NCBI GenBank assembly: GCA_964649795.1 | Contig: CAZYQY010000001.1 | Span: 11,711 to 67,180 of the forward strand | Length of the DNA: 55,470 bases | Reading direction: 5' to 3' | From: an uncultured Candidatus Saccharibacteria bacterium | Lineage (GTDB): Bacteria; Patescibacteriota; Minisyncoccia; Portnoybacterales; UBA2143 | Shown here: positions 1 to 55,470 of the stretch, in pieces | How the letters are laid out: the number at the start of each line of letters is the position of its first letter | Position numbering within the stretch: position 1 is the stretch's first letter | Translations under genes and position numbers: made by a program | Notes under the pieces: model-generated | Databases searched by the model: none | What the model saw: only the letters and a program-made list of their open reading frames with translations | Told to the model about the DNA's origin: nothing

Positions 1-27
1 GAAGAACCTCAAGACAAGAAAAAACCA

Positions 28-816
28 ATGAAACTGGTCATGATTATTTCAATTATTGTTTTAATTGCCGGTGGTCTTGGCGGTTTTGTTTACTGGTGGA
101 ATTATTTACGGGTGATTCCGCCTTTGCCAGTAATTACCCATTATGAATGTCAAGATTCCCAATGTATTAGTATTAACGGAGAAGGGACAGATCAATGTCA
201 GATTCATCAAGATTGTGAGCCAGTTGAACCAATTGAACCAGTTATTCCAGAAGCGCTTATGCCTATACATAGCACTAATACAATTGAATTCACAGAACAG
301 GACAATCTTATCGAAAAAATTGCTGCTATAGAATTAGAAAAAAATAATATTGTTAATCGTTTAATTGTTAAAAAAGACAACCAAATACTTAATTTATTAG
401 ATTTAGTTAGTATTTTGAACTTAGTTATCCCAAAAAATATAAGCAGTTCTTTTGCTGAAGCAGAAATCATAGGCGATAATTATACTTTGTTTTTATATAA
501 ACAAACTCAAGGTAACCGTTTGGGACTTGTTATTAAAATCGCTCAAAGCGAGACATTAGCGACAAATTTAAAAGATTGGGAAATAACAATGACTAATGAT
601 TTAGAATCGCTTCTATTAATAGAAGAAATACCACCAGCTTTTACAGAAGGATTTCAAGATAATATTTATAGGGATATTGCCATTCGTTATCTTAATTTCC
701 CTGATCCAGGGTTGAGCATTGATTATGGCATACCAGACAATAAACTAATTCTAACTACCTCTCAAGAGAGCATGTATGCGATTATTAGTCTTTTAATGCC
801 TGCATCTGAAAATTAA
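28..816 (+). CDS. hypothetical membrane-anchored protein (N-terminal TM helix, Cys-rich linker)
   Basis: Long ORF. The N-terminus 'IISIIVLIAGGLGGFVYWW' is hydrophobic. No family recognised. Confidence 0.6.
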   Translation: MKLVMIISIIVLIAGGLGGFVYWWNYLRVIPPLPVITHYECQDSQCISINGEGTDQCQIHQDCEPVEPIEPVIPEALMPIHSTNTIEFTEQDNLIEKIAAIELEKNNIVNRLIVKKDNQILNLLDLVSILNLVIPKNISSSFAEAEIIGDNYTLFLYKQTQGNRLGLVIKIAQSETLATNLKDWEITMTNDLESLLLIEEIPPAFTEGFQDNIYRDIAIRYLNFPDPGLSIDYGIPDNKLILTTSQESMYAIISLLMPASEN

Positions 817-821
817 TTCCT

Positions 822-1532
822 ATGGTAGCGAAAATTCAAATTAAAAAAGGTTCTTCAAATAGACAAGTTTCTGATGATTTAAAATTAAACTTACGAGGAG
901 AACCAGAGCCAGAATTAGAACAAAAACAGCCATTAAAAAAATGGTTGTTTTTTAGTGTTTTTCTGTTTGTAATAATTGTATTTTTAGTATTTGGCTGGTG
1001 TTTTTCTGCTTCTAAAAAAATGACTTTTGCTGATTTAATACCAGAAAACGCTGTTTTTTTCGGGCTAATTAATCAGCAAGAACTTTATCCACAGGTTCAT
1101 CCTTTTAGTCAATTCTTAAGGGAAAATAACTTCTACGGGCAAAAAGCAATTAACAAGCTAAATAAATGCTTTAAAGAGGCTAGTCTAGACTTTAAAGAAA
1201 ATATTCAGCCATTCTTTAAAAAACAAGTCGCTTTTATCTTAATGCCAGCTAATTCTGAAACATCTTTCCCTTTTGTTTTTATTTTAGAAAATAAAATTCC
1301 TCTAAATGATTTTGGCCAGCTTTTAAGCCAAATTGAGCCTGAATTGAGAAAAGATTATAATTTTTCCTCGCAAATTTACCGCCAAACTAAAAAGACTATT
1401 TTAACTCCGCTTTTTTCTATTGCTTCTGGCTTGCCTGATATGTATATTTATGCCCAAATAGAGGAGTATTTTATTCTAAGCAATTCCCAAAAATCCTTAG
1501 AAAAAATCATAGATTTAATTATAGAAAACTGA
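822..1532 (+). CDS. hypothetical membrane-anchored protein
   Basis: Long ORF 5 nt after the previous gene, with one TM segment 'WLFFSVFLFVIIVFLVFGW'. No family recognised. Confidence 0.6.
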   Translation: MVAKIQIKKGSSNRQVSDDLKLNLRGEPEPELEQKQPLKKWLFFSVFLFVIIVFLVFGWCFSASKKMTFADLIPENAVFFGLINQQELYPQVHPFSQFLRENNFYGQKAINKLNKCFKEASLDFKENIQPFFKKQVAFILMPANSETSFPFVFILENKIPLNDFGQLLSQIEPELRKDYNFSSQIYRQTKKTILTPLFSIASGLPDMYIYAQIEEYFILSNSQKSLEKIIDLIIEN

Positions 1533-1559
1533 TTGTGAGTAAGCTGTGGATAAAACAGC

Positions 1560-1589
1560 TTGACAAGAGTAGTCTAAAATTAGTAAAAT
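1560..1589 (+). promoter_or_regulatory. sigma70-like promoter (TTGACA, 18 nt spacer, TAAAAT)
   Basis: TTGACA at 1560-1565 and TAAAAT at 1584-1589. Confidence 0.5.
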
Positions 1590-1899
1590 GATAATGTCCT
1601 TGGAAGTCTGTTTCTTAAGGACAATCTTTTGCTAGTTATATTTTTAACTGATGTGCAAAGTTTTTAGTTCTTTAACTAAGCTCGCGAGAGCTAATAACTA
1701 GTAAGAGAAATAGCTTTTCTGTAAAAAACATGGTTGTTGTTGCGCAGGAGGAATAATATATATAAAAAAAGCGCGATAGCGCTTGATTTACAGGAAAACA
1801 AGGGGGGCCTTGAACCTCTTAAAGTAATACATATCAGGTATTAAGGCCTCTCTAATATATCATAGTTTTGTAATTTAGTCAACATTAGTTGGCTTTTTT
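1590..1899 (+). ncRNA. candidate structured non-coding transcript of unknown class
   Basis: Lies between the promoter at 1560-1589 and a hairpin plus T-run at 1877-1899. No ORF longer than 16 codons. Several stems are visible: gtccttgg..cttaaggac, ctagttat..ataactag, aagcgc-gata-gcgctt and aatac..gtatt. Confidence 0.3.
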
Positions 1900-1941
1900 A
1901 ATTTTATTGACATTATATTCTTATAATAATACAATTAACAT

Positions 1942-2316
1942 ATGAATAATGCCTTGCAGAAAAAACTAAAAAAGAAATTAGAGCAGGAGAAAAAAAGATT
2001 AACTAAAGATCTTAGCTTTTTTGCTAAGAAAGATCCTAATATAAAAGGGAACTGGATGACTCGTTTTCCTTTTTTAGGCATGAACCGTTCTCATCAAGAC
2101 GAAAGCGCAGAGAAAATAGAAGAATACGAAAAATTATTATCTATTGAGCATACTTTGGAATCAAGACTTAAAGACATTGAAGAAGCATTAGAGAAAATAA
2201 AAAAAGGCGCTTATGGCCAATGTGAAAAGTGTAAGAAAAAAATTGAAATAAAACGATTAGAAGTTATTCCAGAAGCACGGCTTTGCTTAAAATGCGGCAA
2301 AGAGAACAATTCTTAA
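1942..2316 (+). CDS. DksA/TraR-family C4 zinc-finger protein
   Basis: C-terminal 'YGQCEKCKKKIEIKRLEVIPEARLCLKCG' fits the CxxC..CxxC DksA/TraR signature, preceded by a coiled-coil N-terminus. Confidence 0.75.
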   Translation: MNNALQKKLKKKLEQEKKRLTKDLSFFAKKDPNIKGNWMTRFPFLGMNRSHQDESAEKIEEYEKLLSIEHTLESRLKDIEEALEKIKKGAYGQCEKCKKKIEIKRLEVIPEARLCLKCGKENNS

Positions 2317-2322
2317 AAATTT

Positions 2323-3384
2323 CTAGTATATATATCCCCTAATAACTGAATCGTTAATGTGTATGGTGCGAACGCTCTTTACTCCCCATCCAAGATGATT
2401 CATTTCTGAAAAAGTGACCCAATTGCCCTTAACTGCTTCTACATAACCAACATGGCCATACCAGCTTTCTCTTGTAACAATAATAGCTCCAGCTTGTGGA
2501 GCTGTTCCAGTCTTATAACCATAAGCTCTTGAATTAGCCAGCCAGGTCTTAGCATGGCCGCTCCAAGGGACAATTCTCTTTTGAGACACATACCAAGTAC
2601 ATTGGCCATAAGGGAAACCGTGGCTAACTCCAGTGCCTGATCCAGAATAGCTTATTCTTGCTACGTATGTTGCTTTAGGAGCAACAGGCGCTGGCATTTG
2701 TCCGTCTGGAATGATTAATTTTTCACCAATTTGAATAGTCCCATTAGCCGGCAAATCATTAAAAGCGATAATTTCTTCGGTTTCTGCATCATAGTATTTG
2801 GCAATCCAGCCAATTGTTTGTCCGTCTTTAACTCTATGCAGTACTCCAGTAATTGGCAAAACAGTTAATTCATCGCCTGGCCGAATAATGCTGATTTCTT
2901 TAAGATTGTTAGCCCAAAGCAAGGTATATGTGCTAATACCGAAAGAAGCAGCAATGCTTGAAAGAGTATCGTTTTCTTGGACAGTATAAGTAATTAAACC
3001 ACTCCTTGGCTCTTGGGTAATAAAAGTAATGGGACTGGTCTGATTTAGAAAGGCATTTTCTTGCAGAGTTGCTAAAGCAGAATTGCTGTTTATCAATACA
3101 TCTTGGTTGTTATTATCTAAAGGATCTGACTGATTGGTTAAGCCAGCCAATGTATTAACCGCTAAACAGTTTTTATTAATGGCAAAATTGTTCTGTATAT
3201 TTAATTCATCAGTGGATTGCTCAACAGTAACTGATTTATCTCTGTTAAGGCAGGAGATTAGGATCGATTCCGTGCCTTTGACCGGATTAGCTAAAGACAA
3301 GCTTATACAAAATAAAACAACTGCTGCTAAGAGCAGTTTTTTGCTTTTTTCTATATCAATCTTAAATTGTTTGATCGTACTCAT
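2323..3384 (-). CDS. secreted peptidoglycan hydrolase with two LysM repeats and a C-terminal CHAP domain
   Basis: LysM-like 'YTVQENDTLSSIAASFGIS' and 'HRVKDGQTIGWIAKYY'. CHAP-like 'GQCTWYV...GHVGYVEAV'. N-terminal signal or TM segment. Confidence 0.75.
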   Translation of the reverse strand: MSTIKQFKIDIEKSKKLLLAAVVLFCISLSLANPVKGTESILISCLNRDKSVTVEQSTDELNIQNNFAINKNCLAVNTLAGLTNQSDPLDNNNQDVLINSNSALATLQENAFLNQTSPITFITQEPRSGLITYTVQENDTLSSIAASFGISTYTLLWANNLKEISIIRPGDELTVLPITGVLHRVKDGQTIGWIAKYYDAETEEIIAFNDLPANGTIQIGEKLIIPDGQMPAPVAPKATYVARISYSGSGTGVSHGFPYGQCTWYVSQKRIVPWSGHAKTWLANSRAYGYKTGTAPQAGAIIVTRESWYGHVGYVEAVKGNWVTFSEMNHLGWGVKSVRTIHINDSVIRGYIY

Positions 3385-3402
3385 GAGTACAATAATAGAG
3401 TA

Positions 3403-3687
3403 TCAAGAAGATTTCTTATTGTCAATCCCCATTTTGTGGATAGCAATAGCTAAGCGAGATTTCTTTCTACTAGCTGTGTTGTCGCTTATAACATTATGCT
3501 TAGCTGCTTTATCAATAGCTTTGTAAGTCCTGGGCAATGCCTTAATCGCGTCTTCTGTTTTTTTGTCAGCAATTAATTTTTTAATCTGCTTGACTGAAGA
3601 TTTCATTTTTTCATTTTGGTGAAGATTAAATAGCCGTTTTTTACGGCTTTGTTTTAAAGCTTTTTTAGCTGATTTGATAATAGGCAT
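3403..3687 (-). CDS. rpsT: 30S ribosomal protein S20
   Basis: 'MPIIKSAKKALKQSRKKR' and 'AIDKAAKHNVISDNTASRKKSRL' are typical of S20. Confidence 0.85.
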   Translation of the reverse strand: MPIIKSAKKALKQSRKKRLFNLHQNEKMKSSVKQIKKLIADKKTEDAIKALPRTYKAIDKAAKHNVISDNTASRKKSRLAIAIHKMGIDNKKSS

Positions 3688-3690
3688 GAA

Positions 3691-3730
3691 ATTAGTATTT
3701 AGTATTTAGTATCTAGTATTTGGTATATTA
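3691..3730. repeat. tandem heptamer (TAGTATY), about five copies, in the rpsT/ruvA divergent intergenic region
   Basis: Sequence reads 'attagtatttagtatttagtatctagtatttggtatatta'. Confidence 0.7.
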
Positions 3731-3774
3731 CCACCATATTTTATTTTTTACAAGTTTATGGTAGGATTTTAAAT

Positions 3775-4344
3775 ATGATTGCTTTATTAAAGGGAAAAAT
3801 TGAATTAAAAACAAATAAGTTTGTCATTCTTGATGTAAGAGAAGTAGGATATAAAATATTCTGTCCAATTGCTGTTTTGGAAAAAATAGGCGATAAAGGA
3901 GAAGATGCTAAATTATTTATTCATCTTTACTCAAGAGAAAATATTTTAGATTTATATGGATTTTTATCCTTTGAAGAGTTAGATTTTTTTGAAATGCTTA
4001 TTTCTATTAGCGGTATTGGGCCTAAGGCTGGTTTAGCAGTTTTATCAATTGCTTCTTTAAAAGATTTAAAAACTTCTATTGCTAGTGGCCAGGTTAGCTT
4101 GTTAACTAAGGTTTCTGGAATTGGTAAAAAAACAGCTGAAAGAGTTATTTTAGAATTAAGCAGTAAAATATTAGCTTCTGGAGATGATGTTAAGAAATTA
4201 ATGACTGATGATGAATCAATTGATGCTTTAGTGAGCTTGGGCTATACAAATCGCCAGGCCAGAGAAGCTTTAAAACAAGTTTCTGGGAAAACAAAAGGGA
4301 CAACCAATAGAATCAAAGAGGCGTTGAAGGTTTTAGGGAAATAA
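3775..4344 (+). CDS. ruvA: Holliday junction branch-migration protein RuvA
   Basis: 'MIALLKGKI', 'LYGF', HhH 'ISGIGPKAGLAVLS' and 'VSGIGKKTAERVILEL'. Confidence 0.85.
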   Translation: MIALLKGKIELKTNKFVILDVREVGYKIFCPIAVLEKIGDKGEDAKLFIHLYSRENILDLYGFLSFEELDFFEMLISISGIGPKAGLAVLSIASLKDLKTSIASGQVSLLTKVSGIGKKTAERVILELSSKILASGDDVKKLMTDDESIDALVSLGYTNRQAREALKQVSGKTKGTTNRIKEALKVLGK

Positions 4345-4349
4345 AAAAT

Positions 4350-5276
4350 ATGGATAAAAATCAATGGGATCAGTTTGTTATTAAAAACAATGGTTCCTTT
4401 TTGCAATCTTGGCAATGGGGAGAATTTCAAGAATCATTAAACCGAAAAATATGGCGAATACAGACAGATAATTTAAAAGCATTAGTAATTAAATACGATT
4501 TGCCTTTGAATAAAAATTATTTATATTGTCCAATGGGATTGGTCACAGAAGACAACATAAAGAGTTTTTTAGAAGAGATTAAGGGAATAGTCCAAGAAGA
4601 AAAGAGTGTTTTTTTTAAGATAGAGCCAGACAGATTACCAAGGTCAGACCTTTTTGAAAAAGGTCTGACCTTTAAGCAATCCCAAAAACAGATACAGCCG
4701 TCAAAAACAATAATTTTAGATATTACAAAACCAGAGCAGAAATTATTAGAACAGATGCATCAGAAAACAAGATATAATATTAAATTAGCAAAGAGAAAAG
4801 GAATAGCGATTGAAGAATCAAATAAAAAAATAGATGATTTTTTAAGATTATCAAAAGAAACTGCTAAAAGGGATAATTTTCATATTCATGACCAAGGATA
4901 TTATAAGAAAATGATAGAAGTTTTAGGAAAACAAGGAATAATCAGATTAATTTTAGCTAAATACAAAAATAAAGTTATTTCTGCTAATCTGGTTTGTTTT
5001 TTTGGGCAGACAGTTGTTTATTTACACGGCGCTTCTGATTATAATTTTCGTAATTTAATGGCTCCTTATTTATTGCAATGGCAAACAATTCTACAAGCCA
5101 AAGAGCTTGGTTTTAAACATTATGATTTTTGGGGAATTAATGAAAAAAAATGGCCTGGAGTAACCCGTTTCAAAAAAGGGTTTAATGGTCAAGAAATTAC
5201 ACATCCCGGCGCTTTCGACCTAATTTTTCAGCCATTGTGGTACAAAATTTATAACTTAGCCAGAAAGATTTCATGA
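4350..5276 (+). CDS. FemAB-family peptidoglycan interpeptide-bridge aminoacyltransferase-like protein
   Basis: 'FLQSWQWGEF' N-terminal motif, typical size and a cell-wall gene context. Confidence 0.65.
   Translation: MDKNQWDQFVIKNNGSFLQSWQWGEFQESLNRKIWRIQTDNLKALVIKYDLPLNKNYLYCPMGLVTEDNIKSFLEEIKGIVQEEKSVFFKIEPDRLPRSDLFEKGLTFKQSQKQIQPSKTIILDITKPEQKLLEQMHQKTRYNIKLAKRKGIAIEESNKKIDDFLRLSKETAKRDNFHIHDQGYYKKMIEVLGKQGIIRLILAKYKNKVISANLVCFFGQTVVYLHGASDYNFRNLMAPYLLQWQTILQAKELGFKHYDFWGINEKKWPGVTRFKKGFNGQEITHPGAFDLIFQPLWYKIYNLARKIS
4640..4672. repeat. perfect 33-nt palindrome (16-1-16) made of two AAGGTCWGACCTT units, inside the FemAB-like CDS
   Basis: 'aaggtcagaccttttt g aaaaaggtctgacctt'. It is in frame and encodes ..RSDLFEKGLTF.. 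Confidence 0.9.
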
Positions 5277-6451
5277 AAAACTTCTTAAAAAGAATAATAC
5301 CTAATTTTTTGTTGAATTGGTATCATTTTGTATGGGCTTTTTTAGGGGCAATTATTTATGGATTCCCTTCTAAAAAACTGAAAGTGATTGGCGTGACCGG
5401 GACTAATGGCAAATCCACGGTTGTTTTTTTGATTAGCCGAATTTTAGAACAAGCTGGTTATAAGGTGGCTGCTCTTTCTTCAATTCAATTTAAAATTAAA
5501 AATAAGGTCTGGCCAAATAATTTAAAAATGACTATGCCAGGCAGGTTAAAAATCCAGAAGTTTTTACAACAAGCTGTTCAATCTAAATGTCAGTATGCGG
5601 TTTTAGAAGTAACTTCAGAAGGGATTAAACAGTATCGTCATAAATTCATTGGCTTTGATTCAATAATTTTTACTAATTTAACGCCTGAACATTTAGAATC
5701 CCACGGAGGATTTGAGAATTATAAAAAAGCCAAGGGTAAGCTTTTCCAAGCGTTAAAAAATAATGGAAAGATTATTGTCAATTTAGACGATCCATCAGCT
5801 GATTATTTTATGAAATTTCCCGCCAAAAAAAAGATTGGCTATACTATAAATTCTGAAGTAAAATTCAAGTTAAATATTTTAGGCCAATTTAATATTTCTA
5901 ATGCTTTGGCCGCTATGTTTGCGGCTCAAGCAGAAGGAGTGTCTTTTAATAAAATAAAATTGGCTCTAGAAAATATAAAAAGTATTCCTGGCCGGATGGA
6001 ATTTATTATTAAAGAACCATTTACAATAATAGTTGATTATGCTCATACTCCTGATGCCTTGGAAAAGGTTTATCAAGTAGCTAAACAGATAGTGTCTGGC
6101 CGTTTAATAGGCGTTTTAGGAGCGGCTGGCGGGGGACGAGACAAATGGAAAAGACCAGAATTAGGCAAGATTGCTGCTAAATATTGTGATTATATTATTT
6201 TAACCAATGAGGATCCGTATGATGAAGATCCAAGCCGGATTTTATCTGAAATTAAAAAAGGAATTAAAAATAAAGCTCCATTTGAGATAATTTTAGACAG
6301 AAGAAAAGCAATTAAAAAAGCGATTAGCTTAGCTAATCAGGGAGATTTGGTTATTATTACTGGCAAGGGATGTGAACCGTGGATATGTGTCGCTAATAAT
6401 AAAAAGATACCTTGGGATGATAGGGAAGTGGTCAAAGAAGAATTATGCTAA
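5273..6451 (+). CDS. murE: Mur ligase, MurE-like, with a short hydrophobic N-terminus in place of the usual N-terminal domain
   Basis: P-loop 'GVTGTNGKST', 'DYAHTPDALEK', 'NEDPYDEDP' and 'DRRKAI'. 392 aa. Confidence 0.7.
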   Translation: MKNFLKRIIPNFLLNWYHFVWAFLGAIIYGFPSKKLKVIGVTGTNGKSTVVFLISRILEQAGYKVAALSSIQFKIKNKVWPNNLKMTMPGRLKIQKFLQQAVQSKCQYAVLEVTSEGIKQYRHKFIGFDSIIFTNLTPEHLESHGGFENYKKAKGKLFQALKNNGKIIVNLDDPSADYFMKFPAKKKIGYTINSEVKFKLNILGQFNISNALAAMFAAQAEGVSFNKIKLALENIKSIPGRMEFIIKEPFTIIVDYAHTPDALEKVYQVAKQIVSGRLIGVLGAAGGGRDKWKRPELGKIAAKYCDYIILTNEDPYDEDPSRILSEIKKGIKNKAPFEIILDRRKAIKKAISLANQGDLVIITGKGCEPWICVANNKKIPWDDREVVKEELC

Positions 6452-7743
6452 TTTATTTAGAAAAAATTCTTTTTTATTTTTTGATTTTCTGTTTGCCTTT
6501 TCAAACGCGGAAAATATTTTATCAATGGGGAGATAGCTTTAATGAATGGACTAGCGCTTATCTTTATTTAACTGATGTTCTGCTTATTTTAATCTTTTTT
6601 CTTTGGTTCTGGCGGATAAGAAAACAACGATTTTTTAAGAACCCATTTTCATTTCAAATGATTATAAAAAAACCCAGTTTTTGGCTGGTGTTTTTTTTAA
6701 TTATCAGTTCTATCTCACTAATTCGGGCAAATAATATTCAGCTAGGTTTTTATCATTGGTTTAAACTTCTAGAAATGACTGGCTTGTTTTTTTATTTAAA
6801 ATATAATTTTAAACAACTCCTCAATTTTAAAAAATTGGCTTATGTTTTTATTGCTAGCGGTTTATGCCAATCTATCATTGCTATTAGTCAATATATTCAG
6901 CAAAAGAGTTTGGGGTTAAAATTTTTAGCAGAAAGCCCTTTAGGAATAGAGATAGATGGCATAGCTAAAATCATTGTTAATGGGACAAAAATTGTTCGTG
7001 TATACGGAACTTTTCCTCATCCTAATGTTTTAGCTGCTTCTCTTGTCTTGAGTATTTTTTGTTTTTATTTTCTCTGGCTAAGTAAAAAACATTCCTTTTT
7101 GGGTTATTGTTCGTTGCTCATTGTTTATTGTTCATTGCTTACTGCCCTCTGGCTTACTTTTTCCAGAATTATTATCTTTACTTTTTTATTGTCCAGCTTA
7201 ATCTATTTTATTTTTATATTCTGGCAATCTCAAAAAATAAAAGACAAACAATTTTCCAAAAAAATTATCTCAATTTTTTTATTGTTCATTGTTTATTGTT
7301 CTTTGTTCATTGTTCCGGCCTGGTCGGAAATTTCTTCGCGTTTTTCTGTTTCCCTGACTGAACAATCAATTGGTCTGCGTGTTTTTTATACTCAAGCTGC
7401 CTTTTCTATTATTAAGGACTGTCCTTTATTAGGAATAGGCATAGGTAATTTTGTTTGGGAAATTAGGCAAATGATTAATTTGCTATCGTCTTGGATCCAT
7501 CAGCCAGTTCATAATGTATATTTATTAATTGCTAGCGAAACAGGACTGATAGGATTATTTTTATTTCTATTTTTTATTTTTCAATTATTGAGAAAAATCA
7601 ATCGCCAAGAAGGTTTTCTCTTATTACTTGTCTTTTCTTTTTTGTTTATTGCCTTATTTGACCATTTTTTCTGGACGCTTCAGCAAGGTCAATTGATGTT
7701 CTGGTTAGTTTTGGGTATAATGAAAGCTAGCCGCTTTTATTAA
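6445..7743 (+). CDS. polytopic membrane protein, O-antigen ligase/polymerase (Wzy_C)-like
   Basis: At least 10 predicted TM helices and a large loop in the C-terminal third. It follows murE with an overlap. Confidence 0.55.
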   Translation: MLIYLEKILFYFLIFCLPFQTRKIFYQWGDSFNEWTSAYLYLTDVLLILIFFLWFWRIRKQRFFKNPFSFQMIIKKPSFWLVFFLIISSISLIRANNIQLGFYHWFKLLEMTGLFFYLKYNFKQLLNFKKLAYVFIASGLCQSIIAISQYIQQKSLGLKFLAESPLGIEIDGIAKIIVNGTKIVRVYGTFPHPNVLAASLVLSIFCFYFLWLSKKHSFLGYCSLLIVYCSLLTALWLTFSRIIIFTFLLSSLIYFIFIFWQSQKIKDKQFSKKIISIFLLFIVYCSLFIVPAWSEISSRFSVSLTEQSIGLRVFYTQAAFSIIKDCPLLGIGIGNFVWEIRQMINLLSSWIHQPVHNVYLLIASETGLIGLFLFLFFIFQLLRKINRQEGFLLLLVFSFLFIALFDHFFWTLQQGQLMFWLVLGIMKASRFY

Positions 7744-7751
7744 TTATTACT

Positions 7752-9059
7752 ATGCGTTTTATTGCTGATTTACATATTCATTCTAAATATTCACGGGCTA
7801 CTTCTAAGGATATGGACATTGATCACCTTAATAAGTGGGCCAAAATTAAGGGAATTAAAGTCATGGGGACTGGCGATTTTACCCATCCTCTCTGGCTAAA
7901 AGAGCTTAAAACAAAGCTTGAACCGGCTGAACCTGGTTTTTTAAAATTAAAGAAATCAACTCGTTCTTCCATTTTAGATAATGATTGGATGCCTGATAAT
8001 GGAAATAATAGCAAAGAAGATAGAAAAATACGTTTCTTACTAACTAGTGAAATAAGCTGTATTTATTCGAAAAATAATCGAACTAGAAAAATCCATATTA
8101 TTATTCTAGCTCCTGATTTTAAAACAGTGGAAAAAATAAATACTCGTTTGGGCTGGATTGGCAATCTTAAATCAGATGGAAGGCCAATTTTAGGATTAGA
8201 TGCTAAAGAGTTGGCTAAAATAGCTTTTAATACTTCTGAAGATTGTATGGTTATCCCTGCTCATATTTGGACTCCCTGGTTTGGTTTATTTGGAGCTAAC
8301 TCTGGATTTGATTCTTTGGAAGAATGTTTTGAAGAATATTCTAAATATATTTATGCTGGAGAAACAGGATTATCTAGCGATCCAGAAATGAATTGGCAAT
8401 GGCAGGCATTAGACAAGATTACTTTAGTTAGTAATTCAGACGCGCATAGTCCTAGCAAAATTGGCAGGGAAGCAAATATTTTTGATACTGGGTTAAGTTA
8501 TTTAGATATGAAAGAAGCAATTAAAAGCAGAGATCCTAAAAAATTCTTAGAAACAATTGAGTTTTTTCCTCAAGAGGGCAAATATTATTATGATGGGCAT
8601 CGTAAATGCAATGTCTGCTTGACTCCAAAGCAGGCTAAAAAAATAAATAATATTTGTCCTAAATGCAAAAAGCCATTAACTATTGGCGTTTCTCATAGAA
8701 TTGATGATTTGTCTGACAGAGAAAAAGGAGAAAAGCCAAATAAGACCATTCCTTTTAAACATTTAATTCCTTTAGAAGAAATTATTGCTGATGCAAAAAA
8801 TATAGGAGTATCTAGCAAGGCTGTTAGGGAAGAGTACAAGAATTTGATCAAGCATTTTGGCTCTGAATTTAAAATACTTTTAGAAATTGACATTGAACAA
8901 ATAAAAGGAGTTAGTTCAGCTGAAATTGCTGAAGGAGTAAAAAGGGTTCGTCAAGACAAGGTCCATATTGAGCCTGGATATGACGGAGAATTTGGTAAAA
9001 TTGAAATTTTCAAAGACAAAGAACGAGATAATTTTTCAAAACAATCCAGTTTGTTTTAA
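7752..9059 (+). CDS. PHP-domain endonuclease, EndoQ-like (TIGR00375-type)
   Basis: 'DLHIHSKYSRATS' PHP start, later 'NSDAHS', and a zinc finger 'CNVC..CPKCKKPLTIGVSHRI'. About 430 aa. Confidence 0.6.
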   Translation: MRFIADLHIHSKYSRATSKDMDIDHLNKWAKIKGIKVMGTGDFTHPLWLKELKTKLEPAEPGFLKLKKSTRSSILDNDWMPDNGNNSKEDRKIRFLLTSEISCIYSKNNRTRKIHIIILAPDFKTVEKINTRLGWIGNLKSDGRPILGLDAKELAKIAFNTSEDCMVIPAHIWTPWFGLFGANSGFDSLEECFEEYSKYIYAGETGLSSDPEMNWQWQALDKITLVSNSDAHSPSKIGREANIFDTGLSYLDMKEAIKSRDPKKFLETIEFFPQEGKYYYDGHRKCNVCLTPKQAKKINNICPKCKKPLTIGVSHRIDDLSDREKGEKPNKTIPFKHLIPLEEIIADAKNIGVSSKAVREEYKNLIKHFGSEFKILLEIDIEQIKGVSSAEIAEGVKRVRQDKVHIEPGYDGEFGKIEIFKDKERDNFSKQSSLF

Positions 9060-9116
9060 CATGAAAGGGTTTTGGTTATTTTTAATTTTAGTTATAATAA
9101 TAGAAGGAATGAAACT

Positions 9117-10556
9117 ATGAATAATCAAGAACAAAATAAAGAACAAAAAGAAAAAACTGTTCGTGAGCCAGCTGTTGAAGGGCAATTTTATCCAGAGAAC
9201 AAAGAAGAACTGGCTCAAATGATTAGCCAGTTTTTGAATGAAGCAGAACTGCTTGAAATAAAAAAGCCAGTTAGGGCCTTGATTATGCCGCATGCTGGTT
9301 ATGTTTATTCTGGAGGAGTGGCAGCTTATGGATTTAAGGCAATCCAAGGACAAGACATCAAGAAAGTAATTTTGATTGGCTGCAGCCATAATTTTCATTT
9401 AAATGGAGTAATTATTGATGGCAATGATGCATGGCAAACGCCTTTGGGCCAAGTAGATTTAGATATTGGTTTGCAAGATGCCTTAATAAAAGAAAGTTCT
9501 TTATTTAAGGTTGATTCCAGCACTCATAAACCAGAACATTCTTTAGAAGTGGAAGTTCCTTTTTTGCAAACTGTTTTAAAGAAATTTAAGCTTTTACCTA
9601 TTTTAATTGGTCACGAATTAAGCGAAAATGATTTAGAAGAAATTAGCAATGCATTATCTAAATATACAGATGATAAAACTTTAATTATTGCCAGTTCAGA
9701 TATGTCTCATTATCCAAGTTATGAAAAGGCAAATTATGCTGACAAGAAAGTTATTGACGCAATTCTAACTGGAAAAATTACTAATTTGCAAAATACAATC
9801 AGTAAATTAGAAAAAGAGAATATTGATAATTTAAATACTTGTTTATGCGCTCAAAAAGCCGTGGAAGCAGTTATAAAAATAGCAGGGAAAATGGATAATT
9901 CAGAAATTAAGTTTTTGAAATACGTTAATTCTGGCGACCTGGATTTTGGAGACCCATTACGAGTAGTTGGATATTCTTCTTTTGCTTTTATGTGGGATAA
10001 TAAGGATTCTGCATTTGAACTTAATTTTGAACAAAAAAATAAGCTTTTAGAAATTGCCAGAGCATCAGTAGAAAAATATGTTAAAGAAGAAAAGATGTCT
10101 GATTTTGAAATAGAAGATTCTTTATTAAACGAGAATTTGGGTGCTTTTGTTACTTTGAAGAAAAATGGCCAATTGCGTGGCTGTATTGGCCGGTTTGAAC
10201 CAGATATTCCTTTGTCTCAAGTAGTTTCCCAGATGGCAATTTCTGCTGCTGTTCAAGATAGCCGTTTTACTCCAGTTCAAGCGGATGAATTAAATGATTT
10301 AGAATATGAAATTTCTGTTTTAAGCCCATTGAGAAAAATAAATGATTGGCGTCAAATAGAACTTGGCAAACACGGTGTTCAAATAAGACAAGGCCTTTAT
10401 TCAGGGGTTTTTCTACCCCAGGTAGCTACAGAAAATAACTGGGATTTGGATAAATTTATGGGCGAACTATGTTCTCAAAAAGCCGGTTTGTCCTGGGACT
10501 GCTGGAAAAATGATGATGTAGATTTATATGTCTTTACGGCCGAGGTTTTTCATTAA
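9117..10556 (+). CDS. fusion of a MEMO1-family domain (AmmeMemoRadiSam protein B-like) and an AMMECR1 domain (protein A-like)
   Basis: N-terminal half has 'MPHAGYVYSG'. C-terminal half has 'GAFVTLKKNGQLRGCIGRFEP'. Start moved to the MNNQEQ Met; the track ORF starts at 9072. Confidence 0.7.
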   Translation: MNNQEQNKEQKEKTVREPAVEGQFYPENKEELAQMISQFLNEAELLEIKKPVRALIMPHAGYVYSGGVAAYGFKAIQGQDIKKVILIGCSHNFHLNGVIIDGNDAWQTPLGQVDLDIGLQDALIKESSLFKVDSSTHKPEHSLEVEVPFLQTVLKKFKLLPILIGHELSENDLEEISNALSKYTDDKTLIIASSDMSHYPSYEKANYADKKVIDAILTGKITNLQNTISKLEKENIDNLNTCLCAQKAVEAVIKIAGKMDNSEIKFLKYVNSGDLDFGDPLRVVGYSSFAFMWDNKDSAFELNFEQKNKLLEIARASVEKYVKEEKMSDFEIEDSLLNENLGAFVTLKKNGQLRGCIGRFEPDIPLSQVVSQMAISAAVQDSRFTPVQADELNDLEYEISVLSPLRKINDWRQIELGKHGVQIRQGLYSGVFLPQVATENNWDLDKFMGELCSQKAGLSWDCWKNDDVDLYVFTAEVFH

Positions 10557-10566
10557 GAAGATATAA

Positions 10567-10595
10567 TTGACAATTATCAATTAATTTGTTAGATT
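10567..10595 (+). promoter_or_regulatory. sigma70-like promoter (TTGACA, 17 nt spacer, TAGATT)
   Basis: Hexamers at 10567-10572 and 10590-10595, upstream of the pyrB-like gene. Confidence 0.5.
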
Positions 10596-10640
10596 TCAGA
10601 AAAATAAACGACCTTAACAATATAATAATGGAGGGAATAA

Positions 10641-11771
10641 ATGAATAGCCAAGAAATAGAAGAAATGGCTCATAAGATGAGCTGGCAGAAATTTGTTGCT
10701 ATGGAAGAAAAGGAGAAAATTATTTTTCTTAACAATTTGCATACTGGCAATCCCTTTCATGTTTTATTTGCCCAGCAGTTTAACCGAGAAAATTTGGATC
10801 TTCTTTGCCAAATAGCTGAAAGAGCCAGAACTATTAATAAAAATAAACAAGAAGGAGTGAAATTTTTAAGAAAATTACTCTCTGGCACTCATGCTCTTAA
10901 TTTCTTTTATCAGCCAAGCAGCCGAACATTCCTCTCCTTTGAAACAGCCCAAGAAACTTTAGGTATGAGTATCCGGGATATTCGCGACCCAAGCGTTTCC
11001 TCTGAAGCTAAGGGCGAAACGCTAGAGGACTCTATCAGAACCTTTAGTAGCTATGTTGACTTGATAATTATGAGGTATCCAGAGAAGCAAGCCGTTGAAA
11101 AAGGCGCCTGGGTATTGAATAAATCTGACCGCCGTATTCCAATTATCAATGCTGGCTCTGGCAAAGACCAGCACCCTACCCAAGCCCTAACTGATATCTA
11201 TACTTTGCATAAATCTTTTGATGGAAAGATTGATGGCCGGACAATAGTTATGTGCGGCGACTTGAAAAGAGGCAGAACTGTCCGCTCCTTATCTTATTTG
11301 ATGAAAAATTACCATGATATGAAACTGATTTTTGTTTCGCCGTCCCATTTAAGAATGGGAAAAGACATTAAAGATTTTCTCACCAGTCATAATATTACTT
11401 ATTTAGAAGAGGATAATTTAGAAGAAATAATTCCTTTGGCTGATGCAATTTATATGACTCGCATCCAGGATGAATGGAATGAAAAAAATGGTCAAACCAA
11501 GAAAATTCCTGAACCAGTTGATCCTAAATATAAATTCAAGAAAGAGTATTTAAAGCTGATGAAGAAAGATGCTGTCTTAATGCATCCTCTTCCAAAAAGA
11601 GACGAAATAGACCAAGAGGTTAGTTATTCTAGAGATAAGAGAGTGGTCTTCTGGAGGCAGCCAAGAAATGGCGTATGGATTCGTGTAGCTCTAATTGCTC
11701 TTATTTTTCAAAAACAGCAAACAATTTTAGGTTATACACACTGGTCAAAGGATTGGCGGAAAGGAGGGTAA
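10641..11771 (+). CDS. pyrB: aspartate carbamoyltransferase catalytic-chain-like protein
   Basis: 'PSSRTFLSFE' (variant of STRTR), 'HPTQALTD', 'GDLKRGRTVRSL' and 'MHPLPK'. Confidence 0.7.
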   Translation: MNSQEIEEMAHKMSWQKFVAMEEKEKIIFLNNLHTGNPFHVLFAQQFNRENLDLLCQIAERARTINKNKQEGVKFLRKLLSGTHALNFFYQPSSRTFLSFETAQETLGMSIRDIRDPSVSSEAKGETLEDSIRTFSSYVDLIIMRYPEKQAVEKGAWVLNKSDRRIPIINAGSGKDQHPTQALTDIYTLHKSFDGKIDGRTIVMCGDLKRGRTVRSLSYLMKNYHDMKLIFVSPSHLRMGKDIKDFLTSHNITYLEEDNLEEIIPLADAIYMTRIQDEWNEKNGQTKKIPEPVDPKYKFKKEYLKLMKKDAVLMHPLPKRDEIDQEVSYSRDKRVVFWRQPRNGVWIRVALIALIFQKQQTILGYTHWSKDWRKGG

Positions 11772-11772
11772 A

Positions 11773-11997
11773 ATGACAGCAGAGAATGAAATAAAGGAAT
11801 ATAGATGTCCTGGATGTCAAAAGAGTAATATTTCTTTTAAAGAGATGAAAGTTAGCCTCAATGTTCCTTCTCGGGCACTTACCCATCAAATGATCAAATT
11901 CTTCTGTAATATTTGTCAGGAGGAATTTAAAGTAGAGGCCGGTGTTCTAATGTATCAAGTTAGCTTGGTTAACATTCTGAAAAAGAAATATCCCTAA
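11773..11997 (+). CDS. small CxxC..CxxC protein resembling only the zinc domain of the ATCase regulatory chain (PyrI)
   Basis: 'CPGC...FFCNICQEEF' resembles the PyrI 'CPN.NC...C.YCE.EF' pattern. It starts 2 nt after the pyrB stop. Confidence 0.4.
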   Translation: MTAENEIKEYRCPGCQKSNISFKEMKVSLNVPSRALTHQMIKFFCNICQEEFKVEAGVLMYQVSLVNILKKKYP

Positions 11998-12008
11998 CTT
12001 TTCAAACG

Positions 12009-12051
12009 AGGTCTTTTGGAATAGATAAAGATTATTCCAAGAGACCTTTTT
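12009..12051 (+). terminator. Rho-independent terminator
   Basis: Stem aggtcttttggaata / tattccaagagacct followed by a T-run. Confidence 0.7.
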
Positions 12052-12094
12052 AATTTTCTCTTAATGATATAATATAATATAAGGAATTAATTAA

Positions 12095-12313
12095 ATGAAA
12101 TTCGTTATTTTATTACTAATAAAAATATATCAGAAAACCATATCTCCGGATCATGGATATTTTCCTATTCTCCGGCTTTTAGGCCAATGCCGACATTATC
12201 CAACCTGTTCTGAATATACATATCAATCAATAGAAAAATACGGGATTTTAAAAGGTATTTGGCTAGGAATGAAACAGCTTTCTACTTGTCATCCTTGGGC
12301 AAGGAATTTATAA
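12095..12313 (+). CDS. yidD: membrane protein insertion efficiency factor YidD
   Basis: '[10 protein letters not shown]' and '[19 protein letters not shown]'. Confidence 0.85.
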
Positions 12314-12320
12314 TAAGATT

Positions 12321-12935
12321 ATGCAGTCAATTAATAAAGTAATTAAAATTTTAATCTTTTCAGATGTGGCTTTGGCTTCTGGCTTCGGGTTCATAACTCC
12401 TATTTTCGCTATTTTTTTGATTGAAAATATAAAAGGCGGAAACATTGAATTTGCTGGTTATGTTGCAGCTATATATTGGATTATTATTTCTTTGACTGTG
12501 GTGCCTTTTGGCCATTATTTGGATAAAAACCACGGTGAAAAAGATGATCTCTATTTTATTATCATTGGCAATCTTTTAGCAGCCGGAGCTGTTTTTGGAT
12601 ATATGATATCTTCATTAACTTGGCATATTTATTTTTTCCATATATTTTATGCCTTTGGCATGAGTATGAATATAGCCGCTTACGGAGCTATTTTTACAAG
12701 GCATATTGATAAGAACAGAGAGGCATTTGATTGGAGTACTAGAGCTGCTTTAATAGGCATAGGCACAGGAATAGCAGGAGGATTAGGAGGTATGATTGCA
12801 AATCGCTTTGGCTTTAATGTTCTTTTTATTGGTGTTTTAATTTTGGTTCTATTAAGCGCTGCTTTACCTGTTTTGATTTATAAAAAGATATGTTCTAAAG
12901 ATAAAGAGATTCCGCATATTCCAACAATAAAATGA
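12321..12935 (+). CDS. multi-pass membrane protein (half-size MFS-like)
   Basis: About 6 hydrophobic helices. No clear family. Confidence 0.5.
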   Translation: MQSINKVIKILIFSDVALASGFGFITPIFAIFLIENIKGGNIEFAGYVAAIYWIIISLTVVPFGHYLDKNHGEKDDLYFIIIGNLLAAGAVFGYMISSLTWHIYFFHIFYAFGMSMNIAAYGAIFTRHIDKNREAFDWSTRAALIGIGTGIAGGLGGMIANRFGFNVLFIGVLILVLLSAALPVLIYKKICSKDKEIPHIPTIK

Positions 12936-12945
12936 ATTAAATTAA

Positions 12946-14667
12946 ATGAAAAACCTAGAAATAGCTCAAATTTTTTATCAAATGGCTGATTTTATTGAAA
13001 TAAAGGAAGACTCTTTTTTTAAATCTCGGGCGTATAATAAGGCGGCCCGGGTTTTAGATTCATTAAAAGAAGATATTGAAATTATTTATGAAAAAGGCGG
13101 AGTCAATGAATTGAAAAAGATTCCCGGCATTGGCCAGGCAATTGGCAAAAAAATTGAGGAATTTATTAAAACTGGCAAAATTAAGGCCTATCAAAAACTT
13201 AAAAAAGAATGTCCAATTGACTTGGAATCATTAATGACTGTTCAAGGATTAGGGGCTAAGAGAATAAAAATTCTTTACCAGAAATTAAAAATTAAAAATT
13301 TTAAAGATTTAGAAAAAGCAGCTGTTTCAGGCAAAATAGGAAAATTAGATGGATTTGGAGAAAAAAGCGAGAAAAATATTTTGCAAAGTATTGTCCTAGC
13401 TAAACAAAACAAGGGCAGATTCTTATTAGGCGCTATTTTACCCATAGTCCGTAAAATTGTAAGTAATTTTAAGAAAATGCCAGAAGTGAAAAAAATATGC
13501 CCGGCTGGGTCAATTAGGCGCATGAAAGAGACAGTCGGAGATATTGATATTCTGGTAATTTCTTCAAAGCCAGGCAAAATTATGGATTTTTTTATTCAAA
13601 TGCCTGGAATAGTTAAAGTTTGGGCCAAAGGAATGACTAAGTCGTCGGTTCATTTTAAACAGGGCTTTGACGCGGATTTAAGAATAGTTAAGAAACAAAA
13701 TTTTGGCGCTGCTCTACAATATTTTACAGGGAGCAAGGACCATAATATTGCTTTGCGAAAAATAGCCAAGAAAAAAGGTTTAAAATTAAATGAATATGGT
13801 GTTTATAATAAAAAAGGAAAACAAATAGCTGGCAAAAACGAGAAAGAGGTCTATAATTCAATCAATCTTCCATACATTGAACCAGAATTAAGAACTAATA
13901 GCGGTGAAATTGAAGCTGCTTTGGATGATCAATTGCCAAAACTAATTGGCTATAATGATATTAAAGGAGAATGTCATTGCCACAGCGATTGGAGCGATGG
14001 AACAGAAACAATTGAAGGTCTGGCTAAAATAGCGAGAAGAATTGGTTATGAATATTTAATTATTACTGACCATGCCAGTCCATTAGGAATAATTCATGGT
14101 TTGGATGAAAAACAAATTTTAAAGCAGATGGCTGAAATAGACAGGGTTAATAAAAAAATTAAAGGAATTAAAGTATTAAAAGGAATAGAAGTTGACATTA
14201 AATCAGACGGAAGCTTATTCATTAAAGATGAAGTTTTGTCTAAATTAGATTTTGTTTTAGGCGCAGTGCATTTTGGATTCAAAATGGATAGAGATAAAAT
14301 GACTCAGCGAATAATCAAGGCAATAGAGAATCCTAATGTAGACGTAATTGCTCACCCTACAGGACGGGTTATTAACAAAAGGCCTGGTTATAAGATAGAC
14401 TTTGAAAAAATTCTTAAAAAAGCCAAAGAAAACAAAACAGCTTTAGAAATCAATGCTCATGCCAGCCGTTTAGATTTAAAAGATACTAATATCCGTCTTG
14501 CCAAAGAAGCCGGAGTCAAAATGACTATTGGCACTGACGTACATAATATTGATTATTTTAAAATGATGGAATTAGGCGTTGCTCAAGCCCGCCGCGGCTG
14601 GGCAGAAAAAAAAGATATTTTAAACAGCCAGCCATTAACAAAGTTTGTAGAATATTTTAAGAAATAA
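12946..14667 (+). CDS. polX: family X DNA polymerase with C-terminal PHP domain
   Basis: HhH 'IPGIGQAIGKKI', 'GSIRRMKETVGDIDILV' and PHP 'HCHSDWSDG'. Confidence 0.85.
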   Translation: MKNLEIAQIFYQMADFIEIKEDSFFKSRAYNKAARVLDSLKEDIEIIYEKGGVNELKKIPGIGQAIGKKIEEFIKTGKIKAYQKLKKECPIDLESLMTVQGLGAKRIKILYQKLKIKNFKDLEKAAVSGKIGKLDGFGEKSEKNILQSIVLAKQNKGRFLLGAILPIVRKIVSNFKKMPEVKKICPAGSIRRMKETVGDIDILVISSKPGKIMDFFIQMPGIVKVWAKGMTKSSVHFKQGFDADLRIVKKQNFGAALQYFTGSKDHNIALRKIAKKKGLKLNEYGVYNKKGKQIAGKNEKEVYNSINLPYIEPELRTNSGEIEAALDDQLPKLIGYNDIKGECHCHSDWSDGTETIEGLAKIARRIGYEYLIITDHASPLGIIHGLDEKQILKQMAEIDRVNKKIKGIKVLKGIEVDIKSDGSLFIKDEVLSKLDFVLGAVHFGFKMDRDKMTQRIIKAIENPNVDVIAHPTGRVINKRPGYKIDFEKILKKAKENKTALEINAHASRLDLKDTNIRLAKEAGVKMTIGTDVHNIDYFKMMELGVAQARRGWAEKKDILNSQPLTKFVEYFKK

Positions 14668-14674
14668 GATTTTT

Positions 14675-15040
14675 ATGAAAATAAAGATTCAAAATTGGAT
14701 TTTGGTTTTTGCTTGGGCTGGTTTTATTTTCTTTCTTTCTCATCAGCCAGATTTAAAATCTGACCTGCCTCAGACAGCAGAATTTTTATTTGGCAAGATG
14801 GCTCATTTTTTGGAGTATATTATTTTAACTTTTCTTTTAATCAGGGTTCTAAAAAATTATAATATCTCAAAAAAGAAGATTTTATTTTTAGCAATTATTC
14901 TGTCAGTTCTGTATGCATTTTCTGATGAATACCACCAAAGTTTTATTCCAGGGAGAGAGCCGTCTTTTAATGATATAACCATTGATACCCTAGGAGTTTT
15001 ATTAACAGCTTGGCTGAACAAAAGAAAAATGATAGAATAA
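14675..15040 (+). CDS. VanZ-like family membrane protein
   Basis: 'KMAHFLEYIILTFLL' and 'DEYHQSFIPGR'. Confidence 0.7.
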   Translation: MKIKIQNWILVFAWAGFIFFLSHQPDLKSDLPQTAEFLFGKMAHFLEYIILTFLLIRVLKNYNISKKKILFLAIILSVLYAFSDEYHQSFIPGREPSFNDITIDTLGVLLTAWLNKRKMIE

Positions 15041-15045
15041 AATAT

Positions 15046-16113
15046 ATGTTTGATTTCTATAAAAAACCATGTTTTGGATTAGATTTAAGCAATCTTTCTT
15101 TTAAGATTGTTCAATTTAGAAAGAAAAAAGGAAAATTGTATTTATCAAGTTTTATTAAAAAAGATATTCCAGCTGGGCTAATTGAAGATGGAGACATAAA
15201 AAAAGAAAAAGAGTTATCTTTTATTCTTAAAGAGACCCTTAAAAAAACAAACAAAACGACTCTTCAAGGGAAACGGGTTATTTGCAATTTACCTGAAGAG
15301 AGAGTTTTTATCCGTATAATCCAGCTGCCGAAAATGAAAAAAGAGGAGATTGATAAGGCAGTTAAATGGGAAGCAGAGGCTCATATTCCCCTGAGCATTG
15401 ATGAAGTATATTTAAGCTGGCAGGTGATTAGCTTGCCAAAAAATAATTCAAATCAGATAGATATTTTAATTGCTGCTAGTCCGCGAAAATTAGTTGAAAG
15501 TTATCTAAACCTTTTAATAAAAAGCGGCCTAAAGCCAATTACTCTTGAACCAGAATCAGTGGCTGTTGTTAGAAGTTTAATTGTCCCTAATGATTCTACT
15601 CCTACAGTTATTGTTGACTTAGGGGCTAGTGGGACTAATTTTGTTATTTTTTCTAATTCAACTATTTGCTTTACTTCTCATGTTAATATTTCCGGCAATC
15701 TTTTTAATAAGGCGATTATAAAAGAATTAAAAGTTGATACAAAAAAGGCTAATCAATTGAAAGTTAAAGTTGGGTTAGATAAAAATAAGGATAAAAAAGT
15801 TTATCACGCTCTAGAGCCAATTATTAATGACTTGGCTAAAAAAATTAAAGATTATATTTCTTTTTATCATAATCATTCACATGTGAATAGCCGTGACAGC
15901 AGAATTAAAAGAGTTTTGCTTTGTGGAGGAGACTCTTTTTTATTAAATTTGCCTTCTTTTTTAAATGAAAAATTAGATTTGCCAATTGAAATAGGCGATC
16001 CTTTGATTAATATTCCTTTAGACAAAAAGGAAAAGAGAATTATTGCCAAGGAACTTAAAAAACCATTAACTTATGCAACTGCATTAGGATTAGCTTTAAG
16101 GCCTTATGATTAA
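15046..16113 (+). CDS. pilM: type IV pilus assembly ATPase-fold protein PilM
   Basis: 'GLDLSNLSFKIVQF' and an actin-like fold pattern, followed by PilN/O-like genes. Start moved to MFDFYKK. Confidence 0.7.
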   Translation: MFDFYKKPCFGLDLSNLSFKIVQFRKKKGKLYLSSFIKKDIPAGLIEDGDIKKEKELSFILKETLKKTNKTTLQGKRVICNLPEERVFIRIIQLPKMKKEEIDKAVKWEAEAHIPLSIDEVYLSWQVISLPKNNSNQIDILIAASPRKLVESYLNLLIKSGLKPITLEPESVAVVRSLIVPNDSTPTVIVDLGASGTNFVIFSNSTICFTSHVNISGNLFNKAIIKELKVDTKKANQLKVKVGLDKNKDKKVYHALEPIINDLAKKIKDYISFYHNHSHVNSRDSRIKRVLLCGGDSFLLNLPSFLNEKLDLPIEIGDPLINIPLDKKEKRIIAKELKKPLTYATALGLALRPYD

Positions 16114-16645
16114 ACTTAATTTATTGCCGCCAAAAGAAAAAAAAGAAATAGAATTATCTGATTTTAATTATCTTATTGTTTCTTTTGGCGTTTATCTTTT
16201 ATTTATTTTAATTATTTTTAGCCTTCTTTTAGCAAGTACATATTTTTGTTTGGTTATTTTTTTAAAAACTCAGAGTTTATTGATAGAAGATAAAAAAGGG
16301 AATAAAGAAAACCAGTCTTTAATGGAAACAGAGGAAAATATTAAACAGGCTAACCAGCAAATCAATAAAGTTTTTATTAAAGAAAGAGATTTGATTGTCT
16401 GGACTCCTATTTTAGAGGAATTAGCTCAAATTGTTCCCAATGGAATTTATTTAAATAGTTTTTCCAGCCAAACAGACACTAATCGTATTAATATATCTGG
16501 CTGGGCTGATAAAAGAGACACTCTTCTTTTGTTTCAGGAATCATTAGAAAAAAGTACATCTTTTGTTGAAATAAAATCTCCTTTATCTAATTTAATTAAA
16601 CAGAAAGATATAGATTTTAGCTTTAGCTTTTCACCTGTTAAATAA
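16106..16645 (+). CDS. pilN: PilN-like pilus assembly protein
   Basis: 'IKLNLLPPKEKK' followed by a single TM. Overlaps the end of pilM. Confidence 0.6.
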   Translation: MIKLNLLPPKEKKEIELSDFNYLIVSFGVYLLFILIIFSLLLASTYFCLVIFLKTQSLLIEDKKGNKENQSLMETEENIKQANQQINKVFIKERDLIVWTPILEELAQIVPNGIYLNSFSSQTDTNRINISGWADKRDTLLLFQESLEKSTSFVEIKSPLSNLIKQKDIDFSFSFSPVK

Positions 16646-17188
16646 ATGTTAACTGCTCAAAAAAAACTTTTTTTATCTTTATCTATTGGCTTAGCTGGCC
16701 TGGCTGTTTTTGTTGGATTGATTATTTACCCCTTGATAAATAGAATAAGCATTGCCTCTAAAGAATGTTTTAATAACCAGGAAATTTTGTCTAAATTAGA
16801 ACAAAGAATTTCCTTGCTTAAAGAATTGAGAAAGAATTATAAAGATAACCAGCCGGATTTGCTGTCTCTTGAGAAAGCCTTTCTTGATCCAGAAGAAACA
16901 GTTGGATTTATTACTAACTTAGAAACAGTTGCTAAGAAAACCAACAATTCTTTTGAAATTAAATCAGTTAGTTCTAATCCGTCGGACGAAAAAGAATCAT
17001 CCTATCTCACGCTTAATATTTATCTTTGGGGCAGTTTCTCAAAATCGCTTGATTTTCTGGCCAATTTAGAGAACATTCCTTACCCGCCTTATAGGTTAAT
17101 AAAAATAGATAATTTGACAATTAAAAGATTAGCTAAAGAAGAAGGCGATTTAGAGACCATTTTAAGTATTAAAGTTTATACTCAATAG
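16646..17188 (+). CDS. PilO-like pilus assembly protein
   Basis: N-terminal TM, coiled coil, and position after pilN. Confidence 0.45.
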   Translation: MLTAQKKLFLSLSIGLAGLAVFVGLIIYPLINRISIASKECFNNQEILSKLEQRISLLKELRKNYKDNQPDLLSLEKAFLDPEETVGFITNLETVAKKTNNSFEIKSVSSNPSDEKESSYLTLNIYLWGSFSKSLDFLANLENIPYPPYRLIKIDNLTIKRLAKEEGDLETILSIKVYTQ

Positions 17189-17194
17189 AGGAAC

Positions 17195-17470
17195 ATGGAA
17201 AGAATATCAATATTAATTAATATCTATAATTTTTTAAGAAAACATTACCCGATTATTTTAGGAATATTTTTTGCTTCTTTAATATGTATTAATATCTTTG
17301 TATATTATCAATATGTCCATCTTGCTATGGAAACTCAGACAGAATTAAATATTGAAAAAATAGTTATTGATCAGGAAACTCTGGAGAAAGTTCTATCTGA
17401 TATTAATGAACGTGAAGAGAATCTTTCTCGTGTTAGAAAAACTCAATATTACGATCCTTTCAATGATTAA
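17195..17470 (+). CDS. small membrane protein, last gene of the pilMNO cluster
   Basis: ORF with one TM segment 'YPIILGIFFASLICINIFVYY'. Confidence 0.45.
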   Translation: MERISILINIYNFLRKHYPIILGIFFASLICINIFVYYQYVHLAMETQTELNIEKIVIDQETLEKVLSDINEREENLSRVRKTQYYDPFND

Positions 17471-17472
17471 TT

Positions 17473-17501
17473 TTGACTTTTTTATAATTTTCTGTTATGG
17501 T
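17473..17501 (+). promoter_or_regulatory. sigma70-like promoter (TTGACT, 17 nt spacer, TATGGT) for the tRNA pair
   Basis: The hexamers sit about 12 nt upstream of the tRNA-Arg 5' end. Confidence 0.45.
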
Positions 17502-17513
17502 TTTATGGATCAA

Positions 17514-17589
17514 GCGCCTGTAGCTCAGTGGACAGAGCAAAGGATTTCTAATCCTTAGGTCGGGGGTTCAAATCCCTCCAGGCGTACCA
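17514..17589 (+). tRNA. tRNA-Arg (anticodon TCT), CCA encoded
   Basis: Hand-folded cloverleaf: GCGCCTG/CAGGCGT acceptor, anticodon loop TTTCTAA, T-loop TTCAAAT. Confidence 0.85.
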
Positions 17590-17592
17590 TAT

Positions 17593-17666
17593 GGTGCCTA
17601 TAGTTTAGCGGTAAAACTCCTCTTTGTGGAAGAGGTATCGAGGGTTCAACTCCCTCTAGGCACCCA
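17593..17666 (+). tRNA. tRNA-His (anticodon GTG) with encoded G-1
   Basis: Extra 5' G opposite C73, anticodon loop TTGTGGA, T-arm GAGGG-TTCAACT-CCCTC. Confidence 0.85.
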
Positions 17667-17674
17667 AGATTAAA

Positions 17675-17700
17675 AATTCCCCGAAACATCGGGGATTTTT
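17675..17700 (+). terminator. Rho-independent terminator after the tRNA pair
   Basis: aattccccga-aaca-tcggggattttt. Confidence 0.75.
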
Positions 17701-17726
17701 GTATTTTGTAATATCTTCTGACACAT

Positions 17727-17803
17727 TTAAGAGGCTTGTCCTTCAAAATGATGCTTCTTGCGAAGCAAGGACGTCATTTTAAGGACGATGCCTCTGGATT
17801 AAA
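17727..17803. repeat. palindromic repeat element, copy 1 (left island boundary)
   Basis: 'ttaagaggcttgtccttcaaaatgatg..loop..aaggacgtcattttaaggacgatgcctctggattaa'. Both arms are the reverse complement of those at 23336-23417. Confidence 0.85.
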
Positions 17804-17938
17804 AATAAAAAAATCCATAGAAAATGCTGACAAATTATATCAGCTTATTTCTGGTAAGATTATTACTAGAAATGAATTAAGAAAAATGCTTGGTCTTAAA
17901 AAAGTCCCAAGCATTAGTCCTAAAAAAAGGGATTAGTA

Positions 17939-18127
17939 TTATCTTCCAGGATTTATACGACCTGGTTTAGGATAAACTCCGCCACTTTGATTCTTCCCTT
18001 CTCTTTCTTTATCTAGTTCATCACCTATTTCTTTAATTTGTTTAAGCGCCTCTTTTATAGCAGAATAAGGGATGTTGATAGCATTACCACCATTAAAATA
18101 TTCTTTCATTAATTCTTTAGAAGTCAT
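17939..18127 (-). CDS. small hypothetical protein (62 aa from MTSKEL)
   Basis: ORF only, with a weak RBS. No family recognised. Confidence 0.35.
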   Translation of the reverse strand: MTSKELMKEYFNGGNAINIPYSAIKEALKQIKEIGDELDKEREGKNQSGGVYPKPGRINPGR

Positions 18128-18302
18128 ATTTTTATCTTTCTTTATTATTGATATTTTACATTCGACCTTTAACAATTGACAAAATTAATATATATGATAG
18201 AGTGTTAGCCTATTTAGCAAATTGAGTTATCCCCAGTTTAGTATTAACAAAGAATGACGGGATTAACAAAAAATGCTAAGATAGAAAAAGAGAAAAAAAT
18301 TG

Positions 18303-18389
18303 CGGAGAGGGAGGGATTCGAACCCTCAAAGCATTTCAGTGCTTAATCGCTTATAAGACGAAGCCGATACCATTTCGGTTAACCTCTCC
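18303..18389 (-). tRNA. aberrant class II (long variable arm) Ser-like tRNA gene; best fold gives anticodon TAT; possibly a pseudo-tRNA
   Basis: Perfect acceptor GGAGAGG/CCTCTCC with G73. T-arm GAGGG-TTCGAAT-CCCTC. Variable arm AAGCA..TGCTT. The D-arm spacing is irregular. The anticodon stem TTCGT/GCGAT carries the loop CTTATAA. Confidence 0.55.
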
Positions 18390-18444
18390 AACATCTCAAA
18401 CAAAGACACTCTTATTTTCAACGACAGGAGTGTTTTTGTTTTAA

Positions 18445-18470
18445 AATTAAAAACCCTATTTTATTAGGGC
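18445..18470 (-). terminator. Rho-independent terminator (minus strand) downstream of the 138-aa gene
   Basis: The minus strand reads GCCCTAATAAAATAGGGTTTTT. Confidence 0.6.
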
Positions 18471-18664
18471 ATTCCTAATATATTAACATTTGTTGTTTTT
18501 GGAGTCAATGTTAATATTGTGTATAATTAACTTATGAATAAACCAACCAAAAAAAGTTTCTAAATCTCCTAAGTAAAGCTATTCAGGAAACCTATTTCTA
18601 AAGATATAGTCTAGACAGACATCATCATTAGGGAAATCTCTTTGTAAATGTTTAATAGTGTATT

Positions 18665-19081
18665 TCATTTTATTAGCTTAATAAGTGGAATGATAATATA
18701 AGTAATAATGAAACCAATTATTATTCCAGCTATAAGAAACAATATATATACAGCACTTATATTCATTTGTTCCAATGCCTTACCAAAAAAGACATAACGC
18801 TTAATAAACATTCTCCCTTTATTGGTTACTCGGATAGTCAGTTTTTTCACTTCAATATAGTTATCATCTTTACAATCAATAATAAGTTTTATCATTTTCC
18901 GTTTTCCTATATTTTCTTTAATCATAAATCTTTTCATTATTAGTTTGGCAGGTATTCCAATTTCATCCATAGTTTGTATTACACTATCAGAAAACTCTGA
19001 ATTGTTATCCAGAAACTCATCAATATATTTAACTAATCTTCTTTTTAAAAGCATTACTTTTATTTTAGCAGAAATTGACAT
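18665..19081 (-). CDS. hypothetical protein with a C-terminal TM anchor
   Basis: ORF with a hydrophobic tail 'ISAVYILFLIAGIIIGFIITYIIIPLI'. No family recognised. Confidence 0.5.
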   Translation of the reverse strand: MSISAKIKVMLLKRRLVKYIDEFLDNNSEFSDSVIQTMDEIGIPAKLIMKRFMIKENIGKRKMIKLIIDCKDDNYIEVKKLTIRVTNKGRMFIKRYVFFGKALEQMNISAVYILFLIAGIIIGFIITYIIIPLIKLIK

Positions 19082-19230
19082 ATTTTTATAGTTTTTTCAC
19101 TTGTTAATAGGGTATGATTGTGCTTTTTTAGTGTGTTGTCAAAGAAGATAAAAATAGGTATAATTAAAATAATTAAACATTTACTTTGGAATTAAAGAAT
19201 ATCTTTTTGAGGAATGTTTTAAATAATTCT

Positions 19231-19296
19231 ATGTCGAAGGCGGATACACAAACTAAAGAAGAATTAGAGAAAATTGAGCAAGAATTAATTGGATAA
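19231..19296 (+). CDS. 21-codon acidic ORF (MSKADTQTKEELEKIEQELIG) between a promoter-like site and a terminator-like hairpin; may instead be an sRNA
   Basis: TTGTCA, 17 nt spacer, TATAAT at 19136-19164. Hairpin plus T-run at 19297-19322. No good RBS. Confidence 0.2.
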   Translation: MSKADTQTKEELEKIEQELIG

Positions 19297-19367
19297 AAAC
19301 CACCTTTTAGGCGGTTTTTTGATTGACCAAAAACAGCCATAAAGGTATGATTAAAGTAAGATTTATG

Positions 19368-19427
19368 GCTCAAGAGAACTGTCCTTAATTTATGTCATTT
19401 TAAGGATAATGCCTCTGAATTAAAAAA
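19368..19427. repeat. palindromic repeat element, partial copy 2
   Basis: 'ggctcaagagaactgtccttaatttatgtcattttaaggataatgcctctgaattaa'. The right arm is in the same orientation as copy 1. Confidence 0.8.
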
Positions 19428-19572
19428 ATAAAAATATTATAAAAACATAACATGAAAGATATATTTAAAAAATATATTCAATCAATCTCCTCTAAGTTTT
19501 TTTATAATGAAACTAGTGAGATGGACGAAGGGACTAGTGATTGAGGTTGAGGAATTGATTAAATAAAAATAT

Positions 19573-19863
19573 ATGACAAGAATCAAAGATTTACCAGAAG
19601 ATCAAAGACCAAGAGAAAAATTATTAAAATTTGGGCCAGAATCTTTGTCTGATAAAGAACTTTTGGCAATTTTAATTGGTCATGGTCTCAAAGGAAAATC
19701 TGCTTTAGATATAGCAGAAGAAATGCTGCTTGAATATAAAGACCTTAAGGGATTAGCAGGTAAACGTTTGGATGAATTTATGAAAATCAAAGGAATAAAA
19801 GAAGCAAAAATTATTAAAATTGCCGTGGCGTTTGAAATCGCAAAACGAATTTATTTCACATAG
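19573..19863 (+). pseudogene. radC: radC (UPF0758) N-terminal HhH fragment lacking the JAB/MPN domain
   Basis: 'RPREKLLKFGPESLSDKELLAILIGHGLKGKSALDIAEE' matches a RadC N-terminus. The ORF stops after 96 aa, directly at the methyltransferase gene. Confidence 0.7.
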
Positions 19864-19867
19864 CAGT

Positions 19868-22330
19868 ATGTCAAAAAAAGAAAACAAGATAACCATCACT
19901 GACCCATTTCAAAACAAAAAGCATATTAATTATGCCCTTGTAGAATCTACGCGCCCAATGATGTATAAGTCTTTAAAATATTGGGGTAAAAAACCACACA
20001 ATATTTTTAAGAAGTATATAGAAAACTATACAGAAGAAAACGAAATTGTGTTAGACGCATTTGCTGGCAGTGGTATTACTCCATTAGAAGCTGTACAGAT
20101 AAAAAGAAAAGCGGTTGCGGTAGATCTTAATCCCATTTCTACTTTTATGATTGGGATGTTAGCCAAACCACTTAACTATTCAAAGTTCGGGAAATATTAT
20201 AGCGAAATTTTGGAAAAACTTGTTAAAAAAGAAAAGGATATTGGTGTCTTTATTACAAAATGCGAAAAATGTGGAAGTATTACTAGGACTACAGGAGTTC
20301 ATTGGGATGGCGACACACCGATACTTATAAGGTATGAATGTTCTTGTGTTAAGGGTATTCAAGGGAAAAGTCCCGATGATTTTGATAAGCAAATTATCAA
20401 AAAATCAGACAGTTTAAAAATTCCTTTTTGGTATCCAAGGGATGAATTTCCAAAGACAGATTTTTTCAAATCTGTTCGTAAAGGAATTGGTGATCAGTAT
20501 TACAAACTTTGGACTAATAGGACTCTCTATTTGCTTTCGTTTTTATACAAAGAGATTGAAGATATTTATGACGAAGAAGTAAAAGATTTTTTGAAATTTG
20601 CTTTTATTTCAATGATACATCTTGTTACGATTATGGTTTCTGCAAGAAGACCAAAAAGCAAAAGACCTGATTCTGGAAGCTGGGGAAGACCTGCATTTAT
20701 TTTGCCAAAAAGACATATGGAGCAGAACCCAGTGATACTTTTTCAGCGAGCGGTGGAAGATAGGCAAGGAGTTATTAAAGCAAAGAAATCTTCAGAAAAA
20801 TTACTTGCTAGCAAAGTTAAAATAGCGAAGAATTTTCAGGAATTAGCAGATAATAAAAAAGACAAAAATTTACTGATTTTAACAATTGATGCCCTGGATT
20901 TATCGAGGAGTATTCCCGAAAATAGTGTGGATTATGTATTGACCGATCCACCTTATGGCGGACTCATTCAATATTTTAGTTTAAGTAGTCTCTGGGCAGT
21001 CTGGTTAAAACATAACAATTCAAAATTTGAAATCCCATATCAAGATGAAATAACAATTGAACACAAAAAAGACTTTGAGAGATATCATAATCTACTTACC
21101 AAGGCGTTGAGGGAAATTTACAAAGTATTAAAGCCTGGGCGTTATCTGACCCTAACTTTCCATAACAGAGAAATTAATGTTTGGAATTCAGTTATCAAAG
21201 CTGGCGCATATTCTGGTTTCGTTTTCGAAAAAATTCTCTATCAGCCAAATAAGAGAGTCTCCGAAGCTGGTGTTGCTATGCCGTACGGAAGTGCAATTAG
21301 TGATTATTACTTACGATTCAAAAAACCTGAAAAGACAAGAGTATCTGAACATCAAAAAATGAACAAAGAAGAATATGAGAGAATTGTTGTTAAGGCTACT
21401 AAAGATATTATCGCATTGAGAGGTGAACCAACTGAAATGACATTTATTTTGAATGGTATTTATACTGAGTTGTTTTCAACTGGGAAATTTTTTGAAGGCA
21501 ATCATGAAGATATTGTAAATATTCTTAGAGAAAATATTGGCAAGGAATTCGTACTCATTGAAAATAAGGGTGGAAAACTTGGACCAAAATGGTGGTTGAA
21601 AAATCCAGAGGATATGCTTTTCAAACAAGTGCCTCTATCAGATCGCGTTGAAAAAGTTGTGCTGGATATGTTGCGGGGAAATATAAAAGTTACATTCGAT
21701 GAAATACTACAAAAACTATTTATCACCTTCCCAAATGGATTAACACCAGATACGAAAGGGGTAATAGAGGTATTAAAAGAATATGCGACAACTACTGGTG
21801 ATGGTAGGTGGCGTTATAAACCAGAAGTAAATTATAGAGATTCTGAACATAGCGAAATGATTCATTACCTGTCAGAAATAGGGAAAAAGGCGGGTTATAA
21901 AGTTTGGATTGGCAGTAAAGAACAGGGGGATACTTTCAAAAACGAAAAATTATCAAAATATTGCACTGAACCAAATCTTGAACTTTCCGGATTCTCAAAT
22001 GATAAACTACGGAGAATAACAATGATAGATGTTCTTTGGTATGAAGATTCCTCCATTAAATATGTTTTTGAAGTTGAAAATAGCACTAGCATTACGTCTG
22101 CAATCGAGAGGGCTTCTCATATTCCAGAAGAATACGAGGTAAAAAGATTTATTGTTATTCCAGAAGAAAGACAGAAAATGCTTGAGAGAAAAATGGGTGA
22201 ACCAATGTTTCAAGAAGGTTATAATAAATATAAATGGCAAACTATTCATTACGACGCACTAAAAGATTTTTATAATTTACATAAAAGTGATAAAACACTT
22301 AAACGAAATGATTTGATTAATTTGAAATAA
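19868..22330 (+). CDS. large DNA methyltransferase with a Cys-containing insert and a C-terminal PD-(D/E)xK-like module; candidate fused R-M enzyme
   Basis: Motif X-I 'YWGKKP..VLDAFAGSGITPLEA' at the N-terminus. 'CEKCG..CSC' insert. Motif IV 'LTDPPYGG' about 290 aa later. C-terminus reads 'MIHYLSEIGKKAGYKVWIG...IDVLWYEDSSIKYVFEVENSTS'. Start set at MSKKENK. Confidence 0.7.
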   Translation: MSKKENKITITDPFQNKKHINYALVESTRPMMYKSLKYWGKKPHNIFKKYIENYTEENEIVLDAFAGSGITPLEAVQIKRKAVAVDLNPISTFMIGMLAKPLNYSKFGKYYSEILEKLVKKEKDIGVFITKCEKCGSITRTTGVHWDGDTPILIRYECSCVKGIQGKSPDDFDKQIIKKSDSLKIPFWYPRDEFPKTDFFKSVRKGIGDQYYKLWTNRTLYLLSFLYKEIEDIYDEEVKDFLKFAFISMIHLVTIMVSARRPKSKRPDSGSWGRPAFILPKRHMEQNPVILFQRAVEDRQGVIKAKKSSEKLLASKVKIAKNFQELADNKKDKNLLILTIDALDLSRSIPENSVDYVLTDPPYGGLIQYFSLSSLWAVWLKHNNSKFEIPYQDEITIEHKKDFERYHNLLTKALREIYKVLKPGRYLTLTFHNREINVWNSVIKAGAYSGFVFEKILYQPNKRVSEAGVAMPYGSAISDYYLRFKKPEKTRVSEHQKMNKEEYERIVVKATKDIIALRGEPTEMTFILNGIYTELFSTGKFFEGNHEDIVNILRENIGKEFVLIENKGGKLGPKWWLKNPEDMLFKQVPLSDRVEKVVLDMLRGNIKVTFDEILQKLFITFPNGLTPDTKGVIEVLKEYATTTGDGRWRYKPEVNYRDSEHSEMIHYLSEIGKKAGYKVWIGSKEQGDTFKNEKLSKYCTEPNLELSGFSNDKLRRITMIDVLWYEDSSIKYVFEVENSTSITSAIERASHIPEEYEVKRFIVIPEERQKMLERKMGEPMFQEGYNKYKWQTIHYDALKDFYNLHKSDKTLKRNDLINLK

Positions 22331-22334
22331 AATT

Positions 22335-23183
22335 ATGCCAAAAAAGAAGCCTCAAAAAAAAGGAAAATACGACAAGCGTAATATCCTTAATGATTTAACG
22401 GGCAAAGAGTGGTTATTATTAACTAAGAGTATTTGGATAAGTGAGAAATGTGCTGATGATAAATTTGCGTTTCAACACCCTGCCCCTTTTTTAATCAATG
22501 ACATAAAAAAATTGGTTAGATTTTTTACCAAAGAAAATATGACAGTTCTTGATCCATTTTGTGGTTCAGGAACAACTCTTGTTGCTAGTGCTCAAGAAAA
22601 TAGAAAAGGCATTGGTATAGATTTAAGTAGAAAATATTGCCAGATGAGCCGAAAGCGTTTGCAGGATATAAAGCTTAAAAAAAATCAACAGATAATTTGT
22701 GGCGATTCCCTTAAAAAAATATCTCAAATTAAAGGCAAAATTGATTATTGTGTAACCTCGCCACCATATCATAATATTTTAAGGCATAATGGTGGTGGAC
22801 TAAGAGATACGAAAGATAAAGATGTACGTAATGGCGCGCGGTTTGGCGTTGAATATTATTCAAATAATAAACTGGATTTAGGGAATCAAGTGGAGTACAA
22901 AGATTTTTTATCTTTGTTGAAATTGGCTATGGCGGAGGTTTATAAAAAATTAAGAGAAAAAAAACATTGTTCAATTATTATTAGCGACTTTACGGTAAAT
23001 AAAAAAGAAACAAATGCGAGCGGTGATGTTATAAGACTTATGCAAGATATAGGATTTGGTTTTGATGGCTCGGTTGTACTAGTTCAAGATAATAAACCAC
23101 TCTATCCTTTTGGCTATCCTTATGCTTATAAAATGAATCATCATCATCAATATATTTTGAATTTTAGGAAGAACGAGAGTTAA
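22335..23183 (+). CDS. DNA methyltransferase with an SPPY catalytic motif (N4-cytosine or N6-adenine type)
   Basis: 'FQHPAPF..VLDPFCGSGTTLVAS' followed by 'CVTSPPYHN'. Starts 4 nt after the upstream gene. Confidence 0.75.
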   Translation: MPKKKPQKKGKYDKRNILNDLTGKEWLLLTKSIWISEKCADDKFAFQHPAPFLINDIKKLVRFFTKENMTVLDPFCGSGTTLVASAQENRKGIGIDLSRKYCQMSRKRLQDIKLKKNQQIICGDSLKKISQIKGKIDYCVTSPPYHNILRHNGGGLRDTKDKDVRNGARFGVEYYSNNKLDLGNQVEYKDFLSLLKLAMAEVYKKLREKKHCSIIISDFTVNKKETNASGDVIRLMQDIGFGFDGSVVLVQDNKPLYPFGYPYAYKMNHHHQYILNFRKNES

Positions 23184-23335
23184 AAGTAAATTTTTGGATT
23201 TTAATAAGCAAAAACAGAATACGAGGATAATTAAAGATGAGATCGATGGGTAAAAAGAAAAAGGAAAGCAGGAAAAAGGGGAAAAGGCGTCAGAAGCCGT
23301 TTTAAAAATAAATAAAAGATTTGGAAGAAGTGGGG

Positions 23336-23417
23336 TTAATCCAGAGGCGTCGTCCTTAAAATGACGTCCTTTCGCCTTTGGCTCAAGAACATCATTTTGA
23401 AGGACAAGCCTCTTTAA
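23336..23417. repeat. palindromic repeat element, copy 3 (right island boundary, inverted relative to copy 1)
   Basis: 'ttaatccagaggcgtcgtccttaaaatgacgtcct...catcattttgaaggacaagcctctttaa'. Confidence 0.85.
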
Positions 23418-23430
23418 CTTTCTCAGAAAG

Positions 23431-23455
23431 CATCATTTTGAAGAACTGTCCTTAG
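23431..23455. repeat. half copy of the palindromic repeat
   Basis: 'catcattttgaagaactgtcctta'. Confidence 0.6.
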
Positions 23456-23491
23456 AAAATATCGCTAGTAAGGCGGTTTTTTGATTAGTTA

Positions 23492-23520
23492 TTGACATAT
23501 ATATTCTTTTATGGTATATT
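23492..23520 (+). promoter_or_regulatory. sigma70-like promoter (TTGACA, 17 nt spacer, TATATT)
   Basis: Hexamers at 23492-23497 and 23515-23520. Confidence 0.5.
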
Positions 23521-23600
23521 TGTTTTAATTAGTTCTTTAAGTAAAGAAGGAAGTTTGGATAGATGACATTAACCAGAAACTTAAATAAGAGGTATTAGCT

Positions 23601-24194
23601 ATGAAAAAGAGTTTTTTTGGCTTGTTGGTGGTTTTTCTTTTCAGTTTTGGCATTTGTCAAGCTGGAGAATTTAAGGTAACTCCACCGTGGAATGAAAGAG
23701 ACGATTCTGATAGTTCTTGGATTCCAAAAGAGGCGAAAATTCTAACCGAATCTGAAGCATCTTTATTGAGATTTTCGGTAATTCAAATAAAGGGAGATTT
23801 AGTAGAATTTTCTATTCCCGCTTTTCCTATTTTTACCAGGAAACCAGCAGAAAATTTTGTCTGGCACGTTTCGGAAGCAAGCTATATGAAATTTTTATCA
23901 ACTCCGAAATATTCAAAAGAAGGGTGGGCGCCACCACGAGATTTAAAAGTTGATGTTTATAATAATGGCAAGGCAGAAGGTGGATATGTGCAAGGAGGAT
24001 TTAATCTGCCTGAACATGGTATATATTGGGTACGAATAGGCGTGCCATGTGATGGACCATGCTCTATTATTAGCGAGGTAGATTCTTTTGTGAGGGGTAG
24101 AGGCAATAGAAATTATCTTGGATACGAATTTGTCGTAAATGCAGACAATATGAAATGGCAACACATTCCGTTATCATATCCTAAATTTCCATAA
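23601..24194 (+). CDS. secreted hypothetical protein
   Basis: Signal peptide 'MKKSFFGLLVVFLFSFGICQA', RBS 'aagagg', and its own promoter and terminator. Confidence 0.6.
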   Translation: MKKSFFGLLVVFLFSFGICQAGEFKVTPPWNERDDSDSSWIPKEAKILTESEASLLRFSVIQIKGDLVEFSIPAFPIFTRKPAENFVWHVSEASYMKFLSTPKYSKEGWAPPRDLKVDVYNNGKAEGGYVQGGFNLPEHGIYWVRIGVPCDGPCSIISEVDSFVRGRGNRNYLGYEFVVNADNMKWQHIPLSYPKFP

Positions 24195-24210
24195 AAAGGG
24201 AGCAAACTGA

Positions 24211-24239
24211 AGGGCTTGACTTGCATCAAGCCCTTTTTT
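24211..24239 (+). terminator. Rho-independent terminator
   Basis: agggcttga-cttgca-tcaagccct followed by a T-run. Confidence 0.8.
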
Positions 24240-24257
24240 AATATATAATACAAATCT

Positions 24258-25112
24258 ATGCAAGAATTTTTCCAAAACTTTATAACGAATTTGACTCCTT
24301 GGGTTTTTGTTCATGGGATGAAAATTATTGTTATTCTTGTCGGCGCTTATATTATTCGCTATTTTGCAGGAGCAATAATTGATAAAATTATCAGAAAAGC
24401 AATTGTTTCTAAAGGATTTTTAACTCCTGAAGCAGAAAAGAAAAGAGAAGATACTTTAATAAGCATTTTTGAAGGCACTGTAAAAGTTATTGTCTGGGCA
24501 GCAGCAATTCTGATGATTATTGCAGAATTAGGAGTCAATATTGGGCCTTTGCTTGCTGGAGCAGGAATATTTGGTTTGGCAATCGGTTTTGGCGCTCAAT
24601 ATATTATCCGTGATTTTTTTACTGGCCTTTTTATTATCTTAGAGAATCAATATAGAGTAGGCGATGTAGTCAAAATTGGAGATATAGCAGGAACAGTAGA
24701 AAGTATCAATTTAAGAATGACTGTTTTAAGAGATGTTGATGGAACAGTCCATCATGTTCCTAATGGGGAAATAAAGATTGCCTCTAATTTATCTAAAGAA
24801 TTTGCTAGGGTTAATATGAAGATAGGCATTGCTTATAATACTGACATAGAAGAAGCAATTAAAGTAGTTAATCAAGTTGGGAAAGAAATGTCTAAAGATT
24901 CAGAATGGAAAGACAAAATTATTAAAGCGCCTGAATTTGTCCGAGTTGATGATCTTGCTGATTCAGCTATGGTTATTAAGATATCAGGAGAGGTTAAACC
25001 ATTAGAACAATGGTCAGTGCTTGGCGAATTAAAGAAAAGAATAAAGGTTGCTTTTGACAAACAAGGCATTGAAATCCCATTCCCTCAAATAGTTGTCCAT
25101 CAGGGGAAATAA
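24258..25112 (+). CDS. mscS: small-conductance mechanosensitive channel (MscS family)
   Basis: 'GAQYIIRDFFTGLFIILENQYRVGDVVKIGDIAGTVESINLRMTVLRD..DGTVHHVPNGEI'. Confidence 0.85.
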   Translation: MQEFFQNFITNLTPWVFVHGMKIIVILVGAYIIRYFAGAIIDKIIRKAIVSKGFLTPEAEKKREDTLISIFEGTVKVIVWAAAILMIIAELGVNIGPLLAGAGIFGLAIGFGAQYIIRDFFTGLFIILENQYRVGDVVKIGDIAGTVESINLRMTVLRDVDGTVHHVPNGEIKIASNLSKEFARVNMKIGIAYNTDIEEAIKVVNQVGKEMSKDSEWKDKIIKAPEFVRVDDLADSAMVIKISGEVKPLEQWSVLGELKKRIKVAFDKQGIEIPFPQIVVHQGK

Positions 25113-25121
25113 TATTTGTGT

Positions 25122-25150
25122 TTGACACCATGATATTAATCTGCTATTTT
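25122..25150 (+). promoter_or_regulatory. candidate promoter of the str operon (TTGACA, 17 nt spacer, TATTTT)
   Basis: Hexamers at 25122-25127 and 25145-25150. Confidence 0.4.
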
Positions 25151-25171
25151 AAATAAGTAGATTATTTTTTT

Positions 25172-25657
25172 ATGCCGACTATTCATCAATTAGTTAAAAG
25201 ACCAAGAAAAATTTCAAAGAAGAAACCAAAAACGCCAGCTCTTGGCAAGAGTTTTAATTTGCTTAAAAACAAACCAAGCAAAACACACTCGCCTTTTAAG
25301 CGCGGCGTTTGCCTGAAAGTCCATACAGTTACTCCTAAAAAACCAAATTCAGCTTTGCGCAAAGTTGCCAGAGTCAGACTTACTAATGGTATGGAAGTAA
25401 CTGCCTATATTCCTGGAGAAGGGCACAATTTGCAAGAGCATTCAGTTATTTTAATTCGAGGCGGACGGGTTAAAGATTTGCCTGGAGTTCGTTATCATGT
25501 AGTAAGGGGAGTTTTAGATACAGAAGGAGTAGAAGGCAGGAAACAAAAAAGGAGCCGTTACGGAACTAAAAAACAAGGAGCTACAAAAAAAGCAGAAACA
25601 AGTAAAGAAGCAGCGGACATAGCTGAACCAGAAACCGAAAATAAAGAACAGTCCTAA
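25172..25657 (+). CDS. rpsL: 30S ribosomal protein S12, with a C-terminal extension
   Basis: 'MPTIHQLV', '[15 protein letters not shown]' and '[13 protein letters not shown]'. Confidence 0.95.
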
Positions 25658-25705
25658 AAATGACGCCCTTGTGCTCAAGGGACATCATTTTAAGAACTGT
25701 CCTTT
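25651..25705. repeat. palindromic repeat element, copy 4, in the rpsL-rpsG spacer
   Basis: 'gtcctaaaaatgacgcccttgtgctcaagggacatcattttaagaactgtcc'. It overlaps the rpsL stop codon. Confidence 0.8.
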
Positions 25706-25711
25706 AAATCT

Positions 25712-26182
25712 ATGCGTAGAAAAAGAAAAATAAAAAGAACAATTATCCCAGATCCTCAATACAATAGCACTTTAGTTGCTAAATTTATTAATTATTTGTT
25801 AAAGGATGGCAAGAAATCAACAGCTCAAAAAGTATTTTATGATGCCTTGGGGATAATAAAGAAATCTCTAAAAGGGAAAGAACCCTTAGATGTTTTTGAC
25901 GAGGCAATTAAAAACGTTTCTCCTTTTGTGGAAGTAAAATCACGGAGAATTGGCGGTGCTCATTATCAGATTCCTCGCGAAGTTCGCGGGGAAAGAAAGA
26001 CCACTTTAGCTATACGCTGGATTATTCAGATTGCTCGGGATAAAAAAGGCAAGCCAATGGCGCAAAAACTTGCTGAAGAATTACTAGATGCTTCTAAAAA
26101 TACTGGAGCATCAATTAAGAAGAAAGAAGATATGCATCGGATGGCTGAAGCTAACAAGGCCTTTGCTCACTTTTCCTGGTAA
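25712..26182 (+). CDS. rpsG: 30S ribosomal protein S7
   Basis: 'PDPQYNS..VAKFIN', '[16 protein letters not shown]' and operon position. Confidence 0.95.
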
Positions 26183-26187
26183 TAATT

Positions 26188-28311
26188 ATGCGTGAATATC
26201 CTATTGAAAAAACAAGAGATATTGGCATTATTGCTCATATAGATGCTGGAAAAACAACCGTAACTGAAAGGGTTCTTTTTTATACTGGAATTTCTCATAA
26301 AATTGGCGAAGTTCACGAAGGTGAAGCTATTATGGATTGGATGGAACAGGAAAGAGAGCGAGGTATTACCATAACTTCAGCAGCAACAACTTGTTTCTGG
26401 ACTCCACGAGGATATTTTTCACAAGAAAATAGTAAAGAAAATGAATATAGGATTAATATAATTGATACGCCTGGACATATTGATTTTACTGTTGAGGTTC
26501 AGCGCTCTCTAAGAGTTTTAGATGGAGCAGTTGTTGTTTTTGACGGAGTGGCTGGAGTAGAACCACAGTCAGAAACAGTCTGGCACCAAGCAGACAAGTT
26601 TAAAGTTCCTCGCATTTGCCTTATTAATAAATTGGACAGGACAGGAGCTAATTTCGAAATGAGCTTAAGGTCGATTTGGGAAAGATTAACTCCAAAGGCA
26701 ATAGCTATGCAAATTCCCATTGGCTTAGAAGAAAAACACGAAGGAGTGGTTGATTTAATTAAAATGAAAGCATATAAATTTACTGGAGATTATGGCAAAG
26801 ATATAGTTGAAGAAGAAATTCCAGAAGAATTAAAAGACCAAAGCAAGGATTATCATGACAAATTAGTGGAAAAAATTGTTGAACAGGATGAAAAATTAAC
26901 AGAGGCATATTTAAATGACAAAGAAATTAAACAAGAAGACCTAAGACGAGTTTTGCGCAAGGCAGTTATTAATTATGATTTAGTACCTGTTTTTTGCGGC
27001 TCTGCTTTAAAGAATAAAGGTATTCAGCTTTTACTTGATGCTGTTGTTGATTATCTGCCATCTCCAAGCGATATACCTCCTGTACAAGGTTTTGACCCTA
27101 AAGACGAAACAAAAAAAATAATCAAAGAAAGTAAAGACGATCAGTCTTTTTCAGCATTAGTTTTCAAAGTAGCTACTGATCCTTTTGTTGGCCAACTAGC
27201 ATATTTAAGGATATACTCTGGTATTTTGGCAAGCGGTTCTTATGTTTTGAACTCAAACACTGGAGATAAAGAAAGAGTTGGCCGAATTTTAAGAATGCAT
27301 TCTAATAAGCGAGAAGAAGTTAAAGAAATCTACGCTGGGGATATTGCTGCTGTAGTTGGTTTAAAAGATACGACTACTGGCGATACTTTGGCTGATCCAA
27401 ACCATCCAGTAATATTAGAAAAAATAACTTTTCCTGAACCAGTTATTTCTATTGCTATTGAGCCGAAAACAAAAGCTGACCAGGAAAAAATGGCCTTGGC
27501 TTTGAAACGATTGGCTGAAGAAGATCCTACATTTAAAATTAAAGGCGATTTGGAAACCGGACAGACAATTATTTCCGGAATGGGAGAGTTGCATTTAGAA
27601 GTTCTTGTTGATCGAATGTTAAGAGAGTTTAAAGTAGAGGCAAACATTGGTCAGCCTCAAGTGGCTTACAAAGAAACAATTAAAGGTACATCAGAAGCTG
27701 AAGGGAAATACATAAGGCAAAGTGGCGGTCGCGGCCAATACGGCCATGTCTGGTTGCGAATTGAAGCGCAAGAACAGGGCAAGGGCTTTGAATTTATTGA
27801 TGCGATTAAAGGAGGAATTATACCTCAAGAATATATTCCAGCTGTGGAAAAAGGAATTAAAGAGGCAATGAGTAAAGGAATTTTAGCTGGCTATCCAGTG
27901 GTTGATATAAAGACAACTCTTTATGACGGTTCTTTCCATGATGTAGATTCCTCTGAATCAGCTTTTAAGATCGCTGGTTCAATTGCCTTGCAGAAAGCAT
28001 TTAAAGAAGCTAATCCAATTCTCTTAGAACCAATTATGAAACTACAAGTGATTACTCCGGAACAATTTATGGGTGATGTTATTGGCGATATCAGCTCAAA
28101 AAGAGGCAAAATTGAGGAAATGGAAGACAGAGGAGAAGAAATGAACAAGGTTAAGGTTATTAATGCCAAGGTGCCTTTGTCTGGCATGTTTGGCTATGCA
28201 ACGCAGTTGCGATCAATAACTCAAGGACGAGCTAATTTTACCATGGAATTTGACCATTATACTGAAGTGCCAAAAAATGTGGCAGAGGAGATTATAGGAG
28301 AGAAAAAATAA
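26188..28311 (+). CDS. fusA: elongation factor G
   Basis: '[14 protein letters not shown]', 'DTPGHIDF' and 'NKLDR'. 707 aa. Confidence 0.95.
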
Positions 28312-28333
28312 AAATTAAAAATTACTTATTATT

Positions 28334-28564
28334 ATGCTGTGGAAAACTATAAAAAAAATATTGCAAAAACAAGGCGGAAAGTGTATTATATTAGAAGAAG
28401 ATCAACCGGCCTATTTAGTAATGAAAATAGATGATTATGAAAAAGGCCTAGAAAAAGATCAGGCTCCAGAAATAGACAAGGTTAATAAAGATATTAACGA
28501 ATGGAAAGAAAACGAGAATCAAGAAGATAGTCAAGCCGTAAAGATAGAAGATTTACCGTTTTAG
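28334..28564 (+). CDS. small acidic hypothetical protein between fusA and tuf
   Basis: ORF of 76 aa. No family recognised. Confidence 0.4.
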   Translation: MLWKTIKKILQKQGGKCIILEEDQPAYLVMKIDDYEKGLEKDQAPEIDKVNKDINEWKENENQEDSQAVKIEDLPF

Positions 28565-28719
28565 ATTAGCAAAGTATTGACTATTTGGAGGATGTCTTGT
28601 AAACTTTACATAAAGTTAATTTTCCGTTTTATAAAAATAATTTAATATAAGTGAATAGAGAATATTAACTAGTGAATCTTTTATGGTTCACTGCTAATTA
28701 CTCGCTGTTCATTTAATTT

Positions 28720-29919
28720 ATGGCTGAGAAATTTGAAAGAACTAAGCCTCATCTTAATATAGGTACCATTGGTCATGTTGACCATGGCAAAACAACTTTA
28801 ACAGCAGCTATTTTAAAATGCTTAAAATCAGCTGGTTTTAAATCGCAGGATAAAAATGTCAGCGATATTGATAATGCGCCAGAAGAAAAGGCGCGTGGTT
28901 TGACTATTGCAGTGGCTCATGTTGAGTATGAGACAGAAAAACGTCATTATGCTCATATTGATTGTCCAGGCCATGCTGATTATATTAAAAATATGATTAC
29001 TGGCGCCGCTCAAATGGATGGAGCAATTTTAGTTGTCTCTGCTTCAGACGGACCACTGCCTCAGACAAGGGAGCATATTCTTTTAGCCCGTCAAGTTGGC
29101 TTGCCAGCTTTAGTTGTCTTTTTAAACAAGGTTGATCAGGTTGATGATCCTGAATTAATTGATTTAGTTGAGCAGGAAATTAGAGAACTTTTAAGTAAAT
29201 ATGAATTTGAAGGAGAAAAAATTCCTATTATCCGAGGTTCTGCTTTGCAAGCAATGGAATGCGGCTGCGGCAAAGAAGATTGTCCTAAATGCGGGCCAAT
29301 TTTGCAATTAATGAAAGCAGTTGACGAAAGTATTCCTGAGCCAGCCCGAGCAATTGATGAGCCTTTTTTAATGCCGATTGAAGATGTTTTTTCCATAGAA
29401 GGCAGAGGAACTGTTGCTACAGGAAGAATTGAAAGGGGCAAGATTAAGCTTAATGACGAAGTTGAAATTGTTGGAATCAAAGATACTCAAAAAACAGTAG
29501 TTACTGGGATTGAAATGTTTAACAAATCACTTGAAGAAGGACAAGCCGGAGACAATGCTGGTATTCTTTTAAGAGGGGTTAAAAGAGAAGATGTTGAAAG
29601 GGGGCAAGTTCTAACCAAACCAGGAAGCATTACTCCTCATCAGGAATTTGAAGGCGAAGTGTATATTTTAAGCAAAGAAGAAGGCGGACGACATACTCCT
29701 TTCTTCAGCGGATACAAGCCCCAATTTTTCATTAGAACAAGCGATGTTACCGGTGATGTTAATTTGCCAGAAGGGACTGAAATGGTTATGCCAGGAGATA
29801 CAGTTAATTTGAAAATTAAATTAGTAGCACCGGTTGCTTTAGAGAATAAACAAAGATTTGCTCTTAGAGAAGGGGGCAAAACAGTTGGCGCTGGCGTGGT
29901 AACTAAGATAATAAAATAA
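28720..29919 (+). CDS. tuf: elongation factor Tu, with a four-Cys insert in domain 1
   Basis: '[10 protein letters not shown]', 'DCPGHADY' and 'NKVD'. Insert reads '[14 protein letters not shown]'. Confidence 0.95.
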
Positions 29920-29923
29920 AGTA

Positions 29924-30256
29924 ATGGCACCTAAAAAAGAGAAAGAAGTCAAACAGAAGATTCGTATTAAAATTCAAGCATACGATCATAAGCTTATTGA
30001 CCAATCAGTAAAGCAAATCGTTGAATCAGTTAGTCGCTATGGCGTTAAAATTTGCGGTCCGGTTCCCTTACCAACAGAAATTCATAAATATACAATTAAT
30101 CGTTCTAGCTTTGTGCATAAAGATTCACGTGAACAGTATGAAATGAGAGTCCATAAGCGATTAATTGATATTATTAATCCTGGTCCCAAAATAATTGATG
30201 CTTTGATGAATTTAACATTGCCAGCTGGTGTTGATATTGAAATAAAAACAATATGA
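29924..30256 (+). CDS. rpsJ: 30S ribosomal protein S10
   Basis: '[16 protein letters not shown]' and operon position. Confidence 0.95.
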
Positions 30257-30293
30257 TTATTTCTAATTAATTATTTCGGCAATATACCTTATT

Positions 30294-30324
30294 AAATACC
30301 GGGTTTAATGCCCGGTATTTTATT
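30294..30324 (+). promoter_or_regulatory. stem-loop plus T-rich tail between rpsJ and rplC; possible attenuator or processing site
   Basis: aaataccggg-tttaat-gcccggtatttt. Confidence 0.45.
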
Positions 30325-30338
30325 AGCAATTAATTCCC

Positions 30339-31022
30339 ATGAAATTTATTTTAGGAAAAAAAATAGGAATGACTCAAGTTTTTAATCAGGATAATCAAGT
30401 TGTCCCAGTGACCCTGATTGAAGCTGGACCTTGTTTTGTTGTCCAGATAAAAACAAAAGAAAAAGACGGTTATTCAGCTGTTCAGATTGGCTTTGATAAA
30501 CTAAATGATAAAAAGATTAAAAAATCTCAGAAAAGCAAAGCTTTTCGCTACTTAAAAGAATTTTCGCAGAATGGTTTAAAAATTGACGATGAAATCAATA
30601 TCTCTGCATTCAATCCTGGCGAAATAGTTAATATAACAGGAATTTCTAAGGGCAAAGGATTTCAAGGCGTTATTAAACGCTACGGCTTTGCAGGCATGCC
30701 TGCTTCTCACGGAACTAAACATACTGAACGCGCGCCTGGTTCAATAGGTTCAGCTTTCCCAGAAAGAGTTTTCAAAGGGAAAAAAATGGGTGGTCGCATG
30801 GGAAGTGATAAAATAACTATTCAAGGATTAGAAATAGCCCGGGTAGATGAAAAAAATAATTTATTGGCTGTTAAAGGTGCTGTTCCAGGCAGAAAAGGAA
30901 CACTTTTAGAAATAATAGTTATTAAAGAAATTGAGGCAGTTAAAGAAGAAAAAGAAGGAAAATTAATTGCTGATTTGGAAAAACAAGAAGCTGATGCTGA
31001 AAAGAAAAAAGACGCTAAATAA
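30339..31022 (+). CDS. rplC: 50S ribosomal protein L3
   Basis: 'GKKIGMTQVF' and 'KGKGFQGVIKRYGF'. Confidence 0.95.
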   Translation: MKFILGKKIGMTQVFNQDNQVVPVTLIEAGPCFVVQIKTKEKDGYSAVQIGFDKLNDKKIKKSQKSKAFRYLKEFSQNGLKIDDEINISAFNPGEIVNITGISKGKGFQGVIKRYGFAGMPASHGTKHTERAPGSIGSAFPERVFKGKKMGGRMGSDKITIQGLEIARVDEKNNLLAVKGAVPGRKGTLLEIIVIKEIEAVKEEKEGKLIADLEKQEADAEKKKDAK

Positions 31023-31025
31023 AAT

Positions 31026-31670
31026 ATGAAAGAAATAATATACAATCAAAAAGGAGAAGAAATTGATAAAGCGGATTTGCCAGCTAAGATTTTTAATGTG
31101 CCAATGAATAAGGATTTAGTTCATCAGGCAGTAGTAACCCAAATGGCTAATTCGCGGAAAGTTATAGCCCATGCTAAGGACAGAAGCGAGAAACGAGGAG
31201 GAGGCCGTAAACCATGGAGACAAAAAGGAACTGGCAGAGCTAGGCACGGTTCTATCCGTTCTCCAATTTGGAGAGGCGGCGGAGTAACTTTTGGTCCAAC
31301 CAAAGACAGGAATTTTAGTAAAAAGATTAACAAAAAAATGAAACAGAAGGCATTATTAATGGCCTTATCTTCTAAATTAAAAGATAAAGAGATAATTTTA
31401 TTAGATAAAGTAGAATTAACAAAAAGAAAAACTAAATTAATAGTTGAAATAATTGATAACTTAGGAATAAAACTGAAAAGGAATTTGTCTAAAAGTATTT
31501 TAATTGTTCTGCCTAAAGCAGATTTAAAAATTAGCCAATCAGTTAAAAATATCCCTAAAAAAAAGACAATTAGAGCTGATAGTTTGAATATTTTAGATAT
31601 TCTATCGCATCAATATTTATTAATTCTACAAGATTCAATTAAAGTAATTGAAAAAACCTACTTAAAGTAA
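31026..31670 (+). CDS. rplD: 50S ribosomal protein L4
   Basis: 'GGGRKPWRQKGTGRARHGS' motif. Confidence 0.95.
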   Translation: MKEIIYNQKGEEIDKADLPAKIFNVPMNKDLVHQAVVTQMANSRKVIAHAKDRSEKRGGGRKPWRQKGTGRARHGSIRSPIWRGGGVTFGPTKDRNFSKKINKKMKQKALLMALSSKLKDKEIILLDKVELTKRKTKLIVEIIDNLGIKLKRNLSKSILIVLPKADLKISQSVKNIPKKKTIRADSLNILDILSHQYLLILQDSIKVIEKTYLK

Positions 31671-31686
31671 ATTTTAAATTAAATTC

Positions 31687-32130
31687 ATGTCTTTATTAGA
31701 TAGATTTAGAAAAAAGAAAATTGAGAAAAAAGTTGAAAAAGTCCCGATGGCAAAACCATTGAGGATCCTCGACACCGAAGGTGCCAAGGAGCCAGAAAAG
31801 GAAATATCGTCTAGAAAAATAGTCAATAAGAAAACTTTTCAGGTTTATCAAGTTATTAAAGAACCGCATATTACTGAAAAGGCAACTTTTTTAACGGAAC
31901 AGGATAAATATATTTTTAAAATTTTTTCAAAAGCTAATAAAATCGAAACAAAGAAAGCTATTGAATCTCTTTATGGAGTTAAGGTAAAGAAAGTGAGCAT
32001 TATCCATTTGCCTTCAAAAAGAAGACGATTAGGTCAAAGCCAAGGGTGGAGACATGGACTAAAAAAAGGATTTAAAAAGGCAATCGTGACTTTAAAAAAA
32101 GGAGAAAAAATAGAATTATTGCCTAGATAA
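31687..32130 (+). CDS. rplW: 50S ribosomal protein L23, with an N-terminal extension
   Basis: 'VIKEPHITEKA' and operon position. 147 aa. Confidence 0.85.
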   Translation: MSLLDRFRKKKIEKKVEKVPMAKPLRILDTEGAKEPEKEISSRKIVNKKTFQVYQVIKEPHITEKATFLTEQDKYIFKIFSKANKIETKKAIESLYGVKVKKVSIIHLPSKRRRLGQSQGWRHGLKKGFKKAIVTLKKGEKIELLPR

Positions 32131-32137
32131 AATTAAT

Positions 32138-32980
32138 ATGAAATGTTATAAACCAACCACACCAGGCAGAAGAGGAATGACATCAATTGATTATTCTGTT
32201 TTAACTAAAACCAAGCCAGCGAAAAAATTAACTAAAAAATTAGTTAAAAAATCCGGAAGAGGCTATCGCGGCAGAGTTACAGTAAGGCATAAAGGTGGCG
32301 GTCATAAACGTAAATACCGTTTGATTGATTTTGAGCGTTATGATAAGATTGATGTCCCAGCTAATATAGTTTCATTAGAATATGACCCTAACCGAAGTTG
32401 TTTTATTGCCCTTTTGAACTATTTAGATGGAGAAAAAAGATATATTTTAGCTCCTGACGGTATTAAAGTCGGCCATAAAGTTATTTGCCAGGAAAAAGCA
32501 GCATTAAAGATTGGGAATAGAATGCAATTAAAAAATATCTTGTCTGGCAGTTTTGTCTATAATATTGAGCTTTCTCCTAAACAGGGCGGCAAAATAGTCC
32601 GTTCAGCTGGCAGTTCTGCACAAATAATGGCTCATGAAGGAGGATATACTCATCTTAAATTGCCTTCTGGAGAAATTAGAATGGTTAAAGAAGATTGCTT
32701 AGCCAGTTTTGGACAGATAAGCAACCCAGAACACAATACAGTAGTTATTGGCAAAGCTGGTCGGAGCCGTTGGATGGGTCGTCGGCCAACAGTGCGCGGC
32801 TCAGCAATGAATGCTTGTGATCATCCGCACGGAGGAGGAGAGAATCGTCAATCAATTGGCCTAAGAAAAGGACCAAAAACCCCTTGGGGCAAACTGGCAT
32901 ATGGAGTGAAAACAAGAAAAAATAAGAAAGCAAGCAATAAATTGATTTTAAAGAAAAGGACAAAGAAGAAGAAAAAATAG
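32138..32980 (+). CDS. rplB: 50S ribosomal protein L2
   Basis: 'YKPTTPGRRG' and 'GSAMNACDHPHGGGE'. Confidence 0.95.
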   Translation: MKCYKPTTPGRRGMTSIDYSVLTKTKPAKKLTKKLVKKSGRGYRGRVTVRHKGGGHKRKYRLIDFERYDKIDVPANIVSLEYDPNRSCFIALLNYLDGEKRYILAPDGIKVGHKVICQEKAALKIGNRMQLKNILSGSFVYNIELSPKQGGKIVRSAGSSAQIMAHEGGYTHLKLPSGEIRMVKEDCLASFGQISNPEHNTVVIGKAGRSRWMGRRPTVRGSAMNACDHPHGGGENRQSIGLRKGPKTPWGKLAYGVKTRKNKKASNKLILKKRTKKKKK

Positions 32981-32996
32981 AATAATTTATTAAATT

Positions 32997-33290
32997 ATGT
33001 CACGAAGTCTAAAAAAAGGACCATATGTTGATAATAAGCTATTAAAGAAAATAGCTAAGTTAAAATTGGGAGATAAAACAATAATTAAAACATGGGCTCG
33101 GGCAAGTACAATTACTCCAGAGATGATTGGCTTTACTTTTGGGGTTCATAACGGGAAAGAGCATATTTCAGTTTTTATTACTGAAGATATGGTTGGCCAC
33201 AAATTAGGTGAATTTTCTCTAACAAGAAAATTTGTTAAACATGGCGGCAGAATGCAGAAAGAACAGGAATCAGCTGCCAAAAGAAAATGA
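32997..33290 (+). CDS. rpsS: 30S ribosomal protein S19
   Basis: '[12 protein letters not shown]' and 'VHNGKEHI'. Confidence 0.95.
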
Positions 33291-33865
33291 TTAAAGCTAA
33301 ATTAAGACATTTAAGAATATCTCCCAGAAAAGTTAGATTAGTAGCTAATCTGATTAAGGGATTAACAGTAGTAGAGGCTGAAAATCAGTTAAAGTTTTTA
33401 ACTAAAAGGTCATCTACACAAGTTTTAAAACTTTTGAATTCAGCAGTGGCCAATGCAAAACATAATGCTGATTCTCCTAAAGATAATCTTTACATAGCTG
33501 AAATTTTTGTTGATACTGGTCCCGTGTTAAAAAGATGGCGTCCCAGGGCTATGGGTCGAGCCGCGCCAATAGCAAAAAGGACTAGTCATTTAACAATAAT
33601 TTTAGATCAAATTAAAAAAGGAACAAAGAAAAAATTAGCAAAAGAGAAAATTGAGCCAACTGTTAAAGAAGAAAAAACACCGGATTTATTAAAAGAAATC
33701 AGTCAGCCATTAGAAAAAACAGATGAAGATGCAAAAATTATTTCAAGACCGAGAAAAGTTTTGCCTCCTAAGCCTTATAAAACAACTTCTCAATCAAAGA
33801 AAAAGTTTTTTAGCAGGCAGACCTTTGGCAATGCTAAAAAGATCTTTAGGAGAAAAAGTATATAG
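33287..33865 (+). CDS. rplV: 50S ribosomal protein L22, with a long basic C-terminal extension
   Basis: '[17 protein letters not shown]' and '[15 protein letters not shown]'. 192 aa. Confidence 0.9.
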
Positions 33866-33882
33866 TATATAATAAAATAATC

Positions 33883-34536
33883 ATGGGACATAAAGTTCAT
33901 CCATACATTTTTCGGTTAGGCATAGTGAATGATTGGAAATCAAAATGGTTTAGTCGAAAAAAATACAAGGATTTTTTAGAGCAAGATGTAAAATTGCGAA
34001 GTTTTATAGCGAAAAAATTAGATAAAGCTGGAATTAATTCAATAAAAATAGAGCGATCAGTTAATTTTATTAATATTATTATTGGAGCATCTCGGCCAGG
34101 TCTGGTTATTGGAAGAGGAGGAAGCGGAGCAGAAGAGCTTAAAAAAGAAATAAAAGAAATTATTGAAAAAAGTGAGATAGGAACAGCCAATTTGGAAGTT
34201 CGTTTGGAAATAGAAGAAATTGGACAGCCAACAACTCGAGCATCGGTTATGGCTATGGAAATGGCTGGGCAATTAGAAAAAAGAATGCCTTATCGCAGAG
34301 TAATGAAGCAAACTCTGGATAAAATTATACAAAATAAAGAAGTTAAAGGTGCTAAGGTAATGGTTGGCGGAAGATTAAATGGCGCTGAAATAGCTCGTAC
34401 AGAATGGCTAAAAAAAGGAAGAGTTCCTTTGCAAACATTACGTTCTGATATTGACTATGCTCAAGCAACTGCTTACACTACTTACGGAACAATTGGTGTA
34501 AAAGTATGGATTTATAAAGGAGAAGTATTTGATTAA
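33883..34536 (+). CDS. rpsC: 30S ribosomal protein S3
   Basis: '[14 protein letters not shown]' and KH domain '[10 protein letters not shown]'. Confidence 0.95.
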
Positions 34537-34541
34537 TAATT

Positions 34542-34952
34542 ATGTTGTCACCTAAAAAAGTAAAACATAGAAAATGGCAGAAAGGCACTAGACGAGGGAA
34601 AGGAAAAGCAACGCGCGGGACAAAATTGTCTTTTGGCTCTTTTGGATTAAAGATTATGGAAGAATGTTGGTTAACTGCGAGGCAAATTGAATCAGCTAGA
34701 CGTACTATGACTAGGTATGTCCAGCGTGGAGGAAAAATTTGGATTAGAGTTTTCCCTGACAAGCCAGTAACTAAAAAAGGCATAGAAGTGCCAATGGGTG
34801 GAGGCAAAGGCAGTGTTGACCATTATGTTATGCCAATTAAACCAGGCCGTATTATTTTTGAAATGGACGGGATTTCTGAAGAGATGGCAAAAGAAGCAAT
34901 GCGTCGGGCTAGCCATAAATTGCCAATTAAAACAAAGTTTATCAGCCGTTAA
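34542..34952 (+). CDS. rplP: 50S ribosomal protein L16
   Basis: '[11 protein letters not shown]' and 'RMGGGKGS'-like 'PMGGGKGS'. Confidence 0.95.
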
Positions 34953-34977
34953 TTGTTAGACCCTTAGGGTCTAACAA
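34953..34977 (+). promoter_or_regulatory. perfect hairpin in the rplP-rpmC spacer
   Basis: ttgttagaccc-tta-gggtctaacaa, with no T-run. Confidence 0.4.
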
Positions 34978-34984
34978 GAATTTT

Positions 34985-35182
34985 ATGAAGATTAAAGAAT
35001 TACATCAAAAGACAGATAAAGAACTAAAAGATCTTTTGCAAGAAAGCAGGCATAAACTAGGCCAGCTTAAATTTGATTTAGCTTCAAAAAAACTTAAAAA
35101 CATTAAACGAGTTAAAGGGCTACGCAGAGATATTGCCAGAATTTTAACTATTTTGAAAATAAAAAGTAATAATGAAAAATAA
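34985..35182 (+). CDS. rpmC: 50S ribosomal protein L29
   Basis: Size, '[18 protein letters not shown]' and operon position. Confidence 0.9.
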
Positions 35183-35441
35183 TAAAGTTAAAAAAAATAA
35201 AAATATTGAAAAGAAAAAAGGCCGTTTTCTTAGAGGAGTTGTTGTGAGCGATAAAATGGATAAAACCATAGTTGTTTTGGTTAATAGATATAAAGAACAT
35301 CCTAAATATGGCAAAAGGTATAAAATCAGTAAAAAATATAAGGCCCATGACGAGAAAAATCAGTACGAAAAAGGAGATAAGGTTATTATTCAGGAATGTC
35401 CGCCAGTAAGCAAGGATAAAAAGTGGAAGGCGAAATCATGA
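35172..35441 (+). CDS. rpsQ: 30S ribosomal protein S17
   Basis: '[14 protein letters not shown]' and '[13 protein letters not shown]'. Confidence 0.9.
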
Positions 35442-35803
35442 TACAAGCAGGAACAAAATTAAAAGTAGCTGATAATTGCGGGGCTAAAATAATCCAATGC
35501 TTCAAGATTTTAGGAGGAAGCCGCAAACGTTATGCGCAAATCGGTGATATTATTGTTGCTTCAGTTAAGTTGGCAGAACCAAGAAAATCAATTAAAAAGA
35601 AAGAAGTTGTTAGAGCAGTAATTGTCAGGCAAAAAAAAGCTTTTCGCAGAAAAGACGGATCATATATTTCTTTTGATGAGAATGCAGCAATTATTGTTGA
35701 TGGTCATAATCCTAGAGGTGGCCGTATTTTCGGACCAGTGCCGCGGGAACTAAAGGAAAAAGGTTTTGATAAAATAGCATCATTAGCTCCAGAAGTATTA
35801 TGA
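35438..35803 (+). CDS. rplN: 50S ribosomal protein L14
   Basis: '[17 protein letters not shown]'. Start moved to the MIQ Met, giving an ATGA overlap with rpsQ. Confidence 0.95.
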
Positions 35804-36105
35804 AGATTAAAAAAGGTGATAACATATTAGTAATATCTGGTAAAGACAAAGGCAAAAAAGGTAAAGTTTTGTCAGTTTTGCCTCGAGACAATAAGATCAT
35901 TGTTGAAGGAATCAATATTACCAAAAAACATCGTAAGCCCAAACAAGAAAGAGAAAAAGGGCAAATTATTGAAATTGTTAAACCGATTGACTCTTCAAAT
36001 GTTAAGTTTATTTGTCCCAAATGCGGCAAATCAGCAAGAATAGGTTATAAAATAGTTGAAAAGAAAAAATATAGAATTTGTAAGAAATGCAATCAGGAAA
36101 TTTAA
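35800..36105 (+). CDS. rplX: 50S ribosomal protein L24, with a CxxC..CxxC C-terminus
   Basis: KOW '[21 protein letters not shown]' and 'ICPKCG...RICKKC'. Confidence 0.9.
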
Positions 36106-36115
36106 AAATTTTAAT

Positions 36116-36652
36116 ATGAAGTTAAAAGAAAAATATCAAAAACAAGTTATTCCAGCCATGAAAGAACAATTTGGATATAAAAATGATTTAGCTGTGCCAA
36201 GAATAACTAAAGTTGTTGTTAATACCGGATTTAATCCAGCAGATAGAAACGAGAAGCTTCAAGAAGAAATTGCTCATGATTTGGCTTTGATCACTGGGCA
36301 AAAACCAGTATCGCGCCAAGCCAAGAAATCAGAAGCTGGTTTTAAAATAAGGGCTGGGATGGTTGTTGGCTTGTCAGTAACTTTAAGAAAGCAGTTAATG
36401 TATGATTTTCTGGACAGATTAATAAATATTTCCTTACCTCGAAGTCGCGATTTCCGTGGCCTAAAAGAAAAAAGCGTTGATCAAAATGGTAATTTGAATA
36501 TTGGCATTAAAGAACATATTATTTTTCCTGAGATTTCTACAGAAAGCGCTAAAAATATTTTTGGTCTAGAAATCACTGTTGTTACAACAAGTAAAGAGCG
36601 TAAATCAGGATTGGCCATATTTAAATTATTAGGATTTCCCATAAAAAAGTAA
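36116..36652 (+). CDS. rplE: 50S ribosomal protein L5
   Basis: '[15 protein letters not shown]' and '[11 protein letters not shown]'. Start moved downstream of the rplX stop. Confidence 0.95.
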
Positions 36653-36654
36653 TT

Positions 36655-36840
36655 ATGCCAAAAAAATCAGTTATTGCCAGAGCAAAAAAGAAACCAAAGT
36701 TCTCTTCTCGCATACTAAAGCGTTGTTTTCGCTGTGGGAGAAAAAAGGGCTATTTACGGAATTTTGGCTTGTGTCGGATATGTTTTAGAGAATTAGCTAA
36801 TAAAGGTGAAATACCAGGGATAAAAAAATCCTCATGGTAG
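36655..36840 (+). CDS. rpsN: 30S ribosomal protein S14, zinc-binding short type
   Basis: 61 aa, '[23 protein letters not shown]'. Confidence 0.95.
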
Positions 36841-36850
36841 TTTAAAATAT

Positions 36851-37240
36851 ATGAGTGATCCAATTGCAGATATGTTAACTAGAATAAGAAATGCTCAAGC
36901 TGTTTCTCACAAGACAGTAACTATTCCTTTTTCCAAATTAAAATTTAATTTAGCCAAAATTTTAGAGAAAGAAAACCTAATTGGTAAAATAAACACTCAA
37001 GGCAAAAAGACAAAAAAGATAATTGAGATTGAGCTAAAGTATAAAAACAATGCGCCTATTATAAACAGCCTTAAAAGAATAAGTAGCCCTGGATTGCGAA
37101 CCTATATTAAAAAGGATGAATTAAAACCAATTAGACAAGGCTATGGCTTAATCATTATTTCTACTCATCAAGGATTGATGACCAACAAAGAAGCTAAGAA
37201 AAAAGGCGTTGGAGGAGAAATACTTTGTGAAATTTATTAA
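36851..37240 (+). CDS. rpsH: 30S ribosomal protein S8
   Basis: 'DPIADMLTRIRNA'. Confidence 0.95.
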   Translation: MSDPIADMLTRIRNAQAVSHKTVTIPFSKLKFNLAKILEKENLIGKINTQGKKTKKIIEIELKYKNNAPIINSLKRISSPGLRTYIKKDELKPIRQGYGLIIISTHQGLMTNKEAKKKGVGGEILCEIY

Positions 37241-37249
37241 ACTAAATTT

Positions 37250-37807
37250 ATGTCAAGAATAGGCAAACAACCAATTATAATTCCGGAAAACGTTGAAATA
37301 AAAATAGATAATAATCAAATTACAGTAAAAGGTCCTAAAGGAAAGTTAAATCAGCTAATTTCTTCACAGATTAACTTAGTATTAAAAGATTTGTCTGATG
37401 GGCAAAAAGAGTTATCTATTAGCCCTAAAAAGGAATCAAAAAATTATTCTGCTTTGTGGGGATTGCATAGAGCCTTAATTTTTAATATGGTTAAAGGCGT
37501 AACTGATGGTTTTGAAAAAGAGCTGGAGATTCAAGGCGTTGGATATAGGGCATCTGTTCAGAATAATAAATTAAGTTTAAATATTGGTTTTTCTCATCCA
37601 GTTGAAATTGAAGCTCCACAAGGAATTGAATTTAATGTAAATAAGAATATTATTACTATTTCAGGTATTAATAAGCAATTAGTTGGCCAGATTGCAGCTA
37701 AAATAAGAGATCAGCGCAAACCAGAACCATATAAAGGCAAAGGGATTAGATATGTTGGTGAAATCGTCAAAATAAAAGCAGGCAAAAAAGCAACAGGAAC
37801 AGAGTAA
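37250..37807 (+). CDS. rplF: 50S ribosomal protein L6
   Basis: 'MSRIGKQPIIIP' and 'VKGPKGKL'. Confidence 0.95.
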   Translation: MSRIGKQPIIIPENVEIKIDNNQITVKGPKGKLNQLISSQINLVLKDLSDGQKELSISPKKESKNYSALWGLHRALIFNMVKGVTDGFEKELEIQGVGYRASVQNNKLSLNIGFSHPVEIEAPQGIEFNVNKNIITISGINKQLVGQIAAKIRDQRKPEPYKGKGIRYVGEIVKIKAGKKATGTE

Positions 37808-37808
37808 T

Positions 37809-38162
37809 ATGCAAGAAAAAAAAGAAAAACGTTATAATCGTCATAAACGCATTAGGGCAAAAATTAAGGGGACTAAAGATCGTCCGCGTTTTTCTGTTTT
37901 TCGCAGCAATAAACATATTAGCGGACAATTAATTGATGACGATAAAAGGACAACTTTAGTGTCAATTAGTGATTTAGAATTAAAAAAAGGCAAAACCCTG
38001 GATAATAAAGTTAATCTTGCCTATAAAGTCGGACAATTGATTGCTCAAAAGGCATCAAAGAAGAAAATTAAAAAAGTTGTTTTTGACAGAGGAGGTTATA
38101 GATATCATGGCCGAGTTAAAGCAATGGCTGAAGGGGCTAAAAAAGAAGGACTTGAATTTTAA
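37809..38162 (+). CDS. rplR: 50S ribosomal protein L18
   Basis: 'RPRFSVFRSNKHISGQLIDD' and 'FDRGGYRYHGRVKA'. Confidence 0.95.
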   Translation: MQEKKEKRYNRHKRIRAKIKGTKDRPRFSVFRSNKHISGQLIDDDKRTTLVSISDLELKKGKTLDNKVNLAYKVGQLIAQKASKKKIKKVVFDRGGYRYHGRVKAMAEGAKKEGLEF

Positions 38163-38168
38163 ATTAAT

Positions 38169-38624
38169 ATGTTTTTTAAACAAGAAGAAAAAAAAGAATA
38201 TGAACAGAAATTGCTTGACGTTGCTCGAGTTGTTAGAGTAATGGCTGGTGGCCGGCGTTTTAGATTCCGAGCAGTTGTTGTCATTGGCAATAGAAGGGGC
38301 AAAGTGGGTGTAGGCGTAGCAAAAGGGCAAGATATTAGCTTGGCCGTTGAAAAAGCAGTTATTAATGCAAAAAAATATATTATTAAAGTTGTTTTAATTG
38401 ATGGAACAATTCCACATACAATAGAAGCAAAATTTGGCAGCGCAAAAGTTTTATTAAAACCAGGCATAAAAGGGAGAGGGATTGTTGCTGGAGGAGCTGT
38501 CAGAATAGTTTGTGATTTGGCTGGCATAGAAAATGTTTCAGGAAAAATTTTGGGCAAGACTAAAAATAAATTAAATAATGCACAGGCAACAATTAAAGCG
38601 CTGCAGAAATTAAAGAACAGATAA
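38169..38624 (+). CDS. rpsE: 30S ribosomal protein S5
   Basis: 'VVRVMAGGRRFRFRAVVVIGN..GKVGVGVAK'. Confidence 0.95.
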   Translation: MFFKQEEKKEYEQKLLDVARVVRVMAGGRRFRFRAVVVIGNRRGKVGVGVAKGQDISLAVEKAVINAKKYIIKVVLIDGTIPHTIEAKFGSAKVLLKPGIKGRGIVAGGAVRIVCDLAGIENVSGKILGKTKNKLNNAQATIKALQKLKNR

Positions 38625-38631
38625 TAATATT

Positions 38632-39114
38632 ATGCAATTATATCAATTAAAGCCTACTTATAAAAAAAGATCCCGTAAACGTATTGGTCGTGGAGGCAAA
38701 AAAGGAACTTATTCTGGAAAAGGGATTAAAGGACAAAAATCTCGATCAGGAAAAAAGCCGCGAGTAGATTTTGCTGGTGGGGATACAACCTTAAGTAAGC
38801 GCTTGCCTAAAAAAAGAGGAACAACTGGAAAACATAAGACCACTAAAAAGAGAAAAGGAGCAAAAATGAACAGATTGAGAATTCAATCTATGCCAGTTAT
38901 TCTTAATTTAAAAGATATTGAGCAAAAATTTAATAGTAATGAAATTGTTTCTCCAAGAAATTTGTTGAACAAGAAGTTAATTGGTAAAATAAAAGGCAGA
39001 GTTCCTAAAGTGAAGATTTTAGGACAAGGAGAGCTAACAAAGAAATTACAATTTAAAGGAGTAAGATTATCAAAAAGTGTTCAGGGAAAAAACAAATCAA
39101 ATAAATCTGAATAA
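38632..39114 (+). CDS. rplO: 50S ribosomal protein L15
   Basis: 'RIGRGGKKGTYSGKGIKGQKSRSG'. It directly follows rpsE, so no rpmD is present. Confidence 0.9.
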   Translation: MQLYQLKPTYKKRSRKRIGRGGKKGTYSGKGIKGQKSRSGKKPRVDFAGGDTTLSKRLPKKRGTTGKHKTTKKRKGAKMNRLRIQSMPVILNLKDIEQKFNSNEIVSPRNLLNKKLIGKIKGRVPKVKILGQGELTKKLQFKGVRLSKSVQGKNKSNKSE

Positions 39115-39125
39115 TATTTAGAAAT

Positions 39126-40409
39126 ATGAAGCTCCTAGATAAAATCATACAAGTTTTCAAAATTAAAGATTTGCGCAAGAAGATATTTTTTGTTTTGATG
39201 ATATTGGTTATTTTCCGCATAGCGGCTAATATCCCAGTGCCTGGAATTGATATTGAACGTTTAAGACAATTTTTTGCCAATAACCAATTATTTGGCCTTT
39301 TGAATATTTTTACTGGCGGTGCAATGAGTAATTTGTCAATAATTATGCTTGGATTGGGACCATTTATTACAGCTACAATTATTATGCAGCTGTTAACAAT
39401 GATTTTCCCACAGCTAGAGGCTCTTTATAAGGAAGAAGGCGAAAAAGGACGCCAGAAATTTAATCAATATAGCCGCATATTGACTGTTCCATTAGCTGTT
39501 TTGCAATCTTATGGGATGTTAACACTTTTAAGCAGGCAAGGTATCCTCGGCTCTTTTTCTACAATTCAATGGGCTACTTCTATTTTAGTAATTACAGCTG
39601 GAGCATTGTTTTTAATGTGGCTTGGTGAATTAATTTCTGAAAAAGGAATCGGTAATGGCGTTTCTTTATTAATTTTTGCCGGTATTGTTTCCAGGGTGCC
39701 TATTTCAATTAGAGAATTAGCTGTTACTTACGATCCTTCTAAAATACCTTCGTATATTGCCTTTTTTATCTTAGCTTTAGTTATTACAGCTAGTGTAGTT
39801 GTTATTACCGAAGGCCGAAGGAATATTCCTGTATCTTATGCTAAGCGTGTTCGCGGACACCGTGTTTATGGAGGCGTTTCCACTTATTTGCCTTTGAATG
39901 TAAATCCAGCTGGCGTAATCCCGATTATTTTTGCTTTATCAATTATGCTTTTCCCAGGCATGGTGGCCAGTTTCTTAGGAACTTCAAACATTGGCTGGTT
40001 GGCTAGTTTTGCTCAAACAATAGGAAATCTTTTTCAGAATGCTTGGTTTTACGGTGTTTGTTATTTTATCCTAGTGGTCCTTTTTACATATTTTTATACA
40101 GCAGTCACCTTTGATCCTAAAAATGTAGCTAATAATTTACAAAAAATGGGCGGTTTTATTCCTGGGATTCGTCCTGGCAGGTCTACTTCTGACTTCCTTT
40201 ATTTTATCCTTAACAGAGTGCTGCTTTTTGGCGCAATTTTCTTAGGTACAATTGCTGTTTTGCCTTCTATTATCCAAGGATCTACTGGAATTACTGCTTT
40301 TGGATTTGCTATTGGCGGCACAGCCCTTTTAATTGTTGTTTCTGTTGTTTTAGAAACTATTCGCCAGATTAACTCTCAATTAACAATGAGAGATTATGAA
40401 GAATTATAA
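39126..40409 (+). CDS. secY: preprotein translocase subunit SecY
   Basis: 10-TM pattern, 'IPVPGID', 'LGLGPFITATII' and operon position. Confidence 0.95.
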   Translation: MKLLDKIIQVFKIKDLRKKIFFVLMILVIFRIAANIPVPGIDIERLRQFFANNQLFGLLNIFTGGAMSNLSIIMLGLGPFITATIIMQLLTMIFPQLEALYKEEGEKGRQKFNQYSRILTVPLAVLQSYGMLTLLSRQGILGSFSTIQWATSILVITAGALFLMWLGELISEKGIGNGVSLLIFAGIVSRVPISIRELAVTYDPSKIPSYIAFFILALVITASVVVITEGRRNIPVSYAKRVRGHRVYGGVSTYLPLNVNPAGVIPIIFALSIMLFPGMVASFLGTSNIGWLASFAQTIGNLFQNAWFYGVCYFILVVLFTYFYTAVTFDPKNVANNLQKMGGFIPGIRPGRSTSDFLYFILNRVLLFGAIFLGTIAVLPSIIQGSTGITAFGFAIGGTALLIVVSVVLETIRQINSQLTMRDYEEL

Positions 40410-40414
40410 ATTTT

Positions 40415-41083
40415 ATGTCTAATAAACAACCGCAGATCATTATTTTACTTGGTAGGTCTGGATGCGGCAAAGGGACCCAAGCAAAGCTTTTGATGAAAGA
40501 GTTTAGTTCTGATTATTTAGGCAGCGGCGCCTTGTTAAGAGAAAGGTCCAAACAAAGCGATTTTACTGGAAAGAAATTAAAACAAGTAATGGATAAAGGA
40601 GATTTAGTCCCAACGCCAGTTATGTTTAGATTATGGGCAGATAAAATAGCTAAAATGAGAGAGAAAGTGGGTAAAAAAGGTTTAATTATTGATGGTAGTC
40701 CCAGATCCTTATTAGAAGCAAAATTAATGAATAGCGCTTTTAAATGGTATGAATGGGACAATGTAAAAGTTATTTTATTAGATATTTCAGAACAAGAAGC
40801 TTTTAGCCGGTTGACTAATCGTCGTATCTGCAAAGATTGCGGTCGATTGATCCCGTGGGTAGGCGAGTTTAAAGATTTAAAGAAATGCGATAAATGTGGA
40901 GGGGAATTAGAAACTCGTTTTGATGATAAGCCAGAAGCAATCCAAGCGCGTTTGGATTATTACAAAAAAGATGTTCAGCCAGCAGTTGATTATTATGAAG
41001 AACAAGGCAGACTAATTAAAGTTGACGGAGGACAGTCAATTGATAATGTTTATAAGGAGATTATACAATGTCTATTACAATAA
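40415..41083 (+). CDS. adk: adenylate kinase with a zinc-type lid
   Basis: 'LLGRSGCGKGTQ' and lid 'CKDCGR..CDKCGGEL'. Confidence 0.9.
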   Translation: MSNKQPQIIILLGRSGCGKGTQAKLLMKEFSSDYLGSGALLRERSKQSDFTGKKLKQVMDKGDLVPTPVMFRLWADKIAKMREKVGKKGLIIDGSPRSLLEAKLMNSAFKWYEWDNVKVILLDISEQEAFSRLTNRRICKDCGRLIPWVGEFKDLKKCDKCGGELETRFDDKPEAIQARLDYYKKDVQPAVDYYEEQGRLIKVDGGQSIDNVYKEIIQCLLQ

Positions 41084-41814
41084 AAACTCCAGAACAAATT
41101 GAAATAATGGCTCGAGCTGGCCAGATTTTATCTCAAGTTATGAGAGAATTAAAAAATAGGGTTGAGCCGGGAATAACTACTGAAAGTTTAAACAAACTCG
41201 CTGAAGAGCTGATTTTTGATTCTGGATCTAAACCAGCATTTAAGGGCTATAATGGTTTTCCTGCTGCGTTGTGTACTTCAATTAATGAGCAAATTGTTCA
41301 TGCTGTGCCTTGTGAAAGAAAGTTAATTGAAGGCGATATTTTAAGTTTAGATTTGGGAGTTATATATCAAGGTTTTTATTCAGATATGGCTGTTACTGTG
41401 CCTGTAGGAGCTATTTCTCCAGAAGCAGGACGCTTAATTAGAATAACAAAAAAAGCTCTTAAAAGAGCCATCAATAGAGTTAAACCAGGCAAAACAATTG
41501 GCGATATAGGTCATGCAATTCAAACATATGTTGAATCGCAGGGGTTTCAAATAGTAAAAGAGCTTTGTGGGCATGGTGTTGGCCAACAGCTTCATGAATT
41601 GCCAGAAGTGCTTAATTTTGGGCAGCGGCACAAAGGTCTAAAATTAGAATTAGGTATGGCTATAGCCATTGAACCAATGGCTGTTATGGGTAAGCCAGGA
41701 ATAAAAAAAGGCCCAGATGGGTCCTGCTTCCAAACAGCTGACAACAGCTTGTCAGCCCATTTTGAACATACTGTAGCAGTTACTGAAAAAGGACCGAGAG
41801 TGTTAACAGAATAG
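41068..41814 (+). CDS. map: type I methionine aminopeptidase
   Basis: 'IKTPEQIEIMARAG', 'HGVGQQLHELP' and 'FEHTVAVT'. Confidence 0.9.
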   Translation: MSITIKTPEQIEIMARAGQILSQVMRELKNRVEPGITTESLNKLAEELIFDSGSKPAFKGYNGFPAALCTSINEQIVHAVPCERKLIEGDILSLDLGVIYQGFYSDMAVTVPVGAISPEAGRLIRITKKALKRAINRVKPGKTIGDIGHAIQTYVESQGFQIVKELCGHGVGQQLHELPEVLNFGQRHKGLKLELGMAIAIEPMAVMGKPGIKKGPDGSCFQTADNSLSAHFEHTVAVTEKGPRVLTE

Positions 41815-41828
41815 AGGCCTTAAAAATT

Positions 41829-41905
41829 CAAGGTCTGACCTTGCCCAGCAAAAATTCTTGTGATTTGTTAGTTGTAAGAAACTTAGATGGAAAGGTCAGA
41901 CCTTA
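41829..41905. terminator. long-range hairpin between convergent map and thrS, built from two AAGGTCWGACCTT units
   Basis: 13-nt arms at 41830-41842 and 41892-41904 are exact complements separated by 49 nt. The right arm overlaps the thrS stop codon. Confidence 0.5.
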
Positions 41906-43660
41906 AATCTTCTTCTCTTTAATCTCTTCCTTAATTTTTTCAATAAACTTGTTTGTTTTCATAGGGCCTAAATCGCCCTTTTTTCTGTCTCTAACAGCGA
42001 CTGAATCGGATTTTTGTTCTTTTTCCCCTACTACTAAAAGATAAGGAATCTTTTGCAATTCGCCATTGCGAATCTTCTTGCCTAAAGTTTCATTGTCATT
42101 ATTTAATTCAACTCTAATATCTTCTTTCCAGAGTTCTTTTTTTATTTTCTCGCCATATTTATTAAATTTTTCGCTAATCGGGATAATTTGGGCCTGGATA
42201 GGCGAGAGCCAAACAGGCAAAGCCCCAGCATATTGTTCAATCAAAAAAGCCATAGTTCGTTCTATGCACCCGATAGAAGCTCGATGAATTACCATAGGTG
42301 TTTGTTTTTTACCTTTTTTATCTATATAGCTCATATCAAATTTTCCAGGCATATCAAAGTCAATTTGAACAGTAAAAAGAGTATCTTCTTTGCCATTAAC
42401 ATTTTTAACTTGAATATCTGTTTTTGGGCCATAAAAAGCAGCTTCGTCTTTAGCTTCAATATATTTAAGTTTTAATTCATCTAATATCTTTTTCATTAAC
42501 TTTTCAGTTTCCTGCCACGCTTTTGGATTATTGGTATATTTCTTTTTATTCTTAGGATCCCATTTTGAAAAACGATATGAATAATCTTTAATACCTAAAA
42601 CTTTCATATTATACTGAATTAATTCTAAAACGTCTTTAAATTCTTTTTCAATTTGATCTGGTCTACAAATAAGATGAGCATCAACTAAAGAAAAAGCCAT
42701 TAATCTAATAAGTCCGGACAGTTCTCCTGACTGTTCTCTTCTGTATTGTCTGGCAATTTCAGCATATCTTAAGGGAAGATCACGATAGCTTCTTGGACGT
42801 GAATTATAAAGCATAAAATGATGAGGACAAGCCATTGGACGCAGGACATAATCTTCGTTATCAATATGAATTAATGGGTACATACTTTCTTTATAATGTT
42901 GCCAGTGACCTGATTTCTTATATAATTCCAATCTTGCTAAATCAGGAGTATATACTCGCAAATATCCTCTTTTAGTTTCTTCTTCAGTGATGAATTTTTC
43001 TAGTTCTTGTCTAATTATCGAACCCTTAGGTGTTAAAAGAGGTAATCCTTTGCCAATTAAATCTGAAAAAACAAATAGATCTAATTCCTTTCCTATTTTC
43101 CGATGATCTCTTTTTTCAGCTTCAGCCTGCTGTTTTAAATATTCATCCAATTCTTTCTTTGTTCCAAAAGCTACTCCATAGATTCTCTGGAGCATTTTAT
43201 TCTTTTCGTCGCCTTTCCAGTAAGCTCCGGCTAATTTGGTGAGTTTAAAAGCATCAGGATCAATCTCCTTAGTAGATGTAACGTGTGGACCTTTACACAA
43301 ATTTTCAAACCAGTCAGATCTGTAAAAACTTAGCTTTTTTTCGCCTGCCTTTTTTAAATCCATTATCATTTCGCTTTTGTATGGATCTTTTTTATAAAAC
43401 TTTAAGGCTTTATCAAAACTCATCTCATGCTGTTCAAATTTAATATTCTGTTGGATCATTTTTTTGATTTCTTTTTCTATTTTAGGCAGTAATTCTGGTG
43501 AGATAGGTTTTTGTAAACCATAATCTTGATAAAAACCATTCTCTATAGCTGGTCCAACGCCAAGGCCTGCATCAGGATATATTTTAATAATTGCCATGCT
43601 CATCAAGTGTGACAAAGAATGACGTATTTTTTCTAATTGTAATTCTTCTTTTTTAGGCAT
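41903..43660 (-). CDS. thrS: threonyl-tRNA synthetase, starting at the editing/second additional domain with no N-terminal TGS domain
   Basis: 'IRHSLSHLM', 'RDHRKIGKELDLF' and class II motifs. 585 aa. Confidence 0.9.
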   Translation of the reverse strand: MPKKEELQLEKIRHSLSHLMSMAIIKIYPDAGLGVGPAIENGFYQDYGLQKPISPELLPKIEKEIKKMIQQNIKFEQHEMSFDKALKFYKKDPYKSEMIMDLKKAGEKKLSFYRSDWFENLCKGPHVTSTKEIDPDAFKLTKLAGAYWKGDEKNKMLQRIYGVAFGTKKELDEYLKQQAEAEKRDHRKIGKELDLFVFSDLIGKGLPLLTPKGSIIRQELEKFITEEETKRGYLRVYTPDLARLELYKKSGHWQHYKESMYPLIHIDNEDYVLRPMACPHHFMLYNSRPRSYRDLPLRYAEIARQYRREQSGELSGLIRLMAFSLVDAHLICRPDQIEKEFKDVLELIQYNMKVLGIKDYSYRFSKWDPKNKKKYTNNPKAWQETEKLMKKILDELKLKYIEAKDEAAFYGPKTDIQVKNVNGKEDTLFTVQIDFDMPGKFDMSYIDKKGKKQTPMVIHRASIGCIERTMAFLIEQYAGALPVWLSPIQAQIIPISEKFNKYGEKIKKELWKEDIRVELNNDNETLGKKIRNGELQKIPYLLVVGEKEQKSDSVAVRDRKKGDLGPMKTNKFIEKIKEEIKEKKI

Positions 43661-43662
43661 AT

Positions 43663-46600
43663 TTATTCTAAAACTTTAACACTATCGCAAATTATTTTCA
43701 AGTTGTCGTCCCTGTCGCTTAATCGTCCGCTAACAAGAACAACTTTTTCTTCCTGCCATGCCGTAGATGTCTGCTCAAGCGTATTAGGGAAAACTAGAAC
43801 TTCTATCCGGCCTGTAGAATCTTCTATTTCAACAAAAAGCATTGGTTGGCCAGCTCGCGTATTGATCTTTTTAATCTTGTTAATAAATCCTCCTATTTTA
43901 ACTCTTTGACTTACTTGATCTTTTGAAAGATTTTTGCAAAAAGTAGCTATTTTAGCTAAACGTTTTTCATAGTTTTTAAGGGGATGTTCAGAAACGTAAA
44001 GGCCAAGTAGTTCCTTTTCCCAACTAAGCCGTTCTTTCTTGTCAGCTGGAACAACATCTGGCAGTTTAAAAGATGATATCTTTATATTTGGCTGTCCAGC
44101 AAACAAACTGGTTTGACCATTATCTTTGGCTCGCTGGCTTTCTCTTGATAAACTAAGTATTTGTTCCATGGCTGTTAAAATTTGGTTTCTTTCGCCAAAA
44201 ATATCTAGGGCTCCGCATTTGGTTAAGCTTTCTAAAGATTTTTTGTTTAGATCTCTAGAATTAACTCTTTCAATAAAATCAGTTATTGATTTAAATTCAC
44301 CATTATTTTTTCTTTCCTGAACAATATTTTCTACTATATTATGTCCAACATTTTTTATCGCATTAAGGCCAAAACGTATTATTTTTTCATCTACTCGGCT
44401 AAAATCTTGATTGCTTTCGTTAATATCAGGCGGCAGCACCTTAATGTCCATTTGCTGGCATTCATTAACCAAAAAAGCGATTCTTTCAATATCATTTTGA
44501 TCAGAAGTCATTAAAGCAGCCATAAATTCAGTTGGGAAGTGCGCTTTAAGATAAGCAGTTTGATAACCAATCAGAGCATAACATGTTGCATGGCTGGCAT
44601 TAAAACCATATTGGGCAAATGGCTCAATAGTCTTCCAGATTTTTTTAGCTATTTTGGTTTCAATATCATTTTTAACCATTCCTTCAATCATTTTTTCTTC
44701 TTGTTCATCTAAAAGCTTTTTAATCTTTTTCCCGACTGCTTTTCTAAGAACATCAGCTTCAGAAAGAGTAAAACCTGCTAAATCTTGGGCAATTCTCATC
44801 AGCTGTTCCTGATATACGCAAATTCCATAAGTATTCTCCAAAATTGGTTTAAGCAAAGGATGAGAATAGGTAATTTTTTTATGACCGTGTTTGCGAGCAA
44901 TAAATTCTGGGATAAATTCCATTGGTCCTGGCCTGTATAAAGCAACCATAGCAATAATATCTGCAAATTGGCTTGGCTTGAGCTGCTTTAAATATCTTTT
45001 CATACCCGATGATTCAAGCTGAAAAATGCCTGTAGTATTAGCTTTTCTAAATAGTTCAAATGTTTTTTCGTCGTCTAATGGGAAACTCTCCAAATCAATT
45101 TTTTGTTGACTGCTTTCTTCTATCTGATCAAGAGTATTTTGAATGACTGTTAGGGTCTTTAATCCGAGAAAGTCCATTTTTAAAAGACCCAAATCTTCAA
45201 TTGAATGCATTTCATATTGAGTTACAACTGATTGATCGTTTCGGCTTGAATATTGACAAGGGACTAATTTGTTCAGCGGTTCTTTGGTAATAACAACTCC
45301 GCAAGCATGAGTAGAAGCGTGTCGGGCAATCCCCTCTAATTTCATAGACATGTCAATTAATCGCTTAGTGTTGTCATCTGATTCATAATTGCTATGCAAT
45401 TCCTGTGATTCATAAATAGCTTTTTCAAGGCTTGAACCAAAAGGAATCATTTTAGCTATTTGGTCGCAAAAATTGTAGGAATAATCAAGGACTCTGCCAA
45501 CATCTCTAACAGCAGCTCTAGCTGCCATGGTGCCAAAAGTGATGATTTGAGCAACATGTTCTCGGCCATATTTTTTTGCTACATATTCAATTACTTCATC
45601 GCGACGAGCATCAGCAAAATCCAGATCAATGTCAGGCATAGAGATCCTGGAAGGATTCAAAAAGCGTTCAAAAAGCAAATTATACTTAAGCGGATCAACT
45701 GCTGTGATGCCAATAAGATAGGAGACTATTGATCCAGCTGCGCTGCCTCTGCCTGGACCGCAGACAATATCTTGAGATTTAGCCCAGTTAATAAAATCCT
45801 GGACAATAAGAAAGTAAGAAGCAAACCCAGTTTTCTTAATAACGCCTAATTCGTAATCTATTCGTTCTAAAACATCTTTTAGAGAAGCTTCAAAATGTTT
45901 TTCTTCCAATCCTTTTTCGCATAATTTTTTTAAATACTCTTCAGGCGTTTGTCCATTGGGCAGGTTAAAATAAGGTAATTGAATATTGCCTAATTCAAAT
46001 TCAAAATTACATTTTTCAACAATTTCCTGTGTATTTTCAATTGCTTCGGGAATATCTTTAAAATCTTTGATCATCTGTTCCATTGGCCTAAGCGAAAAGT
46101 CATCAGACTTCATTGTTAATCGGTCTTGATCGCCTAAGCGCTTATCAGTTTGGATGCTCATTAGAATATCTTGAGCTTCTGCGTCCTCTGGTTTAACATA
46201 GTGAACATCATTAGCAGCAATTAAAGGAACTTTATTTTTATGAGCTATTTTAATCAGAGCGTTATTAACTTTTTTTTGTTCTAACAAACCAGGATGGTGC
46301 TGGATTTCTAAATAAAAATTGCCTTTGCCGAAAATTTCCTGGTATTCTAAAGTTAATTTTTCTGCCTGGTCTATTTTCCCATTAATAACAGCTCTTGGAA
46401 TCTCACCAGACAAACAAGCAGATGTTCCAATTAGGCCATTAGCGTGTTTTTTTAATAATTCTTTATCAATTCTCGGCTTATAATAAAAGCCTTCTAAATG
46501 GGCTTTGGTAGTCATTTCAACTAAATTTTGGTATCCTTCCTTATTTTTTACTAAAAGGATTAAATGATATCGTTTATTATCAATATTAGGTCTTTTTTGA

Positions 46601-46824
46601 TATAGGCTTTCAAAGGCGACATATGATTCACATCCCAAAATAGGCCTAATACCTCTTTTTTTCGCTTTTTGGTAAAATTCAACTAATCCATACATATTTC
46701 CATGGTCAGTCAAGGCAATAGAAGGCATTTTCAGTTCCTGGCAAGCATCCAAAAGCTGGTCTATTTTAGCCATACCATCTAATAGGGAATAGTGTGAGTG
46801 AACATGGAGATGAGTAAATTTCAT
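43663..46824 (-). CDS. dnaE: DNA polymerase III alpha subunit
   Basis: PHP 'FTHLHVHSHYSLLDG' and 'PDIDLDF'. 1053 aa. Confidence 0.95.
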   Translation of the reverse strand: MKFTHLHVHSHYSLLDGMAKIDQLLDACQELKMPSIALTDHGNMYGLVEFYQKAKKRGIRPILGCESYVAFESLYQKRPNIDNKRYHLILLVKNKEGYQNLVEMTTKAHLEGFYYKPRIDKELLKKHANGLIGTSACLSGEIPRAVINGKIDQAEKLTLEYQEIFGKGNFYLEIQHHPGLLEQKKVNNALIKIAHKNKVPLIAANDVHYVKPEDAEAQDILMSIQTDKRLGDQDRLTMKSDDFSLRPMEQMIKDFKDIPEAIENTQEIVEKCNFEFELGNIQLPYFNLPNGQTPEEYLKKLCEKGLEEKHFEASLKDVLERIDYELGVIKKTGFASYFLIVQDFINWAKSQDIVCGPGRGSAAGSIVSYLIGITAVDPLKYNLLFERFLNPSRISMPDIDLDFADARRDEVIEYVAKKYGREHVAQIITFGTMAARAAVRDVGRVLDYSYNFCDQIAKMIPFGSSLEKAIYESQELHSNYESDDNTKRLIDMSMKLEGIARHASTHACGVVITKEPLNKLVPCQYSSRNDQSVVTQYEMHSIEDLGLLKMDFLGLKTLTVIQNTLDQIEESSQQKIDLESFPLDDEKTFELFRKANTTGIFQLESSGMKRYLKQLKPSQFADIIAMVALYRPGPMEFIPEFIARKHGHKKITYSHPLLKPILENTYGICVYQEQLMRIAQDLAGFTLSEADVLRKAVGKKIKKLLDEQEEKMIEGMVKNDIETKIAKKIWKTIEPFAQYGFNASHATCYALIGYQTAYLKAHFPTEFMAALMTSDQNDIERIAFLVNECQQMDIKVLPPDINESNQDFSRVDEKIIRFGLNAIKNVGHNIVENIVQERKNNGEFKSITDFIERVNSRDLNKKSLESLTKCGALDIFGERNQILTAMEQILSLSRESQRAKDNGQTSLFAGQPNIKISSFKLPDVVPADKKERLSWEKELLGLYVSEHPLKNYEKRLAKIATFCKNLSKDQVSQRVKIGGFINKIKKINTRAGQPMLFVEIEDSTGRIEVLVFPNTLEQTSTAWQEEKVVLVSGRLSDRDDNLKIICDSVKVLE

Positions 46825-46830
46825 GGTTTC

Positions 46831-46858
46831 AGTATATCACTTTTGACCTGTCTGGCAA
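46831..46858 (-). promoter_or_regulatory. promoter (TTGCCA, 16 nt spacer, TATACT) ending 6 nt upstream of the dnaE ATG
   Basis: The minus strand reads TTGCCAgacaggtcaaaagtgaTATACTgaaaccATG. Confidence 0.45.
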
Positions 46859-46920
46859 ATTACAGTTATTTATCCACATAAGGTCTTTGATTAATAGAGG
46901 AATTGTTTTATACTTAAATT

Positions 46921-47340
46921 ATGGTTTATTATAAGAAAATTATTCTTTTATTTTGTATATTTTCTATTATCTTATTAGGAGCTAATTTTGCCTATGCTGG
47001 AATACACAAAGGACCAATAGTTCCCTGTGGCACCGATACTAATTCAGAGGCATGTACTCTTTGTCATCTCTGGGAATTAGCAAGCAATATAATTAATTTT
47101 ATTAGTTTTAATTTATCTCTGCCCGTAGCAGTGCTTTTATTTATTGTTGCTGGCATACTTTTTATTATTGCAGGCAGTGACGAGAAAAAAGTTGATTTGG
47201 CTAAAACAATTTTTAAGAATACAGTTATTGGTTTGGTAATTATTTTCTGCAGCTGGCTCTTAATTGATACTTTATTCAAAACTCTTGTTGATACTAATGT
47301 AATTACATGGGCTTGGAATGATTTTCCTACTTGTCAGTAG
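46921..47340 (+). CDS. small Cys-containing two-TM protein, TrbC/VirB2-like pilin candidate
   Basis: Signal peptide 'FAYAG', 'CGTDTNSEACTLCHL' and two TM helices. Confidence 0.4.
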   Translation: MVYYKKIILLFCIFSIILLGANFAYAGIHKGPIVPCGTDTNSEACTLCHLWELASNIINFISFNLSLPVAVLLFIVAGILFIIAGSDEKKVDLAKTIFKNTVIGLVIIFCSWLLIDTLFKTLVDTNVITWAWNDFPTCQ

Positions 47341-47354
47341 TAGGATATAAAGCT

Positions 47355-49382
47355 ATGGACAAGCAAGAAGCCAATAATAGAATAGCCAAATTAAGAAAAG
47401 TTATTAATCGCCATAATTATTGCTATCATGTGTTGGATAAGCCAGATATATCTGACGCTGTTTTTGATTCTTTAAAACATGAATTATATAAATTAGAACA
47501 GCAATATCCAGATTTGATTACTTTAGATTCTCCAACCCAGAGGGTTAGCGGCAAAGCCTTAGACAAATTTGAAAAAGTCAGACATAAAGAACGCATGCTT
47601 TCATTAGAAGATGTTTTTTATAAAGAAGAATTAAAAGCTTGGCAAGAACGAATTCAAAAAATAGTTCCTAAACATAAAATAGATTACTTTACTGAATTAA
47701 AAATAGACGGCTTTGCTATTTCTTTAATTTATGAAAATGGCGTTTTTGTCCAAGGAGCAACTCGAGGCAATGGACAAATTGGTGAAAATGTTACTCAGAA
47801 TTTGAAAACAATTGCTTCTATACCTTTAAAATTAGAAATTCATGGAAAAGCGCTATTATACATGCTTACAAAAGTTAAATCTTTATTAAAAAAAGGAAGG
47901 ATAGAAATCCGTGGGGAAGTGTATATGACTAAATCTGTATTTGAAAAAATTAACCAGGGAAGAGAAAAACAAAATTTGCCTCTTTATGCCAATCCTCGCA
48001 ATACAGCTGCTGGCAGCATTAGACAGCTTAATCCGAAAATAGCTGCTTCCCGTGAATTAGAATTTTTAGCTTATAACATAGTAACTGATTTTGGCCAAGA
48101 AACCCATCAACAAGAGCACCAAATCCTAAAATCTTTAGGTTTTAAAACGAGCATAGATGAGTATTGCAATAATTTAGACAAAGTTATTGATTTCTGGCAG
48201 AAAATTAAGCGAATCAGAAAAAAATTACCATATCAAATTGATGGAATAGTAAATAATGTTAATAATAATAAGATTTTTGATAAATTAGGCGTTGTTGGCA
48301 AAGCGCCTCGAGGAGCAATTGCTTTTAAATTTCCTGCTAAAGAAGCTGCTACAATAGTAGAAGACATTTTAATTCAAATAGGCCGGACTGGCGTTTTAAC
48401 GCCAGTGGCTCATTTAAGACCAGTTCGTTTGGGAGGTATTTTAATAACTCGAGCTACTCTTCACAATGAGGACGAAATAAAACGCTTGGATGTTAGAATA
48501 AACGATACAGTAATTGTTCAGAGGGCTGGTGATGTAATTCCTGACATAGTTAAAGTAATCAAGAAATTACGCACAGGCAAAGAGAAAAAGTTTCTAATGC
48601 CTAAAAAATGTCCTGTTTGCAATAGTCCTATTGTGAGGCCAGCCGGAGAATCAGCTCATCGTTGCACTAATAAAAAATGCGGTTCTATCCAAAGACAAAA
48701 AATTATCCATTTTGCCTCTAAAAAGGGTTTTGAGATTGACGGATTAGGTCCTAAAATAATTAGTCAGTTAATGGACCAAGGATTGCTTTCCAGCCCTGTT
48801 GATCTTTTTTCTTTAAAGCAGGGCGATTTGATTAATTTAGAACGTTTTGCTGAAAAATCAGCCAGCAATTTAATTGAAGCAATTAAGAAAAGTAAAAAAA
48901 TTTCATTTTCCAGATTTATCTTTGCTTTAGGTATTCGTCATATTGGCGAAGAAACAGCCATTGTTTTGGCAAAACACTTTGGCAGCTTAAAAAAACTGCG
49001 TGAAGCAGACAATGAAGAACTTCCTGAAATTGAAGATGTAGGAGAAATTGTTGCTAAAAGTATTCATCAGTGGTTTAATGATAATAAGAATAAGGAAATT
49101 ATTAATAGTCTTATCAGATTAGGAGTAGAGATTAGAAAAGTAAAACCATTTAAACAAAAACTAAAAGGGAAAACATTTGTTTTGACTGGAGAATTGGACA
49201 GCATAACCAGGGAACAGGCCAAGACAAAAATTAGACAATTAAGCGGCAATATTTCCAGTTCTGTGTCCAAACAAACTGATTTTGTTATAGCAGGGAAAGA
49301 ACCTGGCTCTAAATACAATAAAGCAAAGAAACTGGGAATAAAAATCATTAATGAGAAAGAATTCTTAAAAAAAATAAGATAA
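47355..49382 (+). CDS. ligA: NAD-dependent DNA ligase
   Basis: 'ELKIDGFAIS', zinc finger 'CPVCNSPI..CTNKKC' and a BRCT C-terminus. Start moved to MDKQEAN. Confidence 0.95.
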   Translation: MDKQEANNRIAKLRKVINRHNYCYHVLDKPDISDAVFDSLKHELYKLEQQYPDLITLDSPTQRVSGKALDKFEKVRHKERMLSLEDVFYKEELKAWQERIQKIVPKHKIDYFTELKIDGFAISLIYENGVFVQGATRGNGQIGENVTQNLKTIASIPLKLEIHGKALLYMLTKVKSLLKKGRIEIRGEVYMTKSVFEKINQGREKQNLPLYANPRNTAAGSIRQLNPKIAASRELEFLAYNIVTDFGQETHQQEHQILKSLGFKTSIDEYCNNLDKVIDFWQKIKRIRKKLPYQIDGIVNNVNNNKIFDKLGVVGKAPRGAIAFKFPAKEAATIVEDILIQIGRTGVLTPVAHLRPVRLGGILITRATLHNEDEIKRLDVRINDTVIVQRAGDVIPDIVKVIKKLRTGKEKKFLMPKKCPVCNSPIVRPAGESAHRCTNKKCGSIQRQKIIHFASKKGFEIDGLGPKIISQLMDQGLLSSPVDLFSLKQGDLINLERFAEKSASNLIEAIKKSKKISFSRFIFALGIRHIGEETAIVLAKHFGSLKKLREADNEELPEIEDVGEIVAKSIHQWFNDNKNKEIINSLIRLGVEIRKVKPFKQKLKGKTFVLTGELDSITREQAKTKIRQLSGNISSSVSKQTDFVIAGKEPGSKYNKAKKLGIKIINEKEFLKKIR

Positions 49383-49398
49383 AATTGAAACTATTAAT

Positions 49399-49677
49399 AT
49401 GATTAATATTGATAATATATCTAAATTAGCCAGATTAGGATTATCTGATAAGGAAAAAAACAAGCTTAAAAAAGAAATTCCAGCTATTTTGGATTTTGTT
49501 AATAAATTAAATGAGATTAAAACAGATAAAATCGAGCCAACTGCTCAAGTAACTGGCTTGGAAAATGTAGTGCGAGAAGATAAAGCACAAAAAAGAACTA
49601 AACAAGAAGCAAAAAAACTACTAGATTTGGCTCCTGAAACTAAAGACGGCTACGTAAAAGTCAAAGCAGTGTTATGA
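49399..49677 (+). CDS. gatC: Asp/Glu-tRNA amidotransferase subunit C
   Basis: 'ISKLARLGLSDKE' and position before gatA. Confidence 0.85.
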   Translation: MINIDNISKLARLGLSDKEKNKLKKEIPAILDFVNKLNEIKTDKIEPTAQVTGLENVVREDKAQKRTKQEAKKLLDLAPETKDGYVKVKAVL

Positions 49678-51092
49678 ATAAATTAACGATTAAACAAGCT
49701 CATCATGGCTTAGTTAAAAAAGAATTTTCATCAGTTGAATTAACAGAAGCGGTTTTAAACAGAATAAAAAAACAGGATAAAGAAATCCATGCTTATTTGA
49801 CTGTAAGTGAAGAATTGGCTTTGAACCAGGCAAAGAGAATAGATAAAAAAATTGCTAATAAAGAAAAAATCAGTACCCTATCAGGAATTCCTGTGGCTGT
49901 TAAAGATATTATTTCAGTTGAAGGAGTTAAATGTACAGCTGGTTCAAAAATTCTAGAGAATTATATTGCTTCCTATGACGCTACAGTAATTAAACGGCTT
50001 AAAAAAGCAGGAGCAGTAATTGTTGGCAAGACCAATCAAGATGAATTTGGCATGGGCGCTTCAGGTGAAAACTCTGGTTTTGGACCAACTAAGAATCCAT
50101 TTGACTTAGAAAGGGTGCCTGGTGGAAGCTCAAGCGGTTCAGCAGCTGCTTTGGCCTCTAACCAATGTATTTATGCTTTGGGCTCTGATACTGGAGGTTC
50201 AGTTCGCCAGCCGTCTTCTTTTTGCGGAGTTATCGGTTTAAAACCAACTTATGGACGGGTTTCCCGTTATGGTTTAATTGCTTTTGCTTCTTCATTAGAT
50301 CAAATTGGCCCTATAACCAAAACAGCTGAAGACGCTCAAATAGTTTTTGAAACTATTAAAGGAAAAGACGAAATGGATTCAACCAGCATAGATTTTGAAG
50401 AAGAAAACAGAGAAGAAAAATTAGAAGTTAAAAATTTAAAAATAGGCATTCCTAAGGAATATTTTATTAAAGGGATTGATCCAGAAGTGGAAAAAATAGT
50501 CAAAAAAGCTGTTGACCAATACAAGGGGAAAGGAGCTGAAATTATAGAAATTAGTTTGCCTCATACAGAATACGCTTTATCTGTTTATTATATTATCATG
50601 CCGGCTGAAGCTTCTGCTAATTTATCCCGATATGACAGCATTAAATATGGATTTTCAATAAAAGGAGAAAATCTTTTGGATAGCTATTTTAAAACTCGCG
50701 AACAGGGTTTTGGCGATGAGGTTAAAAGAAGAATTATGATAGGAACTTATGTATTATCAGCTGGATATTATGATGCTTATTATCTTAAAGCTCAAAAAGT
50801 AAGGACTTTAATTAAAGATGATTTTGATAAAGCATTTGGAAAAGTAGATGTTTTAATGACGCCAACTGCGCCAACACCAGCTTTTAAGTTGGGAGAGAAA
50901 ATAGATGATCCAGTTTCTATGTATCTTTCAGATATTTATACGGTTTCAGCTAATTTAGCTGGCATACCAGCTGTTTCTGTTCCTTGTGGAAAAATTGACG
51001 GTTTGCCAGTAGGATTGCAAATTATTGGCAAGCAATTTGATGATGAAAAAATTCTTCAAATAGCTCAAATTTATGAGAACAGCTTTTTATAA
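49674..51092 (+). CDS. gatA: Asp/Glu-tRNA amidotransferase subunit A
   Basis: Amidase signature 'GGSSSGSAAALA' and 'GSDTGGSVRQP'. Confidence 0.95.
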   Translation: MNKLTIKQAHHGLVKKEFSSVELTEAVLNRIKKQDKEIHAYLTVSEELALNQAKRIDKKIANKEKISTLSGIPVAVKDIISVEGVKCTAGSKILENYIASYDATVIKRLKKAGAVIVGKTNQDEFGMGASGENSGFGPTKNPFDLERVPGGSSSGSAAALASNQCIYALGSDTGGSVRQPSSFCGVIGLKPTYGRVSRYGLIAFASSLDQIGPITKTAEDAQIVFETIKGKDEMDSTSIDFEEENREEKLEVKNLKIGIPKEYFIKGIDPEVEKIVKKAVDQYKGKGAEIIEISLPHTEYALSVYYIIMPAEASANLSRYDSIKYGFSIKGENLLDSYFKTREQGFGDEVKRRIMIGTYVLSAGYYDAYYLKAQKVRTLIKDDFDKAFGKVDVLMTPTAPTPAFKLGEKIDDPVSMYLSDIYTVSANLAGIPAVSVPCGKIDGLPVGLQIIGKQFDDEKILQIAQIYENSFL

Positions 51093-51606
51093 AATTCAAG
51101 ATTTTCTAATTACTTATTTTAATTCTGCTGATTGGCAAAATAGTATTTCAATTTTGAAGATTATTTCAGTAATTTTTTCTTTTTTACTATTGGTAGCTAT
51201 AATTCTTATTATTTTCAAAATCAGAGAAAATATCCAGAGATCTTTAGAAATAGTCAAAAAAAACATTGGTCCTGATATTCCGCCTAAAGAAGCAACAAAC
51301 AAAAAATGGCAGACAATTTTGGATAAATTAGAAGGTATTAATGAAAGCGATTATAAATTAGCTGTTATTGAAGCAGATAAAATTTTAGATGATTTCTTAA
51401 AGAGATTAGGATATCAAGGCGAAGATATGGGGGAGAGGTTAAAACAGATTAAATTTGATAAATTAGCCAATATTGATGATCTTTGGCAAGCGCATAAAGT
51501 ACGGAACAGAATTGCTCATGAGCCGGATTTCCAATTAACACAAACTCAAGCAAAAAGAACTATAGAAATTTACCAGCGCGCTTTAGAAGATTTAGAAACG
51601 CTTTAA
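51073..51606 (+). CDS. hypothetical membrane-anchored protein
   Basis: ORF with one TM segment 'ILKIISVIFSFLLLVAIILIIF'. Confidence 0.5.
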   Translation: MRTAFYKIQDFLITYFNSADWQNSISILKIISVIFSFLLLVAIILIIFKIRENIQRSLEIVKKNIGPDIPPKEATNKKWQTILDKLEGINESDYKLAVIEADKILDDFLKRLGYQGEDMGERLKQIKFDKLANIDDLWQAHKVRNRIAHEPDFQLTQTQAKRTIEIYQRALEDLETL

Positions 51607-51625
51607 GATTTTTTGAAACAAAAAA

Positions 51626-51655
51626 AACAGCCCATTTATATGGGTTGTTTTTTAT
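51626..51655 (+). terminator. Rho-independent terminator
   Basis: aacagcccat-ttat-atgggttgtt followed by a T-run. Confidence 0.8.
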
Positions 51656-51801
51656 TCACGGATTACTCGGGACACCAAGAAAACTTTTAGGGAATTAGTT
51701 GGAAAAATTTATTAGATTTTTCGAAGTCATAAGCTTGACTTTTTAAATTATTTTAGTTAGTATTCGAGAAATAGTTATTTTAAAAGAAGGAGGGAAAAGC
51801 A

Positions 51802-52308
51802 ATGAGAGAGGAACGCTTGATTAAAGAAGCAAGTCCTTGCGATACTGATTTTACAGACAAATCAGTTCAGACTATATCAGATGCGAAGGCGAGAGGGCGA
51901 GTTCTTTGTCCGAATCATGCCGTGTGTAAAGAACGAAATGCCAAAGAGACGATTTATTGTTCTCGTCAAATTGCCCAGCAATTTGCCATTCATACTTTGA
52001 ACAACCGCAATCCTTTTCATCAGGCTGCTCAAGAAGAAGTGAAAGACCTTATGAACGAATTGCCGGACGGAAAGATTTGGGTATTTCGAAACGAGCAATG
52101 GCAAGTTGTCGACATGAGAAACAATGTTATAAACGACATCGTCCAATTCGCGCTTACCATGATTGATCGACAAGAAGGCGAGCGTCGGCCCTTCACAAAA
52201 GACAGCATGAGAGTTCCGGAGCTGGGGCCCAGTGATGCGATGTACAATGCCATGCTTGATCTCGACGAAATATACGGCGAAGTCGGACAGAAAAACCCAT
52301 ATTGGTAA
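51802..52308 (+). CDS. orphan hypothetical protein, visibly G+C-richer than its surroundings
   Basis: Strong RBS 'aaggaggg', its own promoter-like TTGACT..TAGTAT and its own terminator. Codons such as CGG, GCG and GAC are rare elsewhere in the window. Confidence 0.6.
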   Translation: MREERLIKEASPCDTDFTDKSVQTISDAKARGRVLCPNHAVCKERNAKETIYCSRQIAQQFAIHTLNNRNPFHQAAQEEVKDLMNELPDGKIWVFRNEQWQVVDMRNNVINDIVQFALTMIDRQEGERRPFTKDSMRVPELGPSDAMYNAMLDLDEIYGEVGQKNPYW

Positions 52309-52340
52309 TTATTCTGATTTGTTCTTCTGTGACAAAACAA

Positions 52341-52378
52341 AAGCCCACTAGTTATAAGATATACTAGGGGCTTTTTCT
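52341..52378 (+). terminator. Rho-independent terminator
   Basis: aagcccactagt..actaggggctt followed by a T-run. Confidence 0.7.
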
Positions 52379-52483
52379 TTTTCAAATCTATCAAAATATC
52401 TACAAATCTGTACAAATACAAAAACCCGCCAGAGGCGGACACTGATTTTTATTTCCAAATCAGAGATTTGGATAAAAATCGTG

Positions 52484-52557
52484 CGGGAGCGACCGGACTC
52501 GAACCGGCAACCTTCTGCGTGACAGGCAGATGCTCTGACCAATTGAGCTACACCCCC
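52484..52557 (-). tRNA. tRNA-Asp (anticodon GTC)
   Basis: The minus strand reads GGGGGTGTAGCTCAATTGGTCAGAGCATCTGCCTGTCACGCAGAAGGTTGCCGGTTCGAGTCCGGTCGCTCCCG. Confidence 0.85.
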
Positions 52558-52564
52558 TTTTTAG

Positions 52565-52637
52565 TAGCGGCGGAGGGATTTGAACCCCCGACCCATCGGT
52601 TATGATCCGATCGCTCTAACCACTGAGCTACGCCGCC
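52565..52637 (-). tRNA. tRNA with anticodon CAT, either elongator Met or Ile2 (lysidine type); not initiator-like
   Basis: The minus strand reads GGCGGCGTAGCTCAGTGGTTAGAGCGATCGGATCATAACCGATGGGTCGGGGGTTCAAATCCCTCCGCCGCTA. Confidence 0.8.
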
Positions 52638-52714
52638 GCAAAACTATTCTAAATCTTTGATTTAGTAAATAGTTTTAGCGTCCCGTAGTATTACGGGACA
52701 AAATCATATTCTTG

Positions 52715-52991
52715 TTGCGGGGGCCGGACTCGAACCGGCGACCTCGAGGTTCTTGCATATTAACCATTTATTTCTAAATGGAATGGACTATCCCATCTTC
52801 CCATTGCTAATAGTGGGAAGTTCCCATTATAGTCTCTGAACCTTGTCGTCTAAGACGACCTTGGCTGCTGATTACCGAGAAATAAATCTGACGGCTTCCC
52901 AGCAATTTAGAGAATTTTTCCACAGAATGTTGCCATCCTGGGCCACAATTTTACTTATGGGCCTCGCGAGCTGCCACTGCTCCACCCCGCA
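52715..52991 (-). tRNA. initiator-type tRNA(CAT) gene interrupted by a 205-nt intron after anticodon position 36
   Basis: Exon 1 (52957-52991) is TGCGGGGTGGAGCAGTGGCAGCTCGCGAGGCCCAT. Exon 2 (52715-52751) is AACCTCGAGGTCGCCGGTTCGAGTCCGGCCCCCGCAA. Joined, they form a cloverleaf with an A11:U24 pair and an fMet-like acceptor and T-arm. Confidence 0.8.
52752..52956 (-). other. group I intron (IC3-like, no ORF)
   Basis: The 5' splice site follows a U that can wobble-pair with the intron GUGG. The intron ends in G. The core reads 'CCAAGG-hairpin-AAGGTTCAGAGACTATAATGGG'. It is 205 nt long. Confidence 0.7.
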
Positions 52992-52996
52992 TTGCC

Positions 52997-53025
52997 ATTA
53001 TAGAGGATAATTTTGTTAATGGCAA
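52997..53025 (-). promoter_or_regulatory. promoter (TTGCCA, 17 nt spacer, TATAAT) for the minus-strand tRNA cluster
   Basis: The minus strand reads TTGCCAttaacaaaattatcctcTATAATggcaa, followed directly by the tRNA 5' end. Confidence 0.65.
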
Positions 53026-53084
53026 GGGTTATTTTCCCACATAAGATTGTTGCTTTGTCTCTTAAAATAAGGTAAAATAAGAAT

Positions 53085-53480
53085 ATGAATCTCTCGATAT
53101 ATCTAGCGGGGTTGGTTTTGACTACTTTTTTAGCCAGTGCCTGCTTTATAGCTATTCTAATTTATTTTAATCCGGATTCATCAACCTTACTCATTTTTAT
53201 CTTGTTTTATCTAAGTTTATTCATTAGTTCAGCAGGATTTTTTACCTTAATGGGCCTAATTATAAGATGGTTTTCTCAAAAAAAGATTCTTAGATTGCGT
53301 CCATCAATGAATAAAATTATTAGTGAGTTAGAAATTTCTTTTCGCCAAGGATTACTTTTATCAGTTATTTTAATCTCCGTTTTAATTTTACAAAGCCAGA
53401 GAGCATTAGCTTGGTGGTGCCTAATAATTTTAGTCGGCTTAGCTGGATTAATTGAATATTGGCTGGAGAGAAGATATTAA
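53085..53480 (+). CDS. hypothetical membrane protein (4 TM)
   Basis: Hydrophobic ORF immediately upstream of pheS. Confidence 0.5.
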   Translation: MNLSIYLAGLVLTTFLASACFIAILIYFNPDSSTLLIFILFYLSLFISSAGFFTLMGLIIRWFSQKKILRLRPSMNKIISELEISFRQGLLLSVILISVLILQSQRALAWWCLIILVGLAGLIEYWLERRY

Positions 53481-53483
53481 ATT

Positions 53484-54491
53484 ATGTTTTCTCAACTTAA
53501 ACAAAAATATATAAAAGAAATTTCTCAAGTTAAAAACTTGAAAGAGCTTGATGAAATTTATCATAAGTGTATTGGTCGCAAAGGAGAATTGACCAATATT
53601 TTGCGTTCTCTAAAAGATTTAAAAGAAAAAGAACAAAAACAAAAAGGCAAATTAGCTAATAATCTTAAGCAGGAAATAGAAATTTTATTTGAGAATAAGA
53701 AGTTAAAACTTACTAATAATCTGCCTTATCAGCAGACAAATTGGATTGATGTGACTGTTCCTGGCAAATTGCCTGATCAAGGACATTTGCATCCAATTAC
53801 TTTAGTTCAAGAAGAAATAGAAGATATTTTTCAATCAATGGGATTTTCTGTGCTTGATGGTCCAGAAATGGAAACCGAACATTATAATTTCGACGCTTTA
53901 AATATTCCTAAAAACCATCCAGCCAGAGATTTATGGGATACTTTCTGGTTAAAAAATATTAATTTATTGCTTCGTACTCACACTTCGCCAATGCAGGCTC
54001 GTTATATGGAGAAAAATCAACCGCCTTTGAGAATTATTGTTCCTGGCCGCTGTTTTCGCCATGAAGCAACAGATGCTTCGCATGAGACAACCTTTCATCA
54101 GATAGAAGGATTGATGATTGGCCAGAATATTTCCATGGCTAATTTAAAGGGCGTTTTGGAGGGATTTATGAAACGATTTTACGGACCGCAAGTCAAATTG
54201 CGATGGCAGCCGAGTTATTTCCCATTTACTGAGCCAGGATTAGAATTATTGATGGGTTGTAGTATCTGTGGAGGTAAGGGATGTTCTACTTGTGGGCAAA
54301 GTGGTTGGATAGAGGTAATTCCATGCGGTATGGTCCACCCTAATGTTTTTAAAGCGGCGGGCTATAATCCAAATAGATATCAAGGTTTTGCCTTTGGAAT
54401 GGGTTTAGATAGAATTGCTATGATGAAGTACAAAATTGATGATATTAGATTGTTTTATTCCAATGATTTAAGGTTTTTAAATCAGTTTTGA
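53484..54491 (+). CDS. pheS: phenylalanyl-tRNA synthetase alpha subunit
   Basis: 'HPARDLWDTF', 'FRHEATDASHETTFHQIEGL' and 'GFAFGMGLDRIAM'. Confidence 0.95.
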   Translation: MFSQLKQKYIKEISQVKNLKELDEIYHKCIGRKGELTNILRSLKDLKEKEQKQKGKLANNLKQEIEILFENKKLKLTNNLPYQQTNWIDVTVPGKLPDQGHLHPITLVQEEIEDIFQSMGFSVLDGPEMETEHYNFDALNIPKNHPARDLWDTFWLKNINLLLRTHTSPMQARYMEKNQPPLRIIVPGRCFRHEATDASHETTFHQIEGLMIGQNISMANLKGVLEGFMKRFYGPQVKLRWQPSYFPFTEPGLELLMGCSICGGKGCSTCGQSGWIEVIPCGMVHPNVFKAAGYNPNRYQGFAFGMGLDRIAMMKYKIDDIRLFYSNDLRFLNQF

Positions 54492-54583
54492 TAGTTTTTG
54501 TTAATGTGAAATGTAAGTTTATATAAAAGATATATTTAAAATCTACATGAATTTTTCAGATTCGCAAAAAAAAAATAAAAAAA

Positions 54584-54611
54584 GGGAAACGATAATATTT
54601 TGTCGTTTCCC
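54584..54611. terminator. bidirectional hairpin terminator between pheS and the convergent DUF397-like gene
   Basis: gggaaacga-taatattttg-tcgtttccc, with an A-run upstream that forms a T-run on the minus strand. Confidence 0.65.
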
Positions 54612-54640
54612 CGGTTTTGGAAAGTTTTCCGCCTATCTAG

Positions 54641-54841
54641 TTACAGATCGAATTCGCCAGATTTTACCCCCTTGATGAAAGCATTCCATTCGTTTTCGGT
54701 AAAGGTCAACGTGGTTTTTTTCGGATCTTTTGAATCTCTAACGACTATCACGCCATTTTTCTTGGCAGTCATGACGCAACCCATGGCGGGGTAGCTAAAG
54801 CTTGATTTACGGAAATTTCTGTCTAGAGAACTGTTCCCCAT
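54641..54841 (-). CDS. DUF397-family small protein
   Basis: 'FRKSSFS....GCV......VIVVRDSKDP....LTFTENEWNAFIKGVKSGEFD' matches the DUF397 pattern. Strong RBS 'aaggaggtg'. Start set at MGNSS. Confidence 0.7.
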   Translation of the reverse strand: MGNSSLDRNFRKSSFSYPAMGCVMTAKKNGVIVVRDSKDPKKTTLTFTENEWNAFIKGVKSGEFDL

Positions 54842-54934
54842 TTTATTCACCTCCTTTTAAAAGAACTATTTTAATACACGGAAGTTGTTTATATTGCACC
54901 TTAATTATAATATTATCAGAAGCATCTAATTTTG

Positions 54935-55470
54935 TCAAGTTTTTGTACATGACGGGTACATAGGTAACACTTTGATAGAATTATTGATATTTATTGGTGT
55001 TTCATTATCCAATGAATTATGCGGTCTGTAAAAGTTGTATTCAATCAGCCATTCAGTCAGATTGCTATTAAATTGTATAACATCAGGAGTATAATTGCCA
55101 AGATTAACAAATTCTTCTTGTATGGTTCTATTAAATCTTTCATTGACTGGATTGTCTTTAGGTGTTCTGGGACGACTATGGTATCTATCGAGATTAAACT
55201 TTTCGCAAGAATGTCTGAAGTATTTCTCAAATTCACTTCCATTATCTGTTTGGATATTTTCTATCTTTCCATTAGTTAAATACATTAATCTATTAAGAAA
55301 GTCAACTGCGTTGTATGAATTAACATGTCTATACCTTCTGGCAAAAGCAACCTTGGGAAAAGAATCAATGCCTGTAAAGATATATCTCTTAAGGTTATTG
55401 CATCTTAATTCAATTGCGTCTAAGCAAACAAGGAATCCATTCTTAGGTTTTTTCTTAAGCTCTGTTATTC
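54935..55470 (-). CDS. DDE transposase/integrase core (rve domain, IS481/IS3-like); the 5' end lies beyond the window
   Basis: The reading frame stays open from the window edge: '..FLVCLDAIEL..', 'TDNGSEF', 'NERFNRTIQEEF' and 'YNFYRPHNSL'. Confidence 0.8.
   Translation of the reverse strand, partial: ITELKKKPKNGFLVCLDAIELRCNNLKRYIFTGIDSFPKVAFARRYRHVNSYNAVDFLNRLMYLTNGKIENIQTDNGSEFEKYFRHSCEKFNLDRYHSRPRTPKDNPVNERFNRTIQEEFVNLGNYTPDVIQFNSNLTEWLIEYNFYRPHNSLDNETPININNSIKVLPMYPSCTKT

Follow-up and report, generated by a model that had tools for sequence, protein, structure and literature searches.

Two repeats of about 80 nt lie some 5.7 kb apart, inverted relative to each other, just downstream of the tRNA-Arg and tRNA-His genes in a 55,470-nt stretch of a Patescibacteria genome (the whole stretch analysed, hereafter the window). 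The initial annotation took the DNA between them for an accessory island, possibly a single non-autonomous, MITE-like cassette delimited by the repeats. This raises two questions: whether the DNA is accessory and, if so, whether the repeats are its ends.

A hotspot between tRNA-His and mscS

The left side of the locus is anchored by tRNA-Arg(tct) (17514-17589, + strand) and tRNA-His(gtg) (17594-17665, +), identified with ARAGORN and Rfam; the same pair is found 3' of pilMNO-p91 in L003, L004, L021, L058 and L064. The right anchor is mscS (24258-25112, +), which is followed by rpsL, rpsG and fusA. In the closest relative found (L058/L059, mscS 88% identical to that of the window) tRNA-His is separated from the ATG of mscS by 16 nt and there is no hairpin. 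Comparison with this empty site, a check that the initial annotation had proposed, bears out the presence of accessory DNA downstream of the tRNA genes and sets the limits of the variable stretch (to which no strand is assigned) at 17666-24257, 6.6 kb 3' of tRNA-His.

Gene order at this position, which if constant in all relatives would have counted against an island, varies among the relatives compared. L021 has hairpin sequence alone between tRNA-His and mscS and carries no island; L060 has a serine-recombinase element (a large one, sitting at tRNA-Arg) plus other genes; L062 and L064 hold other cargo, which in L064 amounts to about 8 kb and 14 small genes, with no hairpin detected by covariance model R1. 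Thus the window, L021, L058, L060, L062 and L064 share core flanks and differ in, or lack, cargo: the stretch is a genuine accessory island, and the site it occupies is a hypervariable hotspot of a Patescibacteria genome. All told, the hotspot is known in an empty state and with no fewer than five different fillings.

The island itself is ordinary. Like integrase islands next to tRNA genes it lies immediately 3' of tRNA genes, varies among relatives and carries defence cargo; unlike them, it has no integrase and no duplication of the tRNA 3' end as an att repeat. A Pfam search of the window proteins found neither integrase nor transposase inside it, as had been noted at the outset, and the last 24 nt of tRNA-His occur once in the window. 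Searches of IMG/VR viral contigs, GenBank phages and PLSDB plasmids gave no match, and there is thus no sign of phage or plasmid origin. Contigs of the same strain (L015, L046-L057) are all colinear and nearly all 100% identical; the heterogeneity at the junctions that had been suggested as a test was not seen among them, nor was any inversion.

Cargo and junction modules

The first part of the island is an orphan segment (17939-19296, mixed strands) comprising p78 (17939-18175, -), an odd tRNA(UAU) with a long variable arm (18302-18389, -), p138 (18665-19081, -) and p36 (19186-19296, +). Its proteins have no Pfam or PADLOC match; the region of p36 (19221-19300) shares 89-91% identity with L002 and L037.

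The central part is a self-contained module of three genes on the + strand (19560-23183), recognized by Pfam and assigned by PADLOC to MTase_II. A 96-aa UPF0758_N gene (19573-19863) is followed by a gene (19868-22330, with alternative start codons at 19820/19832) for an 820/832-aa protein in which Pfam finds an N6_N4_Mtase domain joined to an NmeDI_C restriction-endonuclease domain, and by a 282-aa methyltransferase (22335-23183, N6_N4_Mtase). With a methyltransferase and an endonuclease domain, the cargo is predicted to be a Type II restriction-modification system. Of the two DNA methyltransferases originally reported the second therefore stands, while the first is not a plain methyltransferase but a fusion. 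Sequences 75-82% identical to 19560-23173 at the nucleotide level occur in L066-L073, which represent three other genomic contexts, and the UPF0758_N gene always accompanies this module: what had been described as a truncated radC is thus an intact, regular gene of the unit. Since the modules of L066-L073 have no hairpins, hairpins as the ends of the restriction-modification unit are ruled out. Counting the window, this portable three-gene unit is known from four contexts.

Beyond the module lie a tiny basic ORF (23238-23306, +), probably a remnant, and p197 (23601-24194, +). The latter encodes an orphan protein without a Pfam match and, according to tblastn and gene lists, is absent from relatives other than contigs of the same strain. 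It is accessory and yet lies outside the repeat pair, so the variable region does not stop at the right repeat.

The spaces between these pieces are occupied by short sequences that recur elsewhere. Between the orphan segment and the restriction-modification unit (19296-19360, +) a terminator-like motif (aggcggttttttgatt) is followed by a promoter-like module, TTGACC-17-TATGAT, which is also present upstream of hairpins in L012, L020, L043 and L060. A second terminator-like motif is located at 23461-23486 (+); the recurrence noted in the initial annotation holds, with AGGCGGTTTTTTGATT found exactly twice in the window (19309-19324 and 23471-23486) against 0.13 occurrences expected. A Shine-Dalgarno/leader module, AATAAATAAAAGATTTGGAAG (23307-23327, +), precedes unrelated genes six times in L013, three times in L028 and also elsewhere. 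Together with the right-hand repeat, an adjoining half-copy and the second terminator-like motif it makes up a junction block of ~190 nt, of which 23300-23483 is 84-85% identical to L028 and L001.

A dispersed hairpin family

The repeats are as first described, with full copies of 77-83 nt. Copy 1 (17727-17804, +; 96.7 bits with R1) and copy 2 (23334-23416, -; 83.0 bits) are both A-type, and a repeat search of the window aligns their arms as the inverted pairs 17767-17802/23336-23371 (36 nt, 97% complementary) and 17726-17753/23390-23417 (28 nt, 96%), with left arms pointing outward at both sides. Each folds on its own into a hairpin of roughly 30 bp (-38.7 and -45.2 kcal/mol; z = -8.0 and -7.3). 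Their apical loops differ, being CTTCTTGCGAAGCAAGGA in copy 1 and a longer stem-loop in copy 2, and belong to different subfamilies.

The partial third copy was also recovered (19370-19425, +; 27.9 bits): its arm at 19394-19423 matches 23336-23365 over 30 nt at 87% (26/30), and the 30-nt right arm, allowing up to three mismatches, occurs three times in the window against 0.00 expected. It combines, in decayed form, a B-type with an A-type right arm and is the homologue of the 3' part of a nested hairpin in L003 (86% identity to L003 6459-6516). Next to copy 2 the repeat search found a B-type left-arm half-copy (23420-23446, -), giving a hairpin nested in a hairpin at 23334-23446. A diverged B-type fourth copy (25634-25708, -; 51.9 bits, E = 2.9e-12) fills the rpsL-rpsG spacer and overlaps the rpsL stop codon, which the element supplies. 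This copy, and the fact that every full copy is a hairpin, are additions to the initial annotation.

The four copies fall within 8 kb of the 55 kb, in and beside the hotspot, and hairpins stand at all three module junctions: between core and orphan segment, between orphan segment and restriction-modification unit, and between that unit and p197. The remaining ~49 kb contain, according to R1, a single diverged copy outside the island, and the other operon ends across the rest of the window have none; the repeat is not a generic operon-end terminator.

Outside the window, about 40 loci belonging to many Patescibacteria carry the hairpin, with differing flanks. The exact right arm identified 8 loci in six GTDB MAGs (1-2 exact copies per MAG) and 35 genuine metagenome loci, and the loci found contain 22 distinct hairpin sequences; two further matches to the pattern, L030 and L042, lack a hairpin, are due to chance and were excluded as false positives. 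The left arm is almost invariant in spite of its absence from the search pattern. The element is 75-97 nt long and is an imperfect palindrome throughout, with consensus ends (A)AGAGGC ... GCCTCTGRWTWA. Its arms (25-36 nt) are nearly invariant, while the apical stem-loop varies and covaries so as to retain pairing: 97.8% of cells are paired across copies, as opposed to 27-64% in slid controls, and at 11 of the 27 pairs both partners have changed. Among copies, the bulges and the G·T positions are conserved. One and the same strand folds more stably in 38 of 41 copies, owing to G·U pairs (mean difference 7 kcal/mol), and orientation relative to flanking genes is about 50:50.

A frame ATGATG...TAA, present in some copies, was considered as a conserved peptide. 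Core lengths are 66, 67, 69, 70 and 72 nt; because the loop differences are not multiples of three, they break this frame and no ORF is conserved in the hairpin. Rfam 15 has no match to the hairpins at the gathering threshold or at E <= 1, and a literature search on palindromic repeats, MITEs, attC sites and hotspots in Patescibacteria/Parcubacteria found nothing relevant: the ~80-nt hairpin family is apparently undescribed so far.

Several observations are signs that the hairpin is itself mobile. Between rpsL and rpsG the window, L060, L062 and L064 have the site filled, while L058 and L021 have it empty; the breakpoints are not clean (in L058, about 19 nt take the place of about 57 nt), and no filled/empty pair with exact breakpoints was found. 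Hairpins are nested within hairpins in L003, L007, L032, L040 and L041, and in L006 a copy is inserted in-frame in a comF-like ORF, adding about 39 aa. A Lycopene_cyc gene has hairpins on both sides in L010 and none in L064. Hairpins of the same orientation follow the order tRNA-Gly, hairpin, gene, hairpin in L010 and gene, hairpin, gene, hairpin, gene in L012; these two loci alone look array-like. Arrays with a hairpin between every gene were sought in the islands of L013, L028, L043 and L064 and were not found, the long array of L013 having six genes and a single hairpin. Elsewhere the hairpins mostly stand alone.

The flanks of the 22 distinct copies have neither a consistent direct repeat that could be a target-site duplication nor a constant tetranucleotide, and no transposase or recombinase family recurs among the listed families hit by at least two of 113 neighbouring proteins. 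The hairpin resembles MITEs in being short and non-coding, in having terminal inverted repeats, and in occurring as dispersed copies with insertion polymorphism, but it does not have their fixed-length target-site duplication; a parent insertion sequence with a transposase was found neither among those recurrent families nor in the window island. The apparently low copy number per MAG is unlike that of classical REPs or MITEs. The MITE-like object is the ~80-nt hairpin, not the 5.7-kb segment.

Origin of the island and role of its hairpins

The whole is probably best explained by a mosaic accessory island in a hotspot, with dispersed hairpins that mark junctions and not the ends of the island. 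According to this explanation 17666-24257 would be a mosaic in a recombination or integration hotspot of a clade of Parcubacteria-like Patescibacteria, with tRNA-Arg/tRNA-His on one side and mscS-rpsL on the other, and would have been built from at least three independently acquired pieces: the orphan segment with its odd tRNA, the horizontally mobile three-gene Type II restriction-modification unit, and the orphan gene p197. The ~80-nt repeats would be neither att sites nor terminal repeats of the island, but members of a dispersed family of palindromic elements, non-coding and non-autonomous, of the MITE, REP or Rickettsia palindromic element kind; they sit where acquired modules join, accompanied by shared short modules of promoter, terminator and Shine-Dalgarno type. 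Such hairpins may spread by means of an enzyme supplied in trans or through recombination among themselves, favouring intergenic DNA and the loops of other hairpins; once resident, they could provide portable homology or secondary structure for the exchange of cassettes. Most likely the cargo of this strain was brought in by homologous recombination at the conserved flanks, with no integrase involved.

Each of the known systems shares some of these features. REP/REPIN-RAYT systems number tens to hundreds of copies per genome. The window hairpin resembles REPs and REPINs as a short, non-coding, imperfect palindrome that forms a long hairpin, is mostly extragenic, is found in both orientations and occurs in clusters and in nested or tandem arrangements; it differs in its apparently low copy number (four in 55 kb around one hotspot, 1-2 exact copies per MAG) and in having no GTAG-type 5' signature. 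REP/REPIN elements are mobilised by RAYT transposases (Bertels & Rainey, PMC3116915; PMC3337134), while a gene for RAYT, a Y1 transposase, was seen beside none of the hairpin copies. REPIN-RAYT systems are moreover described as mostly vertically inherited (bioRxiv 10.1101/2022.05.22.493013), unlike the hairpin, near-identical copies of which are found in deeply divergent hosts.

A further comparison is with the Rickettsia palindromic elements, which passages of PMC1779305 and PMC1458961 mention. The in-frame insertion in L006 and the element-supplied stop codon of rpsL are like them; the unrelated sequence, the different host phylum and the mostly intergenic copies clustered in accessory DNA are not. 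Rickettsia palindromic elements are palindromic repeats that, in a reduced genome, can enter protein-coding genes without breaking the frame; no transposase is known for them or for the hairpin. In Neisseria, which takes up DNA, small repeats (Correia elements, dRS3/NIME, 'minimal mobile elements') lie at the junctions of variable cassettes; these cassettes are exchanged between conserved flanking genes without an integrase, and the intergenic regions are made of shared short modules. By analogy, the hairpins at cassette junctions between conserved flanks, the shared short modules and the lack of an integrase may represent a comparable arrangement here. Correia elements also have a TA target duplication and hundreds of copies, neither of which was seen for the hairpin.

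A second reading, to which we give a modest chance, is that the hairpins are attC/dif-like sites at which an unlinked recombinase exchanges cassettes, acting on the folded or duplex hairpin; the island would then be a small cassette array grown at a resident hairpin beside tRNA-His. The single hairpin at the otherwise empty site of L021, with the same apical loop as copy 1, is what such a resident would look like. Hairpins at all three window junctions, and the directly oriented hairpins on either side of single genes of L010 and L012, weigh against our preferred explanation to the extent that they also fit an active role in cassette capture. In size and architecture, too, the hairpin is close to the attC sites of integrons and CALINs, with conserved basal stems, bulged bases, a variable terminal structure and some gene-hairpin-gene arrays; and the conserved bulges and G·T positions, with one strand favoured in nearly all copies, could mean recognition of a folded strand and not mere common descent. 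The core sites of attC, R''/R' (RYYYAAC ... GTTRRRY at the base of the hairpin), are however absent from the consensus ends, on which ground identity with attC was rejected. Sequence is conserved and not structure alone, orientation is mixed, no IntI was found, and an ORF and the rpsL-rpsG spacer both harbour copies. Nor is there an integron array in the strict sense (one site per cassette, a single orientation, intI adjacent): the window pair is inverted and not direct, six genes share one hairpin in L013, and no tyrosine recombinase, or any other recombinase in the listed families hit by at least two of the 113 neighbours, recurs. The hairpin is missing from L058 and from the 8-kb L064 island, and the restriction-modification unit, like the Lycopene_cyc gene, is also found elsewhere with no hairpin. 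A bolder version, which we think rather unlikely, is that the hairpin and the shared leader, promoter and terminator modules form the standardised junction syntax of a Patescibacteria-specific cassette-exchange system, in which the folded-strand hairpin with its sequence-invariant arms would be the recombination site of an enzyme; such a system would be integron-like and yet unrelated to attC/IntI.

It is quite improbable that the hairpins are RNA elements (stabilisers of transcript ends, processing sites, insulators or terminators) conserved by selection on RNA structure. Very stable folds (z about -8), covarying pairs, the 7 kcal/mol by which G·U pairs on average favour one strand, intergenic placement, the rpsL-rpsG spacer included, and a promoter module immediately upstream of some copies are all in keeping with such a function. 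Against it, orientation with respect to flanking genes is near even, the weaker strand is the one that would be present in the mRNA of the rpsL operon, neither strand is followed by a U-tract, no Rfam family is found even at the relaxed threshold, and the closest relative lacks the element at both sites; structure-only selection, furthermore, predicts something other than arms that are invariant in sequence across hosts with 56-75% PilM identity.

The last reading, that 17727-23417 is a single non-autonomous composite element that moved whole into the tRNA-His site with inverted hairpins as terminal repeats, is highly improbable: the flanking copies are indeed near-identical and inverted with left arms outward, no integrase lies inside, and contigs of the same strain break at both repeats (four stop in copy 1 and two begin in copy 2), but contigs can be expected to break wherever a palindrome exceeds the assembler's k-mer, all contigs that span the segment, drawn from five samples, are colinear with 100% identity, a target-site duplication, looked for at 17727 and 23417 as had been proposed, is absent, p197 is equally accessory and lies beyond the right repeat, the apical loops come from different subfamilies, the interior is mosaic with a restriction-modification unit known from three other contexts without hairpins, and at most loci a hairpin stands alone.

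Patescibacteria have very small genomes with few recognisable mobile elements and, to our knowledge, no genetic tools, and for these reasons their acquisition of defence genes is poorly understood. The locus supplies a defined hotspot between tRNA-His and mscS, a portable restriction-modification unit and a hairpin element, the near-identical arms of which, in hosts whose PilM proteins share just 56-75% identity, imply either recent horizontal spread or recognition by a protein. The hairpin can serve to mark variable regions and assembly breaks in Patescibacteria MAGs, and offers a concrete substrate with which to test for a hairpin-specific recombinase or transposase. If a Patescibacteria cassette-exchange system does exist, it would explain how defence islands without integrases are assembled in such tiny genomes.

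A dispersed hairpin family with conserved structure and polymorphic presence

Repeat search of the window recovered both inverted arm pairs reported in the initial annotation, which had read them as bounding a ~5.7 kb accessory island (17727-23486): one of 36 nt (17767-17802/23336-23371, 97% complementary) and one of 28 nt (17726-17753/23390-23417, 96%), together with the partial copy (19394-19423, 87%, 26 of 30 positions). In the window the right arm has three occurrences (0.00 expected) and the motif AGGCGGTTTTTTGATT exactly two, at the two sites first named (0.13 expected); the observation is confirmed. A point absent from that annotation is that both full copies – copy 1 (17727-17804, +) and copy 2 (23334-23416, −) – themselves fold, each into an imperfect hairpin of ~30 bp (-38.7 and -45.2 kcal/mol; z = -8.0 and -7.3). 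Copy 3 (19370-19425, +) is the 3' remnant of a nested hairpin composite.

The right arm was used as an exact pattern for a database scan, which returned eight loci in six Patescibacteria MAGs of GTDB and 37 metagenomic loci (two of them chance matches), and no match in IMG/VR, GenBank phages or PLSDB plasmids: the repeat recurs elsewhere, with flanking sequence that varies between loci. The left arm is almost invariant although it lay outside the search pattern, while the apical stem-loop varies in sequence and length with pairing kept. A covariance model of 22 distinct copies picked up further, diverged members. In a model-fitted alignment of 41 members, which is biased towards the modelled structure, 97.8% of cells are paired (slid controls only 27-64%) and 11 of 27 pairs have changes on both sides; the same pairing signal is expected from a DNA palindrome as from RNA. 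One strand is consistently more stable in 38 of the 41 members (means -42.2 vs -35.0 kcal/mol) as a result of bulges and G·U pairing. No Rfam match was obtained, even at E <= 1, and no literature description of such a hairpin element was found. That hosts sharing only 56-75% PilM identity carry near-identical arms argues for recent horizontal spread or protein recognition, and against both neutral vertical descent and selection on structure alone.

A fourth, diverged "B-type" copy (25634-25708, −) has the inner arms of the other copies and outer arms that differ from theirs; it overlaps the stop codon of rpsL and occupies the rpsL-rpsG spacer. This site is filled in the window and in the relatives L060, L062 and L064, and not filled in L058 and L021. 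The element supplies the stop codon, and the rpsL C-terminus varies accordingly among relatives with and without it. A weak hairpin match also lies at the rplC/rplD junction of L060 (16829-17378), and the rplD called there has a length of only 110 aa.

At several loci hairpins are nested, one having inserted into the other's apical loop (L003, L007, L032, L040, L041 and window 23334-23446). In L006 (2238-2358) and four identical contigs (L009, L014, L026, L038) two tandem hairpins lie in-frame within a comF-like phosphoribosyltransferase ORF, adding ~39 residues directly before the PRTase motif; one of the two belongs to a sister family (AGAGGTCGGACC.../AGGCCGTGCC...). Sister families, for example GGAATAGGCACGGCC...GCCTATTCC and AGAGGTCCGACCT...AGGTCCGACCTCT, often adjoin the main hairpin (L021 2785-2840, L001 190-215, L008 971-1045, also L012, L017 and L020), a clustering like the BIME-like groups of REP elements. 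Contig ends fall near many copies: among same-strain contigs, four end within copy 1 and two start within copy 2. Contigs across the region are without exception colinear and 100% identical, with no sign of inversion, nor of the population heterogeneity at the junctions for which the initial annotation had proposed a check. Target-site duplications, which it had likewise proposed to look for, were not visible around the hairpins, nor was a constant target motif.

An accessory island at a hypervariable hotspot

Directly left of the repeats and island lie tRNA-Arg(tct) and tRNA-His(gtg). A relative with a near-empty site was found by tblastn of flanking proteins against loci found via the repeat, and others through mscS homologues, whose contigs were fetched. 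The near-empty site (L021/L024) reads pilM-pilN-pilO-p91 (p91 being a 91-aa protein), tRNA-Arg, tRNA-His, terminator, two small hairpins, mscS, rpsL, with only ~230 nt from tRNA-His to mscS. In L058/L059, whose mscS is the closest found (88%), this interval is 16 nt and hairpin-free by the covariance model: the empty site that the initial annotation had suggested seeking. Elsewhere it holds a 322-aa gene and a 162-aa gene with two hairpins (L060, mscS 84%), an SDH-protease and other genes (L062, 82%), or ~8 kb with 14 small genes, including Lycopene_cyc, Gmad2, GNAT, NUDIX and NADAR, and no hairpin (L064/L065, 79%). Because content differs so between relatives, the tRNA-His/mscS locus is a hypervariable hotspot, and the accessory island proposed beyond the two tRNAs stands.

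With the empty site as reference, the accessory DNA runs over window 17666-24257. It includes the 197-aa orphan p197 (23601-24194), found in no relative and lying beyond the right-hand repeat. The island holds no integrase, as first noted, and the window no duplication of the tRNA-His 3' end: this is an ordinary hotspot island without integrase.

Several side observations concern this region or tRNA genes. In L060 a large serine recombinase element (3317-7719; recombinase, HTH protein, 542-aa protein) lies between tRNA-Arg and tRNA-His and overlaps the tRNA-Arg 3' end. One same-strain mscS variant (L015, one sample) has an in-frame deletion of ~123 nt (243 vs 284 aa), equivalent to window 24625-24743. 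The island carries an odd 88-nt tRNA (18302-18389, −): its anticodon is UAU, its variable arm is long (class II shape) and its D stem has 3 bp. Rfam scores are 33.6 bits as tRNA and 39.7 bits as tRNA-Sec, the latter under the tRNA-Sec cut-off of 47, and the 28 nt at its 3' end match those of a tRNA-Ser gene of L006 exactly. Possibly this tRNA is Ser-like and reads AUA. Finally, a group I intron (52764-52966, −; RF00028, 75.4 bits) adjoins tRNA-Asp and tRNA-Met. Since its removal in silico yields a tRNA recognised by ARAGORN, it is most likely inserted in a tRNA gene, and which tRNA this is depends on the exact points of splicing.

Independent mobility of the restriction-modification unit

DNA-level homology to other genomes spans window 19560-23173, exactly three genes: a 96-aa UPF0758_N gene (19573-19863, +), an 820-aa N6_N4 methyltransferase fused to an NmeDI_C endonuclease domain, and a second methyltransferase of about 280 aa. 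Three unrelated chromosomal contexts (EF-P/MazG; ABC transporter/SBP_bac_5; LexA/HNH) also hold the unit, assigned to Type II by PADLOC, with nucleotide identities of 75-82%. What had been called a truncated radC is therefore a normal part of a mobile Type II unit. In each of the four contexts seen, this stand-alone 'RadC N-terminal' protein strictly accompanies the MTase-NmeDI_C unit, which suggests that it has a so far unrecognised role in the system, accessory or regulatory.

The three other contexts are hairpin-free, so the hairpins are ruled out as ends of the unit. A Lycopene_cyc-domain gene has hairpins on both sides in L010 and none in L064.

The island spacers form a mosaic: their short modules reappear in the accessory regions of other Patescibacteria and in no housekeeping part of the window or of the relatives. 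One of them, the Shine-Dalgarno/leader module AATAAATAAAAGATTTGGAGG (23307-23327), is found six times in L013, three times in L028 and elsewhere; a terminator-plus-promoter module includes the previously noted aggcggttttttg motif, and a promoter module (19332-19353) recurs in L012 and L060. A ~190-nt block (23300-23483: SD module, hairpin, half-hairpin, terminator) has 84-85% identity to blocks in L028 and L001. The ~21-nt stop-plus-Shine-Dalgarno AATAAATAAAAGATTTGGAGG, confined to accessory regions, precedes each gene in arrays of unrelated small genes (L013/L034, 614-5133; L028; L037; L043), and looks like a standardised intercistronic linker common to several genomes.

Nature of the hairpins

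Most genes next to the hairpins are accessory (Dam-type, N6_N4 and type III DNA methyltransferases, DUF3800, reverse transcriptase, Fic, SDH protease). The main rival reading, that the hairpins are recombination sites of a cassette system, draws on the hairpins found at each of the window's three junctions and on the array-like L010 and L012 loci; however, islands without hairpins exist, copies lie within genes and core operons, orientation relative to flanking genes is mixed (roughly evenly split), and no recombinase is associated, the 113 neighbours containing no recurring transposase or recombinase family. The interpretation in the initial annotation is supported in part: its accessory island without integrase holds. 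Its composite cassette fits the data less well, as does a function of the hairpins as RNA.

We favor non-autonomous palindromic elements of the MITE, REP or RPE kind, which would move by some enzyme or by recombination, while cargo would enter by homologous recombination at conserved flanks. The repeat, apparently undescribed so far, belongs to a kind of element already known, and such hairpins may gather at module junctions, or help make those junctions.

Follow-up and report, generated by a model that had tools for sequence, protein, structure and literature searches.

A Ser-type tRNA with a UAU anticodon and its link to IS1595-family transposases in a CPR bacterium

What does a tRNA do whose body is of the serine type and whose anticodon, UAU, belongs to the isoleucine codon AUA? 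Ser-type tRNAs with Ile anticodons form a published class without established function. A gene of this kind lies on the minus strand of the 55,470-nt window (the whole stretch of contig CAZYQY010000001.1 that we analyzed) in the genome of a CPR bacterium. We favor, with reservations, the reading that it is orphaned cargo of an IS1595-family element, still conserved and probably serylated and AUA-reading.

The tRNA gene and its serine-type body

The preliminary description of the locus had proposed a Ser-type body with a UAU anticodon, and ARAGORN drew the same fold. The program called a class II tRNA-Ile(tat) of 88 nt at 18302-18389(-), anticodon UAU. A canonical Ser or Leu anticodon, which had been named as grounds for giving up the UAU reading, came from none of the predictors used. 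In the ARAGORN fold, the acceptor stem has 7 bp (GGAGAGG/CCTCTCC) and the discriminator is G73; the T-arm is GAGGG-UUCGAAU-CCCUC. The variable arm of 18 nt, U-AAGCA-CUGAAA-UGCUU-U (1+5+6+5+1), contains a 5-bp stem. The anticodon stem (UUCGU/GCGAU, 5 bp) has a U27.U43 mismatch, a U31.G39 closing pair and the pair G30-C40, and it carries the canonical loop CUUAUAA (U33, A37, A38). The D-arm, previously described as irregular, was so only in its connector: 4 nt (UUAA) precede the stem instead of the usual 2 nt. The stem itself proved regular in the MFE fold, with 4 bp (CCGA/UCGG) closing a 7-nt loop that contains GG (AAUGGUA). C26 follows the D-arm, and CCA is absent from the gene sequence.

The MFE fold of the tRNA was a cloverleaf of -29.5 kcal/mol (z = -3.0), equalled by 1 of 200 shuffles. 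With Infernal, the Rfam tRNA model (RF00005) gave 33.6 bits against a gathering threshold of 29 (E 0.0029, whole window). This was the lowest score among the 43 tRNA matches of the genome; the others reached 54-77 bits. Two other assignments were tried and rejected. The tRNA-Sec model (RF01852) scored 39.7 bits, below its gathering threshold of 47, and the anticodon is UAU rather than UCA, on a 7/5 rather than an 8/5 branch. An 8/4 or 9/3 fold of the allo-tRNA kind is impossible, because its eighth pair would be U8.C65.

The host genome (572 kb, 98.8% complete, approximately 32% G+C) fits a CPR/Patescibacteria cell in size and base composition. It has a full class II tRNA set according to ARAGORN, comprising 4 Ser, 5 Leu and 1 Tyr genes. 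The acceptor stem, G73 and the next C of the island tRNA are those of the host tRNA-Ser(UGA) (C4:2321-2408) and tRNA-Ser(CGA) (C4:43912-44000). The length of 87 nt to position 73 and the length and geometry of the variable arm are also common to them, with 18 nt in tRNA-Ser(UGA) and the island tRNA alike. The island tRNA differs from both in its anticodon, its T-stem and a D-stem 5' half that is displaced by 2 nt, and the overall identity is 52-55%. Moreover, its gene belongs to a mobile element, and searches of related genomes did not recover it. The suggestion that it might be a degenerate Leu(UAA) or host Ser tRNA thus lost ground; in the former case, G73 and the Ser acceptor stood against the assignment, and identity to the host tRNA-Leu(UAA) was just 48%.

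SerRS recognizes its tRNAs mainly by the long variable arm; G30-C40 also counts among the Ser elements, and G73 acts as an antideterminant for LeuRS and TyrRS (PMC9976931). The island tRNA has a Ser-type long variable arm (stem of at least 4-5 bp), G73, Ser-type acceptor pairs and G30-C40. It has UAU in place of a Ser anticodon (NGA or GCU), and a D-arm of 4, 4 and 7 nt or bp in connector, stem and loop instead of the Ser-type 2-nt connector, 3-bp stem and large loop. The class I body, A73 and Ile-type acceptor of tRNA-Ile2(UAU) are missing from it. Because its identity elements (acceptor, G73, G30-C40, variable-arm length) are of the Ser type, it should be charged by the host SerRS, which is full-length and bacterial-type (482 bits).

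Whether the host has tilS and a normal tRNA-Ile2 had been raised as a check. At C4:31279-31356, the host has a canonical tRNA-Ile(UAU) of class I, with A73 and a 5-nt variable region (73 bits, compared with 33.6 bits for the island tRNA). TilS was not found in the genome, the best match reaching 19.6 bits at a cut-off of 93.6. The anticodon loop of the host tRNA-Ile(UAU), CUUAUAA, is identical to that of the island tRNA, so the latter should read the same codon as the canonical tRNA-Ile(UAU) of TilS-less bacteria. Since no TilS was found, the host IleRS must recognize the UAU anticodon, and IleRS identity is largely anticodon-based. These points would suit a spare AUA decoder that is charged with isoleucine through its anticodon and causes no mistranslation. 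We consider this very improbable: both host tRNA-Ile genes (UAU and GAU) have A73 and the common acceptor GGGCGUG, whereas the island tRNA has G73 and an acceptor identical to that of tRNA-Ser, together with the long arm that dominates SerRS recognition (PMC9976931). In addition, active allo-tRNAs inserted Ser or Ala according to their body and not their anticodon (PMC5389517, PMC7609411).

Returning to serine, we regard the island tRNA as probably serylated and AUA-reading; the bacterial-type SerRS of the host would charge it, and it would then read AUA. The earlier remark that AUA is common in this genome was borne out, the codon ranking 12th in the host with 23.7 per 1000, that is, 2.4% of all codons and 24% of the Ile codons. 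An efficient Ser-tRNA(UAU) would hit 2.4% of codons and should be strongly deleterious, which counts against our reading. The irregular D-arm connector and the weak anticodon stem would probably make the tRNA a poor competitor of the host tRNA-Ile(UAU). Our confidence that it inserts serine at AUA in this host is low to moderate.

A decayed element and its second copy

The locus lies between the single tRNA-His gene of the host and mscS (Table 1). Its description as an island agreed with the comparison inside the genus, where the content was strain-specific: one relative (G002) carries 7.8 kb of different, unrelated DNA between tRNA-His and mscS, and in another (G001) the bounding repeats stand side by side at a contig end. 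As these two genomes differ here, the locus is strain-variable. The island, 17726-23446, is bracketed by inverted hairpin repeats of approximately 80 nt, which belong to a palindromic family (GAGGC..GTCCTTCAAAATGA..TCATTTTAAGGAC..GCCTC). Further copies were found at 19394-19435, at C2:54548-54580 and C2:56407-56472, and by tRNA-His in G001.

Table 1. Features at the variable locus of the window. L083 denotes the second copy of the module; fractions after it are identical positions in the alignment of the two.
Feature	Position	Strand	Basis
Host tRNA-Arg(UCU) and tRNA-His(GUG), flanking the variable locus	17514..17665	+	ARAGORN; each the sole gene for its anticodon
Left hairpin repeat (~80 nt) bounding the island	17726..17802	+	96-97% inverted match to 23336-23446
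Conserved 3' block with two terminator-like hairpins	17810..17938	-	L083 115/129
ORF62, small conserved protein downstream of the tRNA, same strand	17939..18127	-	L083 counterpart 59% identical
3' trailer with T-run (CAATTTTTTTCTCTTTTTC)	18281..18302	-	Read from the sequence; L083 18/22
Class II tRNA, anticodon UAU, Ser-type acceptor and G73	18303..18389	-	ARAGORN, Rfam tRNA, MFE cloverleaf, L083 86/87
Conserved 5' leader, hairpin ACACUC-(16 nt)-GAGUGU	18390..18450	-	L083 59/61
Conserved block between transposase stub and tRNA	18521..18583	-	L083 54/63
IS1595-family transposase N-terminal stub, 29 codons (MKYTIKHLQRDFPNDDVCLDYIFRNRFPE, then stop)	18582..18668	-	tblastn
ORF138, hypothetical protein, hydrophobic C-terminus	18665..19081	-	ORF list
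Right hairpin repeat bounding the island	23336..23446	-	Inverted relative to 17726-17802

Besides the tRNA, the island contains small ORFs, DNA methyltransferase genes and a RadC gene truncated to an N-terminal fragment. At 19573-23183 (+), the 96-aa RadC fragment (UPF0758_N only) is followed by proteins of 836 aa and 282 aa with N6/N4 DNA methyltransferase domains, and no restriction enzyme was recognized in this stretch. ORF138 had no Pfam or PHROG match. Two features elsewhere in the window deserve mention. Between rpsL and rpsG, a 64-nt segment (25644-25707) has at least 35 copies at 87-95% identity in G002; it resembles a MITE-type repeat that has multiplied in the sister species. A group I intron at 52764-52966 (-) (Rfam 75.4 bits) adjoins tRNA-Met and tRNA-Asp. 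Since ARAGORN shows just one intact tRNA(CAU) in the genome, this intron probably splits the other one.

A search for near-identical tRNAs, in which one genome per prokaryotic species was scanned, yielded one match, L083, on a 2.5-kb contig of an approximately 800-kb MAG. The EF-G proteins of the host and the L083 genome are 58% identical; the corresponding values are 90-92% for the genus, 76% for the family and 71% for the order. Each of the two loci contains a transposase remnant. In the window, the stub precedes the tRNA by 190 nt on the same strand, its ATG overlapping the stop of ORF138 (ATGA). An intact IS1595 transposase is encoded on contig C5 of the host, and the stub matches its residues 4-31 (16 of 28 identical, E 9e-13). 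L083 has, at the same position, a C-terminal transposase remnant with an in-frame stop, which is followed by the block that matches 18521..18583. Neither of these short remnants had a Pfam match; the stub receives no score because it is too short. From the N-terminal stub in one copy and the C-terminal remnant in the other we infer a common ancestor, an element in which transposase, tRNA and ORF62 followed one another; its transposase would have decayed differently in the two copies, whereas the tRNA stayed intact in both. The left end of the element is lost with the deletion. The right end is likely at about 17810, because the L083 homology stops there. Next to it, the conserved 3' block contains the hairpins AATGCTTGG..CCAAGCATT and GCTGA..TCAGC plus T-runs, with a terminator-like site at 17844-17826.

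ORF62 has two further Patescibacteria homologues (P0002 and P0003, 82% and 68% identity), which makes a family of four members so far, all of Patescibacteria-type sequence. It had no Pfam or PHROG match, no toxin or antitoxin family was recognized in it, and a profile search of viral contigs returned nothing.

Conservation within the module is uneven. Together, tRNA and leader show 3 differences in 148 nt, and the only one in the tRNA is U27 to C, at position 27.43, which is unpaired anyway. The blocks 17810-17938 and 18521-18583 are 89% and 86% identical, and the ORF62 coding sequence 65%. Identity drops to 41% in the 70 nt upstream of the leader and to 45% in the downstream spacer. No other part of the module is as well conserved as the tRNA, and the two genomes are phylogenetically far apart. 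The comparison, which covers two sequences, one of them on a 2.5-kb contig that may have been binned wrongly, thus speaks for purifying selection on the tRNA as an RNA and for horizontal transfer of the module. We have moderate confidence that the tRNA is still functional.

Beyond L083, the distribution is narrow. The tRNA with its leader was absent from all 58 other genomes of the order (58/58), and BLAST of the tRNA in 60 relatives returned only generic T-arm matches. The class II UAU pattern had the host as its sole match in 400 genomes of the class, the exact D-arm pattern had no match in metagenome contigs, and the D-arm/T-arm pattern gave nothing in viral contigs. At the DNA level, the variant of the window occurred in salt-marsh metagenome runs, its likely source, and that of L083 in two groundwater runs, with no new variants; the sequencing runs listed as holding the tRNA(UAU) DNA included no RNA run.

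The gene might then be a decaying relic, an unexpressed pseudogene of a dead IS whose likeness to L083 reflects recent common origin and not selection. The transposase is dead in both copies, and the tRNA was not found in two same-genus genomes or the rest of the order. A consensus scan for a sigma-70 site inside the leader (18390..18450) found none; a candidate weak promoter, TTGAAA-17 nt-TGAGAT, was read there by eye and ends 4 nt before G1. Pseudogenes of allo-tRNA(UAU) with disrupted pairs have been described (PMC5389517). The lack of a consensus promoter, the lowest tRNA score in the genome, the 4-nt connector and the U27.U43 and U31.G39 oppositions in the anticodon stem fit a relic and count against our main reading. 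Nevertheless, we find a relic unlikely. In the same L083 alignment the spacers have fallen to 41-45%, ORF62 to 65% and the other blocks to 86-89%, and if the 148 nt had diverged as far as the other conserved blocks (approximately 10%), they should show about 15 differences instead of 3, the single one in the tRNA being on an unpaired position. The pseudo-tRNA left by island integration, which the preliminary description had listed, is likewise disfavored, because the tRNA is the best conserved part of a module held in common with a distant genome.

IS1595-family transposases and fixed ATA codons

We scanned for the wider class of Ser-type long-arm tRNAs with a CUUAUAA loop, which gave more than 119 species-genome loci and 31 metagenome loci; the scan patterns required CTTATAA and say nothing on how common other anticodons are. 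ARAGORN recognized 80 long tRNA(UAU) genes among these loci. Forms with the 8/4 split, similar to allo-tRNAs, came from Planctomycetota and Acidobacteriota, and 7/5 Ser-like bodies from Proteobacteria, Bacteroidota, Clostridia, Acidobacteriota and low-G+C contigs. Neighbor-ORF clustering and Pfam (zinc ribbon plus DDE) showed that an IS1595-family transposase adjoins 35 of the 80 long tRNA(UAU) loci. It stands upstream on the same strand at 31 of them, 257-1752 nt away. The closest relatives of the window tRNA after L083, namely L164 and L167 (82%), are also transposase-linked.

The window repeats this arrangement. Its stub matches the N-terminus of an intact family member (PF12762, PF12760) in the same genome, and the transposase-then-tRNA order is that of the 31 other loci. 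The adjacent same-strand transposase with its zinc ribbon and DDE domain persists as a remnant only, cut to 29 codons. We state with high confidence that 18302-18389(-) is a real tRNA gene and IS cargo. The preliminary description mentions neither this cargo origin nor the published class of Ser-type tRNAs with UAU anticodons.

Other genes of this anticodon have different settings. Two single Planctomycetota MAGs (contig pairs L034/L065 and L063/L084) each have more than one 8/4-type tRNA(UAU) gene, and the copies have only the tRNA in common (92-151 nt). The Planctomycetota loci fall outside the IS1595-transposase set. On IMG/VR phage contigs of 101-347 kb, we found UAU tRNAs of 90-93 nt (L027:4860-4951, L030:71-163 and L031:7824-7913) in which the variable region is long, the anticodon stem has 6 bp and the discriminator is A or T. 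The phage-contig genes were considered as relatives of the window tRNA and rejected as a different lineage, with A73 in the general-pattern matches.

The transposases of intact relatives carry a codon signature. We aligned the codons of 19 distinct transposases from six lineages with less than 70% amino-acid identity. In column 40 (codon 4 of the protein), ATA was used for 12 of 12 Ile codons, in column 321 for 10 of 10 and in column 329 for 13 of 13. The 19 other Ile-rich columns contained ATC or ATT, with 1 ATA in approximately 190 codons, and third positions at invariant four-fold sites were just 40% identical among the transposases. Homologues without ATA at the fixed columns carry varied residues (K/A/G/V/P; Y/V/N/K/S), so the three columns tolerate substitution. 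We read the fixed ATA as a probable sign of selection on the codon itself. The signature was seen in intact GC-rich relatives; two short CPR remnants have ATT and GTG at the retained columns, and this lack of ATA counts against the main reading.

Because the transposases of intact relatives keep AUA at three fixed, residue-tolerant positions, we infer that the element may supply its own AUA decoder for its own transposase, either to license translation or to insert serine. A gating circuit based on AUA would hardly work in the present host, where AUA is not rare. In our literature search, no paper connected Ser-type tRNA(UAU) with IS1595 or with fixed AUA codons. The own-decoder idea can be tested directly on the ATA codons that are fixed in intact transposases.

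A further reading is that of a tRNA-like RNA without a role in decoding. Six converted allo-tRNA(UAU) variants supported no translation in E. coli and two were toxic (PMC5389517), which counts against our reading. The authors of that work proposed a non-translational role (PMC5389517), and a review repeats the account (PMC7609411). The window RNA could similarly be an element of processing, stability or regulation, or a partner in a toxin-antitoxin-like pair, and the fully conserved leader hairpin and the conserved small ORF downstream do form one co-oriented module with it. We hold this to be quite improbable: the fixed ATA codons of the intact elements point to codon reading, the CUUAUAA loop is canonical and identical to that of the host tRNA-Ile(UAU), and ORF62 has no recognizable toxin or antitoxin family.

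The sequence of events that we favor, that of an orphaned decoder, would run as follows. The tRNA came as cargo of an IS1595-family element composed of transposase, leader, tRNA(UAU), ORF62 and terminators, which landed in the variable locus beside tRNA-His. The transposase was then presumably deleted to the 29-codon stub, leaving an orphaned tRNA that selection may have kept almost unchanged. The window copy shows that a cargo tRNA can persist after the loss of its transposase, apparently under purifying selection, in a host that commonly uses AUA.

The same genome contains a second tRNA with mismatched body and anticodon. At C5:33470-33556 (+) (L023:1469-1555) lies a class II tRNA of the Leu type with the anticodon CGU (Thr codon ACG), acceptor GCCGCAG and A73 (Rfam 54 bits). 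It stands 108 nt upstream of the intact IS1595 transposase (L023:1664-2494), its flanks pair as a 7-bp helix (TTCACAA/TTGTGAA), and it was not found in 60 relatives. ACG occurs once in this transposase (T145); of 19 homologues, 14 have Leu at that column and the others M, I, V or A, which suggests a private ACG-to-Leu recoding by the C5 element. Elsewhere the host genome contains a canonical tRNA-Thr(CGU), and it uses ACG rarely (3.2 per 1000).

The most far-reaching combination is that the orphan tRNA is expressed, serylated and inserts serine at AUA at a low rate, and that the C5 element recodes its single ACG to Leu. We regard this combination as doubtful. If it were true, the window would hold a naturally maintained, horizontally transferable mistranslating tRNA that was selected after the death of its transposase.

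Comparison with known systems

The nearest published class is that of the allo-tRNAs, which combine Ser identity features and a long variable arm with an 8/4 or 9/3 acceptor/T split (Mukai et al. 2017, PMC5389517). Their anticodons are diverse, UAU being the most abundant; members of the allo-tRNA(UAU) group have changes that weaken their stems, and their neighbors include transposon-related and toxin-antitoxin genes (PMC5389517). The window tRNA is alike in its long variable arm, G73, Ser-type identity, predominant non-Ser anticodon UAU, stem irregularities and transposon association. It has none of the features proper to allo-tRNAs, that is, the 8/4 or 9/3 split, the long, tRNA-Sec-like D-stem with a tetraloop and the 6-bp anticodon stem. 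Instead, it is a 7/5 molecule whose connector has 4 nt; its D-stem of 4 bp closes a 7-nt loop with GG, and its anticodon stem has 5 bp. The reported hosts differ as well, being Clostridia, Proteobacteria and Acidobacteria for allo-tRNAs and a CPR bacterium for the window tRNA. Because the 8/4 or 9/3 split and the Sec-like D-arm are absent, we do not file the window tRNA as an allo-tRNA proper and would place it beside allo-tRNA(UAU) as a form of like kind with a 7/5 branch.

A eukaryotic parallel exists in the nematode nev-tRNAs, class II tRNAs that receive Leu although their anticodons are those of Ile or Gly. Like the window tRNA, nev-tRNA-Ile(UAU) has a long variable arm and a body identity at odds with its UAU anticodon. 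It differs in being eukaryotic and of the Leu rather than the Ser type, and it is not known as transposon cargo.

Set beside these systems, the copy described here extends the class of Ser-type tRNA(UAU) to CPR bacteria and to ordinary 7/5 cloverleaves, and ties it to IS1595. If charged with serine, it would be a natural mobile tRNA that alters the meaning of a sense codon, either for one mobile gene or at a low level across the proteome.

Follow-up and report, generated by a model that had tools for sequence, protein, structure and literature searches.

A mobile two-methyltransferase cassette encoding a candidate single-chain restriction–modification enzyme with a C-terminal nuclease-like module

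The window – the whole stretch of 55,470 nucleotides that was analysed – carries two methyltransferase genes in close succession on the plus strand, the strand on which all features described here lie. The larger, ORF1 (19868–22330), encodes 820 amino acids from an ATG and is a candidate restriction–modification (R-M) enzyme in which methyltransferase, putative recognition domain (TRD), linker and nuclease-like module are joined in one chain. Its TAA stop codon (22328–22330) is separated by 4 nt from the ATG of ORF2 (22335–23183), a compact partner methyltransferase of 282 amino acids from which the insert is absent. An alternative TTG start at 19820 would extend ORF1 to 836 amino acids; the ATG is preferred because homologues are, in nearly all cases, about 820 amino acids long. 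Upstream of ORF1, again with 4 nt between stop and start, is a RadC N-terminal-like gene of 96 amino acids (19573–19863; UPF0758_N, helix-hairpin-helix; PF20582, 5.9e-29), and ahead of this lie 19 codons (MKLVRWTKGLVIEVEELIK*; 19507–19566), what is left of a controller-like HTH_3 gene, at a position that matches the end of the intact gene in relatives. A previous reading of the DNA, based upon sequence only, had described a two-gene operon: the ORF1/ORF2 pair stands, but the RadC_N-like gene belongs to the same conserved block (19547–23170), which comprises the HTH gene tail, the RadC_N-like gene, ORF1 and ORF2.

This block is mobile. Exactly the span 19547–23170 recurs by blastn, at 80–84% identity, in nine contigs whose flanks are unrelated; at one locus (L016) the GC content of the block is 0.34 as against 0.46–0.48 in the flanks. 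Conservation marks the RadC_N-like gene as an accessory of the cassette: it is kept in eight close loci – and partly in two more (L019 and L035) – and its median dN/dS of 0.05 indicates purifying selection. In five related loci (L007, L009, L011, L012 and L013) the position of the remnant is occupied by an intact HTH_3 gene of 68–69 amino acids ending ...ALGVSIEDLIK, and Pfam HTH_3 matches the upstream genes of relatives at 1e-15 to 9e-18. An upstream HTH_3 gene of this kind would, by analogy, be typical of R-M systems; in the window, where only the 19 codons are left, this controller-type gene appears to have been lost.

Across 86 loci, almost all with the fused form of about 820 amino acids, the sole recurrent neighbour of ORF1 is an ORF2-like methyltransferase: no helicase, ATPase or separate nuclease is found among the recurrent neighbours and, as the sequence-only reading had it, there is no separate endonuclease gene either there or in the conserved block. 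Genes near ORF1-type loci include Shedu, Fic, recombinase and transposase. At one locus (L090) a split large gene stands beside an intact partner methyltransferase.

That both genes encode methyltransferases was proposed from their motifs, all of which proved to be in place, and is borne out by PF01555, which matches ORF1 with 72.3 bits (7e-20) and ORF2 with 90.9 bits (1.5e-25) at a Pfam cut-off of 26.7. In each protein the C-terminal part of the profile, which holds the AdoMet site, matches ahead of the N-terminal part, which holds motif IV; the permuted X-I-before-IV order previously read from the motifs is thus real, and the usual beta-class order (motif IV before X-I) is found in neither. 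The order is alpha-like in ORF1, whose insert separates motif I from motif IV, and gamma-like in ORF2.

The AdoMet-binding half of the PF01555 fold in ORF1 comprises residues 1–100 (19868–20167), of which residues 18–88 align with profile positions 138–212 of 221. Motif X is YWGKKP (residues 38–43) and motif I is FAGSG (residues 65–69; 20060–20074); D63, F65, G67 and G69 are kept in 90% or more of 83 homologues and do not vary in a 40-sequence alignment. The catalytic half, residues 336–490 (20873–21337), bears DPPY at residues 360–363 (20945–20956), and the PDB N4CMT alignment spans this motif IV region; P361, P362 and Y363 are invariant among the 83 homologues and D360 is near-invariant (at least 90%). 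DPPY suggests N6-adenine methylation. The PDB neighbours of ORF1 and of ORF2 include N4-cytosine as well as N6-adenine enzymes, so that the N4-cytosine specificity first proposed for ORF2 from its SPPY is only a possibility. The best PADLOC match of ORF1 is PglXI (2.5e-50), which covers only residues 150–456, that is, the methyltransferase core; several REBASE-derived MTase_II profiles also match, and there is a weak NCBIfam match to an anti-phage DUF1156 protein.

Separating the two halves is an alpha+beta insert of about 235 amino acids (residues 101–335; 20168–20872), marked as a putative TRD by its conserved cysteines, the AF2 model and the PglXI match. It contains a conserved Cys4 zinc ribbon (C132, C135, C158 and C160; 20261–20347), with CEKC at 132–135 and CSC at 158–160; three of the cysteines – C132, C135 and C158 – are invariant in the 83 homologues, and the fourth stands at 160 or 161. 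The full-length AF2 model (pLDDT 85.9, pTM 0.82) renders the insert as a confident beta-ribbon (129–167) followed by helices. A TRD insert after strand 2 is known from PglXI-type methyltransferases, and HTH-like domains at the C-terminus from both PglXI and BR enzymes (PMC12839542); in ORF1 it is most likely the zinc-ribbon insert that reads the target sequence. Beyond the catalytic half, residues 500–650 (21365–21817) form, in AF2 secondary structure, two winged-helix-like units (H-H-H-beta-beta) at 500–577 and 590–650, which may act as linker or DNA clamp; matches here to Stork_head winged-helix and forkhead domains are weak.

The remainder of ORF1, residues 650–820, is by profile, hhalign and AF2 a putative cleavage module, NmeDI_C-type and PD-(D/E)xK-like. 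It extends from 21815 to 22327 and is thus longer than the span of 21842–22200 first assigned to it. Comparison with REBASE-derived profiles has given the nuclease claim firmer ground: the tail matches the PADLOC REase_II profile PDLC03534 (351 positions) at E=2.5e-8, with module residues 12–158 aligned to profile positions 178–329. Against annotated type II restriction endonucleases hhalign returns probabilities of 98.8–99.1%, tblastn too ties the tail to genes so annotated, and the precomputed annotation of ORF1 homologues includes PF27126 (NmeDI_C), which truncated homologues place within residues 648–820. On these matches the tail is homologous to restriction-enzyme families.

The putative catalytic residues are conserved. 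The tail carries the motifs IDVLW (D721; 22028–22030), FEVEN (E735-V-E737; 22070–22078) and KRFIVIPEE, preceded by H661 (21848–21850); in 83 sequences of 42–89% identity, from bacteria and archaea, H661, D721, E737, T740 and R748 are invariant and E735 is near-invariant. A distant and abundant family of NmeDI_C proteins of about 420 amino acids – named 'restriction enzyme' by homology only – keeps the signature as FEVEH or FEVEK, the K or H coming after the second Glu. In three of three plasmid loci of this family an adjacent methyltransferase is absent, so NmeDI_C is not confined to classical R-M contexts. Clustering at 50% identity puts the tail domain in no fewer than 1,700 clusters, spread through Patescibacteria, DPANN, Thaumarchaeota, Bathyarchaeia, Asgard archaea and many bacterial phyla.

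The AF2 model of the tail (pLDDT 91.7) has the topology a-b-(insert)-b-b-a-b, with elements, in module numbering, at H3–25, E29–32, E73–77, E80–87, H93–100 and E110–115; there is thus an alpha-beta-beta-beta-alpha-beta core, and acidic residues stand where PD-(D/E)xK enzymes are expected to have them, D72 (D721) just before or at the start of strand 2 and E86 and E88 (E735 and E737) on strand 3. The canonical lysine, however, is missing: the tail has E-V-E, and hence D...ExE and not D...ExK, with Glu737 in its place. Glutamate in place of the motif lysine is tolerated in BamHI-type sites, but is atypical nonetheless. Nor are the fold matches significant. The top Foldseek matches are nucleases – EcoT38I (E=8e-3, probability 0.90, TM 0.37) and Cdn1 – but weak, the best E values among solved and viral structures being 8e-3 and 1e-2 at TM of about 0.37–0.39; viral matches are enriched in ERCC4, Mrr, endonuclease I and restriction enzymes, none at E<=1e-3. 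A profile search of PDB with the tail gave no match, and a profile comparison with the cleavage domain of FokI showed no similarity.

Once residues 89–323 are taken out of the ORF1 methyltransferase core, ORF2 runs colinear with what is left; it has FCGSG at residues 75–79 (22557–22571) and SPPY at residues 142–145 (22758–22769), and the REBASE-derived stand-alone MTase_II profiles PDLC03391 and PDLC03363 cover it end to end. An ORF1-type gene adjoins every one of six sampled ORF2 homologues (64–72% identity), in layouts both co-directional and convergent, and ORF2 appears to be a dedicated partner methyltransferase of ORF1. About three quarters of ORF1-type genes are without a companion, so the role given here to ORF2 is not general.

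Our data indicate that the block 19547–23170 is probably a horizontally mobile Type II R-M cassette, with ORF1 as a single-chain enzyme and ORF2 as its dedicated partner. It would most likely serve as a small mobile phage-defence unit in which DNA methylation and a restriction-type cutting tail are combined in one protein. A single-chain R-M system with a C-terminal nuclease and a companion methyltransferase, the core of the sequence-only reading, gains support from the REase_II profile, NmeDI_C, the homology to restriction endonucleases, the topology of the tail and the dedicated partner.

We infer that ORF1 is an active nuclease, that it cuts away from its site, which base and strand are modified, and that the cassette serves defence, along the following lines. 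The methyltransferase and insert of ORF1 would bind a specific site; were that site unmethylated, the tethered nuclease would cut at a fixed distance, and because each chain has one active site, two ORF1 molecules would probably be needed for a double-strand break. With AdoMet, ORF1 would methylate the site, and ORF2 would complete protection of the host DNA – perhaps on the other strand, or at a second base, of an asymmetric site – a role modelled on that of M.Eco57I for Eco57I.

The missing motif lysine (FEVEN), the lack of significance in the fold searches of the tail, the existence of NmeDI_C proteins without methyltransferases and the public annotation of ORF1 homologues only as 'DNA methylase' or 'hypothetical' would all suit a modification-only (epigenetic or orphan) methyltransferase pair, in which a nuclease-derived but catalytically dead tail is kept for DNA binding or dimerisation. 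We think this unlikely: dead domains usually lose residues of the kind that are invariant (H661, D721, E737, T740 and R748) or near-invariant (E735) here, and the same signature recurs in the distant family of about 420 amino acids. Moreover, the controller-type HTH gene of relatives, the defence-island and mobile contexts, and the decay at L090 – large gene broken, partner kept – are all better suited to restriction.

Two further readings concern the company that ORF1 keeps. It is very improbable that ORF1 is the methyltransferase part of a multi-gene BREX type 3 or BREX-related system and not self-contained. PglXI is the top PADLOC match, but this match is limited to the core; and while the TRD insert after strand 2 and the C-terminal HTH-like domains are common to ORF1 and such enzymes (PMC12839542), and there is the weak DUF1156 match, PglZ, the BrxC/PglY ATPase, the BrxHII helicase, DUF499 and other BREX genes are absent from the neighbourhood in the window and from the recurrent neighbours at 86 loci. 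The conserved block consists of the small gene, ORF1 and ORF2 only, and a fused nuclease is not reported for BREX methyltransferases. The other reading is an obligate ORF1–ORF2 heteromer – likened to the way in which tasks are shared within the Type III Mod dimer – in which the insert-less ORF2 docks and uses the recognition module of ORF1 on the opposite strand, the complex controlling restriction. The colinearity of ORF2 with the ORF1 core, and a pairing (six of six) that survives change of gene orientation, are in its favour; we hold it to be distinctly unlikely, given that most ORF1-type genes do without any ORF2, and that stand-alone MTase_II profiles fit ORF2 end to end, so that compact enzymes of this type can be autonomous.

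The single-chain R-M enzyme that we favour is of a known kind. Type IIG/IIC enzymes (Eco57I with M.Eco57I; the solitary MmeI; BpuSI, whose structure is known) hold methyltransferase and nuclease in one chain, as ORF1 does by its domains, with one recognition module serving both activities and one nuclease site per chain. Some Type IIG systems include a separate methyltransferase and others do not (PMC4081073), a pattern that the with-partner and solitary clades of the ORF1 family match. ORF1/ORF2 are thus predicted to be Type IIC/IIG-like, but with a reversed order – M-TRD-linker-R – and a non-gamma methyltransferase. In known Type IIG enzymes an N-terminal nuclease is followed by a central gamma-class methyltransferase (PF02384 or Eco57I-type) and a C-terminal recognition domain (PMC4081073), whereas ORF1 runs from methyltransferase half to insert, second methyltransferase half, winged helices and nuclease-like module, on a PF01555 fold of alpha-like order; the domain order was rightly called unusual. 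Many uncultured bacteria and archaea share the layout, of which we found no characterised member.

The tail has a possible counterpart in R.NmeDI of Neisseria meningitidis, a protein of 351 amino acids that cuts 12/7 RCCGGY 7/12 (PMC2095814) and is treated as Type IIS-like, cutting 12/7 away from its site (PMC4081073). The two share a domain family by Pfam name (PF27126), and the profile matched by the tail is equal in length to R.NmeDI, a likeness that is suggestive only. As a rule the C-terminal domain of Type IIS enzymes cleaves without sequence specificity (PMC4081073), and this is the role that we propose for the tail. R.NmeDI stands alone, with its own N-terminal recognition domain, a separate m5C methyltransferase and no effect of AdoMet (PMC2095814); in ORF1, by contrast, the NmeDI_C domain is fused behind a methyltransferase.

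By profile, the core nearest to that of ORF1 belongs to PglXI/BrxXI of BREX type 3 and the DUF1156 'BR' methyltransferases, in which, likewise, the recognition insert follows core strand 2 and HTH-like domains come after the methyltransferase (PMC12839542). These enzymes act in multi-gene systems alongside PglZ, an ATPase and a helicase-nuclease, with no nuclease fused to them, whereas ORF1 is without such partners and has a nuclease-like module appended. The pairing of ORF1 with ORF2 finds its parallel elsewhere. The Type IIS system MboII has two methyltransferases, M1 (m6A) and M2 (m4C), and its nuclease is a separate protein. Two-methyltransferase Type IIS systems and ORF1/ORF2 alike set a DPPY and an SPPY enzyme beside one cleavage function, which in MboII-type systems is separate but in ORF1 is fused; by this analogy the DPPY of ORF1 and the SPPY of ORF2 suggest an asymmetric site, with separate modification of each strand.

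A bolder view, which we regard as doubtful, is that the family constitutes a class of its own, very widespread, of programmable restriction enzymes in a single chain, combining PglXI-like specificity with a Type IIS cleavage module and, in the partnered clades, guiding an insert-less ORF2, devoid of specificity of its own, through ORF1 as an obligate heteromer. Were this true, the ORF1 family would link BREX methyltransferases to classical restriction in evolution.

The two genes picked out by a sequence-only reading lie in a window of low GC content (0.33), among pilM/N/O-like genes, tRNAs and rpsL-rpsG-fusA. ORF1 (19868-22330, +) encodes 820 aa counted from its ATG; a TTG start upstream would give 836 aa, and 820 aa is the length in almost all homologues. 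ORF2 (22335-23183, +; 282 aa) starts 4 nt past the ORF1 stop. Both proteins matched PF01555 far above threshold in a Pfam scan, which bears out the earlier claim of two co-directional methyltransferase genes; the motifs quoted in that reading were all found in their places. Its two-gene operon holds in that ORF1 and ORF2 adjoin, but the conserved unit contains more than two genes.

An AlphaFold model of full-length ORF1, built on an alignment of 83 homologues, is confident (pLDDT 85.9, pTM 0.82). Residues ~30-100, which include YWGKKP and FAGSG, form the AdoMet-binding half of its methyltransferase fold, and residues ~336-490 the catalytic half, in which PPY (361-363) is invariant and D360 nearly so. 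Between them, in model and alignments alike, lies an alpha+beta insert with a beta-ribbon (residues ~101-335), while residues ~500-650 are modelled as two winged-helix-like units of helix-helix-helix-strand-strand and residues ~650-820 make up the tail module. By this layout ORF1 has an alpha-like motif order, with a presumptive target-recognition domain (TRD) between motifs I-III and IV. Because C132, C135 and C158 of the insert are invariant among the homologues, and a fourth cysteine stands at 160 or 161, we take the insert to carry a Cys4 zinc ribbon. Foldseek searches with the full-length model returned generic Rossmann methyltransferases only; E. coli Dam aligned over ~470 columns, which fits an alpha-like inserted TRD. 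The top match of ORF1 in the PADLOC defence library was PglXI, the BREX type 3 methyltransferase (2.5e-50, residues 150-456). In a recent comparative study PglXI and the DUF1156 methyltransferases are described as N6-adenine enzymes in which a TRD is inserted behind core strand 2 and HTH-like domains lie at the C-terminal end (PMC12839542). ORF1, from its AdoMet-binding half through to its winged helices, is laid out like them. This relationship, together with DPPY, suggests N6-adenine as the target base of ORF1.

The tail, modelled alone, is predicted very confidently (pLDDT 91.7, AlphaFold). Its elements run helix, strand, insert, strand, strand, helix, strand – in the model, the core of the restriction-endonuclease PD-(D/E)xK fold. 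H661 sits in the first helix, D721 at the start of strand 2, E735-V-E737 in strand 3, and T740 and R748 in the next helix; across 83 sequences (42-89% identity) H661, D721, E737, T740 and R748 are invariant and E735 is nearly so. The PD-(D/E)xK tail proposed by the sequence-only reading is supported by topology, by conserved acidic residues and by a match to the PADLOC REase_II profile PDLC03534 (E=2.5e-8, positions 178-329 of 351). Structure searches lean towards nucleases, but none of their matches is significant: EcoT38I (E=8e-3, probability 0.90) and Cdn1 headed the Foldseek list against the PDB, and ERCC4, Mrr, endonuclease I and 'restriction endonuclease' entries appeared against BFVD. 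The evidence from sequence profiles is the stronger. Precomputed Pfam annotation places PF27126 ('NmeDI_C') on ORF1 homologues; it is present in truncated homologues that keep residues 312-820 and absent from those ending at or before 647, and must therefore lie within residues 648-820. A tblastn search of plasmids with the tail found genes for proteins of ~420 aa annotated 'type II restriction endonuclease', whose sole domain is PF27126; hhalign paired them with the tail at 98.8-99.1% probability, the signature H...D...FEVE(H/K)STS...R being preserved.

R.NmeDI, a characterised protein of 351 aa, cleaves to either side of RCCGGY at 12/7 nt (PMC2095814). A standard review counts it among the Type IIS enzymes, as a symmetric one, and gives their general plan as an N-terminal recognition domain joined to a non-specific C-terminal cleavage domain (PMC4081073). 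Given that layout and the NmeDI_C and REase_II profile evidence, a cleavage module in the style of Type IIS is the best reading of the ORF1 tail; its link to R.NmeDI is by the name of the Pfam family and by a profile of the same length, 351. The tail motif has glutamate in place of the lysine of (D/E)xK, as does BamHI. No family emerged when the tail by itself and 26 family members were scanned against NCBIfam and against a Pfam copy that lacked PF27126. Searched as a profile, the tail alignment gave only chance matches among PDB sequences, and hhalign showed no similarity between the tail and the cleavage domain of FokI; a search of a phage collection yielded no tail homologues.

The tail-domain family comprises 1,706 clusters at 50% identity (E<=1e-3). 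The fused gene of ~820 aa is nearly universal in 86 tail-domain loci whose neighbourhoods we examined; proteins of odd length from a representative search were mostly fragments and chimeras, and a Pfam scan of them revealed no new architectures. The ~420-aa proteins on plasmids (L087:3233-4516, L088:3272-4534 and L089:3248-4495) have more than 7,000 homologues, ~75% identical across Burkholderiales. None of the three plasmids carries a methyltransferase next to the gene, and copper-resistance genes surround it in two (Sphingomonas, Variovorax); these proteins may not be classical restriction enzymes.

ORF2 is colinear with the core of ORF1 – residues 55-98 of ORF2 correspond to 45-88 of ORF1, and 107-281 to 324-488 – and is the ORF1 methyltransferase core minus the 235-aa insert. 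REBASE-derived MTase_II profiles cover it end to end. Its motif IV is SPPY, which by textbook rules favours N4-cytosine, but enzymes of both kinds, N4-cytosine and N6-adenine, are among its PDB neighbours, so that either base may be its target. Around the 86 loci the sole recurrent neighbour is an ORF2-like methyltransferase, present in 22; it is co-directional in close relatives and an Omnitrophota contig, and the two genes converge in a clade made up of Nitrosopumilus, Woesearchaeota, Nanoarchaeota and Aenigmatarchaeota. Helicases, ATPases and separate nucleases do not recur around these loci, in agreement with the earlier remark that a separate endonuclease gene is absent. When ORF2 homologues at 64-72% identity were sampled regardless of ORF1, all six directly adjoined a gene of 800-830 aa with PF01555 and NmeDI_C; yet most of the 86 loci have no companion within 5 kb. 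Some clades therefore have ORF2 as a dedicated partner, while in other clades the ORF1-type enzyme suffices by itself. Type IIG enzymes show the same variety: Eco57I has a separate methyltransferase and MmeI does not. Such enzymes are known to occur with or without an accompanying methyltransferase (PMC4081073).

Window 19547-23170 is found at 80-84% identity (blastn) in nine contigs assigned to different phyla, with unrelated flanks; in a Zixibacteria contig the block has a GC content of 0.34 against 0.46-0.48 in the flanks. The unit is a mobile cassette of more than two genes. Its RadC_N-like gene (19573-19863, +; 96 aa) matches UPF0758_N, the helix-hairpin-helix RadC N-terminal domain, at 5.9e-29. 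We rejected the idea that this is the 5′ end of a host radC broken by insertion: it lies within the conserved block, ends at the same residue always, and has a median dN/dS of 0.05, that is, strong purifying selection. The constant end and the low dN/dS thus mark this stand-alone RadC_N-like gene as a functional accessory. Directly upstream are the last 19 codons of an HTH_3 gene (19507-19566, +). Relatives have an intact gene of 68-69 aa at this position, as in locus L012 (587-796); locus L009 has two inverted copies (2550-2756 and 1995-2201, -) that face one another with ~350 nt between them. In position and type this HTH_3 gene resembles those for the controller proteins of Type II R-M operons. 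Three loci (L008:6383-7414, L010 and L019) have a Shedu (SduA_C) defence gene immediately downstream of the cassette, and other flanks hold Fic, a serine recombinase (L094) or a DDE transposase (L093); the Shedu, recombinase and transposase neighbours point to defence-island and mobile contexts.

A hairpin element of ~80 nt, very stable in RNA folding (-38.7 kcal/mol, z = -8), is present twice, in inverted orientation and 5.5 kb apart (17726-17802, +; 23336-23417, -), so that the copies bracket a tRNA-Ile, a pair of small ORFs and the R-M block. The stem is kept between copies and the apical loop varies. An Rfam scan of these repeats gave no family; the element could be MITE/REP-like or a recombination site. 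A partial third copy (19394-19435, +) lies just upstream of the cassette, at the site of HTH-gene loss. The bracketed tRNA-Ile (anticodon TAT; 18302-18389, -) is, at 88 nt, unusually long for Ile, and Rfam scored it below threshold against the tRNA-Sec model (39.7 vs 47 bits). The cassette itself lies ~2 kb upstream of rpsL-rpsG (25172-26182). A solitary ORF1-type gene at an archaeal locus (L005:4525-5801) also adjoins S12/S7 genes; the common neighbourhood is probably coincidence.

The analyses establish the domain identities, the homology, the conservation of residues, the gene linkage and the mobility of the cassette. We think it likely that ORF1 is a restriction-modification enzyme and ORF2 its protective partner in this cassette, and we infer cleavage, its geometry, base and strand specificity and a defence role along the following lines. 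With its methyltransferase and zinc-ribbon insert ORF1 would bind a specific sequence and, with AdoMet, methylate the target base; on unmethylated DNA its tethered NmeDI-type domain would cut at a fixed distance. Since a chain has only one active site, cutting probably takes a transient dimer. A second modification by ORF2 would complete host protection, and the timing of expression after transfer would fall to the HTH gene, which this copy has lost.

A pair of methyltransferases devoted to modification, with the tail a dead nuclease-derived domain, is a rather unlikely alternative. The lack of the motif lysine speaks for it, the conservation of the tail residues against it. On one long contig, one of the six sampled by way of ORF2 (L090:1613-4023), the large gene is split into pieces of 640 aa and 128 aa (the latter NmeDI_C) while the partner methyltransferase is intact, the decay expected when restriction goes and modification stays. 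Less probable still is an obligate heteromer in which ORF2, itself without the insert, borrows the recognition module of ORF1; the many loci with no companion sit poorly with it, and such a complex would be compatible with restriction. That ORF1 and its neighbours are a fragment of a BREX-like system, as kinship with PglXI might suggest, we regard as highly improbable: BREX membership was rejected for want of partner genes, both near the cassette in the window and among the recurrent neighbours of the 86 loci. A Type III-like Mod/Res arrangement was likewise rejected, there being no helicase or Res gene among those neighbours.

Functionally, the restriction-modification enzyme that we favour resembles those of Types IIC and IIG, but runs in the reverse order, from methyltransferase to nuclease, and its methyltransferase is not of the gamma class. 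Each part is known by itself (PF01555, a PglXI-like core, NmeDI_C) and precomputed domain tables show the fusion; the searchable literature, REBASE being outside the search, yielded no description or characterisation of the architecture. If ORF1 only methylates, the cassette is an ordinary mobile methyltransferase pair with a decayed nuclease domain; if it cuts DNA, it represents an uncharacterised combined restriction-modification architecture. Methylation and cleavage would then both follow one recognition module, and the domain that cleaves belongs to the cut-at-a-distance type; the family could therefore supply new cut-at-a-distance enzymes, possible Type IIS/IIG-like tools with easily diversified specificities. 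The family also ties the methyltransferase lineage of BREX type 3 to classical restriction. ORF1-type genes are common in CPR bacteria, DPANN and other uncultured archaea, lineages often without CRISPR, and the annotations 'DNA methylase' and 'hypothetical' would under-call defence systems in these genomes.

Follow-up and report, generated by a model that had tools for sequence, protein, structure and literature searches.

The window, by which we mean the entire stretch of 55,470 nucleotides analyzed here, has a GC content of 33% and carries housekeeping genes including PheS, GatA, LigA, DnaE, ThrS, and EF-Tu. PheS lies about 500 bp from the tRNA locus that is the subject of this report, and its best matches are to Patescibacteria/CPR genomes, with a top match that is 81% identical ("Parcubacteria group bacterium") and the next at 70% or less. 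These protein matches place the host in the Patescibacteria (CPR). The window is matched at 100% identity by two metagenome contigs of separate origin. The features of the locus, listed from upstream to downstream, are as follows.

52997 to 53025, minus strand: sigma-70-type promoter, TTGCCA (53025-53020), 17-nt spacer, TATAAT (53002-52997), 11/12 consensus positions
52957 to 52991, minus strand: exon 1 of an initiator-type tRNA(CAU), tRNA positions 1-36, UGCGGGGUGGAGCAGUGGCAGCUCGCGAGGCCCAU, 35 nt, ending in CCCAU (ARAGORN)
52752 to 52956, minus strand: group I intron, 205 nt, from A1 to the terminal G (omega-G, 52752) (Rfam RF00028; structure test on 55 homologues)
52715 to 52751, minus strand: tRNA exon 2, positions 37-73, AACCUCGAGGUCGCCGGUUCGAGUCCGGCCCCCGCAA, 37 nt, CCA unencoded
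52564 to 52637, minus strand: elongator-type tRNA(CAU), Met or Ile2, with C11:G24 and G1.U72, not initiator-like
52483 to 52557, minus strand: tRNA-Asp(GUC), last of an apparent three-tRNA operon
52424 to 52440, minus strand: intrinsic-terminator-like hairpin followed by a U run, downstream of tRNA-Asp

With a promoter before and a terminator-like hairpin after them, the three tRNA genes look like a single operon. The promoter stops 5 nt short of tRNA position 1 and is identical in an intron-less relative, L003.

Joined between CAU and AA, the two exons give a 72-nt cloverleaf with the anticodon CAU. A first-pass annotation, made from the letters of this DNA alone, had noted two tRNA halves 205 nt apart with a 72-nt product and had read them as an initiator-type tRNA(CAU) split after U36 by a group I intron. 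The coordinates above and the call of ARAGORN in intron mode, tRNA-Met(cat) i(36,205), bear out both points; the default ARAGORN run reported no initiator tRNA at 52715-52991. The search with the Rfam covariance model Intron_gpI (RF00028), which the annotation had put forward as a check, returned 75.4 bits, above the gathering score of 50 (E = 2.2 × 10−17), with an untruncated match spanning 52966-52764 and model positions 1-253, and the precursor folded with a z score of −4.3 relative to shuffled controls. The locus thus matches the group I model far beyond chance, and the intron belongs to group I. The annotation had also been right that the intron ends in G and has no homing endonuclease ORF: the longest ORF of the region has 55 aa and lies on the opposite strand. 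An intron without an ORF encodes no homing endonuclease, and we rejected that possibility on this ground.

The boundaries of the intron, including the terminal G at 52752, were set independently by an empty site. In the closest relative (L003, PheS 81% identical), the gene is uninterrupted and reads GCAAGGCCCAU directly followed by AACCUUGAGG across the junction. Its alignment with the window gene spliced in silico runs ungapped through the junction, and 94 of 100 positions are identical. The empty site thus fixes the exact splice junction without reliance on any intron model.

A P1-P9 secondary structure was derived by hand from the window sequence, with P7 as a pseudoknot, and was then tested on a MAFFT alignment of 55 distinct homologues made without structural input. 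The helices are listed below in 5' to 3' order along the intron, with the result of this test.

52941 to 52948, minus strand: 3' strand of P1, UUGUGGCC, holding the internal guide GUGG (52946-52943); pairs with the exon
52923 to 52940, minus strand: P2 hairpin, 7 bp, GCAA tetraloop; compensatory changes at 7/7 pairs
52910 to 52914, minus strand: 5' strand of P3, UUCUC, partner GGGAA at 52825-52821; 99.6% of cells paired, 4/5 pairs compensatory
52866 to 52904, minus strand: P4-P5 domain; P4 93 to 100% paired, inner P5 pairs covarying
52899 to 52904 with 52866 to 52871, minus strand: P4, UGCUGG (52904-52899) with UCAGCA (52871-52866)
52874 to 52895, minus strand: P5 hairpin (52895-52874), its outermost pair poorly supported
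52840 to 52865, minus strand: P6 (GCC with GGU) and P6a (GUCGUC-UUA-GACGAC); P6a compensatory at 6/6 pairs
52830 to 52836, minus strand: 5' strand of P7, GAGACUA, within the R element GGUUCAGAGACUAUAAU; 100% paired, invariant
52821 to 52825, minus strand: 3' strand of P3, GGGAA (55-homologue structure test)
52797 to 52820, minus strand: P8 hairpin, CUUCCCA with UGGGAAG; 6/7 pairs compensatory
52785 to 52790, minus strand: 3' strand of P7, UAGUCC, within the S element GAUGGGAUAGUCC; invariant in 55/55
52764 to 52781, minus strand: P9 hairpin, 7 bp, GAAA tetraloop; 6/7 pairs compensatory

The guide GUGG starts at intron nucleotide 11 and pairs with C33, C34, A35, and U36 of the exon, so that the U36.G11 wobble pair marks the splice site, as the annotation had suggested. 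P7, the guanosine-binding helix, is formed as a pseudoknot between 52836-52830 and 52790-52785. Both core motifs quoted by the annotation, CAGGAUGGCAAC and GCCAAGG-hairpin-AAGGUUCAGAGACUAUAAUGGG, are present, but the former lies outside the catalytic core; it forms P2, the hairpin capped by GCAA. P10 amounts to at most 1 to 2 bp, with A37 and A38 facing two U's that also pair with the first two A's of the intron. Short forms of the family consist of P1 to P9 only, and long members have an extended insertion at P5; GNRA tetraloops cap L2 and L9 in 55/55 sequences. This layout fits the compact architecture of subgroup IC3, which is without P2.1 and P5abc, but the P4, Q, and R sequences of the window intron are unlike those of the four classical IC3 tRNA introns.

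The homologues came from a scan of metagenome contigs with the two-block pattern CAGCCAAG-N(10-40)-GGTTCAGAGACTATAAT, which matched at least 120 loci. Intron boundaries were assigned with a rule-based finder in place of the intron mode of ARAGORN, under which many homologues were wrongly labeled tRNA-Leu, Phe, or Cys and given displaced boundaries. At least 63 loci, representing at least 55 distinct sequences of 189 to 308 nt, carry an intron between CAU and AA of an initiator-type tRNA gene. The boundary rule required a terminal G, an exon 2 starting with AA, and anticodon-stem pairing, and counts of 55/55 for these three features therefore hold by construction; the window intron and the L003 allele are independent of the rule.

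We had thought the pattern specific to this family and rejected that idea, as group I introns outside the family fit it too. All 120 listed matches on 119 IMG/VR contigs, and 62 of the 120 listed metagenome matches (most with a 33-nt gap), belong to one larger, unrelated intron in AT-rich contigs, many of which are binned as giant viruses. There was no sign of a phage-borne tRNA-fMet intron among the IMG/VR and metagenome matches listed. A few matches (L139 and L156) are introns of the tRNA-Leu(UAA) type, indicating that different intron types can share the same Q and R elements.

Across the 55 sequences, 94.8% of cells in the P1-P9 structure form standard pairs, versus 34 to 44% in slid controls whose partners were shifted by 1 to 3 columns. 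Both sides changed at 35 of the 59 pairs, and the covariation score was 0.532 versus 0.185 after shuffling, a value that none of 500 shuffles reached. Compensatory changes occur throughout P1, P2, P3, P6a, P8, and P9. No variation occurs in P7, in P6, or in part of P4, which are thus uninformative on covariation; some of their strands had been preset by the search pattern, which included the 5' strands of P6 and P7 but not the 3' strand of P7. These results indicate that the RNA structure of the intron is under selection.

The pairing between exon and guide was examined in the same alignment. The U36.G pair of P1 is present in 55/55 sequences. Position 33 of the exon and the fourth base of the guide form U-A in 33 sequences and C-G in 22, and in none are they unpaired. 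The guide has thus changed in step with a substitution in the tRNA anticodon loop, which is hard to explain unless selection acts on splicing.

To place the family, we built an nhmmer profile from the 55 sequences and scored it against the seeds of Williams (bioRxiv 2020, doi 10.1101/2020.01.27.920355), as far as that set was accessible to us. Among these seeds, Yba21.fMet.5Ug scored 116.7 bits over its full length (profile positions 3-255), followed at 34.2 bits by the next class. The best pairwise match of the window intron within the same accessible set was also Yba21.fMet.5Ug.

All tRNA features named in the annotation, U1-A72, A11:U24, C33, and A29:U41 above two G:C pairs, are found in the sequence. 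The D stem, GAGC...GCUC, contains A11:U24, a signature of bacterial initiators, elongators having Y11:R24. The acceptor (GCGGGG/CCCCGC) and the T-arm also resemble tRNA-fMet. The anticodon stem has A29:U41, G30:C40, and G31:C39 and thus two of the three canonical G:C pairs; variants with two such pairs occur in some bacteria, for example, in mycoplasmas. A mismatch at 1:72 is the usual feature of bacterial initiators, and the annotation had flagged the U1-A72 pair as an oddity. This weak Watson-Crick pair is indeed present in the window, but it is a minority variant: position 1 is A in 23, C in 22, U in 9, and G in 1 of the 55 sequences, whereas 51 of 55 have A72. With mainly A or C opposite A72, the 1:72 position is mismatched in most members of the family. 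Measured against the initiator rules of Escherichia coli, the window tRNA deviates in its paired 1:72, its two G:C pairs, and its C33. From these features, we infer that the interrupted tRNA serves as an initiator in vivo.

C33, which the annotation had likewise called odd, is present and is unusual for bacteria, but it has no link to the intron. Among the PheS-linked loci listed (see below), 19 of 30 initiator genes have C33, and most of these genes are intron-less. We therefore rejected the idea that C33 was selected by the intron to strengthen P1, an idea also countered by U33 hosts in which the intron has GUGA as its matching guide. Because intron-less genes share it, C33 was not caused by the intron; it is a lineage-wide trait. 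The prokaryotic initiators examined in earlier work had U33, C33 being found in the initiators of multicellular eukaryotes, and a U33C change blocks t6A formation by Escherichia coli TsaBCDE (PMC8887486).

Next, we looked into the distribution of the intron across at least 80 PheS-linked loci from species-representative genomes. Among the 80 loci listed, an intron-less initiator-type gene lies nearby in at least 24, and a homologous intron at the same position is present in at least 5 (L005, L011, L014, L022, and L034); three of these five introns scored 77.9 to 92.9 bits with Rfam Intron_gpI. Presence of the intron is patchy even between close relatives. In four linked loci, identity to the window was 81, 76, 71, and 71% for the intron and 68, 63, 58, and 54% for PheS. 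This parallel divergence would fit vertical descent with repeated precise loss. The nearest intron to that of the window among the matches listed (L096, 82% identical) sits in a tRNA whose D-arm and T-arm are very different, which hints at transfer or exon conversion.

Taken together, the evidence makes us highly confident that the window holds a functional CPR initiator tRNA gene interrupted between U36 and A37 by an ORF-less, 205-nt group I ribozyme. As far as can be judged from sequence, the intron is very probably functional in self-splicing, and we infer that it is catalytic. In the mechanism we propose, the gene would be driven from its own sigma-70 promoter together with the elongator tRNA(CAU) and tRNA-Asp. 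The intron would fold into the standard P1-P9 core, probably stabilized by tertiary docking of the GNRA tetraloops of L2 and L9, by analogy with other compact tRNA introns. Pairing of C33-U36 with the guide GUGG would set the U36.G wobble at the 5' splice site, and free guanosine bound in P7 would attack after U36. The terminal G (52752) would then occupy the guanosine site, and the 3'-OH of U36 would attack before A37, producing a mature anticodon loop that reads CCCAUAA. Because P10 has only 1 to 2 bp, the exons are probably held in alignment mainly by the anticodon stem of the tRNA itself, as in other tRNA introns (literature cited in PMC3984707).

Several other explanations were weighed against this one. 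If the locus were a disrupted pseudogene, with an intron that is inactive or never spliced, the cell would use another, intact initiator gene. The 55 kb of genome in view leaves room for a second copy, and U1-A72, C33, and A29:U41 are noncanonical. These features are, however, common to intron-less genes of relatives, the exons are intact, the promoter is near consensus, and the small genomes of CPR bacteria usually have one copy of each tRNA gene. Moreover, at least 55 distinct sequences have kept the intron at the same site, P1, P2, P3, P6a, P8, and P9 bear compensatory changes, and the guide tracks the exon, so that we consider a pseudogene highly improbable. Somewhat less remote, but still very unlikely, is that the interrupted gene encodes an elongator tRNA-Met or a lysidine-modified tRNA-Ile2(CAU), as in Azoarcus. 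The anticodon and the insertion site are the same as those of the Ile2.5Ug intron of Azoarcus in the accessible seeds, 1:72 is paired, and the anticodon stem has just two closing G:C pairs. Against this reading stand A11:U24, the fMet-like acceptor and T-arm, and the family-wide tendency toward a mismatched 1:72 (position 1 is A or C in 45/55 and position 72 is A in 51/55). The adjoining tRNA(CAU) has the elongator pair C11:G24, and the isotype-model pipeline of Williams, in the part of that work available to us, labels the class fMet.

A further explanation accepts the intron as real but makes its splicing in vivo dependent on a host protein, either a chaperone or a maturase-like factor. Many group I introns rely on proteins to splice in vivo, and the AT-rich genome (33% GC) and the weak P5 and P10 pairings of the 205-nt form point the same way. 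The complete core and two invariant GNRA tetraloops, which could provide self-stabilization, argue against such dependence, no candidate maturase gene lies in or beside the intron, and the similarly compact tRNA introns of Azoarcus and Anabaena self-splice efficiently. We therefore regard a need for a host protein as unlikely, although less so than the other alternatives. The least probable, and to us barely credible, is that a cyanobacterial tRNA-fMet intron of the Synechocystis/I-Ssp6803I type moved horizontally into a CPR bacterium. Such an origin would account for the same type of host gene, a size that is similarly compact, and the group I core common to both, but the cyanobacterial class (fMet.2Ug in the accessible seeds) is inserted after U33 and the window intron after U36. 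Furthermore, the cyanobacterial seed in that set, Tpc1.fMet.2Ug, scored only 10.1 bits with the family profile, over the core, versus the full-length 116.7 bits of Yba21.fMet.5Ug. On insertion site and profile score, we rejected identity with the cyanobacterial intron.

With the interrupted gene read as a functional initiator gene, several implications follow. Default-mode tRNA gene finders miss an essential gene here, so that estimates of genome completeness and tRNA repertoire for CPR bacteria would be biased. If this is the sole initiator gene, self-splicing would gate all translation initiation, and possibly the guanosine-nucleotide pool would do so too. The main interest of the family lies in its clean exon-guide covariation, its wide distribution in Patescibacteria, and its unusual initiator tRNAs; it is a widespread ribozyme family, distinct from the textbook cyanobacterial tRNA-fMet intron and documented here with covariation evidence. 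Clean pairs of filled and empty sites offer material on how introns without an endonuclease are gained and lost. Predicted natural group I ribozymes of the family go down to 189 nt in length, and compact ribozymes of 189 to 205 nt might be used beside that of Azoarcus as models for structural or engineering work. A by-product of the analysis, the lineage-wide presence of C33 in a bacterial initiator tRNA, may be the greater surprise. We also put forward, as a speculative reading that we hold rather doubtful as a whole, that the single-copy initiator tRNA of a broad Patescibacteria clade with ultra-small genomes is doubly unusual. On the one hand, it would have C33 and, in many members, a remodeled elbow with G55 for U55 and without G18G19; on the other, a sizeable minority of species would need a guanosine-dependent ribozyme whose guide co-evolved with position 33.

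Finally, we compared the window intron with known tRNA introns. Its closest counterpart is the class represented by Yba21.fMet.5Ug, which is among 17 newly listed tRNA-intron settings in the portion of the Williams preprint accessible to us. Like the window intron, this class is inserted after the fifth nucleotide of the anticodon loop (U36) of an fMet host, with U at position −1 and a terminal G. The accessible seed shares with the window the core motifs AAUUGCYGGAAA, AAUCAGCAGC, UCAGAGACUAUAAU, and AUGGGAUAGUCC and a GNRA-capped P9. The two introns come from different genomes and are about 77% identical in a gapped pairwise alignment; the window combines C33 with the guide GUGG, whereas the seed combines U33 with GUGA. 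By its sequence, the window intron is a new, well-supported member of the fMet.5Ug class, and the listing of this class in the 2020 preprint means that it is already on record. The text of the preprint, in the portion accessible to us, lists the class without covariation analysis, detail on host lineages, or a comparison of presence and absence. A passing remark that some tRNAs of circularized CPR genomes carry group I introns was made by Lui et al. (2021). In the literature as accessible to us, we found no description of the structure, host range, or evolution of fMet.5Ug.

The annotation had drawn a parallel to the intron of Azoarcus tRNA-Ile, which holds for the insertion site; otherwise, the resemblance is confined to the core, as the Ile2.5Ug seed in the accessible set scored 8.9 bits with the family profile, over the core only. 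The IC3 intron of Azoarcus sp. BH72 tRNA-Ile(CAU) has the same site between CAU and A as the window and the same triplet of the 5' exon paired to a GUG guide, and it is likewise about 205 nt long and ORF-less, with GNRA loops on P2 and P9 (PMC13168695). Efficient self-splicing of the compact tRNA introns of Azoarcus and Anabaena is described in PMC3984707. The two introns differ in the identity of the host tRNA and in the P4, P6, and J6/7 sequences (AAAUUCGGCG, GCCGAGCC, and GGUGUAGAGACUAGAC), and the window intron is without the 11-nt receptor that Azoarcus has in P8.

The parallel drawn to the cyanobacterial tRNA-fMet intron proved to be generic only, given the U33 site and the core-only score of that class in the accessible seeds. 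Cyanobacterial fMet.2Ug also belongs to group I and interrupts the anticodon loop of an initiator tRNA, but it sits between U33 and C34 and the window intron between U36 and A37. The copy in Synechocystis PCC 6803 is 655 nt long and encodes I-Ssp6803I, a 150-aa homing endonuclease of the PD-(D/E)XK type, whereas the window intron has no ORF. The cyanobacterial and plastid tRNA-Leu(UAA) intron (Leu.3Ug) is likewise a compact group I intron in a tRNA anticodon loop, and in the accessible seed set, it scored 33 bits with the family profile, over the core. It differs from the window intron in its tRNA host, in its insertion site between U34 and A35, and in its peripheral helices.

In this Patescibacteria clade, many of the genes for initiator tRNA are unusual in the anticodon loop, in the elbow, or in both. 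C33 (loop CCCAUAA) was present in 19 of the 30 PheS-linked loci listed, which come from species-representative genomes, and it occurred whether or not the intron was there. A published study reports U33 for the prokaryotic initiators that it covered and C33 for those of multicellular eukaryotes, and it shows that a U33C change blocks t6A modification by the E. coli enzymes (PMC8887486). Examples of C33-bearing sites, taken from the window and from loci L003-L069, are as follows.

Window 52957-52964: part of the split initiator tRNA gene
L004:2019-2093: initiator tRNA gene
L007:210-281: initiator tRNA gene
L012:5674-5745: initiator tRNA gene

A remodelled elbow was also found at 19 of the 30 listed loci (e.g., L007:210-281, L009:1987-2058, L012:5674-5745, L017:1582-1653, and L026:152-223). 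In these genes the T-loop reads UGCAAUU or UGCAACU, with G55 replacing the universal U55; the D-loop reads AGUAGUA, with a single G and no G18G19; and the variable loop has 4 nt. The initiator gene of the window has the canonical GG and UUCGAGU. The canonical and remodelled types share one syntenic position, and either type can host the intron.

Many of the closest PheS relatives listed (L005-L056) have record titles naming uncultured Candidatus Saccharibacteria, and others of similar identity are titled Parcubacteria, Paceibacterota, Nealsonbacteria, or Moranbacteria. A few bear the names Bathyarchaeia, Woesearchaeota, Gammaproteobacteria, or Bdellovibrionales. Below the phylum level, the lineage names given by the submitters of these MAGs are untrustworthy.

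Further features of the window, together with one on L001, a contig identical to it, are as follows.

Window 18302-18389, minus strand: 88-nt "tRNA-Ile(tat)" called by ARAGORN
Window 52680-52699, minus strand: perfect 7-bp hairpin (GUCCCGU-AAUACU-ACGGGAC) without a U-tract
Window 54935-55285, minus strand: rve_3 integrase-core fragment
L001:2848-3048: gene call of 66 aa for which a DUF397 Pfam match is recorded

With its long variable arm, the called tRNA-Ile is class II in shape; it carries G73, its anticodon stem is weak, and the Rfam tRNA model gave it no more than 33.6 bits. The identity of this tRNA is doubtful, and possibly the anticodon call as well. The hairpin lies in the spacer from the split tRNA gene to the next tRNA gene and may be a processing signal. 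The rve_3 fragment sits immediately downstream of pheS, close to the end of the window, and together with the DUF397 gene it hints that the edge of the contig holds what is left of a mobile element.

The Q/R-element pattern also matched at least 119 "viral" contigs from IMG/VR (L203-L321), as well as other loci such as L084, L088, and L092. The group I intron on those contigs is a different, larger one, with a 33-nt P6a spacer and set in very AT-rich sequence, and many of the contigs were binned as giant-virus MAGs. In two metagenome matches, the group I intron interrupts a class II tRNA-Leu gene with a UAA/CAA-type anticodon loop (L139, ~9380-10690, minus strand; L156:870-1417, plus strand), and the Q and R elements can therefore be identical across tRNA-intron classes.

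Within the intron family itself, the window intron is a short form. Long forms (>235 nt) made up 32 of the 55 members listed and carry a conserved, structured insertion of ~60 nt in P5 (intron-family alignment A2, columns ~135-215; L083, L086, L087, L098, L102, and others), which resembles a P5abc-type extension. The shortest members among the matches listed, at 189 nt (L091:959-1147, minus strand) and 191 nt (L148:1162-1352, plus strand), retain all of P1-P9; neither reaches the length of the window intron (205 nt) or of the Azoarcus intron.
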